A stretch of DNA of 64,000 nucleotides from Octopus vulgaris (taxonomy: Eukaryota): contig OX597828.1 in the NCBI GenBank assembly GCA_951406725.2, positions 8,990,001 to 9,054,000 of the forward strand. The letters are read 5' to 3'. The notes under the pieces are model-generated. The model worked only from the letters and a program-made list of their open reading frames with translations, made no database searches and was not told where the DNA came from. A program made the position numbers and the translations under genes. The stretch's first letter is position 1, and the number at the start of each line of letters is the position of its first letter. Shown piece by piece: positions 1 to 64,000 of this stretch.

Positions 1-19
1 ATCATCGTTTGTTACTTAA

Positions 20-195
20 AGCAAAATGCTTAGCGGTATTTCTTCCGTTTATACGTTTGATTTCAAATTTTGCCACGGTCGATTTTGCCTTTCGTCATTT
101 CAGAGTCGATAAAAAAAAGAAGTGCTAGTTGAATTCTTCGGTTGATATAAACGACTTAACCTGTCCTCCGAAATTGCTGAGCCAAAATTTAAACC
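20..195 (+). mobile_element. tRNA-derived SINE (Meta/MESC-core type), 5'-truncated and diverged
   Basis: AAATGCTTAGCGGTATTTC...TTCAAATT (B-box-like)...GATTTTGCCTTTCGTCATTTCAGAGTCGATAAA; homologous to copies at 21.1, 31.4 and 52.0-52.4 kb. Confidence 0.75.
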
Positions 196-1049
196 CGACA
201 TTGTTCTTGCTGGTGCGTTTAACAAACAGTAATTGCAGTAAATGTCATTCATATACAATATAATTTGCTCCGTAAAATCTTAACGCTCTTAGAACTATAG
301 TTATAAGACACATGCACGCTCTAACACGAAAGCAATAATATTTAAAATGTAGTAGGATAAAACGGATCAACAATATAATCGGTGGAGATTCGACACCTGG
401 ATCTTAGTTTACCGACACAAATTCTTCCTTTCCTCGAATCGTTTTTAAGTATTTCTATTCTACATTTGTATGTTGATTCTTGAATGCACATCGAGCCCAT
501 GTCATCATAAAAAGTCTACGTAGAATAATTATTCTATTAAACAGGATATAGTTTAAAATGTTTAACTCATTGTAATGTGTAATACGACCATGTCCAACCT
601 ATACATCACCTAGTTATCCAGTCGTTGTTTAGACTGAATTGAGAATTACAAAAGTATGATTCGTTATGTTAAGCTAACCTCTGTCAAGATGAAGATAGGA
701 ATTAGTACTCTATTGAACACTGCAATAGGGACTCTGGCTCTAGCAATAATATGATATATGTGAATAAACTAATAGTACATTCCATATATGAACCTAAATA
801 TTGAACTTCAAAATCTGTCAAGGTGAGTGTTGAAATTAGAAAACGGATAAAGTGAAATTGAAATTGTTCAACGAATCGTCAGCTTCAATAATGTCTATAC
901 AATTTACCCCAATAAATGTTTATCTATATATGTATGTATGTCTGATTGTGAGCATATATATATATAGGTGTGTGTCTCTGTGGGTGTACATAGATATATA
1001 TAGATGTAGATATATGTTTGTATGAATGCACCTATGGATGAAGGCATGC

Positions 1050-1087
1050 ATATATACATATATATATATACATATATATATATACAT

Positions 1088-1162
<75 letters not shown>
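1050..1162. repeat. (TA)n microsatellite, representative of dozens of (TA)n/(TG)n/(CA)n tracts across the window
   Basis: Direct reading; these tracts generate the [12 protein letters not shown] ORFs in the ORF track. Confidence 0.97.
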
Positions 1163-1164
<2 letters not shown>

Positions 1165-1658
1165 GAGTAGGTTAGTGTGAGTAAATCAATATGTGGTACT
1201 GTGTGATTATGTGTTATGCGTGCGTCTGGGATTATAAGTGTCTGACTTTCTGAGTACAACACTATCTGTATTTTTCACATCTTCATATCTTATTTACACT
1301 TCAGTCGTATTTACAGTTTAACATATAACATAATGTATCGACTTTTATTAGATGGCATTATTTTATAATCGTTTATCAAGCTAACACACAGAAGTGTGCA
1401 GACATGCGTGATATACGAACTGTATTGTTTATAAAACCAAATGATTCAATTTTATTTCTGTTCACCAAAATCAATGAACTATATTACGATTTTATTTGTC
1501 ATTCTATATACATAAAAATTCAGACCTATATACGTTTACATGTGCAAGGATATATATATATATATATATATGTGTATATGTATATATATGTATGTATGTG
1601 TGTATGTGTGTCTGTGTCTGTGTTTACATATAATATACACATACATATATATATATAG

Positions 1659-1726
<68 letters not shown>

Positions 1727-2019
1727 TTAGGCATATGTGTGTGTATGTATATGTTTAACATATATGATATATGTGAGTGTGTATGCGTGACATTCTAATG
1801 GTTTGAAGAATATGAGTGCGTGCGTGTAATGGTTTGAAAAATATATCAAAATTGCTTTAATGTCTCGGAAAATATGTCATTTGTAGGAATAAGTTTCTGT
1901 ATATACCACAACTAACAAGTACCGTAAATCGATAAACAAATAGCGAGAAACTGGACATCTGACACATATATACACGCGCACACACAAAAAAGACACACAT
2001 ACTTATATACAGAAATATT

Positions 2020-2060
<41 letters not shown>

Positions 2061-2082
2061 CATATATATATGTGTATATATA

Positions 2083-2136
<54 letters not shown>

Positions 2137-2159
2137 TATATATATATATAGACACACAC

Positions 2160-2208
<49 letters not shown>

Positions 2209-2234
2209 CACACGTTCACACACATGTATATGCA

Positions 2235-2275
<41 letters not shown>

Positions 2276-2531
2276 GCACACACACACACACACAACGTAG
2301 TATATTGAGAAAGATATATCGAGAAATATAAAGATAGAAATAAAAAATTGTATAAGAATGTATAAGAATAGATATATGGACATAAGCATGTGTGTATATA
2401 TATATATATGAGACTGGGTGTACGGGTGCATGTGTTTGTGTGCTAGAGTGTGCACAACTATGGGTTTGTGGATCGAGAGAAACTAACACACTAACCCGCA
2501 AACTGGCCACCATAATTTTTGTCACTTCTTG

Positions 2532-2617
<86 letters not shown>

Positions 2618-2760
2618 ATGTATGTATGTATATATATATGTATGAATATGTGTGTCTATATGTTTATATATCTATGTATATATATATATATGTGTGTGTG
2701 TGTGTGCATATATACGTTTATATATACATATATTAATAGTAATAGTATGGCAACAAAAAA

Positions 2761-2989
2761 TGAATGAGACATCCATATTATATAAATAGAGGCATTTATC
2801 TGTAATATGAAGTCCGGCAAATATTCGGTTGTCATATTAAAACTCCGCGTTTCGGATATCTGGGCGGAAATCTGCTGCGACATCAAGTCAAACTGACGAA
2901 ATGGCGGAGCAGTTTTCCGACTCGAATAAATGGTACATATTATATTATAGATAAATGCCTCTATTTATACAATATGGAACTCTTATTCA
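2761..2989. mobile_element. Foldback mini-element with ~48-bp terminal inverted arms and a split hammerhead
   Basis: 2761-2808 is an imperfect inverse of 2942-2989; CTGACGA at 2893-2899 on +; ATATCC-GAAAC-GCGGA-GTT on - strand (~2840-2860); homologous to 4297-4452. Confidence 0.65.
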
Positions 2990-3064
2990 TTTTTTTTTTG
3001 CGTGTCATACTATATATATAAATATATGTCTGTATGCGTGTTTACATAAATATTATATATATAA

Positions 3065-3166
<102 letters not shown>

Positions 3167-3308
3167 GCATACAACATTCATACATAAATATATACATTCT
3201 TACAAATTACCTTCACATAGACATGTATGTATAGAAATTGGGCCAAATTGTGAGAGAGGGACAGACAACAATAAAGGTTTATACATAACTGGATCGGATA
3301 TATATATG

Positions 3309-3342
<34 letters not shown>

Positions 3343-4135
3343 TGTATGTATGTATGTATGTATGTATGTATGTATGTATGTATTATATAACTATATTACA
3401 ATAGTTATTATTGTAAGGCATACTAACAAAATCACTTTTCAGCTTTTTTGAAAAAATTATACCGTTATACGATATCATAGAAATCTGAAAGTTTTACAAT
3501 ATTTTATCTAATAACATTCAAGAGATAATTTTTTACATAATGTATATAGAATAAACTGTGCATTTCTCAAATAGCTAATTAACACATGAAACGACTGTTA
3601 TTGCTAGCAATCTTTTGTATATGTCAATCCCATCCTATCCAACCACACATGATGGAAGAGTTAGCGAACGCGCTGTTTTCTGATTGGCTAAAAATTCTGA
3701 AAATTTTCGAAATTTGAACACATGTAAATTTTTCCAAAAATTTGGTGATATAAATATATATAACAAATTCGGATTCTGCGTTAAAAATTACTTCTATATT
3801 ATCTACTAAAATTGTTTTCTAAACATAGTTGTAAACAGAGATGAAAACCCAAAAGAGCCCTCCTCTGTTTTACCTTGAAATAAAAGTAAATATATAAACT
3901 TTCTTGCTGAAATTAATGAACAAAACCAGCTTTTCATTTTGGAATTTTTGAGGGTTCAAACCAGAGAATAGTTTTTAACGAGCTTTTATTCATAAGATGA
4001 TTTCGTAACTTGTTAATTTCATTCATTGTTTTCAATGTTCTGTCTCCCTGTCCCCATATTCTGTCTTTCTTACACACAAAGGTACTCCAGGTGTGACCAG
4101 CAGGAAACAGCCCACAGGGTGGTCTTTCTACTGGT

Positions 4136-4166
<31 letters not shown>

Positions 4167-4192
4167 GATACATATATATGTATGTATATATG

Positions 4193-4282
<90 letters not shown>

Positions 4283-4296
4283 TGTGTGTGTGTGTG

Positions 4297-4452
4297 TGTG
4301 ACAATTATTCGGTAGCCAAGATAAAACTCTAAGTTTCGGATGCCGAGGTGGAAATCGATCGATGGCCGGATAACTGAGGAGATGGTGGTGTGGATTTCCA
4401 CCTCGGCATCCGAAACTCGGAGTGCTATCTTGGCTACCGAATAGTTGTCACA
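4297..4452 (+). mobile_element. Foldback mini-element (~60-bp arms) containing a type I hammerhead
   Basis: Arms 4297-4356 and 4393-4452; GATAA-CTGAGGA(4374-4380)-GATG.GTGG..CCAC..CATCC-GAAA(4412-4415)-CTCGGAGT; the left arm read on - gives GTT|TTATC, which completes stem I. Confidence 0.7.
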
Positions 4453-4533
4453 TATTATATTTACAGATAAATTCCTCTATTTACATGATATTGACGTCTC
4501 TTTCTCTCTTTTGTTATCTTACCATTTTTACCA

Positions 4534-4574
<41 letters not shown>

Positions 4575-4795
4575 GTGTATATGCATATATACTTACGTAT
4601 ATGGACATACCCACATCTATACGTATATATATAAGCATACATTGGCACAGAAAGTCATAAAACGTGGACAACAAAAATATACGAAGCGCAGGAAGTTATG
4701 GAACATGAACTATTCTTTCGAACAACGAAAGACATAAATAGAAGACAAAACAAACATCATAAAGAACTACACTTCATATGTTTTGGGCTGTATGC

Positions 4796-4829
<34 letters not shown>

Positions 4830-5352
4830 AATTAATAAATAAATAAAACATATGCATATATACATACATATATGTGCGTACCTACCTCTACATGTATATA
4901 TACATGCATATATTGGGTACAAGACACAAAAACAAAACGTCGAACGCAATGAGAAACGAAAACATAAACACAAAACCAAGGAAATGGACATTTTTCTTAA
5001 ACAACGAAAAAATAGTGTACAGGACATACAATACGAGGAACATTCCCCTTCTTCAGTCGCCTTTGTTTCATCTACTCCACGTTTTCGAAGGTCAAGGCGA
5101 TACATGACTTAAATGAAACATTCCTTTCCGCGAAATGCAAATTAAATAAAATTTGAGATTTTTTTGCGGAGGGGTAAAAATGGTAACAAAAACAGGACAG
5201 TAACGGCAGTAAAAAATATAAACAGTAAAAGACAGGACAAGGAGAATAATAGTAACACAGACAAGAAGGGCTGTTAAGCCGAACGAGATAAAATATTACG
5301 AACGCTATTTTTGGGAACGGCGAAGGAGCCACAGAAATGCCATATGGAGGAA

Positions 5353-5563
<211 letters not shown>

Positions 5564-6136
5564 ATATATATGTATGTATATATATTATGTATATAATTAT
5601 ATGCCTGAACGCCACGCATCCCCTTCCAAGTAAGTTTACATATATATATATATATGTGTGTATATAATGCATACTGTTGTATATGAAACCTTCTGGCAGT
5701 CGGTCCTTCCCAATTTGTCTTCCTTTTTATACATACACGGGAGTGATTTGCATGTATGTATGTATATATGTATGTTTTCTACACACACGCACTAATTATG
5801 TTCTATAATGGTCTATCCAAAGTAAAAGAAAAATTTGAAGTCTCCATATCCTTTGAATTTGTTTTGTATTTGTATTTATGAGAGTAATTCGTCTTCACTA
5901 GATGTCCCATCTATCGTACCTCATAGCAAACCAATACGGAGTATAATGCAGATTTCTACTGAGGTGAAATTATTTTACATGTCTAGACCAATATACAGGC
6001 TATGCATTGTCCAATATAATTTTTTTTATTTGCAAATAAATGCATATATAGAAGGCTAGCTCATCACATCATAAAATCATGGTTACACCACTGTTTTAGA
6101 TCTGCGTGTGTATAAAAATTTCCGATTATATATACA

Positions 6137-6177
6137 ACTAGCACTATGACCCGGCAACGACGGGTTATAATGCTAGT
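6137..6177. mobile_element. 41-bp palindromic Helitron-3'-end-like unit
   Basis: ACTAGCA-CTATGA-CCCG-gcaacga-CGGG-TTATAA-TGCTAGT; hairpin core and CTAG|T resemble the Helitron ends at 30437-30465 and 36069-36090. Confidence 0.55.
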
Positions 6178-6240
6178 AAATATATATATATTTATATATA
6201 TACATACATACATGCATACATACATACATACATACATACA

Positions 6241-6276
<36 letters not shown>

Positions 6277-7583
6277 TAACTTTTTTATTACACTTAACTT
6301 TTTAAAATAGTTTTGATAAGGTTCGTTTTTTCAAGAAGGACCGAAAGATGTAAAATTTCTAAGAAAATTAGAATTGATCTTATATAGTGGCATTTTCAAA
6401 CTTCAAAAGGAAGTACGTAGAAGCGTTTCATAATTTTTTGTTGATCAAGTAATTGCATTGTTGAATTATTCTTTTAGATCAGTATTTCTCAACGGGAATT
6501 TCAGGGGAGAGTTTCAGGGAGTCGCTGGCGATATATCGTGATGATCAAAAATCCGGCCTGCTAAAATTTGATTAAAGTGATTCAAACTGCAGACTCAACG
6601 CAAAATGGTCACATTTACTTCAAAGCGTTAAAAATGTTATGAAAACAATTGGTATGTGTTCACAAAGTCCAAATGATTAATACGAAAAAACCCTCCAGGC
6701 TACATCCCGAAAATTCATTTTTTTGCCGAATTTCTATAATGTTTACGGCGATTCGTTTTTATATCTTGATTTTTTTTTCATGCAATTTACGCATGCTTGC
6801 ACGTGTGGTGAACACAGTTCACGTCAAACAGCTAACTGAGTAAAGCTCACTATTCAATGCTTGGGATAAGGACTAAACAAACACATTATCGATTTTTGCA
6901 CTTGCGAGATGAATTTCGGAACAGAAATAGCGCAGTTCAATTTTCATTCGCCGAAACTTTAAGTGACCCACTTTTGGTGGTTCTACGCTTTGTTGGCTAG
7001 GAGGAGATGTGCCGGGAAGTTAAACACACAGACACACACACAGATACGCACACATACACACAAGTTGAGATTTATATATATATATATAGATGTATCGAAT
7101 CATTATACTAGAAAAAAAATCAGCTTGGTATGGTCATTAAAGAATAAGTATATATGTAATAAATATATTTGGTATGATGTCAGTTGTAATGCTGGATCTA
7201 CGTCTACGAAATTGAGAGTCCTTAATGTAAACAAAACACAGAAAAGGGATAGGAGAGGAAGTAAAGGAGTTAAATTGAATAAAACTTATTTCGAAACTGT
7301 TTAAAATGCATAAAACAATAAAATAAAATATTATGTAGGATGACTGCTGTAGATATGAAGATTAACCACAATGGTTGTTTTCAATTAGGGTTAAAATGTC
7401 GAAGGCCTCCAAATACATTTACCCTCAATAACTCTATTGGAATCAAAACAAGTGTCACGCACACATGGAGGCGGATATACTGATTAACATACTGAAAATC
7501 TACAAAACTTCAAGCAGGTCAACCCATTCGCATACGTATATACCACACAGAGACGAACATTAGAAACATACACATACACACAT

Positions 7584-7652
<69 letters not shown>

Positions 7653-8861
7653 GTGTAAACATATATATATATAATAACCAATTATGAATATTATGTAAAT
7701 TCCGCAATAAATCACGCAGTGAGATTAACAACCTATTCCTTCGGTAAAGAGCTTACTTAAGGTCTTGAATCTCTTTGCACTTTTCAGGTCCGTTGGAATT
7801 ATCACAAATTACACTTAAAGAAAAGGTTTGTCGCATATCTCGAGCTAAATTTGTACTTTCATTCACTGATAATTATAGTGAATTTTAAACTGCTTACTCT
7901 ATTATATGGAATGCACAACCATATATAGGTAACGGAGGCTTTTATGGGCCATGTGTATCTAAGGCTTTCCATATGAATAAAATTATATTGCTTTTTATCA
8001 ATCAGCGTGATGAATTGATTATAAGATGGCAACACCCTAAATATAAGTTTTCTAGAATACCCAGCATAGCGAAGCTTTCCGCTACAGTATGTGATCCCTT
8101 TTTCGCAATACACAATGTGCATGTTCTTTCATTTTGACTTTTCATAAATGACATGGCCAGAAACTTCTTAAAAGACGCGTCCCCTGACACGGACAACTAC
8201 ATTATCTTTGAAAGACAGAAAATAGTAGTGTTTCATCTTCACCAAAGGAAACGTGATTGAGAAGATGAAATTTCTGACAGATAATTCGAAGGTGACATAT
8301 CAAACTCCCTGCGTTAAGTAATAATACTTCCGTGGAAGGGAATGATTTTCATGGAGATTTCCATTGGTATTTTGATTGGTTGGTTCGCCATGAAAACGCA
8401 GCCTGATACTTAATAACAATTGAAAGAAATATGATGTAAGCTTTTTCTTGTCAAACTTGTATGAAAGGAGTATGTAGAGAAACAAGAATCGCAGACGGGC
8501 AGAGAAACAAGAGGATCCATTTAAATGAGATTTCAGACTAGAAAACTAATTTTTTCTCTGAATACATGCATTACTACTATGAAACCAAATCAGACTTGCA
8601 GGTCTATCCTACTTGGCCTAGTTTATGCATCTTAAAAAAATAATGAAATATAAGTGGACACTAAACAGGGACAAACTCCTGGAAAAACAAGGAAATACAG
8701 TATATACTATAGACGATTCTCCAACTACAGTAAAAAAATGTGTACATATATATGTGTATATATGTATATAAATATATGCATGTTTATATATATCTGTAAA
8801 TATGCGTATTTACTTCTACATTTGTCGTCTCTTGCTTCTTTCTTTCTCTTTCGCTCTCTCC

Positions 8862-8892
<31 letters not shown>

Positions 8893-9475
8893 CATATATA
8901 CGGGGGGATTGCGTGTGTGTTTTGTGTGTATGTACGTATGTATGTATATGCATATGTTAACACACACATATTTATGGATGTATATACAGAGATACATAGA
9001 TGAAGGTATGGATACATTTCCTTTGCCACTGAAAGCCACTCCTATAAAACAAACTGAGAAAAATGCAAATAAGGGTATGTTTATTTGTTATATAAAACTA
9101 CATTAGCATTGTTACGGCATCATACTAAATTAATGATGTGATATAAGTGCGAAAATACTTTAGATGTACCTGTCCCATGTTACTAAATTATAAATCTATG
9201 TATGAGGTGAATTTGCACTAGATTTGCAGTAGGCTTACAATGCATTACATATGATAAGCGCTGGGAAGGGAGGTAGAGATATGGGGAAGGTTTATGTTGG
9301 CGTTGTTTCAAAGTTCTATTCGTGTTTTATTCGTAACTCTGTCTGCTTATAAATGTATCAACTCATGGAAGGATGAATATTGAATACCATGATTATTTAT
9401 TGCTGCCATATCTTTTCCAAAAACAGCACATTCCTTTATAAAGCATAAAATAATAACAATAATAATAATAATAAC

Positions 9476-9544
<69 letters not shown>

Positions 9545-10370
9545 GAGAAAAATCCGGACAAAAATAATAACAGCTACAACAACAACAATGATATTAATAT
9601 TAATAAAAATAATATTAATAAAAGACAACAAAAATGTAATTTCCTTATGTTGATATTTCTAATTAGAATTTCGGGAAATAGTATATTTTAGGCAAATGCT
9701 TAAGTGTACTTCGATATTGTATTTTTGTTTGTAATTACTATTCCTTTTTTTTTTCCATTTCTTTTCATTATTTTGTCCAATGGAATTCACTTATACGTGC
9801 TAAATTAGTTTTTAATGTAATTTCGCATAACATGTCAGGAATATATAAGTTAGCTTGCCTATATTTGTATGTTATGATTTATGCTTATTAACTGTCTACG
9901 TATGAATGTTTATCTTTGATATATGTAACAATTTTTCAAGTTTCCATAACTTACAATAGCAGTTTGATTTGATTTTTTTCGTGCGTGTGGTGTGTATTTG
10001 TGTGGTGTTTTGTATGTATGTCTGTATGTATATGTGTGGTAGTAATGATGATGGTGATGACGAGGGTGATGATGATAGTGATGAGGATGAGGATGTTGAT
10101 AATAATGATGATGATGATGATGGCATTAATAAAAATTTACAACTTGAACACATATCTACACATCTTAGAATGGATGGCGACTGTTATTTAATTCCCTCCA
10201 GCAGTGCGATTATCTAGTGGAGCATTGTCTGTGTCCCGAATGGCAACAACCAGAAAAACAACAACAACAACAACAATAATAGTACTAATACTAATACTAC
10301 CACTACTACTACTATTCATAATAATAAGAGTAATAATAATGATAATAATAATAATAATAATAACATACAT

Positions 10371-10546
10371 AATAAATATAACATACATAAAATTGCACTA
10401 CTAGGCACTGCACACATCCTACGCAGAACACTTTCCATACAATAACCATCAGAGCATCACAACAAATCACAGCACATACCCAAGGCACACAGAGCTGCGC
10501 TCGGTAGTGAAGTGAAAGCACGCTATAAAAATAAAACTACTGAATG

Positions 10547-10547
<1 letters not shown>
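10371..10547 (+). mobile_element. R4/Dong-type non-LTR retrotransposon, extreme 3' end (copy 1)
   Basis: Encodes ...KIALLGTAHILRRTLSIQ* plus a 3'UTR ending in (TAA)n; close match to 11030-11203. Confidence 0.8.
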
Positions 10548-10616
<69 letters not shown>

Positions 10617-10628
10617 GAAGAATAATAA

Positions 10629-10659
<31 letters not shown>

Positions 10660-10732
10660 AAGAAGAAGAAGAAGAAGAAGAAGAAGAAGAAGAAGAAGAA
10701 GAAGAAGAAGAAGAAGAAGAAGAAGAAGAAGA
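10548..10732. repeat. Compound (TAA)n/(GAA)n microsatellite
   Basis: Direct reading. Confidence 0.97.
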
Positions 10733-11203
10733 AAACAACCATACTCTGGGATATGCCGATACACATAGAGAAATTAAGGCCAACAGACCAGATATAGTTG
10801 TCAGAGATCATGAAGAAACAAAATGCTTTCTAATTGATGTATCAATACCAGCAGATGACAACGTTTCTCTAAAAGCCATGAGGAAACTTTCAAAATACAA
10901 AGACCTGGAAATAGAGATAACCAGAATGTGGAATCTAAAAACAGAAACAATTCCTATCATAGTAGGTGCATTAGGCATGATAAAAAAATATTCAGACAAA
11001 TACATAACAAAAACACCAGGACTTACAAATACATATAACATACAGAAAATTTCACTACTAGGCACTGCACACATCCTACGCAGAGCACTTTCCATTCAGT
11101 AATCATCAGAGCATCACAACAAACCACATCACATACCCAGTGCACACATAGCTGCGCTCGGCAGGGAAGTGAAAGCACGCTATAAAACTAAAACTACTGA
11201 ATG
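10733..11203 (+). mobile_element. R4/Dong-type LINE 3' fragment with restriction-like endonuclease (copy 2)
   Basis: REIKANRPDIVVRD...CFLIDVSIPADDNV..K..KY.DLEIEITRMW...IPIIVGALG = PD..D..K RLE motif; stop at 11102; followed by a (TAA)n tail. Confidence 0.88.
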
Positions 11204-12770
<1,567 letters not shown>

Positions 12771-12828
12771 ACAATCTGTTTGGTCGCGTCCCCCACAAGC
12801 TATTTCACCGAAATCATGTGAGAAAAAG

Positions 12829-12892
<64 letters not shown>

Positions 12893-13059
12893 CTTCCGGT
12901 TTTTCGAATCAAAATGTGACCACGTGTGTACTGTTGGCGATTTTTTTAACTCTGTCTTCCCTTCTCTGGATCTTTCCTTCTTTCCTGAGCGTCCAATAAT
13001 ACTATATTTGTTCCACGTCCTCGCGTTGTTGTGCTTTTTTTGTGCTTTCTTGTTTGGAT

Positions 13060-13140
<81 letters not shown>

Positions 13141-14187
13141 TAAGTGAGTGAGAGAGATTGAGTAAGAGAAAGGGAGAGAGAAAGAGAGTGTGAGATTGAG
13201 AGAGAAAGGGGAATAGAGAAAACAGCTTGAGGTTCACGTACAAATGAATAAAGCATCAGTCAACAGGTTCGATACGATTGATTGATGAATGCATCCTGTA
13301 TACGACAGCAGTCGTTCCATATTACATGACTGAAGTAATACTCCTTGCACATTGATCGAGTACACAAAATACACTTTCTGCAATGTGTGCATATGTGATA
13401 GAGACATAGGAAAATTCAATCAATTAAAAATATACTGTATCATGTGGAATAACTAGGAAAATTATTTCATGAAATGTCTGTAAATGGTGCCATAGATGAT
13501 GTAACAAGATGAATGAGATGCGTATAATCTTGTGTTGAGTAAGAACATAGAGTGATCTCCTACTTGAAAGAGATGAAAATTAACATTGTAGAAGGAATAG
13601 AGCTGACGGAGTTAAAGAAATCACTATTGATGACTGCCTTCATGTTGTTTCCATGACTACATGTCTGACGATCACAATGCGTATGACAAAGACATATACA
13701 ATATTTTTCCCGTGAAGTAACGATTTTTCATAAAATATGTGTGTATTTGTGCATTCGATATTTCTCTACAAACATCCATTGGTCAGACACACAAAGAAAA
13801 CTTGAAATCGTTACCAAGTTACATTAGCGTTATGCTCGAGTCGTTCTCATATAAAATGATGAGCTATCATCGTTTTTGCCTTTTTGCACACGAATTATGC
13901 CTATGTAGAGAAACATAACGTCTTACGTGAAGTATTCTTTGAAAATTTAGTGTCAGCAAGGAATTGAATGATGCCTTAAACTGATGTTTAGAAATAAGGA
14001 CTTCAAGTTGAAGTACGAGACGAGAGATTACAGATGTTCAAAAATAAAATCTTCGATAGAACAAAGCATAGGAATAAAGCAGTGTTTTGAGACTGAAGAG
14101 TTACGATTAATAGTCTGGAAATGTTTAGTTATTATCATTATAATATCCCTAACCGGCAGTTATGTTACTTAGAGCATGGCACATTAA

Positions 14188-14256
<69 letters not shown>

Positions 14257-14281
14257 AGTGTGTGTATGTGCATGCGTGTGA

Positions 14282-14323
<42 letters not shown>

Positions 14324-14442
14324 ATTCATATCTATATGTATGTGTGTATGTATGTATATACATATGTATGTATATGGCCGCACTACTCAAACAACTAGTT
14401 CAACATTTAAATCAATAATCATAATAATAATAATAATAATAA

Positions 14443-14473
<31 letters not shown>

Positions 14474-14539
14474 AAGAATCTTTTATTTATTGGCCACTAG
14501 GGCTGAACACAAAGTATAGCGAACGATACGTAGACGAGG

Positions 14540-15900
14540 GACAATGAGGTTAAAATTTTAAACAGCCCCTCCAGCTTCCGCAGTAACGACTTGAGTGCCG
14601 GTAAGTAGAATAGGGCTGATAGTGGCCTTACTTGTCGGATCGAACGTGCGATACTAAACGATTGCAAGAGGAGGCCATTTACTTTAACCACGGAACAGAT
14701 TTCGCTATACATTGCAGCGTTGCAGCCTCTGAAAACGGGAGCAAAACAAGCCGCCTTGAGAACAGCCTTCAAGTATAGATGGTGGACCATATCAAAAGCT
14801 TTCGATGGATCCAAAAGTATTAGGGACGCACCCATGCCATGTTCTTTAACAAGCCTCTCTATGATGTATCATGTGAAGTGGAGGTTGTCATGTATATTTT
14901 AGTTAGGGATAGTGATAGTCGGCGCATCACCAACCAGTCTGTCAACGAGAAGCGCCAACCTCTTCGCTAACACCTTGGCCAAAATTTTGTAATCTGTATT
15001 TAGCTCAGCTAGAGGCCTAAAGTTATCAACAATGTGCCCATTGTTGGAATCCTTTCTCAGTAGCGGTTGACTCTTCCCCAAAAGCTCACCAAACAAGTTT
15101 GGTATATGTATATAATGCTCGAAGGTCAGACCAGCCAATCCTAAACACATCTCCCTCGTGCAACTAGCCACGACGTCGGTTATATCTTCAGCTGTTATCT
15201 GCATTTCGCATAACTCCACGTCCCTGGCCGAAAGCCACGGCGTACCATCAAGGTAGCAAATGAAGTTGACCTCCGCCTCCGTACCACCACGTGCCGTGTA
15301 GAGTTCAGCAAAGTGCCGCTCAAATTCCGCAAAAATCTGCTTCGATTCTTTTAGCATGCGCCCGTCCCTACTTCTCAAATACCACATTGGGTCTCAGCCA
15401 CCAGACCCATCGAACGGCTTTAGAGCACGCATCCTAGCCCTAACAATGTAACATTCATGCTTGGTGTCGAAGAATTGGTTCAGAACCAATCTCGCTGCTA
15501 GCACCTCGGTCCTATGCCTCTACGCGTGAATCATTTAACTTTCTAACTAGGTCTCCCTCTACTCTAGTTTTTGTCAGTTGTTCTCCGCTAATTCTGCAGC
15601 TTCTACTCCTATTGCACGTTTTAGGCCCAACCACCACTGGTTGTTAACGACTGCCCTCCCCCTCCCCGTCAACATTTGATGGACTATTTTGGTTAACCGG
15701 TCTCTGGGAGCTTGACGCGCCGGGGAAGACGTGTTAAGCTTCCAGTATCCGTGTCCCTACCTATGGAGCCTATTTGGGCAGCCGTGCAGATCACAAACTT
15801 TTGTTCTGTTTTGTTGACGAACTGAAACTTTAGACCTGTCCGCCAGCTGGAAATGACTAAGCAGGTTTGCGAGGTTTACGCACACGCTTTCTTAACCGCT
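14540..15900 (-). pseudogene. Decayed L1/Tx1-clade LINE ORF2 fragment (reverse transcriptase)
   Basis: DNFRPLAELNTDYKILAKVLAKRL, LLDPSKAFDMVHH, SIRQVRPLS (degenerate RQGCPLS) and a G.GYWKLN-like motif near 15750; many stops. Confidence 0.85.
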
Positions 15901-16039
15901 ACCTCACCCAATCCACATGTACACTCAAAATGGCGTTCTATTCGCTCACTAATACTAAAGAGCGAATCATCCATAGACACGCCCCCAGGCGTCTGAACTC
16001 CGGCTGCCCCGCTCCAGTGAGTGCATACACTGCGAGCAG

Positions 16040-16689
16040 TCTAAAAAAACAGCCTTCCTTATCGTATCTAGAGTCAATAAAATCTAGAAGGCCTGTTTTA
16101 CACCATCGTCGGAATTAAATCCTTTTCCTTTCAAAAAGTGATACAAATTCTGGAAGAAGTGGTAGCCAGTGGGGTCAGCATCAGGTGAGTATGGCGGATG
16201 ATGAAGAAGTATCAACTCCATCTCCTATAGTTTCGCGAATTTCATTTTTGCATCATTTCGTCTAGTTTCTGCATCATCCGGTCCAGTTGGTTGCAGTATA
16301 TTTCGGCAGGCTTCCAAACGTTACTGTTTCTGATTTTCATTGAGTTCATGTGGAACTCACCTATCTAACTTTTTCACTTTACCGATTTGGGTTAATATTG
16401 TTTGCCTGCTAACACCAAACAACAACGATAACTCACGGGCACTTTGAGATGGATCTGATTCGACGGAGACTCTCAGTTCGTCATTATCCAACTTTGTTTC
16501 TGAGCGACTGCGTTGCTCATTTGTGAGGTCAAAGTTACCACAACGAAATTTTGCAAACCAATTTGATACTGTCAGCTCTGTAATAACATTAGAATGAAAT
16601 ATTGTTAAATTATAATAATAGCGCAAAATGAGCAGGTGTCAAAGTTTACCATATACTTCACTAAAAATTTCATGCTTGACGACCTAATA
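16040..16689 (-). mobile_element. Internally deleted mariner transposon with transposase remnant and one TIR
   Basis: ORF 16357-16626 (WFAKFRCGNFDL..., SARELS, GKVKKLDR), followed by VPHEL and HPPYSPDADPTGYHFF; TA-TTAGGTCGTCAAGCATGAAATT TIR-like end. Confidence 0.85.
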
Positions 16690-16711
16690 TATATGTGGTA
16701 TTGAGCAGATG

Positions 16712-16860
16712 TGCTCAATACCACATATCTGCTTGTCAGTTGTTTGACCTGAACTAGTTGAGCATGTCTGTTCGTGGCTGACGATCACAAGAAGAAGTAG
16801 TCCCTGATCACAAATAGAAGTAGCGGTGGTGGTGGTGGTGGGGGCATCAGAATCATGTGT
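16712..16860 (+). mobile_element. SINE-like 3' fragment with a 5' foldback
   Basis: CTCAATACCACA..TGCTTGTCAGTTGTTTGACCT..AGTTGAGCATGTC resembles a common octopus interspersed repeat (from memory). Confidence 0.5.
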
Positions 16861-17033
16861 ATTTGTATTTTACGCCAGGGTCACTTTGATGGCATGCACT
16901 ATCTCACTCAACAACAGCAACAACAATATTAATGATAATAATACTAATAATGATAATAATAATAAAAATAATAATAATGATAATAATAATAACAATAACA
17001 ACAATAAAAAAACGACAGCAACATAAGCAACAA

Positions 17034-17066
<33 letters not shown>

Positions 17067-17073
17067 CAGCAGC

Positions 17074-17115
<42 letters not shown>

Positions 17116-17283
17116 CAACAGCTGAAGAAAGATGAATGAGCAAAGTCCAAATTGTTTCATGCCCAACGTTTCTTAAAGTAATTTCACTCCTCTTCAATAG
17201 ACGCTTATATATACATATACATATTCACGCTTATATATACATAAGCACGCGTATGTATTCACACGTGCATATGTATATATATA

Positions 17284-17811
17284 TAGAATAACCCTCTTTA
17301 GCCCTTAATTATATGATGTTTATACTTCAACCGTAACGGTTTTTTTAAATATACTGCCCACGCTTCCTGATGGATTCCTTTTCTGTAGAGAAAGGGACTC
17401 CATCCCATATTGCTAGTAGTAAACTCGCTGCTTGCTACGGGAGGACCGGTAACCATTACAATTTGTAGCGGCGAAAGGTCAAGACGTTGTTTCTGAGGCG
17501 GACCAAAGAATTTTTATTTTTAGATATAAATGGTGTACTCAAGTGTAGTTATGTTTTTAGCTTGTGCTTTTTCCATGATCATACGTGAGTATTTTATTTA
17601 TATCCCATCGAAAGCTCTACTGAAGAAAGAATATATATTTTTTATAAGATTAATTCCGAAATTGATTCAATATAGAGATAACGAAATTTAAATTTTCTAA
17701 AGGTTAGTTGCCCGTTTTTCAGTTTCAATTCTCCTGTAGCAAGCGGATTATAAGTGGATAAATCAGTGTATTGGCTTTAGAATAACCCTATTTAGCCCTT
17801 AATTATATGAT
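17284..17811 (+). mobile_element. Retrozyme-like element: 494-bp monomer plus 34-bp terminal redundancy, inserted in (TA)n
   Basis: Direct repeat 17284-17317 = 17778-17811 (1 mismatch); internal hammerhead; long-range stem 17430-17443/17731-17744. Confidence 0.75.
17615..17677 (+). ncRNA. Type I hammerhead ribozyme
   Basis: Stem I CTCTA/TAGAG; core CTGAAGA (17620-17626); weakened stem II ..GAAT/ATTCC; GAAA (17658-17661); stem III ATTG/CAAT; ATA cleavage triplet ending at 17672. Confidence 0.75.
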
Positions 17812-18119
17812 ATATATATATATATATACATATATGTATACATACACGCACACACACACACAAATATATCTATACATATACGTATAGAGGCGCACGCACA
17901 TTTATACATAAACGTTCACACACAGTTAAATGCATATAGAAATATGTATTTTTTTATTTATAAGCCAATGTACGTAGGCTTATATGCATACATGTGTGCA
18001 TGCATGTTTAAACCTCTCGGTAATTTAAACCGATCTTTCGAACCATGTGCCATAAATATGCACACTGATGTCGGAGAATTATATATCGATGAGGACGTGG
18101 ACGTTAATGTTGATAGGAA

Positions 18120-18318
18120 TTTTGGTGATAATGGTGGTTGTGGTGATGATGAAGATGATGATGAGGAGGAGGAGGAAGAGGTGGTGGAGGAGGAGGTGGT
18201 GGTGGAGGAGGAGGTGGTGGTGGAGGAGGAGGTGGTAGTGGAGGAGGATGTGGTGGTGGAGGAGGAGGAGGAGGATGGTGATGATAATGATGATGACGAT
18301 GATGACGACGACGACGAC

Positions 18319-18349
<31 letters not shown>

Positions 18350-18355
18350 TTGATA
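18120..18355. repeat. Compound GAT/GAG/GTG/GAC trinucleotide low-complexity tract
   Basis: Direct reading; produces the spurious acidic ORF 17944-18405. Confidence 0.9.
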
Positions 18356-18568
18356 CCGAAAATACCGAAATTGTACAGAAGAAAAAAGAATGTTTGCTTC
18401 TCTAAAACATCATTTAAATATTTGTATTTGCTTTTAATCGAACAGAGAAATGTTTTATTTCATTTTGTTGGCAAAACTGCGTCGATAGCACTTTAATTTA
18501 TAAGTATGTTTTGTTAAAGTAACGGTTATAAATTATTAAACATCCTCTTCACATGTTTACACAATATT

Positions 18569-18619
<51 letters not shown>

Positions 18620-19241
18620 TAAATACATATATGTTTATGTACATACATATATTGATCTACCTATTCATCTATCTCTCTCTCCATATATATAAATCATATA
18701 TATATGTGTTTGCGTGTGTGTATATATGTATATACAAATATACATATATGATAATAATAATAATAATAAGTGACAACAAAAGAATAAACCTTGATATTAC
18801 GTAAATAGAGGATATTTATATATATATATATACATATATATAGTTTAGAACGATCAGGAAATTGTCATAAGAGTACTCAGATTTTCAAATGCCGGAGCTA
18901 AGAGCTACGATGCATTCTCATCGCCTATTATGGCGACAGTCGCTATAAATAACCGTTGAATAAAAGGTAAGTTACTCTAATTGGCAGAAAAATATATTAA
19001 AGATAAACTGATTCACGCAACAATCTTTGCGTTCAAAACGTTTACATACGCACACCCTCACACAAAAATGTATATGTACATGACCGTACACACAAACATA
19101 TATGTGTACTCGTACACATATCCAGACTCACACACACGCACACACGCATATATACGCACACATACACACACACATATATTTATATTAATATGTATATATA
19201 TCATAGCTGTATGCTTGCATTTCATATATATTTAAACATTT

Positions 19242-19272
<31 letters not shown>

Positions 19273-19649
19273 GATATATATAGACACTCTTCTATCGCAC
19301 TCCTACAACCGCAGATGTTTAAACATATGCATATTCATATAAAAGAAACGTGCGTGTGCATGAAATTCGCACTTATACACCGGACACATTCCTACGCTCA
19401 TATACATACATATGCATATACTCACACTCGTACATAATCACACAGTTAAAAGGGCAAAAATCAAAGAACTATAGAAAACAAAAAACGTGAAAACATAAGG
19501 AAAGTTTGTGCAGGAACAGTAATAATGCAACTTCTATTCATTTGAAAGTCTGAGTGTTAATATGACAACTTACTGATTGCCCTTAACTATACATACATAC
19601 ATACATACATACATACATACATACAATACACACACACACACACACACGC

Positions 19650-19685
<36 letters not shown>

Positions 19686-19735
19686 GTATATATATATCCA
19701 TACATATATATATACATATATATATATATACATAC

Positions 19736-19810
<75 letters not shown>

Positions 19811-21053
19811 CAAAGTCAGAAATTTAGTGGCGCCATACGCAGATACACATATATTTATGCATGCATTTTCATATGAATGCAATACACAAGCATACGGTAA
19901 ACTATATGCATACAGTAAATATACACACAGTAAATATACGCACAAAGAATATTCTCTCACACCCATAGATTGAAGTCATTAATGCATTTAATTATTCCAT
20001 ACACACATGATTCGCACAGAATATACTTCTAATTCTGTAGATATTGCATTCTTAGAAGAAATCTTATGCTGGTATTTATGTGTGAGTAAAAGGTACTTTT
20101 TCTTAGAATCAAAATATATTTTACTGATAAATTAAATCAGAATTTCCCTTCGAGGTAGATGAAAACACTATATGAAAGTATTGAAATATATTACATGTAT
20201 AGTAGTGTATTCAGTTATATCAAGTATTATTGTCGAAACAATTAAGCTATGTTATCTGGTAAATATATGCACTGTTCCAAGAATACCAACTTTGTGAATG
20301 TTTCTTGTTCTTTTTTCTCTTTGATCAGTAATTTATATCAGGTTTACAATGCTTATAATGAACGGCATTTAGCACTCACCAATCCTGCCTTACATAAAAT
20401 TAAATTAATTGTATATGTAAATACAATGTCTGTTCTGTTCTTCAATCGCTAAACAGTATGAATTGATTAAAACTAATTTTGGCTGTTGTTCTCCTAGAGA
20501 GAAAGTTAACGCAAAATATTTGATGTGTGACTCACTGCAACTTGCTTTGCCTGAAGAGATGGCTGCTTCTTACAGTGCGGTTTACGCTAGTTTCTTACAT
20601 ATTATGTAAAATTTTAAATCATTTATTTCGTGTTATATATGCTCCAGCTAGGCAAATCGTTAATTTTATTTCATGATACATAACGTAATATCAAAATAAG
20701 TGAACCAGTCTTATGAAACACATACCTATCCCACCCAAAAAAGAATTCAAAAATTAAACTGATTAATAATATAAAGAATTTCATACATAGACTTAAATGG
20801 AAAGCACACTACTATAATAATGAAAATTAGAGGCCTAATGATTGGGGTTACCTTTTCAGAAAGGTCCCTGCAAAACACGGCGTGGTTAAGGAACCGGAAA
20901 ATGAACCTCAAGAAACACGTGTAGCCGAGATATGAGCAGTAAGTATTAAATTAAATTAAACTTTTTTACATGGTGGGATGAAGGGGACTACTATCTCTAA
21001 AGAACTATATACATATACGTATATATATAAATACATGCATATTATTTATAAGT

Positions 21054-21124
<71 letters not shown>

Positions 21125-21125
<1 letters not shown>

Positions 21126-21467
21126 CCTTTAGTCGTTTCAATTATGAGACTGCGACCCTGCGAATGCACTGCTTTGAAGATGGTACAACAAAGAATCTCA
21201 GTGACGTATCCAGTACGGAAGGCACTAAATATATTCTTCGACGTGCAAACTTACATGAATTCATTATTCCCCCAAAATGGTATCAAATTTCGGAAGAAAG
21301 CCAGTAGGATGAGAGGCGGGGGCTGTTCAACAGATACTTAACTTAACGACCCCGAAAGGATGAAAGCCAAAATCGATTCCGACGAAATTTGAACTCAGAA
21401 CGTAAACACGGACAAACTGCCGCTAAGCATCTAGCCCAGCGTGCTAACTAGACTGCCAGTTCTCCGC
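21125..21467 (-). mobile_element. tRNA-derived SINE (Meta/MESC-core type)
   Basis: Reverse complement reads CTGGCAG..GTTAGCACGCTGGGC..ATGCTTAGCGG..GTTCTGAGTTCAAAT..GCTTTCATCCTTTCGGGGTCG. Confidence 0.8.
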
Positions 21468-22761
21468 TATAAATCTCTATCTTATTACAGCAATTAAAAT
21501 TCGTCGCATACATCTACTCTCAACCCCAGTCGTTAAATATTTACTGAAAGAATTTAGAAATTACCATAGAACATGGGAATTTACTTCAATAAGATTCAAT
21601 CATACCTTCCTGAAGTGAATATATGTTCGTCACAAATTGCAGTTGCATCAGATAACAACTTTGGAAAATTATAACACCCAAAATATGTGTAATCTGCACG
21701 GAAGCATATGCTAAATCTTACTGTAAATTTGAGTGTATTTGACTTTGATATACTTTAAATATCTAATAAAATATTTTGTCTTCACATTTATAGGATTCCT
21801 TAATTTCGTCAAATCTCAAATGAGAGCAAAAAAAAAATGATAATAATAATAATTATGAGTATTTTCGCATAGATATCGATAGAAAATTCTTGAACCGATT
21901 CTATTTCAAATACAAAATGTACAAATAAAAGTTCATTCCCTCAATATTTCACTTTAAAAAAAAAGTTGAATTATATATTGCTAATCTGAATTCTACAACT
22001 GGTATGATTTATTCAAAGAAATACATATCATCGGTGTTAATTTAGCAAAGGTAAACACAAAAAATCTAATTAGTTTCAAAAAAGTTTGTTGTCAGAATCG
22101 ACCAAATCAACTTTTGATAACCAAATACACATTCTAATTAAGTTTCTTTCTTTTTTTTTTTCCTACTTTCCTTGAGTAGAAACGTAAAAAAATAAAACTT
22201 AACTTTAATGATCAATACTAAGTTGTCAACCTATATATCTCGTTTCAGAAATTCAAGAGAAATGTTTAAACATGCTCTGAAAAAATAAAAATTTGTACTA
22301 TTTTTTCTCCTTAATAAATTGTATTGATCAGCAAATGAAATTTGATAGCACAAAGCTTTTTTTAACTTAATTTCTTCTAAGTTTTATAATATTGATACTT
22401 GCTTGTTCCATATGAAGTGAAATTAAAATTCTACGCAGAAAATGTTAAGGAAATCATTGAAACTGATATAGGAGATACAGTAAGGAACATTCTAACATTG
22501 ATTTCTCAATGTGCAATATATGCTCACGATTTTAACGTAATACACAAAGAAAAAGAAACCAGTGTGCCTACATTCACACAGACATTCCCCTACAATCACA
22601 CACTCACATACTCAGACACATACTCACAAACACAGAGACACACTTAAACACACACTGAATGCTGTCGATCGCTTTCCATAAAGATTATTTTTTTACCTTT
22701 CTTTAAAAGAAATCCTACAGATGTTTCTGTGAAAGTGTGAAGGTCCTTAGTAAATGTTTAA

Positions 22762-22820
<59 letters not shown>

Positions 22821-22825
<5 letters not shown>

Positions 22826-23609
22826 GAAATATTAAAATTACTAAGTCTCTCTAAAAGAGATTACGGCAGCGTTACTGGAAATTAATTGTTATCGCCATAT
22901 TAATATGGCAGTCTTATAGATATAAGACTAAAAGCTGTCGCTGATCAGCCCCATGAGGCCATCGCCTTAAGATAGCTATTTGACACACAAACTGTGTCCA
23001 TTATAACCTTCTGTAGGATTTCTTTTAAAGAAAGGTAAAAAAATAATCTTTATGGAAAGCGATCGACAGCATTCAGTGTGTGTTTAGGTGTGTCTCTGTG
23101 TTTGTGAGTATGTGTCTGAGTAGGTTATAATGGACACAGTTTGTGTGTCAAATAGCTATCTTAAGGCGATGGCCTCATGGAGCTAATCAGCGACAGCTTT
23201 TAGTCTTATATCTATAAGACTGCCATATCAATATGGCGATAACAATTAATTTCCAGTAACGCTGCCGCAATCTCTTTTAGAGAGACTTAGTAATTTTAAT
23301 ATTTCTATTATTGAAAACAAGTGTATGTATTCCACCGAAACTAGGTAAATAAAACCGTCGAACAGAGACGATCAGTGGCGAAACCTGCTGGGTCGACTAC
23401 GCTACATTGACAAAGGGCAAATACCCTGAAACGCGTCTGTAGCTGTCTGACTGGCAGTGTGAAGTGGCTGACCTCCCTTGTTCGAAGGTTATAATGGACA
23501 CAGTTTGTGTGTCAAATAGCTATCTTAAGGAGATGGCCTCATGGAGCTAATCAGCGACAGCTTTTAGTCTTATATCTATAAGATTGCCATATTAATATGG
23601 CGATAACAA

Positions 23610-23613
<4 letters not shown>
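22821..23613 (+). mobile_element. Retrozyme/Penelope-pLTR-like insertion: inverted arm, captured flank, 364-bp monomer and partial repeat, within (TA)n
   Basis: 22821-23009 is the inverse of 23122-23310; 23486-23613 repeats 23122 onward; 23010-23121 is the reverse complement of host 22610-22721. Confidence 0.85.
23401..23443 (+). ncRNA. Minimal type I hammerhead with mutated core (probably inactive)
   Basis: GCTACA-TTGACAA(for CTGACGA)-AGGG caaata CCCT-GAAA-CGCGTC|TGTAGC; perfect stems I and II; palindromic ACGCGT stem III. Confidence 0.75.
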
Positions 23614-23648
<35 letters not shown>

Positions 23649-24012
23649 TTCTTCTTAGATTTATTCAACAGTCCCAAACATTAAGATTTAGGAGCGTCAC
23701 ATTCTAGAAAAATCAGACAAGGGCAAGTGAAGTTTACTTTCAGCTGCTTGACCGAAATATACGCATGTCAACAAATATATTTCTAATATTATAAAAAAAA
23801 AACTATCCTTCTCATAGAGTTGCGGATGACGTATTCGGAATTTGTAAACAACAACACACACAAATGAAGGAAGAGATGAGTCCCATAATAATTTATAGAC
23901 CAATGATAGCCTCCATTCACAAATATTTTGTTTGATACGAAATTTAACTCTTCAGCTTCAGAAGTAATTTCCATGTGTGACAGTATAGGATCGTTTTAAA
24001 AGTCACTGGAGA

Positions 24013-24041
<29 letters not shown>

Positions 24042-24043
<2 letters not shown>

Positions 24044-24432
24044 TACTATTCGCTATAGGGACTGCTAAGCACTATAAGCTGTAGTGGAGAACAGTTCACA
24101 CGTGTGCTGAGGCTGACCAAGGGATTTTATATTTAGATATATCTGGGGTACTTATATGTACTAATGATTTTTGCTTCGGCTTTTTTCTATGGGTGCTTGC
24201 AAGTATTTCATTTATGTCTTTTCATATTTTCTACTGGAGAGGAAAAACATCTATTATGAGATTAATTCCGAAATTGATTCAATATAGAAATAACGAACTT
24301 TAAAAAAAAATTCTTCTGGCCAGCTTTCCTCGATTTCGACTCTACGTGTTTTCTGTAGCGAGTAAATAATATGTGGAAATTGAGGATTTAATAGTCTGTT
24401 ATCAGCATATTGGCATAGAAATAATTTTCTTT
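24042..24432 (+). mobile_element. Diverged partial copy of the 17.3-kb retrozyme family
   Basis: Collinear similarity (CTGAGGC.GACCAA, TTTAGATATA, AGATTAATTCCGAAATTGATTCAATATAGA.ATAACGAA, CTGTAGC.AG); begins in (TA)n. Confidence 0.72.
24228..24290 (+). ncRNA. Type I hammerhead ribozyme with one core substitution
   Basis: Stem I TTTCTA/TAGAAA; CTGGAGA; stem II GGAA/TTCC; GAAA; ATTG/CAAT; ATA| at 24284. Confidence 0.7.
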
Positions 24433-24519
24433 ACATATATATCTGTGTGTATGTTTTTGTGTATATAAATAAAATGAGACAACAAAGCGGAGGCAGTGTG
24501 AAATGTCTAGGACATTTTA

Positions 24520-25260
24520 TAAAAAATCAGTGTTACAACTGTGTCAGGGAGTTGTCATGGCGATACCTTCCCAGAGGCCTACGCAAATTTGCAGAAAGTG
24601 CATGGAGACGAGTACACAAGCCTCACACAAGTGTACGAGTGGTTCAGACGTTTCCAAGATAGATGTAAAGATGTCGATATTAAGGAAAGTTCTGGAGGAC
24701 CCGCAACCAGTAGAACTGAGAAAAACTTCGCTTATGTGCGTACAGGTATGAGGGGAAATCGTCAATTCACAATGCGTGAGTTATCGGAGGATGAGAAGAA
24801 TAGTTGCGATTCAGCTCAGTCCATTATCACTGAAGATTTGGGTATGAGACGCGTGTTTGCCAAGTTTGAGCCAAGACTGCTTCCAGCAGACTAATATTAC
24901 ACTTGGGTTTCATTTGCACAAGATCTCCTCGATTGTGTCGAGAAAGATGAAAATCTTGTTGAAAACTTTGCGTAGGCCTCTGAGCAGTGATCGCCAAGCT
25001 TTAGTCGAACTTTGATGCAGATTCTCTGCTCACATTTCTCTCTCATATGATGATCACACGCTACACACCTTTCTTCCAAGCATTGCTATGTACACACCTT
25101 TCTTACAAGCATTGCTATGCACAACGGTAGTGAGGCAGAGCCATGAAGCTTAGTGCGCATGCACAACAGAGTTCAAAGTCAATCTGTGCCAAGCAGCTTT
25201 ACTTTGCGTGTTTAGCTTCGTTACTATAGCAACAGTCCTGATATTTATTAATGAGACTAC
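24520..25260 (+). mobile_element. Mariner-derived non-autonomous element (transposase HTH remnant plus long right TIR)
   Basis: ORF 24541-24894 EAYANLQKVHGD..TQVYEWFRRF..SGGPATSRT..IITEDLGMRRVFAKFEPRLL; same family as 34478-35213. Confidence 0.82.
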
Positions 25261-25279
25261 ATATATATGACTCATCAGT

Positions 25280-25990
25280 AAAGAGGAGTGTGTATCTGTG
25301 TGTAAGTGTATGTGCGTATATCAGTGTGTGTTTTTCTGGTCAGAGTGTTATGTGTATGTGTGTAAGTGTGTATGCGTGCATATGTGTGTTGTATTTGTCA
25401 GGGCGCTGTGTGTGTCCGTGTGTATGCATTTATATGAATGTGTTACGTCAGTTCGGGTGGTTTGCGTATGTGCGTGTGTATCTGTGTATGTTGCGTTTGT
25501 TAGGGTGGTGTGTGCGTGTGCACGTGAGTATGCGTGTGTGTGTGTTGCGTTCGTTAGGATGGTGTGTAAGTGGGTGCGTGGGTATGCGTGTGTATTTTTT
25601 GTATTTATTGTGTGCATATAGCTTGTGTATGCGTGTGTGTAACATTTGTCAGAGCTGTTTGTTTGTATATGTGTGTGCGTGTATATGTGTGTGTGCGTGT
25701 GTATGCGTGTGTGTTTGTTGTGTTTCTCAGGGTGGTTTGTGCGCGGAAACACTTGTATGTGTGTGTGTTTTCTGGAAAATGGGGACATAGTGTTTGTATG
25801 CTTGTGTCTGTGCATGGATTGTATTGTATTTGTGTGTATCTTCGTATGTATATGTGTCTGTGTGTGCATGTATGGATGTGCGTATATATATATATGCGTG
25901 TGTATATATATATGTGTGTGTATATATATGCATGTATATATACGTGTGTATTTGTATGTGTGTGTCGCTGTGTCTTTGCTGTGGATGTGT
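25280..25990. repeat. Degenerate (TG)-rich low-complexity tract
   Basis: Direct reading; loosely repeated GTTCGTTAGGGTGGTGTG-like islands. Confidence 0.85.
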
Positions 25991-26009
25991 TTCTCTGAGA
26001 GATAGGTAT

Positions 26010-26190
26010 ATTGTGTTTTATGTTCTCATCGTGGGCCTTGTCTCAGTTGTGGGATGTTACTGTATATAATGATGTAAGCTTCTGTATTTCTTAGGGTGTA
26101 TGTTGAGAGATATGGAAGACTATTTAGCATGCCTTAAGTGTGTTTTGGTTTCCGTAAATCTTATATGTTGATTACCCCGTTCTAATCCAT
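26010..26190 (-). pseudogene. Possible highly decayed Penelope-like RT remnant
   Basis: Minus strand gives MLNSLP and SL/YSNIP, reminiscent of the PLE DV.SLYTNIP motif; frameshifted. Confidence 0.3.
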
Positions 26191-26900
26191 TATCAGTCTT
26201 TTGTCCAGGGCTTCCACCTTTGAGACAATTGTACAAAACTACTGAACCATAACAAAACAGCTCACTAAACAAGCCTTTCTTGGCCCCCTGAACATCTATT
26301 AGAACAATCGTGATCTACCTTTTCATTATATGACTGCCATCAACCACCCTCACTGTTTTAGAGAGAAATCAATTCTAAGCTTTTTCTCAAAAGCAGAACC
26401 ATCTTTTGATCACGGGACTACCATCAACCAAGCACATTGTCTTTAAAAAAGAAGGCAATATTGAGACACAATCTATGTATAAAATAGTGGTAATTCTTAA
26501 ATTTCATCAAGATGCGAGACCCTACTATACAATCTGATCCGAATATTATTTATTAATGGTCTGTTATTTCTCTACACAACTCTTTCTCAATTTAAGATGG
26601 TGCAAACAATTATGGTTTCTGACCACAGTAAGACTAAATCTTTAGTACCCATTGACTGACAAGCTAGACACGATATTTATGTAAACTAATTTTTAACACT
26701 ACGGAGGATACACAAAGTCTCACACTTTACTTTTCAAAATCATTCTAAATAAGTGAAACCGGTTAAGTTAATAAATATTTTTAAAAATCTCCTGCATTTT
26801 CAGATTCTTTTCCTTGTACACACACACACACACAAACATATATATATATGTATAGGTATATATATATAAATATGTATATATGTATGTATATGTATATATG

Positions 26901-26956
<56 letters not shown>

Positions 26957-27812
26957 GAGAGAGAGAGAGAAGCAGAGAGAGAGATACAACTTCAGTGTCT
27001 TCTTCAAACGATGTCACATACACTATCAATAGTAAATTATGACATCGGTTTAATGCGCCGAAATTCTACTGTTTCGACTACCCAGGTATAAGGAAGCTAT
27101 GCAATATATTAGTTCCATTCAGTGTAACAAGTCTGCTAACTTTTGCAAACACTGGCATATACTCTGACATGTAAATATATACTTATATGTGTATATAGAA
27201 ACATAGATTTCCTTTCCGAGAATCTGTGTTTCGTCAGCGTGACCGCATTGAGCTTAACTAATATACCGATATATACATATATATATAACCTGAGGTATAT
27301 ATTTTTTACATATTTTATAATGCATGGAATACCTACGTCTCCCTTATCAAATCTGTTACATTTTTTAACTCTAGCTTGTCATTTTATAGTGTAGAATCTC
27401 AAAGATAAACGTTGTTTTTTTTTTCTCTAGGAGTGAACATAAATATTTTGGAATCCAACCATCCATATTTTTTCATGTTTATTGCAATCAGAATGAGCAT
27501 ATACAACAGAAAGGTTTATAAAAATCTATGCGTACTTTACACATAAAAGTATCGAACACTCTGTATATATGAGTCAGATACCTTCCAGAAATTACAACAA
27601 AACAATAATATAACTAATTGAGAGTAGAGAACAATTTGATAGACTCAACCTCACGTGGTTGCGTCTCAGCGAGTTTGCAGTCCGATGACTAAAGCAAGAA
27701 ATTAAATATGTAGAAGTTTACTAAGTCCAACAACCAGTTATCAAATTGCCCGTAGTGCAAAGTTTTAAATACAGACATAGATATTTATTTGAATGTATAA
27801 TCTACGTATTAC

Positions 27813-27890
<78 letters not shown>

Positions 27891-27910
27891 CACTCTCTCT
27901 CTCTCTTTCT
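27813..27910. repeat. (TTTC)n/(TC)n microsatellite
   Basis: Direct reading. Confidence 0.95.
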
Positions 27911-27974
27911 TTCCGTATCACTTTTTTCAAATACATGATAGATCGCTAGCCACTACGCATTCTTTATTTTCTCT

Positions 27975-28015
27975 CCTTTTTGTGGAAGAGCGTAGGCTCG
28001 AAATGTTAAAGACTT
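27975..28015 (+). ncRNA. Degenerate minimal hammerhead remnant within an interspersed repeat
   Basis: ..GAA-GAGC gtag GCTC-GAAA-TGTTA-AAGA; the CTGANGA box is destroyed. Confidence 0.35.
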
Positions 28016-29599
28016 TTTCACTTCCCGAACGTTATACTAATACATCTGTTTGTTGACTACATCACCTGTCTTCGTCTTTTTTTTTTGTGAATTCTTCCCC
28101 TACATTCAAATATACCTGTGTAGGAAAAAGTTGTGTATGTATCAATGAGTCCGTTAAAGCATTATCATTCTTAATACTATAGATGGGTCATGAATGCCAG
28201 CAAACCAACACGAATATCGTACAACGTCATTACCGACGAAAGTTTACTGATTTCTCTGTAAGTTAAGAGATGCCGTGCATTGAATTAAAAAATAGTTTAT
28301 GCTACACCACAGTATCAAACATCGACTTTGAATTTCAGCCCATCTAAAGTCATATTGCGTATCCTAATATAATTTAGGCGTTCGATTGGAGTTCAATTCC
28401 AATGAACTCATTTAGCACTGTTTCTAAGAGTTCCCTACTAATCGATAACAGTGCTGCCTAAGCTGACTTCGGTTTCAACTATATGAACAGAAATTTTGTT
28501 TGCAGTAGGCGTTATTTTGCGTATATGGGCTAGACTATTAATTCATCTTGGCTTCAGTTTTGTGCATAATTAAGAAAAATATGTATTACACATGATCAAT
28601 ATGTTTCCTTGATCTACATAGTATTCATTAGACTGTTTCATGATTCTATGTAATTATGCTTCCTTTGAAGTTATGTTTGGATCATCCAAGCAGAGCGGAA
28701 CGTGCTAGTTTTCGTCTAGTCGGGAGTCGGGGTAAGAACAATGCATATTCGTCTTTAAAATTGTTGGGGAAATAAATGAATAGAAGAGCCAATCAATGTA
28801 ACGATCAATTATGAAATACAAAGAACTTTTATTCTAGGCAAGCAAGCACTTGGGAAGGAAGAAGCAATTCCACAATTCGAGGTCATGAAGGCGGATGAAA
28901 GAGGCACTTACCTTGTCGATGCGGTTGCAAATTTCATGGTTGACCTGACCAAAATCTCACCTGACATATAACTTTTTCTTAAAATTTTCAATACATATTC
29001 ACGTGGAAGACACTTTTTATCACAATGCTATTATAATTCAAATTGTTATTATTATTTCAATTTTTATAGTAACAGTTGTAGCTTCTGTAGTAGTAGCAGC
29101 AGCAGCCGCAGCAACAGCAGCTGTAGTAGTAGACTTATGTACTTTAGTGAACAGAAGTTATGTTGTTAAATAGGATGAATTTGTCTATAAGTTTTCGATT
29201 TAAGTAGAACATGATACATTACTTAATAGATTTAAACAATGGAATATTTCTACAACCTTCATAATTAGGCTTTAAGATTCTGTAAATACATGTATCCATA
29301 TTCTGCATTCTTGCTATTACAATTATTAAATAATTGTAGAACCGCACGTGTGTTGAGTTGCTATTATCATTCGGGAAACCACAACAACTAGTGTACAAAT
29401 TCTGAATAATTTTCTCGTATTGTGATATTTACAGTGGTGTTGACTCCTAGTCGTTACGTATCAGCATATTTTCTTTGTTGGTGGTTAGTCATCTTGGCAG
29501 GTCTATAAAAAGATGAAGTCACAGAAGAAATTAAGGAGGGACAGGGACACAGTAATGTGGAAGGAAATTGCTCTCTCTTCTCTCTCTCTCTGTATGTAT

Positions 29600-29619
29600 A
29601 TATGAGAAATTTAGGAATA

Positions 29620-29656
<37 letters not shown>

Positions 29657-29681
29657 TGGTGCATATATCTATCTATCTATT

Positions 29682-29743
<62 letters not shown>

Positions 29744-29860
29744 TAAACTAGATAGATAGATATATGCACCACTCCACATATATATAGGTATATATATATA
29801 TGTATCTCTCTCTCTCTCTCTATCTCTGTATGTATAAATATATTCCTAAATTTCTCATAT
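29600..29860. repeat. Interrupted ~260-bp foldback centred on (CT)n(AT)n(AG)n
   Basis: 29600-29626 is the inverse of 29834-29860; 29654-29679 is the inverse of 29749-29774. Confidence 0.85.
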
Positions 29861-30165
29861 CAATTGGTAACACATTAATAATAACCGTTGCATGTTCAGA
29901 AAATGAGCACTATTGATATGAATGCAATAATAATGAGGAAAAGAAAAATATGAATAAATTTGTTGGCGTGCATAAGAGCAGTGTTTTATTTAATGGTCTG
30001 TCCTTGAGGCACTGGGTATGATCACCACTTGTAATACGGGTGGCTAAAAACGACTTATAAATTAGGCTCTACGCAGCATTGTTGCTTTGAAATGAGGCAC
30101 CTGTTGTTGCGGCAAGTTTCGTTGCGGCAGATGAAATAAATTTTATGTATCTAATCACGGTATTA

Positions 30166-30464
30166 TCTTTATATATAAAAGTGAAGTTGTGTGTCTGTCT
30201 ACTCCGATTTAGATTCCTAACTACTCCCACATTTTGCGGTGCAGTTTAACCAAAAGCGGGTATCTTATCGTCGTGATTCATATCGAGCCCTTCTGGGTAT
30301 TAGCGCGCGTCTACGATGAGTCTACGATAAAAAAAAAATATACCATCATTTTTCCGCATTATTAATGCATTTTTGGTCGGTTTATATAAGGGAAGTAACT
30401 CTCTAAAAATGTTTATATAGTTATTTCCCTTACAAACCCGAGCAACGCCGGGCGATACTGCTAG
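30166..30464 (+). mobile_element. Non-autonomous Helitron
   Basis: A|TC 5' end, subterminal CCCG-agcaacgc-CGGG hairpin, CTAG|T 3' end, no TSD. Confidence 0.85.
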
Positions 30465-31402
30465 TAACACATAAATGAGTGTTGCATTGTAAATTATTCA
30501 AATAATATACATGACTGTACTTGAGAGATTATTCAAAATGTACTTAGAGATTATTCAAAATGAAACTAAATCGATTAAAAGCGTTTACAGATACAGAAGG
30601 GTATGTAGTCTACTTGAATTCATCAAATCATGTTTCGTTGTGGCGTGTGCATGGCTTCTCGCTGTCCTTCGAGGTTGGTTTATTGTAGATGTTACATCAA
30701 ATACTTTTGTGTCAAGAACGTTCACTCTTTTGCCTTACAGTTTAATTTTTCTCTTGTCTACCTATTTGTGTTTGTTTCTTCCTGCAACGTTATGCATAAA
30801 TCAACTTTGATTATACTCCGAGGTTTAATGATATTACTAAAAATTAAATTCTCATAGCAGATTAGGAATTGCTGTTTGAAATGAGAAAAACAAAAGTCTA
30901 GTCAATGATGTTGATTGAGTCAATGTATCGATCAGAATGAATAAGTGAGATTGAGAAGAATCAGAGAATAAAAATCGAAGTTTTTGAGATCACCGACCAT
31001 GACTAGCTCATGAGCAAATGAGAGTATACACGTAGATGTTGAACCGTTAGAAATAGCAGAGAAGCATCCCAGAAACGATAGTCTACTATTTTCATCAGCA
31101 AAAAATTAATTTGCTAATTCAATTATGTGTACCTATCCTTGCATAGACGAAAGAATTTTCTCGGTGGAATGCTTTTTCACGGATCAACTAGACCATCGCT
31201 CACGGTGTGTTACACAAGAACAGAATTCAGATGTTTTCAATGTAATAATACATATACAAACTAGAAGAACAACGATAGTTTGAGGTTTTCTTTAACTTCA
31301 GTTCAGAACTGATTGGACAAGCCTATAATCAATTCTATACACTTTCAACACATCATTATAGATACTTATAGCTGTATTGTCCCATTTGTCTTTACTACTA
31401 AC

Positions 31403-31604
31403 CGGTGAGCAGATAGAATCGTTAGCACGCCAGGGAAAGTTCTTACCGGTGTTTCGTCTGTCCTGAGTTGAAAGTCCTCCCTCGTTGATTTTGCCTTTCA
31501 TGTTTTCTGAGTAGATAAAAGAAGTACCATTTGAATGCTGAGGTCGACCTAATCAACTTAGCCCCAACCTCAAACTGCTGACCTTGTGCCAAAATTTGAA
31601 ATCA
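31403..31604 (+). mobile_element. tRNA-derived SINE (Meta/MESC-core type)
   Basis: AGAATCGTTAGCACGCC..CTGAGTT..GATTTTGCCTTTCAT..GATAAAAGAAGTACC..CCTTGTGCCAAAATTTGAAA. Confidence 0.75.
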
Positions 31605-33793
31605 CCTTTAGTCAGTAGCGTCTGATTTTAGGGGGCGTTGGCTACTCTATAAGACGAGTCAATTCCACATGTTCATTCTATCACTGATAGTAGATGCAAC
31701 ACGTAGGGCAGCAGTTTGAAGACGAGTAAATTCATTACTTGAAATCCAGTTGAATGATGGGGATGATGCCGTGGATGATAAGGAGAACGGAGAGGAGAAA
31801 GAGGAGGAGTAGATTTGTGTTATTGATGTTCACCTACTGACATTGTTTTTTTATTGTTTTTTTATTGCATAATGCCATTTCTCGTTTAATTTAAAGATTT
31901 TAGAGCTTGGTCTATATTTAGTTGTGTGCATGCGTTCATGCATATGCTGATGAGAATGCATGTATGGTATTCAGGAGTTGTTTAACTAGATAGCCTTCCG
32001 GTTGGTTACTTTGTGTATTGTTTTCTTGGCTCATTCCTTCGATCAATACAATGCAATACAAATAAACAATTGTAGCATCATAGGACTTTATTGTTTGCCG
32101 GATCTATATTATACATATATTAGCAGTGAAATGGTGAGCGGGGTCGATATATTGCCGGATGTTAAGACCTGCAACTATTCAGTTAAGTCTATTTATATTC
32201 AGCGTTCAAAGAATGCCGTCGTCAACCTTGCCTTAGCAACGGGATTCTTAATCGAACCCTAAAATTAACTGAACTCAGTTAAGAAAACTACATAACACTT
32301 AACTTATACTTTTGCTTCAGATAGATTTTGAAATAGAAATTATTGGTCGCACGTCATGTTATACTCATTCCTAACTGTATTGCTACAAATAAAGATATAG
32401 TTTTCTCACTGCATCTTCAATCTAAACTGAGACATATATTTTTTTGCCTTAATTGGTGCTTTAGTAAGGAATTTTGATATATTATCAACTTAGAGGATAA
32501 TATACTACATAGTTCTGCTGTCAAAACTACAGATTTTGTATTTGTACTGAGTTATGAAAACTTCTGCATCGTCTGGAAGATATCCAGAATGCTCATATAT
32601 CAATGTAATTGTATATGATATAAGATAATGCGTCCTACATCTACTAGAGTTGTTTGAATGACTTTGGATATTCCAGACGGGATAAAATGTGTTATGGTAT
32701 CAGATAATTCATGTTATACTTAATAGAAAATATATCGAACAGCAGATGTAGCACCGAGTATTCAATTGACAGAAAGTAGAATAATATCATTTAAAAAGTA
32801 CAGTAATTGATAACGAATATAAGAGTCCTTTACATAAATCTCATATGACTAATGTAATTTATAGGTTTACATAAATTGACGCGTATAAAAACACATGCCT
32901 ATTCACTTTGAAAATATAGGAACACTATGACCATAACATGTAAATGTGATTCCCAAATGGCAAGCAGTTACACAAATCGATTTCCTTGTTGCAGTGATTG
33001 TTTTCCTGTATTTTCATATGATGAATTCATTTTTAAATATAACCGAATGCTAGGCTTCAATTATTATCAAAATGCTTCGTATTAATAAAGAAGTAAAAAA
33101 AAAAACAATTGCTTCGAGATTGAATTGTATTGAAATTAAATAAGACACACGAACTTTGCAATAAGTTAATAAGTCCCTGTCCGTAGTGAGTTGAGCAGAT
33201 CTATGATAAAAGACGTTCCTGACATAACGCGATATCCAACGATTTGTATGGTGTTATCCTCAAGTTCCGGTTGATGTGTGAGTGTAATCTAAGGCGTAGG
33301 AATACCGCGTTGTTTGCTTGCACAGGTAATAAATGTGCATAATATTTTACATAACTTTTTAATAAATAACCTGAAAATAAGAGATGTTCTTTTGCCAGAA
33401 GCAGAAGAATGATAAGAATATGGTATAGGCAGAAAAAATGACATGAACTGCTTTTCACAATGATTGTGATACTTGGTAAACTTTAAAAAAATCTTGTAAT
33501 ACGTAACGAAACAATAAACAACGCTGTGCCTATACTTTAACTTAAAGCAGAAACTGTAAATAATTCTACAATGGACTTCAAGAACTAAAGAAGATATTAA
33601 TTACTTTTTGTATATTGCGAATAATAAGAATTCTCAAAGTTGATATAAGTCAGTTTTAGCTATCAGCAAATGAATGTAATTCGACTAAGATATATCCATC
33701 CACCGTCCATCTAGGCTGCAATCAATTCAACCATCCATCATCCAGTCACACACACATATACGCACGCATATATATTTTTATGTGCGTGCATGA

Positions 33794-33839
<46 letters not shown>

Positions 33840-33857
33840 CACACACACATATATATG

Positions 33858-33898
<41 letters not shown>

Positions 33899-34035
33899 AT
33901 ATATGTATATAAACATGCATATATATATATGTGTGTGTGTATGTAGATATATATATACATTTATACCGACATTCACACATTTTCATATATATGTCTGCAC
34001 GTTTGTACAATCAATCTTACATACATGTACATTTA

Positions 34036-34134
<99 letters not shown>

Positions 34135-34477
34135 GTAAGCTTGTTTGTGATGTGTCTGTGTGTGTGATTATGTGTCTATGCCTGTATGAGAGTGTGTATG
34201 ATATCGGAAATTTAGATGAATTGGTGACAATTTTCTGTATATTTCATGAAAAATGCAATATCATTCACAATAATCAATGCATTGATTACTTACGACATTT
34301 ATACCAGCACCAGAAATGTAATTCCGCCTTCGACTGCATCCGTAGCGAATGTTTTTGACCATTCATCACATATTTTACCATGTTCTTCGGAAATAGGAGA
34401 GATCAATGAAAAATAATTAAATTCCACGCCTTTGTGAATTTAATATACACATTACGGTTAATTTATATTTTCTAGTA

Positions 34478-35213
34478 TACGATGTATGATCAATAAGTAT
34501 CAGGACTGTTGCCATAGTTGCGACGCTGAAGCACGCAGAGTAATGCCGCTTGGCAGATATTAAATTCTGCTGTGCATGCGCATTAAGTTTCAACGTTCTA
34601 GCTCACTTGCGCTGTGTACAGCAATGCTTGGAAGGAAGGTATTTAGCGTGTGAGCGGCGGATTGACCAGGACAGAGAAAGTTGCCGCAGCGCTACCTGCT
34701 CAGAGGCTTACGCAAAGTGTATCGGGATGGATGTATGAGCCGCACACAAGTGTACGAGTGGTTCAGGCGTTTCTAAGATGTCTGCAAACAGCAGGACTGA
34801 GAAAAACATCGCAGATATGCGTGCAACTGTGAGGGCAAATCGTCGGATCACCAAAAAAAAAAAAAAACAAAAAAAAACACAACCATTTGGGTTTCAGTTG
34901 CACACGATATCCTTGATTGTGTCGAGAACGATGAAATATTTTTGAAAACTTTGCGTAAGCCAGTGAGCAGGTTTTGCCAAACTTTTGGCAAAATGTGATA
35001 CAGATTCTCTGCTCAACTTTCTGTCTTGATCAATGCGACGATGATACGCTACACACATTGATTCAAAGCACTGTTGTAAACAATGGAATTGAGCTAGAAC
35101 GTTAAAACTTCGGGTGCATGCACAGCAGTGTTCTAAGTCAATGTGTTTTACTTTGCGTGCTTTAGCTTTGTTACTATGGCAACAGCCAACATACTTATTG
35201 ATCAGACCACGTG
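34478..35213 (+). mobile_element. Mariner-derived non-autonomous element with long (~250-bp) inverted repeats
   Basis: TGATCAATAAGTAT..CTGTTGCCATAGT / ACTATGGCAACAG..ATACTTATTGATCA; internal MSRTQVYEWFRRF. Confidence 0.82.
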
Positions 35214-35292
35214 TATATGTTTACATATCTATATACGTTTTGTCTGATTATCATTCAGTCTGTATGTCAGCCTTTGTGCATATCTCTCTATT

Positions 35293-35345
<53 letters not shown>

Positions 35346-36069
35346 ATCTCTCTCTCGCTCGCTATATATATATATAGCAAGAAAAATGGAGGAGGACAAT
35401 TATTCTCACGTAGTTCAAAAATATTCATATATATTTAAACTAAAAGAAGGAAAATGCACAGAGTTTACCTAGTTGTAATAGTTTTCAAAAAGCGTGAGAG
35501 TGAAATTATTGTAATTTCCTATTTTCTTAAGAAGATTTTAGTCCATATTCTCTGTGGTGGAGGTGGGGGGGTTGGGTTGAGAATGATATGAACCAACAGG
35601 TAGAGAAATCTAAGGAAAGGTAATTGGTGATGGTTAGTTTTTGGGACAGATGGGGTAATTGCTTATTTTGGGGGATAAGTAAATATACAAAAAATGTTAT
35701 TCAGTGAGATGAAATATTTTGAGTGACGTGTATGTGAACATGAAATAAATATATACTGAGGTCATAGTTGGTTTTACGTTCATATTTAGGCGTGTACCTT
35801 ATTTGTCGATAAATATATTTTCTTTATTTTAACTTTATTGTATAGAAGTTGTTTCTTTGGACTGGTTGATGGGGGAAAACTTTGAAGCTTGTTTGGATAT
35901 TACCTGCACATCTCTCTACGTTTTCACTCAACGGAATCTGTCTGTACTGTGGTAAAAGGATCTGTTCGTTATATAGTGCAGTTCTCCTTCATATACATAT
36001 ATGTGCGTGTATGTATGCATACATACAGGTACTTAAATATACAGCCACTCACACTCATATATATATATA

Positions 36070-36446
36070 CTAGCAGTATCGCCCGGCGTTGCTCAGGTTT
36101 GTAAGGGAAATAACTATAAAGCATTTTTAGAGAGTTATAGCCAAAAAATAGCAAAAAATGGGAAAAAATTATGGTAAATTTTTTTTTAGTTAAAAAAGGT
36201 GGAGTTGCGTCCCCTAGACAGTTTGCGGTTTGTGTTTCTGATTCTCGACCCCATGTCGAATTTATCGATTTTTTTCAGAACTGGGGGAACTTTTCAAAAT
36301 ATTCGTTGCGTTAGTTTTGAATTATGACATTGGGCTATGTGTGTGTCAAGTTTCATCAGAATCGGTTGAAAGCCGTGGTCAGGGCGAGGGTACAAGCAAA
36401 CAGACACACAGAAACACGCACAGACAAACTGCCGTTTATATAGAGA
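36070..36446 (-). mobile_element. Non-autonomous Helitron
   Basis: Minus strand A|TCTCTATATAAA...hairpin...CTAG|T; last ~65 bp nearly identical to the 30166-30464 element. Confidence 0.85.
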
Positions 36447-36721
36447 TATATATATATGGATCTTTACCTTTTGACCTACAGATTTAAAAATTTATTTTTT
36501 GTAACTAGACACTTTCAAACTTCGGACACTGGTTGAATGTGTCATATAAAACATCTTTTACTCTTAGCATTTCCGAGAAAAACTTATATTTACGAAATTA
36601 TTTCAGGTTAAAGTTCTCGTATTTCGGTAATTTCAACCAATCAATGTCGTGTATTCAGGTGAATAAAATTACTGCTGTTGTTCTTCAACAACAGCTATCG
36701 ACAGAGTATATTTCGTTTGTC

Positions 36722-36769
<48 letters not shown>

Positions 36770-39700
36770 ATATATATAGCACCTCACATATACGGATGCA
36801 TATGCATGCTTGCTCACATGGAATGGATTTAAACTTGCAGATGAGTAAAACTATCTCTGAGAAATTATCTTACCGTAGATGGTAAGGGTAATGTGTGTAT
36901 ACATGCACACAATTATACATGCTTCCATCCATCCAAACACACATATAGACATACACACTTACATACATTCAAAATTAAAATCGATAACAATACCGACAAA
37001 ATTATATCCTCCAACCAAATAAAATAGGAACAGAAAAGTACAAGACTTACATAAGATTATAGCAAAGAACGCAACCAAAATTCGTTATTTCTTACTGAAA
37101 AGAGCTTGGTGTGTACAGTGCCTGTCCAAATGGCACGTAGCGTATATTCAAGTTTAATTAATACATTAACATATTTCATATATCGAAAAGTTCACTAACA
37201 TACTTAATTTTGTAGGTTAAGCAGCGCTTACCAACTATCCTTATAATATTATTGAGAAAAAAATACAATTTAACTTTGATCAACAATTGCAGTGAAGACA
37301 ACTCCAGGATTTAATGAAATTGTATTTTATTAAAAACTATCACTCTCATAGTGAATTTGTAATAAACGACGAACAGTTACATAATATTTGATGAAAACCT
37401 AAAATTTGTTTTATCGTCTGGTGAAAGAAAAAAGAATGGAGCCAGGATGTTAACTTTTGGTATATATGTTATTTTTATTACATTAATTTTCGTTGAATTT
37501 TTGCAGATATTTTATTTAATAAGACAAATTAAAGATAAAAAGATACATTTGTATGGTCTTCATTAAGTTTTGTGTTATTTTATATTTTACGTTAAATTTG
37601 CTGAAGGCACTGAATGACTGAATTCTAACATTTAATTTTTCGTAAACGTAAGACTAATGGGCAGACAATGGCAGTGTAATTTGACAACTATATTTATATA
37701 CCGACACATACCCATGCGCTCGCTTATACATGCGTATGCACAATCTCGACCATATGCACTACACACACACACATACATATATATATACATTTTATATGTG
37801 TATGTATATATTTATATATATATAATATATATGTATGTATATAGTTATAGATTCAAACATATTGAGACACACATATATATACATACATGCATATATATAT
37901 AAACTTTTTACAAATTATATTTCTTGTGATTGTATACTTGAATCATAGATTCATAACAACGTTTTCATCAAATAATTTGAAATTACAATGTTGTATATTT
38001 AATTATTTCGAACTGAGACATATGTTCCACAGCTGTTACACTCCTATTGTAATTGCTTTTCTTTTTCTCCATATGTTTTACAATTTATCAATTGAATCAT
38101 TAATAGGTCAGTATTGATTAAATTACCAGTATGGAAGTGTGTAGGAGGTTTGGAATATCAGCGTACTTGGTGTTGATTGGGGACCCCCAATGCACTCAAT
38201 ATATTCTAATGCGACGAATATTAAGTAAATAATTAACTGAGAATTTTTAGGAAAATATGTAACTTATATCGCTGGTGCTACAACGTATCGAACGAGCTGA
38301 ATGAAAACCTATAGCTTACTGCTACCATCGCCGCTGTCATCATCGTCATCGATTCGTCTTCGACATCCTTGTTGTCGTTCTCGTTGACTTTGTAGTCGTT
38401 ATATGCTTCGTCCCCGCTGTCGTCTTTGACATTGTAATTATCATCAGCAGTTATATCATCATCATTACATCGTCTATATTTATCTCTTTAGTATTTTTGT
38501 AACTTGGGTTTCAGCAGCTACGTTGCCCACTCAGTCTTTCACAGTTCTTTCACAGAACTGATCCTACATAACAGCAGCAAATATTGTATTTTCGGATGTT
38601 CGGAAACATAGGAATGTGTGTGTGTTTGTGTGTGTGTGCACGTGTATGTGTGTGTATGTACATGTGTTTGTTTGAGAGAGTGAGTGTGTGTGTGCTTACG
38701 TACACGATGTTTGTGTGTATATGTGGTGTATGTGTTTGTGATGTAACTCATTAAGTGAACTGCAAGCTCTTTTGGGGAAATATGCGATCAAAGACTTCTG
38801 TATGCATATCTGTGACCACGTTTCATCGAGTGATCGTCAGGCTGATGTAAATTTTATAATTTCTTTTGTTTTTATTGCTTTTATTACAGCTTTTAGTCTA
38901 GTAATACTTCATGGTTTCATTGCGTTACTGAAGTACATTAATTCAGATTTGAAGGTCCTGCACTATGCCTCCTCATATACAAAAGAATCTGACAATTTAA
39001 AGATAAAATATACCCTTTATAAATCACCGTTGACGAAAGCATGTTGTAACTCTTTAAAATTGTTTTATTTGCAATCATGAATTTCTGTGGATTTTCGATT
39101 TAAAAATCTAATGTACTCTTCACGTAATTTTGAAAGACCTGCATTTTTATATACTCTCATTTTAACGTAACTCGCTCCGTGGTTTATATTACATCTACAC
39201 ATGCCAGTGGAATTTTCAGCATTTATAGGATAATTCCTTAAGGCGGACTTTCTATTGATAGAGAAGTTGTGTCGGTCATTGTGGAAATGTCAGAAATCCA
39301 TAGAACATCACCTTGAATTAGACATTTAAACAACCTTAAACTCGATCATGATCCCATACATTCCTTACCAATAGCATCCTAGCGATTAGCAACGTGTATA
39401 TTCTTCATTATACATCGTTTATTCTACGTAAGTGTATATTTCTAACAGTTTGGCTGTTCTTTCTTTAGATATTTGGTTGTTTTGTTATCAGTAACACGAA
39501 CCACAAGCAACCAAACATGCACATAAGGATCCAGAGCAACTAGATTTTAACCCGAAAGGAAATTATTATTAAATCCATGATCATTAGAAGTGTCATATCA
39601 AATATTATATTAACCCATGATTTATACGAGTATGTGTCAATGATTGTAAACGAAAGTAAATGTTATATGAGGTATATCACGACATTATTATACGAGTGTC

Positions 39701-39844
39701 TGAAGTATATATTTTGAATGAGAATACACATACGTAATACCATAATCTGTACACGTTTATGGAACAGCAACGAATATATGTGCATGTGTGTTTGTGTATA
39801 TATATATATATGTGCATGTATATATGCATGTATGTATACACACA

Positions 39845-39943
<99 letters not shown>

Positions 39944-40532
39944 AGATTGACAAAGATATGTATAGAGAATTATGTATAACTTTCAGGAGATATTACGTTC
40001 AGTTAACGAAAGTAGCGCGATTATTAATACGAGTGTCACATCTAATAAATCTTAAGAAAGCCAATTTCTTGCGGCCGTGCCTAAAAGGATCACTCTGCTA
40101 AATAGAATGTAAGCGTGTAAACCGAGAGATTTAACTACAACGTTATTTTTAATACAAAGACGCAACTAAATTCGAATTATTTTAAGTATTACTAGCACAT
40201 TCTACTGCAATGTGATTTGGGATGCATATTTCTTCACTACAATAAATTGCAATTAATAACTTAGCTTGAAATCTTGGAAACAAGAGTTTTTATCTACACA
40301 CTTATATTTTCTCATATACAAAAGACAAAAAAAAAATCGTATCTAGTTCTCACGGACTAAAACTAAATATCTGCTGAATAAATTGACTGTCTAGAAACGG
40401 AACACTTTCATAAGCATAGGCCACAAATGCAAGTAACACGTTCACAATGCTTTATTAGTATTTTAGACTTCAAGTCTAGGAATAGTTATGATATTCAAAT
40501 AGATGTTACACAAAGCACTGACGAACGCCATT

Positions 40533-40595
<63 letters not shown>

Positions 40596-40634
40596 ACGCA
40601 GACACACACACATACACGCACATACACTTATATA

Positions 40635-40693
<59 letters not shown>

Positions 40694-40701
40694 CACTATA
40701 A

Positions 40702-40825
40702 ATAAGGGTATCTCAGAGATACCACCATGCCGAAATGACAGTCAAGATCCCGACTGAACATTTCAGGGGATTCTTGCAGTCTTGACTGCTATTTCGGTAT
40801 GGTGGTATCTCTCAGATACCCTTAT
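40702..40825. repeat. Foldback with 46-bp arms and a 32-bp spacer inside (TA)n
   Basis: ATAAGGGTATCT...GTCAAGA (40702-40747) / TCTTGAC...AGATACCCTTAT (40780-40825). Confidence 0.8.
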
Positions 40826-40968
40826 AGTTTTAAATAATTATTACCTTTGTGTGGTATTTATTCCCATGCTGACCACTTGATAATATCGATATTTAAATAT
40901 CGATATTATCCTTATTTATAAATTTATATATGTATATATATATGTGTATATATATATATATAAACATT

Positions 40969-41082
<114 letters not shown>

Positions 41083-41698
41083 AGGAGTTTTAAATAAGTC
41101 TCATCATTGGTTCTTTAGTGTTTTCCCTAGAGTGTCATAAAAACTTTCTCAGTAAGTAATTTTCAAACACATTAGCTTCAGTAAGGGATCATATGGTATT
41201 CATGCTAATGTATCTCATTATGGAACTGTTTAAACAAAAACAAGATCTCGACGACTATGTAATGGAGTTCTAAAGCCACATAGGTTAACAGTAATTGCAT
41301 ACTTATTACTGTAACATCAAAATAGTTGTAAGTTATAAGTGTGTCTCAATTACACATTATTATTGTTCGGTTGTACATGCAATGTTTTTAAAAAAAATGG
41401 AACACAATGCCTACGGTGCATAACTATGATTATATCCGGGATTCTTCTGGATGATCTTCAAAAACAAAGAATATTAAAGAATCCGCATACACACTCACAT
41501 AGTAACAGTTTACATATTATAACAGATAGAGGTAAAAATACACAATGATATGTTCTATAGGACTTGAGCAAACACTGCATGTATTCTCAATTCAGGATTA
41601 TTCAGTGTGATTATTTTACTTTCAGACATATATGTTCTAAATGGAATCTATATGTGTGTGTAAGTGTATATATGCATACATACATATAACATGCATAA

Positions 41699-41748
<50 letters not shown>

Positions 41749-42676
41749 TTATATATATATATATTATCTAATTATATATACACACACACATATGTGTATG
41801 ATGTGTATATATATACATATATATATATCTAATTATATATATACACACACATATGTGTATGATGTATATGTATATGTATATGTATATATATATATAAGTA
41901 TATGTATGTATGTATATATATATATATTTATTTATTTATTTATTTATTTATTTATATAATGTATTATTTATACAGAGCTTCATATATGGCTATTTCGTAA
42001 TCATCACATAAACACTAGCGTTGATACATATTTTTTTTCTTTTACTCTAAGTAAAATAGGGACGTAAATATCATATCGACAAAAATTGCCGACCTTCTTC
42101 GTTATATAATTCGACAAATGAAAATTACACGCCACAACTGATAGAGACAAAATGTTATACATAATCTATATTTGTAAACGAACAATAATATGAAATATTC
42201 ATGAAAAACAAAATACAACAAATGCACCCTACGGAAAACGCGCTAAACTGATATTAATAGAAATGGACGTAAAAAGTATATTTTATTTATATAAAATAAG
42301 GATAATGACCACAATGATTACTTATCTACCCCTATTCACATTGTGAAGCAGTGTAATTTTGTACATCCTGAAGATAACATCTCTTTGCTGTTGGCATAAT
42401 TTACTTAACTTATGTTTAGTTATATATAGGGTTAGGTCTGATAGTGAAAAAATTATCTTGTTGGGGTTAAATATTATCGGGCACAATTACATATATACAG
42501 TAGTCATAGCTTTTTCTCTTCCGTTGTTTGTTCTATAATCTAAAAGGAATAAGTTTATGTGTAATCTTCGGTACCAACCCAGAGAAATATACGTATGTAA
42601 CATTAGTGGGGCGGCATGCATTGAGGTTCTAATATACACCAACGGAAATTACAGAGAAAGTGAGGGCCTCTATACG

Positions 42677-42719
<43 letters not shown>

Positions 42720-42802
42720 TCGCACATATGGCTTTGTAGTATCACAAATTTGAACAGTGTAGCATTTTGGTTAAGGCTTTGCTTCGCAAGTACATGGACG
42801 AG

Positions 42803-43120
42803 TGAAGGCGCGTGGCTTTAGTTAGGACATTCGGCTCACGATCTTAAAGTCGAGAGTTCAATTCCCGGCAACGCGTTGCGTTCTCCAGCAAGACACATTA
42901 GTTTACGTTGCTCCAATCCACTCAGCTGGCAAAAATGAGTAGTAACTGTATTTCAAAGGGCCGGCCTTGTCAAGGTCTGTGTCACGCTGAATCTCGCTGA
43001 GAACTACGTTAAAGTTACACGTATCCGTGGAGTGCTCAACTACTTGCACGTTAATTTCACGAGCAAGCTGTTTCGTTGATCGTATTAGCTGGGACCCTCG
43101 ACGCTGTGACCGACAGAGCT
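42803..43120 (+). mobile_element. tRNA-derived SINE (CORE-like body)
   Basis: GGCGCGTGGCTT..GAGTTCAATTCCC (A/B-box-like), GCAAGACAC..TGCTCCAATCCACTCAGCTG. Confidence 0.78.
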
Positions 43121-43659
43121 CTCCTACATGGACAAAGTCCGATATAATACCATGGGCCTTTCACTAAATAGCATTTAACATTGAATCAGATGAAGCAAAG
43201 TTCTGTGAGTGAAATTTAAGAGAAGAATGCTACGTGGGAATCTGTCATTCTTATTCTATAGTGCTGCACTTAATATACATAGTGCCTCGTTGGAGGTATT
43301 ACCTATACTGTTGCTTTAGATACTCTCAAGAACTTTCCAATAAATAGCTGTTTTATCTTTCTCTTTAGCTGAGAACATTATAAACGCCAATTTCCAGTCA
43401 CACTTTATTTGGATACATAGAGACTGGGAGTATGATGCCTCGATTGAAACGAGTGTTCTTCGCGGAACTCACAATATTTTAATGAATTACGTAACGACAT
43501 TATAAATGTCTAAATTTTGAAGCAACAATCTTACTATAGGATATGTAATTAGATTTTGTCTTACAGGATTCCTAACGTGAGCACACATTACTCTCAGAGA
43601 TAACTCTCTATTTTGGGCTAGTTTGAAACGAGGTACATCGCAAATATTGTGAAGGATTA

Positions 43660-43811
43660 CATACATAGCTTGTTTACCAACCACATGGTTCCGGTTTCAG
43701 TCCCACTGCGTGGCACCTTGGGCAAGTGTCTTCTTCTATAGCCTCGGGTCGACCAAAGCCTTGTGAGTGGATTTGGTAGACGGAAACTGAAAGAAGCCTG
43801 TCGTATATATG

Positions 43812-43877
<66 letters not shown>

Positions 43878-44085
43878 CTTGTGTGTCTGTGTTTGTCCCT
43901 CCAACATCGCTTGACAACCGATGCTGGTGTGTTTACGTCGCCGTAACTTAGCGGTTCGGCAAAAGAAACCGATAGAATAAGTACTAGGCTTACAAAAAAT
44001 AAGTCCTGGGGTCGATTTGTTCGACTAAAGGCGGTGCTCCAGCATGGTCACAGTCAAACGACTGAAACAAATAAAAGAGAGTAAA
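43660..44085 (+). mobile_element. tRNA-derived SINE with internal (TA)/(TG) microsatellite
   Basis: GGTTCCGGTTTCAGTCCCACTGCGTGGCACCTTGGGCAAGTGTCTTC..GGATTTGGTAGACGGAAACTG..GGGGTCGAT..GCGGTGCTCCAGCATGG; second copy at 58.6-58.9 kb. Confidence 0.85.
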
Positions 44086-44697
44086 GAGTTTTACAATTGA
44101 AAATAACAATTTGCAACGAGGTACATTAGCAGTTTCTCATAATGCTCATCACGTAAACTGGTTCGCTCAATTAGAACTAAGATTATTCTCGACAGATTTT
44201 CCTTTATCAAAAGTAACTGATCTAAGTCTTCATTTATTCAGAAAATACGACCGATTGGATGCCAGCACATAAGGATACGATATTGTGAATTATGTCAATA
44301 TGCGTAACCAACTGGCCAATAACTAAATCTTAAGTTACATTACATATTCTATGTCTAGTTCCGTTCGTATATAATTATATCTAGAACACAGGCGAAAATC
44401 AGCAGATAGGCAAAGGTGTGCAATGTACAAAAATCGAAACTATACCACCCAAACATCGAGTCTATAGTAGAATTACGTAAGATATATCAAAATCAGATAT
44501 AACTGCATTCATTTCTCTATCATATGCAAGCACCAAAGTCATTCAGAAATCGTCACATGAGTACTTGCAAATCTACATGCGTACATATTTATATACCAGC
44601 ATACACATACACATGAATGTATATATACCAACATACACATACGCTTGCATACACGTATACCAATATGTCTACCTATATTTACTTATATGTTACATGC

Positions 44698-44753
<56 letters not shown>

Positions 44754-44897
44754 ACCGTTATGATATACATGCATATATACAAATATTAGGTCGTAAATAA
44801 ATAACGTATCTAGGTATGATATATATATATATGAGTGTGTGTGTGTGTGTGTGTGTGAGTGTATATACATATATATATATTTACATACATATATATA

Positions 44898-44963
<66 letters not shown>

Positions 44964-45440
44964 GTTTATATATAATCATGTGTATATGTATGTATGTATA
45001 TAAACAAAGTTCCACTCTGAAACCCATGAAGGAAATTCTAACATAATTAATTGGCATGTTTGATCGTTTGAGCAATTTTAGCTTAACTTTCCATTACTTG
45101 GCTATATCTCCGTCCACATCAATACAAGGACAGGCAGCGTAAATTTCTAAATAAACAACAAGCATTCTAAAGTACATCCACACCAGATATCGAATTACAA
45201 AACTATGAATGCATATATATATATGTACACATAATTAGAACTCATAGGAACAATGAAAATACTATATACAATTAGGGAAGTATGAAAAAAAACATACAAG
45301 AACATGGCTTTAAAACAATGAGGTAGCTTAGAATGTTATTGAGTTTGTTTTATGGATATATAATAGCATTTGTGTTGTTTTTTTCTTCTGTCACCAGGTA
45401 TTTTCACACAATATGCATCATGGTACTGACACATGGGGTA

Positions 45441-45503
<63 letters not shown>

Positions 45504-45549
45504 AATATATATATATATATACATATGTACGTATCTATACATATATTTA

Positions 45550-45586
<37 letters not shown>

Positions 45587-46426
45587 GTATATATGTATGT
45601 ATATATATTCATATATACTTAAAGATATGCATATGTGCACACAATCTATATATGAATAAATGTAAACATACCTATATACATATGTATATGTATATGCATA
45701 TACATACACACATGTACATACATATATAGATAGGTGTGTATACACATACATACATACGTATAATGGTCTTTAATATAACTGATGTTAATATCCATGAACT
45801 GTTTTATTAAATGCACACCTATGATTCCCGGCTGTTTGCTTTGATGTTTTACACCAGAGCTACTCAGCATATTAAAAAAATGTAATATTAAACACAGGAT
45901 GTAACGATCTAAAAGCCAATATATTGGTAACTATTTTAGAATTCAATTGGTCTTTTCCCGACTGGTATTTTTTTTCAATAGTATATTGCATGTCGATTGT
46001 CAAATGATTATTTATATGAAAGGAGTGTCTGGGAAAAGAGAAAGGTTTCAATAATTAACATGACTTTTTCATATTGATATCTGCATATCACAAAGAATGG
46101 CCTTTGAGTATATTCAGTAAATTGGTAGGTCCCAATAAATAAATAAATATATACATAAACATAAAAATGAAAAGAAACATGGAAAAATAAGCAGCCCTAA
46201 AGAATATAATATACAAAGGAATAGTAGAAAGACACAGCATATGTTTTCGAGCTATGAATACTATTATGTACATTATACATGAATGTGAAATATGTATCAG
46301 ATACATACGGTGTACAGGCGTACAGACGGTAAAGAATGTACAGACACACACATACATACACACACAGAAACATGCACACATGTATCTACATCTCTCTCTC
46401 TCTCTCTCTCTGTATATATATATATA

Positions 46427-46468
<42 letters not shown>

Positions 46469-46593
46469 TATAATCATATCACCTCAGTTGTATTACCGGG
46501 CAGGCATGCACCTCAGGACAAGTACACCTACAAATACACATGCATCTAAATTCATACTAGCACATGCATACATCATACATATGCAAGTATATA

Positions 46594-46631
<38 letters not shown>

Positions 46632-46802
46632 AAAATATATATATAATGTATATATAAGGTATATATTATATATATATATGTATATACGTATATATGTGTA
46701 TGTATGAATATGTATAGATATATATCTATGTATATATATATATATATATTATGTATATGTATTTATATAGTTATATCTAGCCATATATATATATATACAT
46801 AC

Positions 46803-46871
<69 letters not shown>

Positions 46872-47570
46872 TGTAAGTCAATCTTATTCACGTAATTTTT
46901 AGTCATGTGCTAACATATATTGGATATTAGAGTAAATGTCTGTTTTTTTTTTTTGAACTCCAGTACAGATCTATAAGAATTGTGTAAAACATCGTGAAAG
47001 CGCACATAACATGTTAGTAATACAATGATTGTTTTCAGTAAATTGTAATGTTATGCATATTTTTAACGCCATCGGTTGTTACCCTCAATTTTAACAGGAA
47101 ACCTCAATAGTTTTGTATAGATTGATATGAAATGATATGAAAATTTACTTAGTGACGAAAGAAAGTAATGTTCAAAGTCTTTAAATGTATTTTATGTATA
47201 AGAAGATTAGAGACTGGTTCAGAAAATACATGCATGCATTGGCTCACACTCGTACACACAAATGCACTCACACGGTTTTATATACATATTGTATGTATAT
47301 ATATTTGTGAGTGTGAATGGATGGGTGTGTGACTGAGTGTGTAAATTCATATGTTTAAGTACACGCACGTATTGCACAGAAAGAAAGATAACAGGAAAAC
47401 GTAGTCATAGTTTATCGACCTGTTAGAAATATGCGATATACTTTCCTAAACAGGCATGCAATCCGCCAAAAAACAGAAAAGATAAACACATGTGTATTTC
47501 TATACATACAATACATACACACACGAACATGCGTGTGTATCTATGTTTATTTATATCATCTATCTATCTA

Positions 47571-47651
<81 letters not shown>

Positions 47652-47755
47652 GTGTCAGTTTTTCTGTTTGTCTGACTGCGTGTCGATCTCTGACTCTGTA
47701 TGTATATATACATGTGTGTGTATGTGTGTGTTTGTATGTGTGTATATGTATATAC

Positions 47756-47788
<33 letters not shown>

Positions 47789-47941
47789 CATATACATAGA
47801 GAGAGAGAGAGATATAAATAGATAGATATGTATACATGTACATACATATATATACATGCACACACACACACACACACATATATATACATACACGCATATA
47901 TATATATGTATGTATATATGTATGCATGTATGTAGGTATGC

Positions 47942-47982
<41 letters not shown>

Positions 47983-48412
47983 AACGGAAGACTATGTAGC
48001 AGGTTTAAGATGTAAGTAGTTGCCACTGGAAAACCATTGTCAATGCTCAGGTCTATAGTGATCTCTCTGTGAGAGAAAGAAAAACCGAAGGAACGTGTCC
48101 TTCACAGAGACTAGGGATTCTACCACAAAATTTCTGTGCACATTTCAGTGGAGAGTAGAGAGTTGCCCTTTTTGCTTAGCAATGATAGTGAAATACAGTC
48201 AGAGTAGATGCGAGATTCAAAGTTGTTATTGGTATCGATGTGTTTGCCGAATCCTAGAAATAATTCCTTCAGCATGGTGACAATTGAAAGCTCCGAAAAC
48301 GTAAAGAAGTAAATCTGTAATATATGCTTTTCTGAAATATTCATATAATGCCACCAGCAATCAATATCAGCCATCTCCTAAGTTGCCAAATACCATTTCG
48401 CTTTACGTTATC

Positions 48413-48570
48413 AGGTGTGGTGCAGTGGTCCGGGCATTGCATTTATGATCGGAAGATGGCATTTTCTCTTTCTTTTTGCGGTTACATTGTGTTTGGGAAA
48501 AAACGTAGCATTTGAATTTACTCCTGTCTCTAAAGCTGAAATGGGTAAACCTGCGGCCTTATGGCGTCTC
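48413..48570 (+). mobile_element. Highly decayed SINE, similar to the 42.8-kb type
   Basis: GGTGTGGTGCAGTGGT A-box-like start; ACTCCTGTCTCTAAAGCTGAAATGGGTAA core-like segment. Confidence 0.4.
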
Positions 48571-49097
48571 GTTTAGGGGACATTTTGATTTCTTTCATTA
48601 AAAGACATAGAAAACGAGAAACGGAATAATGAGGTACTGGAGTCGAGTAATTAATGGGAAATGATAAAACCACAGCAATAAAATACAAATAATTCGAATT
48701 TTTCATGATTTCATTCCAGATAAGTTTCATTCCTTCCACTACCACCAGGAGTGTCACACCAGACAAGAAGGCCTGAACTACAAGATAATGACGAATCAAT
48801 TTCCTACATGGTTTTGTGTGCATAAATACACACACACACACACATATGCACACACGCTCACACACACACAGATAGATAGATATACCTATATATATATAGG
48901 TATATAGGTGTGTTTGTTTGTTGGCGTTTAGTCTTCATTTGTCAAGTTAAATTAATTAAATTATGGTAAAATATTACTCAACAAATTTATTCCAGAGTAA
49001 TCATTTACAAGAAATATTGAGGATCTACCTTAACACGATTCTTGACAGAAGTCCAAAGATGCGAAGACACTTTCAGCACTCATTTTTAAATACATAA

Positions 49098-49173
<76 letters not shown>

Positions 49174-49185
49174 AACCTATCTATC

Positions 49186-49236
<51 letters not shown>
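49098..49236. repeat. (TATC)n + (TA)n microsatellite
   Basis: Direct reading. Confidence 0.95.
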
Positions 49237-49239
<3 letters not shown>

Positions 49240-49411
49240 TTATGAATTATGAATTATGAATTTTCTGGTTGATTCCGTAATGGAATCGGCGGCTTATATT
49301 TATTTGCTGCCGATAAATTTGGCGCGAGTGCGATGATTTGAAAATTTTAGGTCAGATATTGCCGAGGCAGGGACAGAAATGCCTAGTGAAAATATCTGTT
49401 CCGTTCTGGCT

Positions 49412-49518
49412 ATTTTTTACTGAGGAATCTAAGGGCCTATGGAAGATTGGCTTGATTTAATTTAATCAGGTTAGTTTACCATTAAACAGTAGATGAAACG
49501 GTGCATCGTATAAGAAAT
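49412..49518 (+). ncRNA. Type I hammerhead ribozyme, unit 1
   Basis: ATTTTTTA/TAAGAAAT (one G.U); CTGAGGA 49420-49426; ATCTA..TAGAT; GAAA 49495-49498; ACGGT-GC-ATCGT; GTA| at 49510. Confidence 0.85.
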
Positions 49519-49900
49519 TACAGGGTAAATGTTTTTTTAATTTTCTCCTGGTTTACGGAATTAATGTTATTTTTGCGGTTGAAGCTTTGGCTGTTATTTC
49601 TAGTGGGTGAATGGCCTATTATGGCCGTTCCTTGATTGTGATGTTGAACTTATAAATGGTCTAAGACTATTTAATTTTTTCCCACTAGGCCGCTGGTGGC
49701 AAAAAATTCTACCAAATTTTTTTGCCACCCTATATTGATTAATTATGAATTTTCTGGTTGATTCCGTAATGGAATCGGCGGCTTATATTTATTTGCTGCC
49801 GATAAATTTGGCGCGAGTGCGATGATTTGAAAATTTTAGGTCAGATATTGCCGAGGCAGGGACAGAAATGCCTCGTGAAAATATCTGTTCCGTTCTGGCT

Positions 49901-50007
49901 ATTTCTTACTGAGGAATCTAAGGGCCTATGGAAGATTGGCTTGATTTAATTTAATCCGGTTAGTTTACCATTAAACAGTAGATGAAACGGTGCATCGTAT
50001 AAGAAAT
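49901..50007 (+). ncRNA. Type I hammerhead ribozyme, unit 2
   Basis: Perfect 8-bp stem I ATTTCTTA/TAAGAAAT; CTGAGGA 49909-49915; GAAA 49984-49987; GTA| at 49999. Confidence 0.87.
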
Positions 50008-50391
50008 TACAGGGTAAATGTTTTTTTAATTTTCTCCTGGTTTACGGAATTAATGTTATTTTTGCGGTTGAAGCTTTGGCTGTTATTTCTAGTGGGTGAA
50101 TGGCCTATTATGGCCGTTCCTTGATTGTGATGTTGAACTTATAAATGGTCTAAGACTATTTAATTTTTTCCCACTAGGCCGCTGGTGGCAAAAAAATTCT
50201 ACAAAATTTTTTTTGCCACCCTATATTGATTAATTATGAATTTTCTGGTTGATTCCGTAATGGAATCGGCGGCTTATATTTATTTGCTGCCGATAAATTT
50301 GGCGCGAGTGCGATGATTTGAAAATTTTAGGTCAGATATTGCCGAGGCAGGGACAGAAATGCCTCGTGAAAATATCTGTTCCGTTCTGGCT

Positions 50392-50498
50392 ATTTCTTAC
50401 TGAGGAATCTAAGGGCCTATGGAAGATTGGCTTGATTTAATTTAATCAGGTTAGTTTACCATTAAACAGTAGATGAAACGGTGCATCGTATAAGAAAT
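50392..50498 (+). ncRNA. Type I hammerhead ribozyme, unit 3
   Basis: As unit 2; CTGAGGA 50400-50406; GTA| at 50490. Confidence 0.87.
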
Positions 50499-50720
50499 TA
50501 CAGGGTAAATGTTTTTTTAATTTTCTCCTGGTTTACGGAATTAATGTTATTTTTGCGGTTGAAGCTTTGGCTGTTATTTCTAGTGGGTGAATGGCCTATT
50601 ATGGCCGTTCCTTGATTGTGATGTTGAACTTATAAATGGTCTAAGACTATTTAATTTTTTCCCACTAGGCCGCTGGTGGCAAAAAAATTCTACAAAATTT
50701 TTTTTGCCACCCTATATTGA

Positions 50721-50800
<80 letters not shown>

Positions 50801-50973
50801 AACTATCTAGATATCTATCTAGATATATGTCTATCTATCTTTTTCTCTCTCTGTCTTTTTATATATATACCTATAATACACACACACACTTGCATTTATA
50901 CGCACACACGCACACACATATATAAATGTGTGTACATTACACATATGTGTGTGTGTGTTTGTGTGTATATATG

Positions 50974-51033
<60 letters not shown>

Positions 51034-52014
51034 CAAAGACCGAGTACCATTCACAGATGGGTAACTAAAAATACTTGTATTCCATCATTCCGATAAATTT
51101 ATGACTCATTTTGTTCGAACAAATAACCCCCAGGGTGGAATTCACAGTCTACATTTTTTCTTTCCCTTTTTTGCTTGCCCCTATACATTCGTTTCGGCGT
51201 CATCGAAAAAAAAACGCTCTCTCTACAGATTCCCTAATACAAGAATGCGTTGTTGACTTCGAATTACCTGATTGTCTGCTCTCCTAAATCTTGTTACGAC
51301 CTATATCTAGTAAACTTTTGCCTTTACTACAGTCTTGAACCAATGTAGTAACACATTCAGTGATGTAATGCTTTAAACTCAATATCACTTCAAAATCATA
51401 AAGAAAGAAGCTGAAAAGTAAATATATTTTTATCTAGACAATCGAATAATCAAATTACTCGCATACAGGAAATTATGTGGTTTATTTGAATTTTGAAACG
51501 GATACAATTAATTAAATGCCATATGACATATTAGATACACAGTTTCCATAAGTCTCGATCAATGTTTTATGAATTACAATGATGCTCCACTTTATTCAGA
51601 TTTGTTTAAATTGTAATTGATAGTCTTACGTCTTCAAAAAATTGTACTATATTGTATAGATTATATAATATAGGATTTCTTTATGAACACGTACAGAATT
51701 CATAACATAAAAGCGCTGAACTTACAATTTTCGCCTATTTCTCACTGATTCATTGCATTAATAAGTGTAATAAAGTAAGGAATACTGCAGATATAATGGT
51801 GTCGGCAATTTTATTGGTCGTTTCATTTTAATATGAGACTTTGGTGCAGTTTGATTTTATGAATGTCTCGGATGATATAATTTGGTAGGTTTTGATGTAT
51901 ACTTTAATGATTACGGAATATTTATCATAATTATGAAATTCTTTGATACAATTAGATTTAAATCTCCCTATGGCGAAATTAACTACATTACTTAATTAAT
52001 GAAAATAATAATGG

Positions 52015-52412
52015 TTAATATTTTGGCACAATTCCACTAAATTCGGAGGAGGGGTTAAGTCGAATACATCGAACCCACTGTTTGACTGGTATTTATTTTA
52101 TCGGTCGATAATTGATAAGAGACAAAGTCATTCTCGGCAAAGTTTGAACTCAGAACGTAAAAACGGACGAAATGACGCAAAGTATTAGCCCGGTGCTCTA
52201 ACGAATGTGCCTTAAAAGTCCTTTCTACTTAAGGCTCAAGGCCTGAAAGTTTGGCCGCTCATATCGACTCCAGCGCAAAACTGATACTGATTTCATCGAC
52301 CCCGAATGGATGATAGGAAGAGACGATATTTGGAATTTCAAATCAGAATGTGAAGTCGGACAAAATCCTGCAATGCATTTTGCACGGCGTGCTAACGATT
52401 CTGCCAGTTGGC
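52015..52412 (-). mobile_element. Two adjacent head-to-tail Meta/MESC-type SINE copies
   Basis: 52015-52210 and 52220-52412 each read on - as GCA(G/C)A.TCGTTAG.AC(G)CCG..TTCTGA.TT.AAA..GATAAAATAAATACCAG-like. Confidence 0.72.
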
Positions 52413-53192
52413 TGTTATTTACAATTAATCGTGTGAATTTCAGCTTGGAAGTGTAATAAAGTGGAAAGTGCAAAATTTTATCATCATCGTCATCATCCTA
52501 CGAGCTGATTAAATATTACTTTTGTTACGAAACTAGAAAACACATTCATAGATTTATATTTAAAATAATTGTTTGAAATAAATAGAATAGAATCCTTCAT
52601 GTTACTAGGAAAAAAGCATTTTAATTTGGATTCCTAATACAGAGAAAATCAGCAATTAATAATAAACATTAATGCAGACTTGTGAGGTATGTAGAAATAT
52701 ATATACCATAAGTTTAAGTACCTTGTTTACAAAGATAAATCATTAATTAAATTTTAATTGCAGTATTCATTTTCTGTACATGAATATAATGCATTGTTTT
52801 GAAATTTGAATGTAAACATAACCGAAAATTATTACAGACATCTAAAGAAAATATGTGTGTTTAATAAACAGAAGGAAAATATAAGTATCTAAACAAGTGC
52901 TAATTGTAATTATTAACATCATGCTGAGGGGAATAATGTGTTTGCATAGGGAAATTCTTCCATTTTATTTACAAATGAAGTTGTAACTATCCATCGATGG
53001 TGCATAATGATAGTGATAAATATCTAGTAATGATAGAGTTTTAAGACGTTCATAAATGATGTCAAATTATTATATATTAACATTGTGAAAGTTAAATAAT
53101 TAATTAAATTAACATTATCGTAAACATTGTTCTAATTAATGCATGTTTCCCTCCACGTGACATGCATCTACAACCATTTAGCACTACACAAG

Positions 53193-53241
<49 letters not shown>

Positions 53242-53372
53242 AGCACACACACATATAGATATTTACATATGTATATGTAGGCATATTTAAATGTTAGTAT
53301 ATGCGTTTCTTACTGTCTCTGTATAATATATATATACACACATATATACACGCATACACACATACACACAAG

Positions 53373-53421
<49 letters not shown>

Positions 53422-54660
53422 GCGTATGTATGTATGTATGAATATTTGTATGTATGTATGTGTGTACCTAATGTATGTGTATGCGTGTGTGTATAGTAAG
53501 TGAGAGCAGAACGAGTGGAAGGGAAAGAAAGAATGTCTGTGTTTGCACATATATATTTGTGTGTTCATAAATAATACAATTATTATTTCTTTGTTAAATT
53601 TGGAGTTTACAAGATGACTCTTCCTTATGAGAGCCAATAACGAAACTATTCGACAGCAACTGAATAATATATGAAGGCCTACTTAGTATTTTAAGCAAGT
53701 GTAATTTTTTTTCCTTCCAGACAAATGTTTCCGTTTTAGATATAACGGCGGATGAATTTCAACAAATATATTTACTTTTAACGAGCTACAAAGATGTACG
53801 TCCGGCTGAATGTCGGTTTTTTTTAATAAATATACGAAGCTCAAGAAACAATGCAAATTGTCGAAGCATTGAATCTTAACAAAGATCTTTTCTTTCGAAT
53901 ATTTATCCTTTATTTACGTACTATATTCGACATAACACCTTTTGGAACAAAACTTTTTTTTATATATCTAGTCACACTGCCTCTGGCTCCCACTGAATTT
54001 TACAAATAATATGATAATAGCTTAAGCCGAATAAGAAGATCATTGGACGAATGTTATTTATTTTTTATGTATTTATGTTCATTGTTTATTTGTTAGTTAT
54101 TTATTTGCATTATTTTCATGTCATCGGTAAAAAAAATTACGAGAACGACTTTTCAAATTCCGGGCCAATAACATTTGTCCTTGTTATACTGGAGTTCTTC
54201 TCAGGGTCACCATCACTTTTTCAAATTTGTAGATGTGCATAACTGAAAATGTATACGTTATACAATCGTGGTTCTCGTAAATTACTGAATATATCACCCA
54301 TGAGCTTTTAATGAAAGGCGTGTCAATAGTATCCGATTTCTTAGACCTTGCACATATTTCTTCTCTTTCGAGACAGTGACATTTTGAGATCCTTTAGAGA
54401 GTAAATTTAGGTTAGATTAACATACGTGAACTATAAAGAGAACACGTGATCTACTAAAAATGGAATCCCTCTAGGGGACTTTCAATAAATCTGCCTTTTA
54501 TATTATACTTTGTTTAAGCTCATACATACCTACGCATATGCACTCAGACATGTGCATGCACAATCACACACACATACAGAAACAAGTGCGCGCGCATACA
54601 TACACACACATACGCACACAAATACACACATATATAGTACTATATTTAAGAGATGAAGAA

Positions 54661-55110
54661 GTATGTACATTATTTACATTATTTATATTTGATATTTACA
54701 ATTCATATTTGTCCTCATCTTGTTTGTTGTTAACACAACGTTTCGTCTGATATACCCTCCAGCCTTCATATCTGCACTCGGTCTGCTTCGGAGGTTGTTT
54801 TAACTTCATCCCATAGGGGGAGGTGGACTCCTTTTTCCATACACGAAGAAAAAAAAAATGAAGACCAGCTTTCCCTGTGTGTGTGTGGGTGGGGGTGGGG
54901 TTAAAATAATAGACAGAGAAAACCACTGGAAAATACGAAAACTAAAGGAAGCAGCACATATGCCAGGACACAACAACCTCCTAAGCAGATCTAGTGCAGG
55001 TAGGAATAGCATATGGGAACCGGTATTAAGGAAGGATAGGAAAATATTAGATTTGTAAGCCCTAAAATTCATTCCATAATCCCAAGATTCCGAGTTCGAT
55101 TCCAGAGACT

Positions 55111-55189
<79 letters not shown>

Positions 55190-55395
55190 TAATAATAATA
55201 ATAATGATGATAATAATAATAACAATAATGATAATAATAATAATAGTAAAATCGAAAAATACCTTAGGAATGAGAACCCAATTTCGAAATTTCCCCAGGA
55301 CTCCTGATGAAGCCTGGAGGGTATATCAGCCGAAACGTTGTTTTAACAACAAACAAGTTCAGGACAAATATCCGTCAAATGTAAATAATGCACAC
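54661..55395 (+). mobile_element. Rearranged Penelope-like element 3' end with inverted pseudo-LTR
   Basis: KIIDRENHWKIRKLKEAAHM..SIWEPVL (PLE GIY-YIG domain C-terminus); 54661-54769 is an inverted copy of ~55306-55395; LPLWDEVK on the - strand. Confidence 0.8.
55299..55345 (+). ncRNA. Minimal PLE-type hammerhead ribozyme
   Basis: CTGATGA (55304-55310)-A-GCCTG gagggtatat CAGCC-GAAA-CGTT|; the inverted copy shows GGCTG and GTGTT, restoring stem II and most of stem I; palindromic AACGTT. Confidence 0.75.
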
Positions 55396-58300
55396 ACATA
55401 TATATTCATATATAACAACGGCAATAATAAGAATCGATATAAATTTATATATCATAAGTCCAGTGTTGGTACACAAGATCAGAAACTCTATCTGTACTAT
55501 ACATGTAAGAGAAGAATGAGATACAGCGTCCCCCGAAGGGTTTATTGACAGCATCTTAGAGAAGGTGTATATGGTTTGCTTCCGCAATATACAGTACAGG
55601 CCAATTGCTTATCAATATGTTATGAATTATGTTAATCTGAATAGAGGACTATTGTAGAGGGTTAAAAAGACAGCGTTTTATTTGAGCCCAGATCGGAGGA
55701 GACAGATTTGAAGGTATGAGGACAGAGTGATTAGTAGACATGTGGAGCAAATCTGGCTGAGTATAATGTTTAGTAGAAGGGGAGATAATGTAGTAGGGCT
55801 AGAAGGAGGAAGTGGTACGATGTTTACATTTGAAGAAAACACTAGCATCCCTGATAAAGAAGAAATTTTAGTTAAGATTTGGAAGTCTCTAATGAAAAAT
55901 GTATAGAATGCTTGATTAAGTCAATAATTTCAAACGTACTCTTTTGTCGGATCTATCTATATATATAGAAAGATAGATATAGATATACCTATTTTCATAT
56001 AATGGTCATCATATGCCAAATGTCAATTTTCAAATCGCGACACTAAAATCCAACTGCTATAATATCAACTAAATAATGGCTCTTCAAAAATTTAATTCTT
56101 CTACTATTAAATTTCTAAACATTCGTCTATAGTGTTTTAAACCTACATATCTATATACATAATTATTAAATCATTACTTAGACATTTGTCTGTAAACGTG
56201 TATTTAGTTCTTAATATTAACATCACTACCAGCAACAACAAAACCATCAATAAGACTTATGCAGTTCTAGCAGATAATATCTTGTAAATTACGCTGTATA
56301 TGGGATGATTCACTTTTTAGGTTTTCTTCAGTAGTCACTCTTAACACATATTCTAATTTTCTTTTGTAATATACGTATGTATATATATATATATCAAAAT
56401 ATTGCTCTTGGTCTCCTCCCAAATAGCAGTTCCCTCCCTTTTCACATCTCTTCGCACTCACACTAATAAAAATACAAGTTGTTCCTCCTCTTCTCTACCT
56501 TCTCAAACATTCAGTATTATTTTCGTGTGTCTCTCTCTCCTATAATTTCTCTATATGGATGATGAATAAAAAAAGCGTTCCTCCCTTACCTTACACTAGC
56601 GATTGGTCTCCCTCCTTCGCTTTCACACCTTCAGCATTTTCAACACTTTCACTGCAACACTTTCAAACAGATTTCTCACCCTCCTAGTTTTCCTTTTTGT
56701 CCCGTCTCTTTGCCTCTTCTTCTTCCAGCACCATGGCACTTTCCTCCTACCATTACCTATTCATACCTTTTTCCAACCATTCACCGGCCGAATCTATATA
56801 AGTAGTATAATTCTTTAATTTCTGAAACATAACCATTTTGATGATGTTCAGGTAACGAACACATTACTGATACGAAAGCGGTCATATTGTAAGTCAATTA
56901 ATAAATTTGTGGGTGCCTAGGTGTAATGTGTATGATCTGTGTCGCAATGGGGTGCGTAAAACAGGATTTCAATACAGAAATGACAAACATGAATGTCAAT
57001 GTTGTGAAGCATTTCGTCGCAGTTATTCGTTATCGTCCACTAACTTACGTAAGATTACCAATTTCTCTGCACAGTTTTATTTCGAATATCCCGTGTCAAG
57101 CTTCAACTTACATCGAGGAGAGAAGAATAAGTGTGAAAACTACCTTTGTTCACAATATAGGCCAAATTTATCGCTTAAATAGCTTATAATATATCATCTA
57201 ACACTGAATTTGTCAAAGTTAAGATATAAATGTATATAAATATCAGGGGAAATGGCAGAGACTTTAATCGATTGCAGAATGTGCTAGAAAGAACAGCCAC
57301 ATCTGTCTCAGCGTCATTATTAGTAAGCATTTCATAAATTATCGGCTTCATGAAATGAGACAAAATTATTACAACAGCATCTTTCAAGAACATTTAAATT
57401 TGCTTTCGTATATATTGATAAATTGTTTTCATACAGTTTTATAGATTTCGGGAAGGAAATGGGATGAACACTGATTCACAAGCTCACCGACGAAGAAGAG
57501 TTTTGTTAACAACAGTAAGGCGAAAGTAAGCTAAATATTCGATCGAATGGTACTTAAATACCAGCCTAAACTACGTTGATTTAAACTCCTTCCTATCAAA
57601 ATAGAAGACTACATGGGAAAATACAGATACTATGACATTCAAAGAGACTAGATAGTCACGGCTGGAAGACCTTTGCTCAACTCGACTAAAATGGTTTAGG
57701 AAATTCAACATTATCACCACCAACAGAACAATAGTATTCATCTGGACCAAACAATAAAAAAGAAATTAGCTTTCATATTGAAAAAGTTTGTTTAAGGTAT
57801 CTACCCAACTTTCACTTTATATATGTAGTAAGTAACGTGTAAAGGGATATGATTATGAATTATTAAAATATGAAGAAAAACAAATATAAAAAAGGAATAC
57901 GTGTCAGTAAAAGTGTTTCATTCTGCAGCCATATAATTACTATTAAAATGACGTCAATATTTTTTGCTTTGTTCTATTACTTCATGTTATTTCTTATGTT
58001 GAAAACAGAAAAAAAAAGAGAAAAAGAAAAGAAAAAAGAGAGGCACATTAAAACGCTCGCAATAAAAGCAGACTTGAAATATCACAATAAAGTATTTCTT
58101 TTGTTGTCTATGCAGTGTATTACACACAATTAAAACAAACACACACATATACATAAATGTGATGGGGGTTTATCATATGTACATACATGTATATATGCAT
58201 ATATATATATGTATAAATATATGCATGCAAATTGTATATATATATATATATATATATGTCAATCATATATGGATATATATCCGCATGTAGAAGTAAGCTC

Positions 58301-58458
58301 ATAGATGCACAACAAGGTGGGAGTATAATACTCAAATACCAAAGGTAGAATAATGTTCTATTTAATATAATATTTACTTAAGCTGAAAAAGATCTGAACA
58401 AACTTCTACAGAGAGCTCCATGGGACCGTTTGTCAGACACTTTCCCAAATGCACACAC

Positions 58459-58583
<125 letters not shown>

Positions 58584-58584
58584 C

Positions 58585-58925
58585 TTTTATTCTTTGACTG
58601 CAGCCACGCAGGAGCACTGCTTTTACTTGAACAAATCGACCCCATGACTTATTCTTTGTAAGCCAAGTATTTATTCCATCGGTTGGCAAGCGATGTTGGG
58701 GAACAAACACACACATACAAACATACATACACACACAGACAGACATACACACATATGTATGTGTATATATATATATATATATACGACGGGCTTTTTTCAG
58801 TTTCCGCCCACTCAAGGATTTGCTGGTCCGAGGCAATAGTAGAAGACAGTTGTTTAGGCTGCCATGCAATGGGACTGAACAAAGAACCATGTGCTTGGTA
58901 AGCAAGCTTCTTACCACATAGCGAC
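58585..58925 (-). mobile_element. SINE of the same family as 43660-44085
   Basis: Reverse complement reads TGTGGTAAGAAGCTTGCTTACCAAGCACATGGTTC..TTCAGTCCCATTGCATGGCA..GCCTCGGACCAGC..GGAAACTGAAAAAAGCCCGTCGTATA. Confidence 0.8.
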
Positions 58926-59591
58926 TCATATAGTCACTATATATAGTCACTACTATATATATATATGCATATATCCATTCAGATACGTAAATATACATTA
59001 TACATGTATATTATATATGTGTGTGTGTGTGTATTCCTGCATGCATGTATGTGTATTTATATATGTATACACACACACACATATATATGTATGTACATGG
59101 TACCTGGAGGAGAAATATGTTTAAAAAGGGAAAAGACAAGAAAAGATAAGAAACCGATTAAGTTTCGACAAGATATATGACAATAACTGAAAAATATTTA
59201 GCTCCATTTTCAGAAGCCTTAGATAAATATATACCTTAATATTATACATTAGGGTAGTTACATTTGAATTTGAATTGTGGTGTATTTGTGCATCACATAT
59301 TGAAATGTCGCACCTATTTACTAATAACATTTGTCTAAGAAATTCAGTTAGTTGATATTCGTTTTCTTCTGGAGCGGGGTGGGTCACAATATTTATTAGA
59401 TCTTCTTTGTCGGTGGTCGTTATTGTCTCTCCGCTCGACATAATATCTAGTTTTCATTTACGATGTAACACTGATATAAATACATACATACATACATACA
59501 TATATATGTATATATATGCACTTATATATTTATTAGAATTTTATGTATATGCATATATATATGCATGTATATGCATATATATATATGTATG

Positions 59592-59683
<92 letters not shown>

Positions 59684-60219
59684 TACATACATACATATTT
59701 ATATGTATGTGTATTAAAGTGAGTATTTAAGATCGTTCCATGTGAGAGCATATTTATTTATGTATCTGTGTGTAGTTGATGCGGGTTTAAACCTGTATAT
59801 GAATGTGTGTATACATATTTGCATAAATATATACTATGTACGTATGTATAAACTCACACGCACACATACACACACAGACACATATATATGTGTTATGTAT
59901 GTATAAGAATTGCATTTCCGAACATGAAAGGTTTTTACTATATGTACCGTTCAATAATTGCGACATTATAAAATGAATCTCAAATGTAATAATACTGTTT
60001 TAAGAAAGAAGGAAATAATAAAAGAAAGAATGAACGGAGGAAGGAAAGTAGGAAAGAAAGAAATAAAAATGTCGCAATAGAAACACGAACAAAGCGAGAT
60101 ATAACAACAATAACAAGAGAGAAAAAAAAACAAACTAAAAGTTACTTTCATAATTCTAATCTGATTTTATGAGAAATGTGTATATACTTATATCTATATA
60201 CCTCTATAAACATACATGC

Positions 60220-60276
<57 letters not shown>

Positions 60277-62852
60277 TATGTGTGTGTGACTGTGTGTATA
60301 ATGTGTTTATATATTCTCATTACCATTATTTTTATTATCATTATTGTTGTTGTTGTGGCTGTTGTTAGTAGTTAGAGTTGTAGTTATTATATGTATGTAT
60401 TACGAGAAAGCTACGGAGGAAGAGTAAGGGCAACAGACAAATATATGTATGTATATTGATTACTCCTCAAATAAAATGTTCGAGGGGAAGAAATAGGGAG
60501 ACATATAAAACATGAAATATGATGGCGTGACTGATGGAATTGGTAAAACAAATATCTTTGGGCTTGAACACAAAAGCAGATTCCATATTATTATGAATAT
60601 TTTATACTTTATTCCATTAGACTATTTTTGTGAAGCAATAATTTTCTTTATGGTTTTCATATGTAGATATGTTTCTAATTTATATTTAAGATTCTTTCTT
60701 CGTAAGGTCAATTCTCCCTACACTTTGTCATTAGTTTTTAGGTTCAGTACATGAAGAATATCTTTACCGCATATTTATGCCATGTATTCTTCGTTTCAAG
60801 TTGGACAATCTTTTCCCATTTATTATTTTTTCTCTTTAGAATATTGCATTGTTTCAGATAGACGCCAACTGTTCTGGAATCAATATATTCAACGTAATTG
60901 TATATTTGGTTTTCAAGATATATATGTGTGTGTATGTGTGTGTATGCATGTATATAATATAGCATAATATAAGTATAATATAATATAATATAATATAATA
61001 TAATATAATATATATATATATTATACATATATGCGTTCATATATGTATATATAGTTAAATTTGCGCAAACACTACACAGTCTTACATGATTTCATATATA
61101 TAATTTTTGTATCGACTTTGAGCCTTAGTAATGTTCCAATGCTACTGGAAAGTTGTGGCTATGTTTGTTTCTATTCCCAGCCGTATTACTTTCGTAAATC
61201 AATGATGATTCTGATGTAATTTATATTATATTTAAACCTTTCGCAGGCTTTCGGCGTGTCTTATGTTACATTAGTCTGAATATAAAATACAAATATAGAT
61301 TTCTCGTTAGATATATATAATTTTGATAGTTAAAATTTGCTTATGTATCAAGATTAGTTGAATAGAACATAAACATTTGAAGTTTCCCTCGTATATGAAT
61401 ATAAGTAGTCACGGTGGAGCTACGGATTTGATTTTTCTTAGTCGAAATTAATAGGAATATAAAGTTTAAAACATCAACTAGAATTCAAGTTAGTTATTCT
61501 CTCCTGGCATAAGAGCTTTTAAATGCCTTCAATACACACTGACTTGAGTCTCTGATAAACTGCCGTTTCCGAGTTAGTGACACATTTTTTCCGACAATTC
61601 GCTTCTATTTTTATTCACAAATGAAAATATAATTAGATTCTACCCTCAACTTTCATTATAAATAGCTGTGTCTATGCATATATTAATTTTCTTTTCCAGT
61701 TCATTGCCTCTCTCATTTGAATAATAATCCAAAGGAAGAAAAGTCTTCCGGTTATTTTGGCCGAAAATCTCATCCTCTGGTTCTACAAAAGACATAGGTT
61801 TCTTCTCCGATCACCGAACACCTTAAATCATAAATGATTCTTCGCGAAATTCTTTTTCAGAAAATATCTATTTCATTGAAGATATAATTTTCATGGAATA
61901 CCACAATTTAATTTTACCCTTCACCGGTGAACTCAATGTACGTTTTTTTCTTCTTTTTTATCTTTTGCTGTCACATACATCAAATACTGATGACCATATG
62001 AGAAGCTAATTCTAGAATTCTATCGCTCTCCGCAACTGTACGCCATATATTTCCCTCCACCTACACATACATGTTCTGCCTATACACGTACTCGGTGAAA
62101 CCATCCCTCTATATAAAGATTTTTGTCTACTAGACTGCTGGATCAGCGTCACTACATAAAATACATCTACTTAATATGCAGTGTCTCACATTTCACTAAA
62201 GCCATGATATCATAGATCAGATGAATTGTTGTAGTTCAGACAGCTGTTGCTGACTATTCTTGGAGGCAGATGCACATTACCTCAGAGAAGCCTACAAGTC
62301 TTAAAGTTAGTTCAGTTATGAATATACACCAAAATTTCGTAATAACAATGGCGGTGTATAAACGTTCGACAAAATAACACAATTCTACTCAGCGCAATAA
62401 CAAGTAGAAGACAATCATCTGAAAGGTGGAGTATGTTACATACCGCACATCCTGGAAGGTGTTCCGATTCCCAAAGTATGTACATTATTTAATCATAATG
62501 TTTGTTTATTCTGTACACTTCCTAATAATGTTTCACGCTTTGTAAACATTTTGCCTCACACCAAACATTGCTTATGTTAGATAAATCACAAACGAAACTA
62601 TACGCTTTTCTTTTACCAGCTAGGCTCACCTCCATGAAACACACAAATGCCACACGTGAAGCTACTCCAGTCATATCAAACCAATGAGTACGTCATTCCT
62701 TCCGCTTCCATCACTAATGTTTGCTTTAAATCTTGTATTCGATCCCATCCTCACAAAACTCTCTCTCTTTCTGTCTCTCCCCTCTTTTGTCCTGTTTCTG
62801 TATGTTAAAATAGTCACTGTATCGCTGAAGAAAAGCTGACTAATCTTTCAGA

Positions 62853-62950
62853 CTATTGTTTAACGACACTCATCTGTAAAGTCCCAGGCTGGACACACCC
62901 ATTATTAATTGCAGCCTTCACTGCTTGAAATTCTCTCACTATTTTCTGTT
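62853..62950 (-). other. Candidate isolated (terminal) exon, unverified
   Basis: Acceptor-like GTTTTTATTTTTTCAG, then one open frame QKIVREFQAVKAAINNGCVQPGTLQMSVVKQ*, in a microsatellite-poor region; no recognisable homology. Confidence 0.2.
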
Positions 62951-64000
62951 CTGAAAAAATAAAAACTTTTTCTATGGACTTTGTCACATATGTCTTTCGA
63001 TATCGGTTCTGGCACAAAAATTATAAGACCTATATCTCTCGTCTCTCTTAGATTGCTGTCTTCACGTTAAATGACGCCAGCATAATACGTCTCAGGAGTT
63101 TCATTTGATCCACATTCTTTCAATTTCGGTATTTGTTGAGTCTGATGTATACATCATTTTATGTATCAACAACCTAATTATTATCAACCACAACAACATC
63201 CACACAGACAGAAATTTCACATCAGTGATATCTCCAATTCTCTTTTGCTAAGAGTCATTAATATAGAATATATTCACATCGCTCTAAAGATACTCTGTCT
63301 CCGAATAATACACAAACGTCTTAATAATGAAATTATAAATTGAATAGTTCAGCCTAGGCATAAAACAGAATGGTTATGTTTTGAATTGTAGACATATTTT
63401 ACAAGTGCTGACGGGAGAGGCTAAACAATTCGAATATTACATGTGAGTGGTCATTGCCGAGGCATATAAAAAAAATCGGTGCATGGCAAAATAAAGCAAA
63501 TATAATATATTCCTCAACCAATTAGAAAGGAAAGCAAATTGTAACCCGAATTCTGAAGTGCTCAAGTGCTAGAATTTACCATTATTGAGAATCGGTCTCG
63601 TAAAATATATATCTTTAGCATACCCTAAAGCTTTTATCACGTAGACTGATATTCTTCAGCATCTTATATTACTCCAGCGCCAAAAAAAAAAAAAAACAAC
63701 CAAATGTGTACAGGTATCAGGTGCACACCTAAATGGAAACCTGTGTCTGTATCTGCCAGGCAGGCAGGGAAGCGATATTTTAAGCTGACTACGGAGATAT
63801 GTTTTGAGTCCTATAAGCTAAATCCATTCACAAACGCACAGCAATAGAAAGGCTGTTTTTTCTACCTGTCTACTCTGACTGGAATGCCTTCTGCTTCCGC
63901 AAGCTTGCCTATTCTGCTGATTAAGGGTAAAGTAGAAGGATATTTCTCAAGATTAATATGGTGTGCCTGATACATATTGGAGCTTAACATCCCTGAAGCT

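What the first reader, a model, noticed from the sequence alone, without database searches (positions are those of the whole stretch)
17284..17811. Second ~494-nt retrozyme family: one full monomer with 34-bp terminal redundancy
Seen: in (TA)n context, 17284-17317 is repeated at 17778-17811, giving a period of 494, almost the same as the 49-kb family despite no obvious sequence identity. It contains a type I hammerhead (17615-17677, AUA cleavage triplet), a strong hairpin GATGGA-TTCCTTTTCT/AGAAAGGGAC-TCCATC, and a 14-bp long-range stem 17430-17443/17731-17744. Inference: cDNA of a circular RNA read slightly more than once round. The similar size may reflect a constraint or remote shared ancestry.
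Basis: partly seen in the sequence, partly recalled or inferred. Interest (0 to 1): 0.72.

Follow-up and report, generated by a model that had tools for sequence, protein, structure and literature searches.

The report
Penelope-type hammerhead retrozyme copy
This is one of over a hundred young copies of a small protein-free jumping element with a predicted self-cutting RNA, a known kind; its copies end at two fixed points about 100 bases apart, which suggests that a Penelope-type enzyme writes them, likely from an RNA circle.

Summary
Observation confirmed: 34-nt repeat (33/34 identical, period 494), type I hammerhead core, hairpin and 14-bp stem are at the stated places. The element is a dispersed young family (185 exact hits of one 19-mer; relatives 677) inserted in (TA)n. 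The 34-nt overlap is not a hallmark: 3' ends are fixed, 5' ends vary, arms run 0.07-1.8 units, and this copy simply stops 34 nt past one round. Of 90 loci, 37 are head-to-head pairs with one arm ending at site A (unit 27-41) and one at site B (127-139); none is A+A or B+B. This is the Penelope-like (PLE) 'tail plus inverted copy' footprint, with a ~100-nt tail. An intact TA-targeting RT/GIY-YIG PLE in the genome has the same footprint but no detected sequence link. A circular template is likely (repeats within a locus agree, no array reaches two units, clean junctions) but not shown; RNA evidence is only guessed-RNA contigs. The window subfamily lacks the G10.1-C11.1 pair, so cleavage may be weak. 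Shared ancestry with the 49-kb family is unproven, though both share end motifs and spacing. The scan noted the same footprint earlier in other families of this genome. New member of a known kind.

The parts
17284..17811 (+). Single-arm retrozyme insertion, 528 nt = 1.07 units of a 494-nt unit; 5'-truncated at unit position 1, 3' end at site A
17269..17285 (.). Left (TA)n target; TA microhomology at the 5' junction
17284..17317 (+). First copy of the 34-nt overlap (internal unit sequence, read through in longer copies); contains site A passed in the second round
17318..17421 (+). ~100-nt 'tail' between site A and site B
17369..17404 (+). Conserved hairpin inside the tail, with two-sided changes among relatives; predicted RT positioning element (inferred)
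17400..17421 (+). Site B (unit 127-139), fixed 3' end of inverted arms in other copies; this copy has C at 17406 where 45 of 45 other aligned pieces have T
17430..17443 (+). 5' strand of 14-bp long-range stem
17615..17677 (+). Type I hammerhead; predicted cleavage between 17672 and 17673; A10.1-C11.1 mismatch
17731..17744 (+). 3' strand of 14-bp long-range stem
17778..17811 (+). Second copy of the overlap, ending at site A (inferred RT start site)
17810..17844 (.). Right (TA)n target

Best explanation
This is a 5'-truncated insertion of a non-coding 494-nt hammerhead repeat family whose copies sit in (TA)n and end at two fixed sites, and it was likely written by a Penelope-like reverse transcriptase/GIY-YIG enzyme copying a predicted self-cleaved, probably circular, monomer RNA. 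Inferred cycle: (1) a locus with two hammerheads in one arm (9 of 90 seen) is transcribed and would release a 494-nt monomer that is ligated; (2) the PLE enzyme cuts both strands of a TA run; (3) one DNA end primes at site A, the other at site B about 100 nt downstream, each at a UA that can pair with the TA end; (4) each cDNA runs a variable distance, through the hammerhead junction and past one round if it lasts; (5) the two cDNA ends are joined head to head, or one arm alone is joined to the target. The window copy is a one-arm product from site A that stopped 34 nt past one round; with one hammerhead it could not release a monomer itself.
For: Shown: fixed 3' ends and variable 5' ends; of 90 loci 49 have one arm (45 end at A, 4 at B) and 41 have two pieces, of which 37 are inverted A+B, 3 inverted with one eroded end, 1 degenerate, none A+A or B+B. 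Ends fall at TA steps in the unit. Junction overlaps of mostly 0-8 nt between arms. Same two ends in diverged relatives and in the 49-kb family. Intact 781-aa RT + C-terminal GIY-YIG elements in (TA)n with two ends about 35 nt apart, once as an inverted A+B pair. Published PLE hallmarks match (PMC11167929, PMC8557442). For a monomer template: no arm reaches two units (longest 905 nt); 7 B-arms exceed the 505 nt that any A-ended locus seen could template; tandem repeats inside an arm agree at 190 of 195 segregating-site comparisons, about 54 disagreements expected at random; L004 carries a private change in both tandem rounds and in the inverted arm; 6 array-private changes are fixed in all units of 49-kb-family arrays; 92 of 96 read-through junctions are unchanged. 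Three of 131 arms begin at the predicted cleavage site, 0.63 expected, P = 0.03.
Against: No sequence link to the intact PLE: blastn and the hammerhead model do not hit its pLTR, so the driver is unidentified. The tail is about 100 nt, against 30-40 nt in print and about 35 nt in the local PLE. Only 1 of 29 strictly private changes in tandem overlaps is shared by both rounds, so the direct test in this family is weak. Only 90 of an estimated 130 or more loci were examined; a longer master array could be among the rest. The window subfamily has A10.1-C11.1, which may weaken cleavage, and the linear MFE fold does not form the hammerhead. PMC11167929 found uncleaved RNA to be the main substrate in vitro and no strand difference in start sites. 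The cleavage-site excess is small and the first 30 loci were picked for length.
Confidence: 0.68

Rival explanations
1. Same PLE-driven element, but the template is a linear, mostly uncleaved multimeric transcript from one or a few unseen master loci; no circle is needed.
For: PMC11167929: hammerhead cleavage not needed for insertion in vitro. Weak stem II in this lineage. Arms beginning at the cleavage site after 1.3-1.5 rounds (L014, L022) fit a linear RNA cut at the first hammerhead only. No arm reaches two units, unlike the 49-kb family.
Against: No master of two or more units among 40 best-scored places or 90 loci; several haplotypes are each uniform within a locus, which would need several separately homogenised masters; long B-arms lack a visible linear parent.
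Confidence: 0.2
2. The RT jumps from the 5' end of a cleaved linear monomer to the 3' end of the same or another monomer, which mimics a circle.
For: Explains monomer-type uniformity and the few stops at the cleavage site.
Against: 92 of 96 junctions are unchanged, 3 have a substitution and 1 a one-base insertion; template jumps usually leave added or lost bases (recalled, from R2).
Confidence: 0.07
3. Classical LINE twin priming on one linear RNA (L1-type 5' inversion), with a non-PLE partner.
For: Head-to-head arms with short junction microhomology.
Against: Twin priming (recalled model) needs the inverted arm's outer end to lie next to the 5' end of the other arm and to vary; here it is fixed at B whatever the other arm's length, arms overlap in unit coordinates, and there is no poly(A) tail.
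Confidence: 0.03
4. DNA-level duplication or satellite relic; the 34-mer is a target-site duplication.
For: One copy alone looks like an element with direct terminal repeats.
Against: The 34-mer is read through in longer copies and flanks differ among loci; polarity of ends and the conserved ribozyme core point to an RNA step.
Confidence: 0.02

Closest known systems
Metazoan non-LTR retrozymes (Cervera and de la Pena 2020, PMC7229834: passages and section 14 read; Li, Clavereau and Pollet 2026, 10.64898/2026.07.22.740005: parts 1-3 of 5 read, supplements closed)
   Same: Non-coding, low GC, type I hammerhead once per unit, strongly folded, dispersed, co-occurring with PLEs; unit size within the 51-972 bp range of Li et al.
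   Different: 494 nt is above the 170-400 nt of Cervera et al.; no array reaches two units; circular RNA not shown here; the parts read do not describe fixed twin start sites or inverted arms for retrozymes; no homology to a pLTR found here.
Penelope-like elements, PAc/Poseidon in vitro (Frangieh et al. 2024, PMC11167929: parts 1-3 of 4 read, supplements not opened)
   Same: AT-rich target, both strands cut and extended, two internal RT start sites downstream of the hammerhead that define a 'tail'.
   Different: No ORF; tail about 100 nt instead of 30-40; strict A+B pairing in two-arm insertions, whereas the paper saw no start-site difference between strands; ends fall at TA steps that match the target, whereas PAc starts at non-homologous sites.
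PLE insertion structure (Craig et al. 2021, PMC8557442: passages read)
   Same: 5' truncation, partial tandems, an inverted 5'-truncated copy next to the 5' end, tail often at one end only, (TA)n bias.
   Different: Described for autonomous elements; 30-40-bp tail.
CChMVd plus-strand hammerhead with extra A10 (PMC3705267: passages read)
   Same: One subfamily here reads CUGAAGA-A-GG, an extra A between A9 and G10.1.
   Different: The window subfamily also has A at 10.1, giving A-C; genomic retroelement, not a viroid.

Membership tests
Type I hammerhead ribozyme | CUGANGA, GAAA, NUH core with stems I and III, open stem I | tested here: met
   Core intact in 47 of 49 copies; stem I 97% and stem III 100% of cells paired in 20 diverse copies, two-sided changes in 4 of 5 stem I pairs
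Type I hammerhead ribozyme | Stem II closed by R10.1-Y11.1 (usually G-C) | tested here: not met
   A-C in the window subfamily in either register; G-C in relatives (GGAA/UUCC, GGGA/UCCC, GGGG/CCCC) and, with an extra A, in a sister subfamily
Type I hammerhead ribozyme | Self-cleavage at the NUH site | not testable with these tools
   Indirect only: 3 of 131 arms start at the site, P = 0.03
Type I hammerhead ribozyme | Match to an Rfam hammerhead model | tested here: not met
   No match at E<=10; long stem II and weak closing pair may explain it (inference)
Non-LTR retrozyme | Non-coding unit of a few hundred nt with one type I hammerhead, many dispersed copies | tested here: met
   no frame of 120 aa or more inside the unit
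Non-LTR retrozyme | Tandem organisation with at least two hammerheads | tested here: inconclusive
   Not met by the window copy; met by 9 of 90 loci (two hammerheads in one arm); no array of two full units
Non-LTR retrozyme | No LTR, PBS/PPT or 4-bp TSD | tested here: met
   Ends abut (TA)n and the overlap length varies; PBS/PPT not searched separately; TSD cannot be read inside TA runs
Non-LTR retrozyme | Accumulates as circular RNA | not testable with these tools
   Only contigs of runs guessed to be RNA
Non-autonomous PLE | PLE insertion footprint: 5' truncation, partial tandem, inverted 5' copy, tail at one end, TA target | tested here: met
Non-autonomous PLE | Tail of 30-40 nt | tested here: not met
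   About 100 nt here and about 105 nt in the 49-kb family
Non-autonomous PLE | Homology to the pLTR of an autonomous PLE | tested here: inconclusive
   None with the PLE loci fetched; only 150 of 6136 GIY-YIG candidates were scored and 44 stretches searched

The most novel reading that the evidence does not exclude
A PLE enzyme dimer bound to one ribozyme circle assigns the two cut DNA strands to two fixed start sites on either side of a conserved hairpin, so every two-arm insertion is one A arm plus one B arm; and this lineage has given up the G10.1-C11.1 pair, tuning its ribozyme down so that circles stay closed long enough to be copied.
Probability: 0.3. Interest if true: 0.65.

Novelty: new member of a known kind. 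Interest (0 to 1): 0.45.

Why it matters
How retrozymes are copied into genomes, and how PLEs make their tandem/inverted insertions, are called open in the papers read (PMC8557442, PMC11167929, the 2026 preprint). A short, young, non-coding family with 37 clean A+B insertions, mapped start sites, a candidate RT-binding hairpin and natural hammerhead variants gives a ready substrate for in vitro tests. The element class itself is known.

Tried and rejected
Rfam: no match in the element; the 150 whole-window rows shown are miRNA models on microsatellites. Target-site duplication reading of the 34-mer: rejected. A second ribozyme near 17440-17510 (HDV-like or type II/III hammerhead): looked at by eye, core not canonical, no Rfam match, dropped. 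Apparent 5' ends at 387-389 in L007 and L027 were TA-run artefacts, true starts 395 and 400. L160 is a degenerate copy, not a template jump. Homology of the two window families: z = 1.7, other rotations score as well; the hammerhead model did not report the 49-kb hammerheads. Link to the 781-aa PLE pLTR: none. Sequencing runs: no RNA holder listed on record; contigs of four guessed-RNA runs cover the unit, one 526-nt contig wraps round it, but any multi-copy repeat does that, no silent control was laid, so this is not used as evidence. The empty-site structure stays untested. Look-up of earlier findings by sequence: nothing. Paper searches for this family or for twin start sites in retrozymes listed no such report; most were seen as listings only, and the preprint's supplements could not be seen.

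Full report
Observation. The window shows 17284-17317 repeated at 17778-17811 (33 of 34 identical, period 494) between (TA)n runs. A type I hammerhead reads from 17615 to 17677 with an AUA triplet at 17670-17672. The hairpin (17369-17404) and the 14-bp stem are present; the 528 nt fold at -140.1 kcal/mol, z = -6.15, and the monomer folded as a circle gives -132.7, z = -4.9 against 40 shuffles. Rfam has no match. Positions below are unit positions, 1 = 17284; predicted cleavage is after 389.

Family. The genome (2.8 Gb, 227 contigs) gave 107 matches at 40 scored places of 1186 candidates, 88-100% identical. Exact patterns: 95 hits for a subfamily hammerhead 14-mer (6 for the control), 185 for a site-A 19-mer, 79 for a tail 17-mer, 677 for a hammerhead 21-mer shared with relatives, 672 for a site-B pattern (controls 0). 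I examined 93 distinct stretches: 29 best-scoring loci (one duplicate dropped) and 64 picked from pattern lists on contigs 1-10. Three held no copy; two more-diverged second pieces (under 86% identity) were left out of the counts.

Anatomy of 90 loci. All arms point, in hammerhead sense, to a fixed 3' end in (TA)n: site A (27-41) or site B (127-139). 5' ends are spread over the unit and arms are 36-905 nt; 30 of 131 exceed one unit. One-arm loci: 45 end at A, 4 at B (most loci were picked with a site-A pattern, so this ratio may be biased). Two-piece loci: 37 inverted A+B, 3 inverted with one eroded end, 1 degenerate; none A+A or B+B. The 34-nt overlap of the window copy is therefore just its truncation point, and it is not a target duplication. 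Classical twin priming does not fit, because the outer end of the inverted arm is fixed and the arms overlap in unit coordinates.

Match to PLE biology. Craig et al. (PMC8557442, passages) describe 5' truncation, partial tandems, an inverted 5' copy, a 30-40-bp tail often at one end, and (TA)n bias. Frangieh et al. (PMC11167929, parts 1-3) show both strands cut and extended and two internal RT start sites that define the tail. The genome holds many open 781-aa frames with RT and C-terminal GIY-YIG; a CX4CxxC motif before the nuclease fits the Neptune/Nematis description. Of 23 fetched stretches holding that element's end, 14 end at one site, 7 at a second site about 35 nt further, 1 has both as an inverted pair and 1 was not classified; overlapping stretches were not merged. 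No sequence link to the retrozyme was found, so this element shows that the machinery and footprint exist here, not that it is the driver.

Hammerhead. The core is intact in 47 of 49 copies. Across 20 diverse copies 94% of cells pair, with two-sided changes in 6 of 16 pairs; slid controls give 20-52% (the sequences are related, so this is not a probability). Stem II base varies in a series: GGAA/UUCC, GGGA/UCCC and GGGG/CCCC in relatives; C-C or A-C in intermediate groups; an extra A with G-C in one subfamily, as in CChMVd (PMC3705267); extra A with A-C in the window subfamily. Activity is untested. Three of 131 arms start at 389-390, 0.63 expected, P = 0.03: weak support for cleavage in vivo.

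Tail. Its role in placing the RT is inference.

Circle or linear template. For a monomer template: no arm reaches two units; only 9 A-type arms hold two hammerheads; 7 B-arms are longer than the 505 nt any A-ended locus seen could supply. Within an arm, the two rounds agree at 190 of 195 comparisons over 28 segregating sites (about 54 disagreements expected at random), and the two arms agree at 326 of 339. Differences within loci are 1.2-1.4%, against 3.3% between loci on average and 1.0% to the nearest other locus. Strictly private changes are mostly in one copy only (28 of 29 within arms, 45 of 50 between arms), as expected for mutation after insertion; L004 has one in all three copies. In 17 arrays of the 49-kb family, 6 array-private changes are in all units, 65 in one unit, 4 in some, and none recurs in register across arrays. 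Junctions are unchanged in 92 of 96 read-throughs. An unseen linear master is not excluded, and array homogenisation after insertion could add to the 49-kb result.

Relation to the 49-kb family. It forms arrays of about a dozen units at most among those listed, has the same two-end rule, and ends in similar motifs: CCTTRATT..TGAT at A and CCTATATTG at B. Distances from cleavage site to A and B are 139 and 240 nt here, 132 and 238 nt there. Whole-unit similarity is not significant. A shared driver or old common origin is plausible, not shown. Why this family stays under two units is unexplained.

Expression. No run on record as RNA holds the element; contigs of guessed-RNA runs are not used as evidence.

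Earlier notes. After stating my reading I looked up the scan's notes: several other families in this genome were read the same way. These are unchecked AI notes and not independent support; they call the host a cephalopod, which I did not test.

Verdict. A real, young non-LTR retrozyme family with a clear PLE insertion footprint; class known, mechanism likely but untested. Interest 0.45.

Noticed in passing
window 24044-24435: Older relative of the same superfamily (74% identical over unit 160-409), starting in a TA run; canonical GGAA/UUCC stem II but core reads CUGGAGA, so likely inactive.
   Followed up: partly
window 49252-50728: Three-unit array of the 491-nt family, ending at that family's site B; the family shows the same two-end, inverted-arm rule and much longer arrays.
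   Followed up: yes
window 24523-24891: Mariner-type transposase fragment (Pfam HTH_48, E 1.2e-5).
   Followed up: no
L149:1881-3317 and 3239-5581: The active PLE has a 479-aa frame upstream that overlaps the 781-aa RT/GIY-YIG frame in another phase (also in L144); a frameshift or an intron could join them, whereas canonical PLEs are described with one ORF.
   Followed up: no
L142:6540-6960: A distant retrozyme relative (GGGG/CCCC stem II) is inserted in the TA run at the end of a PLE copy: one element's TA flank is the target of the next. L007 also lies beside what looks like another element's site-A end.
   Followed up: partly
L153:7643-7714 and L156:1046-1098: Two further type I hammerheads of other families found by the model.
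   Followed up: no
window 29652-29777: Near-perfect palindrome of mixed microsatellites with unique arm ends (alignment).
   Followed up: no
L014/L016 (one locus): Largest two-arm insertion seen (B arm 734 nt starting at the cleavage site, A arm 544 nt), with three of the few disagreements between repeats.
   Followed up: partly

Follow-up and report, generated by a model that had tools for sequence, protein, structure and literature searches.

In L1 twin priming, a second cDNA is started on the RNA by the other cut strand, and the outcome is an inverted 5' part with a microhomology joint. Inverted ends are also a feature of Penelope-like elements (PLEs). Their inversion has been explained by self-priming on an antisense template (PMC3846280), and their tail by endonuclease resolution (PMC8557442), while the available texts of PMC8557442 and PMC11167929 still describe the origin of both as unresolved. 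According to the latter account, both strands are cleaved and extended in vitro by a PLE protein that uses two start sites bounding the tail and is predicted to act as a dimer (PMC11167929). PLEs have also been proposed as the mobilisers of retrozymes (PMC7229834; bioRxiv 10.64898/2026.07.22.740005).

The locus described here lies in Octopus vulgaris (assembly GCA_951406725.2, contig OX597828.1, positions 8,990,001 to 9,054,000). This stretch of 64,000 nucleotides is referred to as the window, and positions are given within it. The locus carries an inverted copy of neighbouring host DNA, A', which sits between head-to-head arms of a 364-bp repeat.

Layout of the insertion

The original host segment, A, occupies 22610..22721 (+), some 40 bp beyond the outer edge of the left (TA)n tract, and was identified as the template of the captured copy by alignment, by genome search and by its flanks in other sequencing runs. 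The (TA)n tract at 22762-22822 supplies the left half of the target (22762..22819); most ends in the family adjoin (TA)n. The left arm, B' (22820..23011, -), runs for 192 nt from monomer position 190 back to 363, with its 'long', tailed 3' end facing outward. The tail is a 61-nt segment (22820..22880, -; monomer 130-190), delimited by the clustering of family 3' ends at 129 and 190, and has no counterpart at the right end of the insertion. A' follows at 23010..23121 (-) and carries one derived change, at 23087. The right arm (23122..23614, +) is 493 nt long and comprises the full 364-nt monomer plus positions 1-129, so that its 'short', tail-less 3' end also faces outward. The right half of the (TA)n target lies at 23613..23646.

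In inversion, A and A' are identical at 111 of 112 positions, the sole mismatch being T22644 in A, which is C in A'. Alignment places four mismatches in 189 positions between B' and B, and three in 129 between B and the partial second repeat, B2 (23486-23614). The match of B' to the family sequence continues for another 2 nt, so that the TC at 23010..23011 (+) belongs to both B' and A'; this microhomology is the putative site of fold-back priming. The A'/B junction has 1 nt of homology.

An earlier note on this DNA had described the order of segments as A ... B' - A' - B - C - partial B, with a B+C monomer of 364 bp and a 2-nt TC microhomology at the B'/A' junction. Alignment gives the same order, the repeat period is 364 bp, and the microhomology is real. 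The same note took A to be host DNA from outside the family consensus, and this holds: when 22640-22760 was searched against the genome, both of the two candidates returned were A and A' themselves. With no genomic matches besides these, A is ruled out as a component of the family.

The structure is confirmed as a genuine insertion, although its junctions are without independent confirmation from other runs. Three of four other sequencing runs contain an unbroken contig that passes through A into its native flanks, with T at 22644. A is therefore the original and A' the copy. No contig of the four runs bridges the B'-A' or A'-B junctions, which is not evidence of their absence. Assembly fold-back is an unlikely source of the structure, because the arms differ at four sites and end at family-specific sites, and because capture of the same type recurs elsewhere.

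Elsewhere in the window, at 49252-50728, a 491-bp unit is repeated three times in tandem between simple repeats, the copies being near-identical (99%); the match to a hammerhead-like pattern is a loose one only, and the array could be another young tandem element. An open frame of 123 aa at 24523-24894 (+) is presumably a fragment of a mariner-type transposase. Open frames at 10632-11102 (+) and 14497-15393 (-) resemble fragments of the endonuclease and RT of non-LTR retroelements.

A non-coding hammerhead retrozyme

The inserted element, a non-coding 364-bp repeat with a type I hammerhead, matches the metazoan non-LTR retrozymes in its features (PMC7229834). The monomer falls within the range of 150-450 bp for a tandem unit, and its GC content of 41.5% (151 G+C in 364) is below 45%. 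No ORF of 110 aa or more was found across the element. An ORF combining RT and GIY-YIG, the criterion for an autonomous PLE, is absent, and the element is a passenger, not an autonomous PLE.

The hammerhead (23401..23443, +) has the canonical type I form expected of a retrozyme, with a helix I of 6 bp, a helix II of 4 bp, a short palindromic helix III and a U3-A8 core, as delimited by covariation and alignment. The U3-A8 core occurs in 144 of 147 family units and is described as a natural hammerhead variant (PMC4209133, PMC3088659). Compensatory changes affect helices I and II across the 147 units; the pair 293-306, for example, is A-U in 93, G-C in 33 and G-U in 20. By its predicted structure the hammerhead is real. 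Rfam, at gathering and E-value thresholds, did not detect it and returned chance matches only. The hammerhead is carried by a longer predicted hairpin with approximate boundaries at 23352..23490 (+) and a base near monomer positions 352-6, based on the fold of the family majority sequence. Cleavage is predicted after 23437, and family arms run through this site without a pile-up of 5' ends, which would be compatible with a circular or uncleaved template.

Exact-pattern searches returned 187, 99 and 1,077 matches, which puts the family, older subfamilies included, at about a thousand copies or more. The longest arms consist of tandem units and reach 2,015 nt. Examples are an arm of 1,705 nt (4.7 units) in L025 and one of 2,015 nt (5.5 units) in L117. 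Two rare alleles recur across the units of L025 and in both of its arms, as expected from rolling-circle copying.

The nested inverted repeats had been put forward as a source of dsRNA and a potential ADAR substrate, a claim that finds no support. If the locus were read through, the best fold would pair B' with B along 186 nt, and the A:A' pairing would not form. In the first 106 loci there is no sense-strand excess of A>G (3.08 per kb vs 2.87 for T>C), and hence no sign of ADAR-edited templates among the retrocopies.

A rule for the two ends

The family was mapped at 186 loci in three sets: 106 were found by similarity or by an internal 25-mer, 20 by the long end and 60 by the short end. Rows were omitted for L023 (a duplicate of L022), L028-L030 (the same array as L025), L031-L032 (the present locus), L127 (complex) and L027 (no outward arms), and L113 and L114 were each counted once.

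The 3' ends of the family are bimodal, lying at monomer positions of about 129 and about 190. One end of each type is found in 92 of 96 classifiable two-armed copies (39/41, 8/9 and 45/46 in the three sets), which leaves four copies that break the rule; 11 further two-armed copies are unclassified, having one end outside both clusters. One-armed copies in the first set split 27:27 between the end types, and independence therefore predicts that half of the two-armed copies should be mixed. For the first set, pairing departs from independence with P=4e-10.

The arms of a copy differ in extent as well as in end type. In 58 of the 92 copies neither arm is contained in the other, and these arms are therefore not copies of each other. 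The long arm consists of tail sequence only in 19 copies, and lies inside the short arm in five, among them the present locus. Subfamily markers agree between two arms 237 times and disagree 43 times, and a rare allele is common to both arms in 9 of 72 copies, although B' shares none with B or B2. Such sharing favours one apparent source for the two arms, without proving one molecule, and could stem from a single source locus or from later gene conversion.

Arm-arm joints overlap by at least 2 nt in 63 of 94 cases, a count inflated by BLAST end extension, compared with 16% in simulation. About five copies that can be read as 129+190 were entered as single matches, their arms being joined by an internal palindrome. 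Minimal two-armed copies (L139, L143, L159, L184 and L119) are near-perfect mini-palindromes with one tail, joined at a 16-nt internal palindrome (monomer 101-116) or at a neighbouring hairpin. Arms stop within positions 352-6, a zone picked after the first set, at 2.8 times the rate found elsewhere (51/4171 vs 148/33806). Both arms of the present locus stop at the base of the hammerhead hairpin, at positions 363 and 1.

An autonomous PLE of the same genome was reached through L079, a composite copy. This family (L193-L224) has 753-aa open frames, a GIY-YIG domain that falls narrowly below the Pfam cut-off (E=2e-4) and, upstream of it, a CxxC motif of the kind described for Neptune/Nematis (PMC8557442). 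Many copies are near-identical, with about a hundred equal-score matches among the 150 scored, and they are often two-armed; the family is very young. Copies were chosen from the match list as opposite-strand pairs, regardless of their ends. A tailed end (~45-50 nt) is combined with an untailed one in 18 of 19 classifiable two-armed copies, two more being unclassifiable. The end rule thus extends beyond the retrozyme family to an unrelated autonomous PLE.

This PLE was considered as a sequence-related partner of the retrozyme and rejected, as the retrozyme monomer has no similarity to the 32 loci of this one active family. Nor was an autonomous partner with sequence similarity found among 20 inspected tail-end matches of the 1,077, all of which are retrozyme subfamilies.

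L079 itself (1339-2950; G000:C4 near 46.36 Mb) holds, at a single (TA)n site and with both ends tailed, a retrozyme arm running from 190 back to 358, then an inverted piece of 88 nt, then a copy of the autonomous PLE that is truncated at its 5' end. It may be an insertion of two RNAs that names the mobiliser, or two successive insertions.

Capture of host DNA

Local host DNA is found at the 5' end of an arm at three further loci of the 186, or about 2% in all with the present locus. L091 is one-armed, its arm stops at 364, and its capture is an inverted 84 bp starting 26 bp from the junction. L167 has 54 bp in direct orientation between its arms, with homologies of 3 and 2 nt. In L041 the capture is a direct 218 bp, later tandem-duplicated, and neither arm stops in the stall zone. 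The scan for captures covered 95 arm ends in 87 loci where non-element DNA adjoins, and a cross-locus null using the flanks of other loci gave an expectation of 0.1 matches. It missed L091, which was found by BLAST; consequently, short captures in simple sequence are undercounted. All four captures are consistent with a nascent end that took as its template a target strand ending in 3', the kind of strand that resection at a double-strand break should leave, though orientation alone is not diagnostic.

The expectation in the earlier note that spacers between arms would generally match DNA within ~200 bp of the insertion mostly fails. Direct arm-to-arm joins predominate, and capture as the normal spacer of the family is ruled out.

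L154, L127 and L079 were left out of the count of host captures. In L154, a one-armed copy lies between 88-bp direct repeats (1418-1505 and 1943-2029), which represent either a target duplication of unusual length or a templated copy in direct orientation. L127 contains a 238-bp inverted duplication (1019-1256 and 1940-2177; 98%) of host DNA together with a divergent family member that has a different tail, and is possibly a further capture.

Proposed integration mechanism

The locus is probably the product of one retrozyme insertion in (TA)n, in which both cut strands primed reverse transcription through a PLE enzyme acting in trans and the 112-bp host copy arose by fold-back of a stalled arm. 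What is observed is a pair of outward arms ending at 190 (left) and 129 (right), with A inverted between them and homologies of 2 nt and 1 nt at the joints. From this we infer the enzyme, the use of one RNA, the resection and which of the two ends copied A.

The process would begin with a GIY-YIG endonuclease cutting both strands within (TA)n. Each 3'-OH would then prime on RNA at one of two fixed start sites, 61 nt apart, the template probably being one circular or multimeric molecule held by an RT dimer. At the foot of the hammerhead hairpin both cDNAs would stall, one at position 363 and the other at position 1. As their ends are of the same polarity and cannot anneal, they must be end-joined. 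By means of TC, the left cDNA end would anneal to the resected strand that had primed it, some 100 nt upstream, be extended by about 110 nt, and then be released and joined to the right arm. Extension might be carried out by the RT or by a host enzyme (e.g. Pol theta), a host microhomology repair polymerase being a guess.

The pairing of ends (92/96), the non-nested arms (58/92) and the same rule in the autonomous PLE (18/19) make it probable that the two cut strands each started one arm by priming on RNA. The earlier note had drawn a parallel with Penelope-type integration, and this is borne out by the inverted 5'-truncated copy, the tail at one end and the (TA)n target. Templating on nearby target DNA during integration, which it also proposed, is the best explanation of A'. 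Its further suggestion, that B' was made by a switch onto the nascent copy, is disfavoured by the same counts and by the outer end of B', which coincides exactly with the second 3'-end site of the family (190), as well as by two changes in B', 60G and 64G, that are absent from B and B2. Among the points against the preferred reading, B' lies inside the longer arm, so that copying of nascent cDNA is geometrically possible at this locus, and the available text of PMC11167929 reports no strand difference in start sites.

A rather doubtful alternative keeps two-ended priming but attributes A' to the right arm invading the left flank, or the insertion to two separate RNAs. Orientation cannot tell either from left fold-back, and invasion of the other strand by the right arm gives an identical sequence, so that the fit of all four captures to the 'primer strand' reading does not discriminate. 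Homology is greater at the left junction (2 nt) than at the right (1 nt), and the one-armed L091 shows the same inverted capture without a second arm. As for two RNAs, L079 joins a retrozyme arm to a PLE arm, which suggests that two RNAs can meet in one insertion. The alleles 60G and 64G are likewise found in B' and in neither B nor B2, and 64G is also known from an older subfamily, but B' lacks the alleles linked to 64G there. The rule of one end each is also simpler to explain on one RNA.

It is unlikely that a single cDNA, primed at the right end, passed from RNA to host A and then to its own nascent strand (B') before being joined at the left. This route yields the same sequence here, with B' inside the right arm and starting within 2 nt of B, and cDNA-onto-cDNA snap-back is described as the commoner R2 snap-back class (PMC11371274), which the 88-nt piece in L079 resembles. 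However, it needs B' to have stopped by chance exactly at the family's other start site, and a long arm inside a short one is found in only those five of 92 copies. The stall zone accounts for the coincident 5' ends of B' and B. The context of the TC homology is GAAGG, which is of the RNA type, rather than GTAGG, which the nascent strand would have offered at A'/B.

Addition of A' after insertion by break repair at the palindrome centre, or its creation by assembly fold-back, is very improbable: long inverted repeats are fragile and the joints are unbridged in the four runs, but the divergence of A from A' (1/112) points, within a wide error, to an age no younger than that of the arms as judged against the family majority (10/683), both arms have their stops in the family stall zone and not at random resection points, they differ at four sites, and parallel captures exist at other loci.

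The preferred reading of two-ended priming can be extended to PLE enzymes in general, in a form that has an even chance of being correct. Integration would proceed by obligate double priming, in which a dimer holds one RNA with two fixed sites and extends one of them from each strand of a double-strand cut, thereby making the inverted pLTR and the one-sided tail. The ends, being of the same polarity, would pass to host microhomology repair, and about 2% of events would copy 50-220 bp of neighbouring DNA. Retrozyme circles would be mobilised in trans, and rare rule-breakers such as L079 would be two-RNA events.

Comparison with known systems

Insertions of EN+ Penelope-like elements resemble the present locus in having an inverted 5'-truncated copy, a tail at one end and a (TA)n target (PMC3846280, PMC8557442, PMC11167929). 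Their tail is given in these accounts as 30-40 nt, compared with 61 nt here, on a non-coding passenger. The PLE of PMC11167929 is reported to show no difference in start site between strands, whereas here each end has its own site, in 92 of 96 and 18 of 19 copies.

Metazoan non-LTR retrozymes are likewise non-coding tandem units with a type I hammerhead, occurring as dimers to multimers (PMC7229834; bioRxiv 10.64898/2026.07.22.740005). Their available descriptions mention no head-to-head arms, tail or fixed 3' ends, all of which are present here, and the word 'inverted' has no occurrence in the main text of PMC7229834. A pLTR homologous to the retrozyme was not found in the one active PLE family compared.

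For the host copy, the closest parallels are R2 snap-back (PMC11371274, PMC11331408) and the inverted duplication of flanks at L1 insertions (bioRxiv 10.1101/2024.12.14.628481). In both, as proposed here, a nascent 3' end is described as priming on nearby target through about 2 bp of homology, and an inverted copy of the flank adjoins the insertion. Those cases concern non-LTR elements in cultured cells or tumours, in contrast to the assembled animal genome studied here. In two L1 examples it is the unextended reciprocal end that folds back (bioRxiv 10.1101/2024.12.14.628481), while here both ends carry cDNA, and the host copy therefore ends up between two element arms. L1 twin priming differs in that its second site is an internal chance match and there is no overlap between its arms, whereas the present family has two fixed sites and arms that mostly share sequence.

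Published precedents thus exist for inverted arms, for a tail at one end only, for a pair of RT start sites and for the copying of target DNA by snap-back. In the literature searched, the main texts of openly available papers, neither a rule of one site per end nor local host capture was found for PLEs or retrozymes, and inverted-arm anatomy was not found for a retrozyme. To these systems the present locus adds an end rule with counts from two families, a retrozyme that shows the corresponding anatomy, and a measured figure for how seldom host DNA is captured. Host capture is a rare repair scar of a known kind, whose main use is to mark a double-strand break that stood open during integration and had its ends resected. 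The recurrence of one anatomy in a retrozyme provides mechanistic support, independent of phylogeny, for the proposed mobilisation of animal retrozymes by PLEs. Finally, a rule of one start site per end in two unrelated families argues against self-priming and makes a sharp prediction for the in vitro system.

What the first reader, a model, noticed from the sequence alone, without database searches (positions are those of the whole stretch)
49427..49510. Atypical hammerhead architecture: ~68-nt extended stem II, A-U closing pair and self-complementary stem III
Seen: stem II (ATCTA/TAGAT) starts with A-U instead of the usual G10.1-C11.1. It carries a long G.U-rich arm (ATGG-AAGATTGGCTTGATT/AATCAGGTTAGTTT-ACCAT). 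Stem III ACGGTGCATCGT is self-complementary with only a 2-nt loop. Known: palindromic stem III indicates dimeric hammerheads in tandem repeats and PLEs. Inference: cleavage may need two adjacent units, so only multimeric transcripts would be processed and monomer circles would stay stable. Standard length-limited motif searches would probably miss this variant.
Basis: partly seen in the sequence, partly recalled or inferred. Interest (0 to 1): 0.7.

Follow-up and report, generated by a model that had tools for sequence, protein, structure and literature searches.

The report
Pseudoknotted dimer hammerhead in retrozyme repeat
Each unit of a young jumping repeat with about 3,000 copies in this animal genome carries a hammerhead-type self-cutting RNA motif with an unusually long side arm; paired changes among the copies suggest that it likely cuts as a pair of units and is likely braced by a small four-base-pair knot, but cutting itself has not been tested.

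Summary
The features are real. 49420-49510 is a complete type I hammerhead core in the first of three 491-bp units set in (TA)n. It belongs to a dispersed non-LTR retrozyme family with about 3,000 stem III motifs. Dimer reading: supported. The two central stem III bases, which can pair only between units, switch together from GC to AU (1,060 of 1,103 non-G copies), and a two-unit transcript folds unconstrained into the double hammerhead. 'Obligate' is unproven. The A-U closing pair is not special: it toggles among A-U, A.C, G-C, G.U and U.U. The arm is stable, but its covariation is weak (p=0.23), and other hammerhead families here also carry loop II arms. New: a 4-bp helix between the leader 5' of stem I and the 5' side of the stem II internal loop is paired in 152 of 152 cells, with two two-sided changes. 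It is likely the pseudoknot that frees loop II to carry the arm. The Penelope-type insertion footprint (46 of 46 inverted insertions use one of each fixed end) was found before by this scan on other copies. New variant of a known kind.

The parts
49252..50728 (+). Retrozyme insertion: 3.0 head-to-tail 491-bp non-coding units, 99% identical, flanked by (TA)n; left edge preceded by four TATGAAT repeats
   Evidence: no ORF of 110 aa or more lies inside the units (the only overlapping one starts at 50669 and runs into microsatellite)
49408..49411 (+). Leader strand (GGCU) of the predicted stem I-loop II pseudoknot, unit 1 (unit 2: 49897-49900; unit 3: 50388-50391)
   Evidence: covariation
49412..49419 (+). 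Stem I 5' strand (pairs with 49511-49518; in the dimer with the next unit's 3' strand); unit 1 carries a C>T that leaves a U.G wobble
49420..49426 (+). Hammerhead core C3-A9 (unit 2: 49909-49915; unit 3: 50400-50406)
   Evidence: N7 free
49427..49431 (+). Stem II proper, 5' strand (pairs with 49490-49494); A10.1-U11.1 closing pair
   Evidence: (outer pair A-U to G-C in 7 of 30 rows)
49434..49437 (+). Loop II strand (GGCC) of the predicted pseudoknot, on the 5' side of the 7x7 internal loop
49439..49482 (+). G.U-rich arm inserted in loop II, 3' of the pseudoknot strand; unit 2 has an A>C at 49957 that breaks one pair
49495..49510 (+). G12-A15.1, 12-nt palindromic stem III (49498-49509) and H17; predicted cleavage after 49510 (unit 2 after 49999, unit 3 after 50490)
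50615..50628 (+). Short fixed 3' end of the family (unit position about 387); not used as an end in this array
50716..50728 (+). Long fixed 3' end (unit position about 490) joined to (TA)n; the 3' end of this insertion

Best explanation
Each 491-nt unit of this non-coding repeat carries a complete type I hammerhead core that likely cleaves mainly as a double hammerhead formed by two neighbouring units, and that is likely braced by a 4-bp pseudoknot between the leader 5' of stem I and the 5' side of the stem II internal loop, which would leave the rest of loop II free to carry a 44-nt arm. Shown: the core, three covarying stems, joint switching of the two central palindrome bases, the covarying leader-loop helix, about 3,000 dispersed young copies in (TA)n, and two fixed 3' ends used one at each side of inverted insertions. 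Inferred: (1) read-through transcripts of arrays fold into the double hammerhead and release unit-length RNA; (2) the released monomer is ligated into a circle in which stem III cannot form well, so it is cut slowly; (3) the pseudoknot replaces the usual non-canonical loop 1-loop 2 contact and makes the 10.1-11.1 pair dispensable; (4) a Penelope-like RT-endonuclease, probably of the Neptune type, nicks (TA)n and primes from both DNA ends at two fixed sites about 103 nt apart, running round the circle to write tandem arrays. The arm is most likely a tolerated, stably folded insertion with a structural role rather than a catalytic part.
For: Dimer: of 1,103 genome copies whose first central base is not G, 1,060 are A-U; only 3 copies have G without C, all G.U. 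A further C-G to A-U change in stem III occurs in 6 of 38 subfamily rows. Hairpin -0.2 against duplex -17.5 kcal/mol; the active single fold costs +3.5 kcal/mol in the monomer circle, P(stem III) 0.05. In units 2-3 the unconstrained MFE equals the double hammerhead (-221.9); inter-unit helix P 0.92-1.0; double +1.9 against one single +10.1 kcal/mol; units 1-2 +3.3 against +7.3. Pseudoknot: 152 of 152 cells paired over 38 rows and 7 haplotypes; G-C to A-U in one lineage, C-G to U-A via U.G in an 8-row clade; haplotype shuffle p=0.029. 221 of 231 individual copies keep 4 of 4 pairs, against 0, 9, 1 and 0 when slid by -2, -1, +1, +2. The inner pairs of the rival nested hairpin are not conserved. 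Such stem I-II pseudoknots are known and raise activity 20- to over 100-fold (PMC3088659 section 7). Mobility: 46 of 46 inverted insertions with two canonical ends have one short and one long end (p=3e-14); 119 of 122 canonical ends abut (TA)5; 0 of 112 inner 5' breakpoints lie within 5 nt of the cleavage site; within-array distance median 2 against 32 between arrays. An intact RT + GIY-YIG element (781 aa) with short and long ends in (TA)n is in the genome.
Against: No cleavage, circle or expression data. ViennaRNA ignores pseudoknots and tertiary contacts, which could rescue the monomer; coral and mussel retrozyme monomers cleave alone at about 0.8 and 0.1 per min (PMC7229834). An A.C-centred stem III (duplex only -7.1) was amplified in at least one 7-unit array, and 43 copies have a non-G, non-AU centre, so the full palindrome is not essential for copying. 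The GC/AU switch may be a single historical event. The leader and loop 4-mers were located by purine/pyrimidine patterns, which favours pairs 1-2, and only about two independent two-sided events exist. In the window's own subfamily the same helix can close an inactive nested hairpin (P 0.35). Arm: only one two-sided change; 13 of 20 alternative states keep pairing against 54% expected (p=0.23); an A.C mismatch is fixed in 11 of 38 rows. No informative sequence similarity between the unit and the GIY-YIG-bearing elements in 46 loci, mostly one family. In Xenopus only 1 of 9 retrozyme dimers cleaved in vitro (10.64898/2026.07.22.740005).
Confidence: 0.68

Rival explanations
1. The hammerhead is monomer-competent: the pseudoknot and coaxial arm stabilise the active fold enough that the 4-bp stem III with a tetraloop suffices, and the palindrome only speeds cleavage in multimers.
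For: The single active fold is only 3.0-3.5 kcal/mol above the ensemble before any pseudoknot energy is counted; invertebrate retrozyme monomers with 2-bp helix III cleave alone (PMC7229834); A.C-centred copies were amplified.
Against: Joint GC to AU switch in 1,060 of 1,103 copies with almost no single-change intermediates; monomer hairpins of 0 to -2.9 kcal/mol in all 38 rows.
Confidence: 0.2
2. The leader-loop II helix is an off-switch rather than a pseudoknot: it closes a nested hairpin that sequesters stem I and the core in monomer circles, and opens in the active dimer.
For: It appears in the MFE of the monomer circle of the window's subfamily and reaches P 0.35-0.97 in 5 of 38 rows.
Against: The enclosed pairs differ in register or are absent among subfamilies, and P is 0.1 or less in most rows, whereas stems I and II covary. 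The two roles are not exclusive.
Confidence: 0.12
3. The ribozyme is a weak or vestigial passenger: the element spreads from uncleaved multimer transcripts, and the mismatch-prone closing pair shows relaxed catalysis.
For: A.C and U.U closures were amplified (14 of 38 rows); ribozyme mutants did not affect insertion by the anole element in vitro (PMC11167929); 8 of 9 Xenopus dimers did not cleave (10.64898/2026.07.22.740005).
Against: Compensatory changes in stems I, II and III and in the leader helix across subfamilies; arrays of up to 15 near-identical units with variants shared by all units fit a circular monomer template, which needs cleavage.
Confidence: 0.12
4. The arrays are ordinary satellite DNA grown in place by unequal crossover from a Penelope terminal repeat.
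For: This route is proposed in 10.64898/2026.07.22.740005 (discussion); units within an array are more alike than between arrays.
Against: Dispersed insertions with two fixed ends, always one of each in inverted structures, scattered 5' breakpoints and (TA)n targets are insertion scars, not crossover products.
Confidence: 0.04

Closest known systems
Metazoan non-LTR retrozymes (Cervera and de la Pena 2020, PMC7229834; Li, Clavereau and Pollet 2026, 10.64898/2026.07.22.740005)
   Same: Non-coding, AT-rich tandem units, each with a type I hammerhead; weak palindromic stem III; coexists with autonomous Penelope-like elements; a weak base of helix II as in axolotl HHR_Amex2 (U.U).
   Different: Unit of 491 nt (above the 150-450 range of the 2020 paper, inside the 51-972 range of the 2026 preprint); loop II carries a 44-nt arm; the tertiary contact appears to be a Watson-Crick pseudoknot; 12-nt palindrome; no pLTR similarity found in 46 loci.
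Pseudoknotted hammerheads of types I-III (Perreault et al. 2011, PMC3088659)
   Same: A short helix ties the region flanking stem I to loop II; about 40% of their representatives are predicted to have a stem I-II pseudoknot.
   Different: Here it uses only the 5' half of an internal loop, with a long arm continuing beyond it, in a repetitive dimer-type animal ribozyme; highly repetitive type I hammerheads were excluded from their stem-length analyses (Fig. S4 legend).
Minimal hammerheads of Penelope-like elements (Cervera and de la Pena 2014, PMC4209133)
   Same: Type I, palindromic stem III, dimer model.
   Different: Those keep G10.1-C11.1, an extra base after A9, a 7-8 bp helix II and little or no helix III; this one has a labile closing pair, a 12-nt palindrome, a long arm and no ORF.
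CChMVd minus-strand hammerhead with an unusually long helix II (PMC3705267, passage seen)
   Same: A natural precedent for a long helix II.
   Different: A viroid ribozyme (type III by my recall), not shown to combine a pseudoknot with dimer-type stem III; its length was not seen in the passage.
Penelope-like element insertion with a 'tail' (Frangieh et al. 2024, PMC11167929; Craig et al., 10.1101/2021.04.23.441226)
   Same: Two internal RT start sites, both DNA strands cut and extended, AT-rich or (TA)n targets, inverted 5'-truncated partner copy, tail on one end only.
   Different: Here the passenger is non-coding, the tail is about 103 nt rather than 30-40, and the one-of-each rule is counted (46 of 46).

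Membership tests
Type I hammerhead ribozyme | Core C3 U4 G5 A6 N7 G8 A9, G12 A13 A14 A15.1, U16.1 H17 (consensus as in PMC3088659 section 13) | tested here: met
   all three units; N7 and H17 vary as expected
Type I hammerhead ribozyme | Three helices around the core, stem I open | tested here: met
   two-sided changes in stems I (4 pairs), II (2) and III (1) in 30 rows, and in stems I (4) and III (3) in 38 rows; 0 of 500 shuffles reach the paired fraction
Type I hammerhead ribozyme | Paired N10.1-N11.1 next to the core, usually G-C | tested here: inconclusive
   A-U in the window; over 38 rows A-U 17, A.C 12, G-C 6, U.U 2, G.U 1
Type I hammerhead ribozyme | [quoted passage not shown] | tested here: met
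   4-bp covarying leader-loop II helix; its form as a pseudoknot in the active fold is inferred
Type I hammerhead ribozyme | Match to an Rfam hammerhead model | tested here: not met
   no hit at gathering score or at E up to 10; four short-loop hammerheads of this genome were also missed at E up to 0.05, so the test has no power here
Type I hammerhead ribozyme | Self-cleavage after H17 | not testable with these tools
   needs in vitro transcription
Non-LTR retrozyme | Tandem units each with a type I hammerhead, no protein, low GC, no LTR | tested here: met
Non-LTR retrozyme | Many dispersed, recently mobile copies | tested here: met
   198 matches in the 40 best-scored of 1,451 candidates, the 150 listed at 95-100% identity; pattern counts
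Non-LTR retrozyme | Expressed as linear and circular monomer RNA | not testable with these tools
   only assembled contigs were available
Non-LTR retrozyme | Sequence relation to a PLE pseudo-LTR (proposed in the 2026 preprint) | tested here: inconclusive
   no informative similarity in 46 GIY-YIG loci, most of one family; 150 of 6,136 candidates were scored
Autonomous Penelope-like element | RT and GIY-YIG open reading frame | tested here: not met
   no ORF in the unit; such an ORF exists elsewhere in the genome
Minimal PLE hammerhead (min-HHR) | Extra base after A9, conserved G10.1-C11.1, minimal helix III | tested here: not met
   against PMC4209133

The most novel reading that the evidence does not exclude
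This is a switchable hammerhead architecture not found in my searches: one 4-bp leader-loop II helix serves as the activating pseudoknot in the double hammerhead and as the lock of an inactive hairpin in the monomer circle, takes over the job of the G10.1-C11.1 pair, and turns loop II into a free insertion port whose long arm is a dedicated module, for example a handle for the Penelope-like reverse transcriptase that copies the circle.
Probability: 0.22. Interest if true: 0.68.

Novelty: new variant of a known kind. Interest (0 to 1): 0.45.

Why it matters
The dimer model for animal type I hammerheads rests mostly on palindromes seen by eye and a few amphibian assays. Here more than a thousand copies give natural inter-unit covariation for it. 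The covarying pseudoknot offers a concrete, easily mutated explanation of how a natural hammerhead can tolerate both a non-canonical closing pair and a long stem II arm, and it may apply to other invertebrate retrozymes that lack the usual loop-loop nucleotides (mussel, PMC7229834). Natural subfamilies supply ready-made compensatory variants. The one-of-each end rule makes the open question of how retrozymes are reinserted testable with a purified Penelope-type enzyme. None of this is a new class of system.

Tried and rejected
Rfam: no hammerhead hit on the window nor on 10 control loci including 4 short-loop hammerheads; uninformative about arm length. Expression: no RNA holder listed on record; the contigs laid (5 of 24 listed runs, organisms A-D) show presence and variants only, and no starts, ends or circles. 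In one search organism D shows a common change at 50455 that would break an arm pair, with no partner change listed; the contigs are unphased, so this is inconclusive. Natural short-arm versions of this family: only 3 hits with a shorter stem II, all looking like decayed deletions. 'A-U is derived from an ancestral G-C': considered after L093, dropped because the pair changes repeatedly over the tree and the root is only a midpoint. RNA editing of the arm or closing pair (A-to-I) fixed by retrotransposition: no sense-strand A>G excess (shared variants A>G 13, T>C 14, p=0.56). Arm covariation as proof of selection: not significant. Pseudoknot in other long-arm families: best leader-loop complements of 3-7 bp with wobble at scattered spacings in single copies, not tested for covariation, so no claim is made. 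Autonomous partner by sequence: none in 46 loci. The first count of pseudoknot integrity returned 0 through a pattern error and was redone. R-scape is not available here.

Full report
Observation. The window is AT-rich and full of microsatellites. It lies in a 2.8-Gb genome of 227 contigs. The finding covers A10.1 to H17 of a type I hammerhead in the first of three 491-bp units (49252-50728, 99% identical). The '2-nt loop' cannot exist in a hairpin; within one unit the palindrome makes only a 3-4 bp stem of -0.2 kcal/mol.

Family. A DNA search scored 40 of 1,451 candidates and returned 198 matches on many contigs; the 150 listed are 95-100% identical. Exact patterns give 1,768 full cores with the window's stem III (control 0), 1,103 stem III motifs with a non-G first central base (the 5' core was not required), 190 cores of more diverged subfamilies and 3 others. 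The sets are disjoint by design, so there are about 3,000 in all. Contigs of four coded organisms hold the element. The unit has no ORF. This fits the non-LTR retrozymes of PMC7229834.

Stem III and the dimer. The two central bases of the palindrome can pair only between two units. They are GC in the main group and AU in 1,060 of the 1,103 non-G copies; G with a non-C partner occurs 3 times, all G.U; 43 copies have another centre (A.C in the 8 that were listed), including a 7-unit array. Other subfamilies perfect or covary the flanking pairs. The duplex is worth -13.6 to -18.8 kcal/mol in paired-centre variants and -7.1 with A.C. In a monomer circle the active fold is not the MFE (P of stem III 0.05; +3.5 kcal/mol). 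In units 2-3 the unconstrained MFE is the double hammerhead; in both unit pairs the inter-unit helix has P of 0.92-1.0. Against 'obligate': the switch may be one event; folding ignores tertiary energy; coral and mussel monomers cleave alone (PMC7229834); and two circles could pair in trans through the same palindrome (inference).

Closing pair. Among 231 copies from 76 of 80 fetched arrays (one copy belongs to another family) it is A-U 185, G.U 26, A.C 10, U.U 8, G-C 1 (the foreign copy) and A.G 1. Among 38 rows chosen to represent subfamilies it is A-U 17, A.C 12, G-C 6, U.U 2, G.U 1, scattered over the tree. The position is labile, not a fixed novelty. Natural U10.1-U11.1 hammerheads are reported in PMC3088659 and for axolotl in PMC7229834.

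Arm. It folds with P of 0.8-1.0 in the monomer circle and is present in the dimer MFEs. It is kept in all subfamilies (stem II span 64-78 nt), and short versions are three decayed copies. Covariation is modest: no two-sided change among 30 close rows, one among 38 rows with 92.6% of cells paired in the main helix, and 13 of 20 alternative states keeping the pair against 54% expected (p=0.23). A descriptor scan of the 968 kb then in hand (overlapping loci included) found 37 distinct motifs outside this family against 0 in reversed sequence; several families carry folded loop II arms with spans of 26, 30, 42, 44-46, 50, 59 and 69 nt, and some also close with A-U; another has a span of about 86 nt. 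Long loop II arms are thus a recurring trait of this genome's hammerheads. A long helix II is also known in the CChMVd minus strand (PMC3705267, passage). Paper searches found no description of such arms in animal retrozymes; 'long helix II' in PMC13725137 means 6-8 bp.

The four bases just 5' of stem I (49408-49411) are complementary to four bases on the 5' side of the stem II internal loop (49434-49437). Over 38 rows and 7 haplotypes all 152 cells pair. One multi-locus lineage changes pair 1 from G-C to A-U. An 8-row clade changes pair 3 from C-G through U.G to U-A and pair 4 from U.G to U-A. Two other lineages change U.G to C-G. Shuffling haplotypes gives p=0.029; the row-level p is inflated by kinship, and the way I located the 4-mers favours pairs 1-2. 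In individual copies 221 of 231 keep all four pairs against 0-9 for slid registers; of the 10 failures, by eye 5 are true breaks, 3 are spacing shifts, 1 is a rearranged leader and 1 is the foreign copy. With stems I and II formed this helix is a pseudoknot of the kind that activates many natural hammerheads (PMC3088659 section 7). It involves one unit only, so it is compatible with the double hammerhead. It can also close an inactive nested hairpin (P 0.35 in the window's subfamily), but the enclosed pairs are not conserved. I infer that the pseudoknot supplies the stem I-II contact, tolerates a weak closing pair, and leaves the rest of loop II free to carry the arm.

How copies are made. I fetched 80 arrays (72 from contig C1 out of the first listings, plus 8). 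Two ran off the fetched stretch, 24 had one detectable 3' end, 8 inverted ones had at least one irregular end, and 46 had two canonical ends: all 46 have one at about 387 and one at about 490 (p=3e-14). 119 of 122 canonical ends abut (TA)5. The 112 inner 5' breakpoints are spread over the unit, with none within 5 nt of the cleavage site (about 2.5 expected, so no enrichment). Units within an array differ by a median of 2 against 32 between arrays, and opposite arms are as alike as same-strand units in 9 of 10 arrays. This matches the Penelope tail and two-start-site mechanism (PMC11167929; 10.1101/2021.04.23.441226) and fits a circular template, though an uncleaved multimer is not excluded. 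[quoted passage not shown] It shares no informative sequence with the unit, so the partner is inferred. I reached this reading before consulting earlier notes; the scan had reported the same footprint on other copies in this genome. None of the notes shown reports the leader-loop II helix. That retrozymes derive from Penelope-like elements is argued in a 2026 preprint (10.64898/2026.07.22.740005), which has no text on stem II or loops.

What I read. PMC4209133 parts 1-2 of 4 and passages; PMC7229834 parts 2-3 of 6 and passages; PMC11167929 parts 1-2 of 4; 10.64898/2026.07.22.740005 parts 1-3 of 5 and a term search; PMC3088659 passages and sections 7 and 13; passages of 10.1101/2021.04.23.441226, PMC13725137 and PMC3705267. 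I saw no supplements. The search descriptors and Figs S4 and S8 of PMC3088659, the mussel and invertebrate hammerhead figures of PMC7229834 and the preprints' tables could show long loop II arms or this pseudoknot already. Most subscription papers are outside the library.

Verdict. A real, probably functional hammerhead in a known kind of element. The dimer inference is supported but textbook, the closing pair is ordinary variation, the arm is unusual against the literature but common in this genome, and the covarying pseudoknot is the new and testable part. New variant of a known kind; interest 0.45.

Noticed in passing
window, - strand position 23407 counted from the right end (about 40560-40600 on +): A short type I hammerhead-like motif with the U3-A8 core variant, 4-bp stem II and a 6-nt palindromic stem III; similar motifs in L155 and L195.
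   Followed up: no
L167:5565-5600 and relatives L144, L146, L147, L161: The terminal repeat of the young 781-aa Neptune-like element carries a minimal hammerhead-like motif with the U3-A8 core variant and a 6-nt palindrome.
   Followed up: partly
L170:768-2207 and L170:2126-4471 (also L171, L174): The intact Penelope-like element has a 479-aa upstream ORF with no convincing Pfam match that overlaps the RT-endonuclease frame by about 80 nt in another frame, suggesting a frameshift arrangement.
   Followed up: no
L064-L091: An unrelated 548-bp retrozyme-like family with canonical G-C closure and a loop II arm (span 44-46 nt), with inverted insertions ending in (TA)n.
   Followed up: partly
L083, L088, L092 at about 1501-1600: A hammerhead with a stem II span of about 86 nt in a very AT-rich element ending in (TA)n.
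   Followed up: partly
L145:455, L013:337, L243:2823, L212, L172, L202, L064: Further distinct hammerhead families with folded loop II arms (spans 26-69 nt), several closing with A-U.
   Followed up: no
80 arrays L183-L262: Variants shared by all units of an array show G>A 24 against C>T 2 on the hammerhead strand, while single-unit variants (43 against 24) follow base composition; may reflect reverse-transcription error or cDNA deamination, but events are not independent and polarity is uncertain.
   Followed up: no
L008:1097-1445: One array of the main subfamily contains a unit of a 90%-identical subfamily, suggesting template switching between different RNAs during one insertion.
   Followed up: no
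window 49234-49262: The left edge of the array is an exact whole number of units preceded by four copies of a 7-mer from the unit junction; 7 of 112 inner breakpoints elsewhere also fall at unit position 1.
   Followed up: partly
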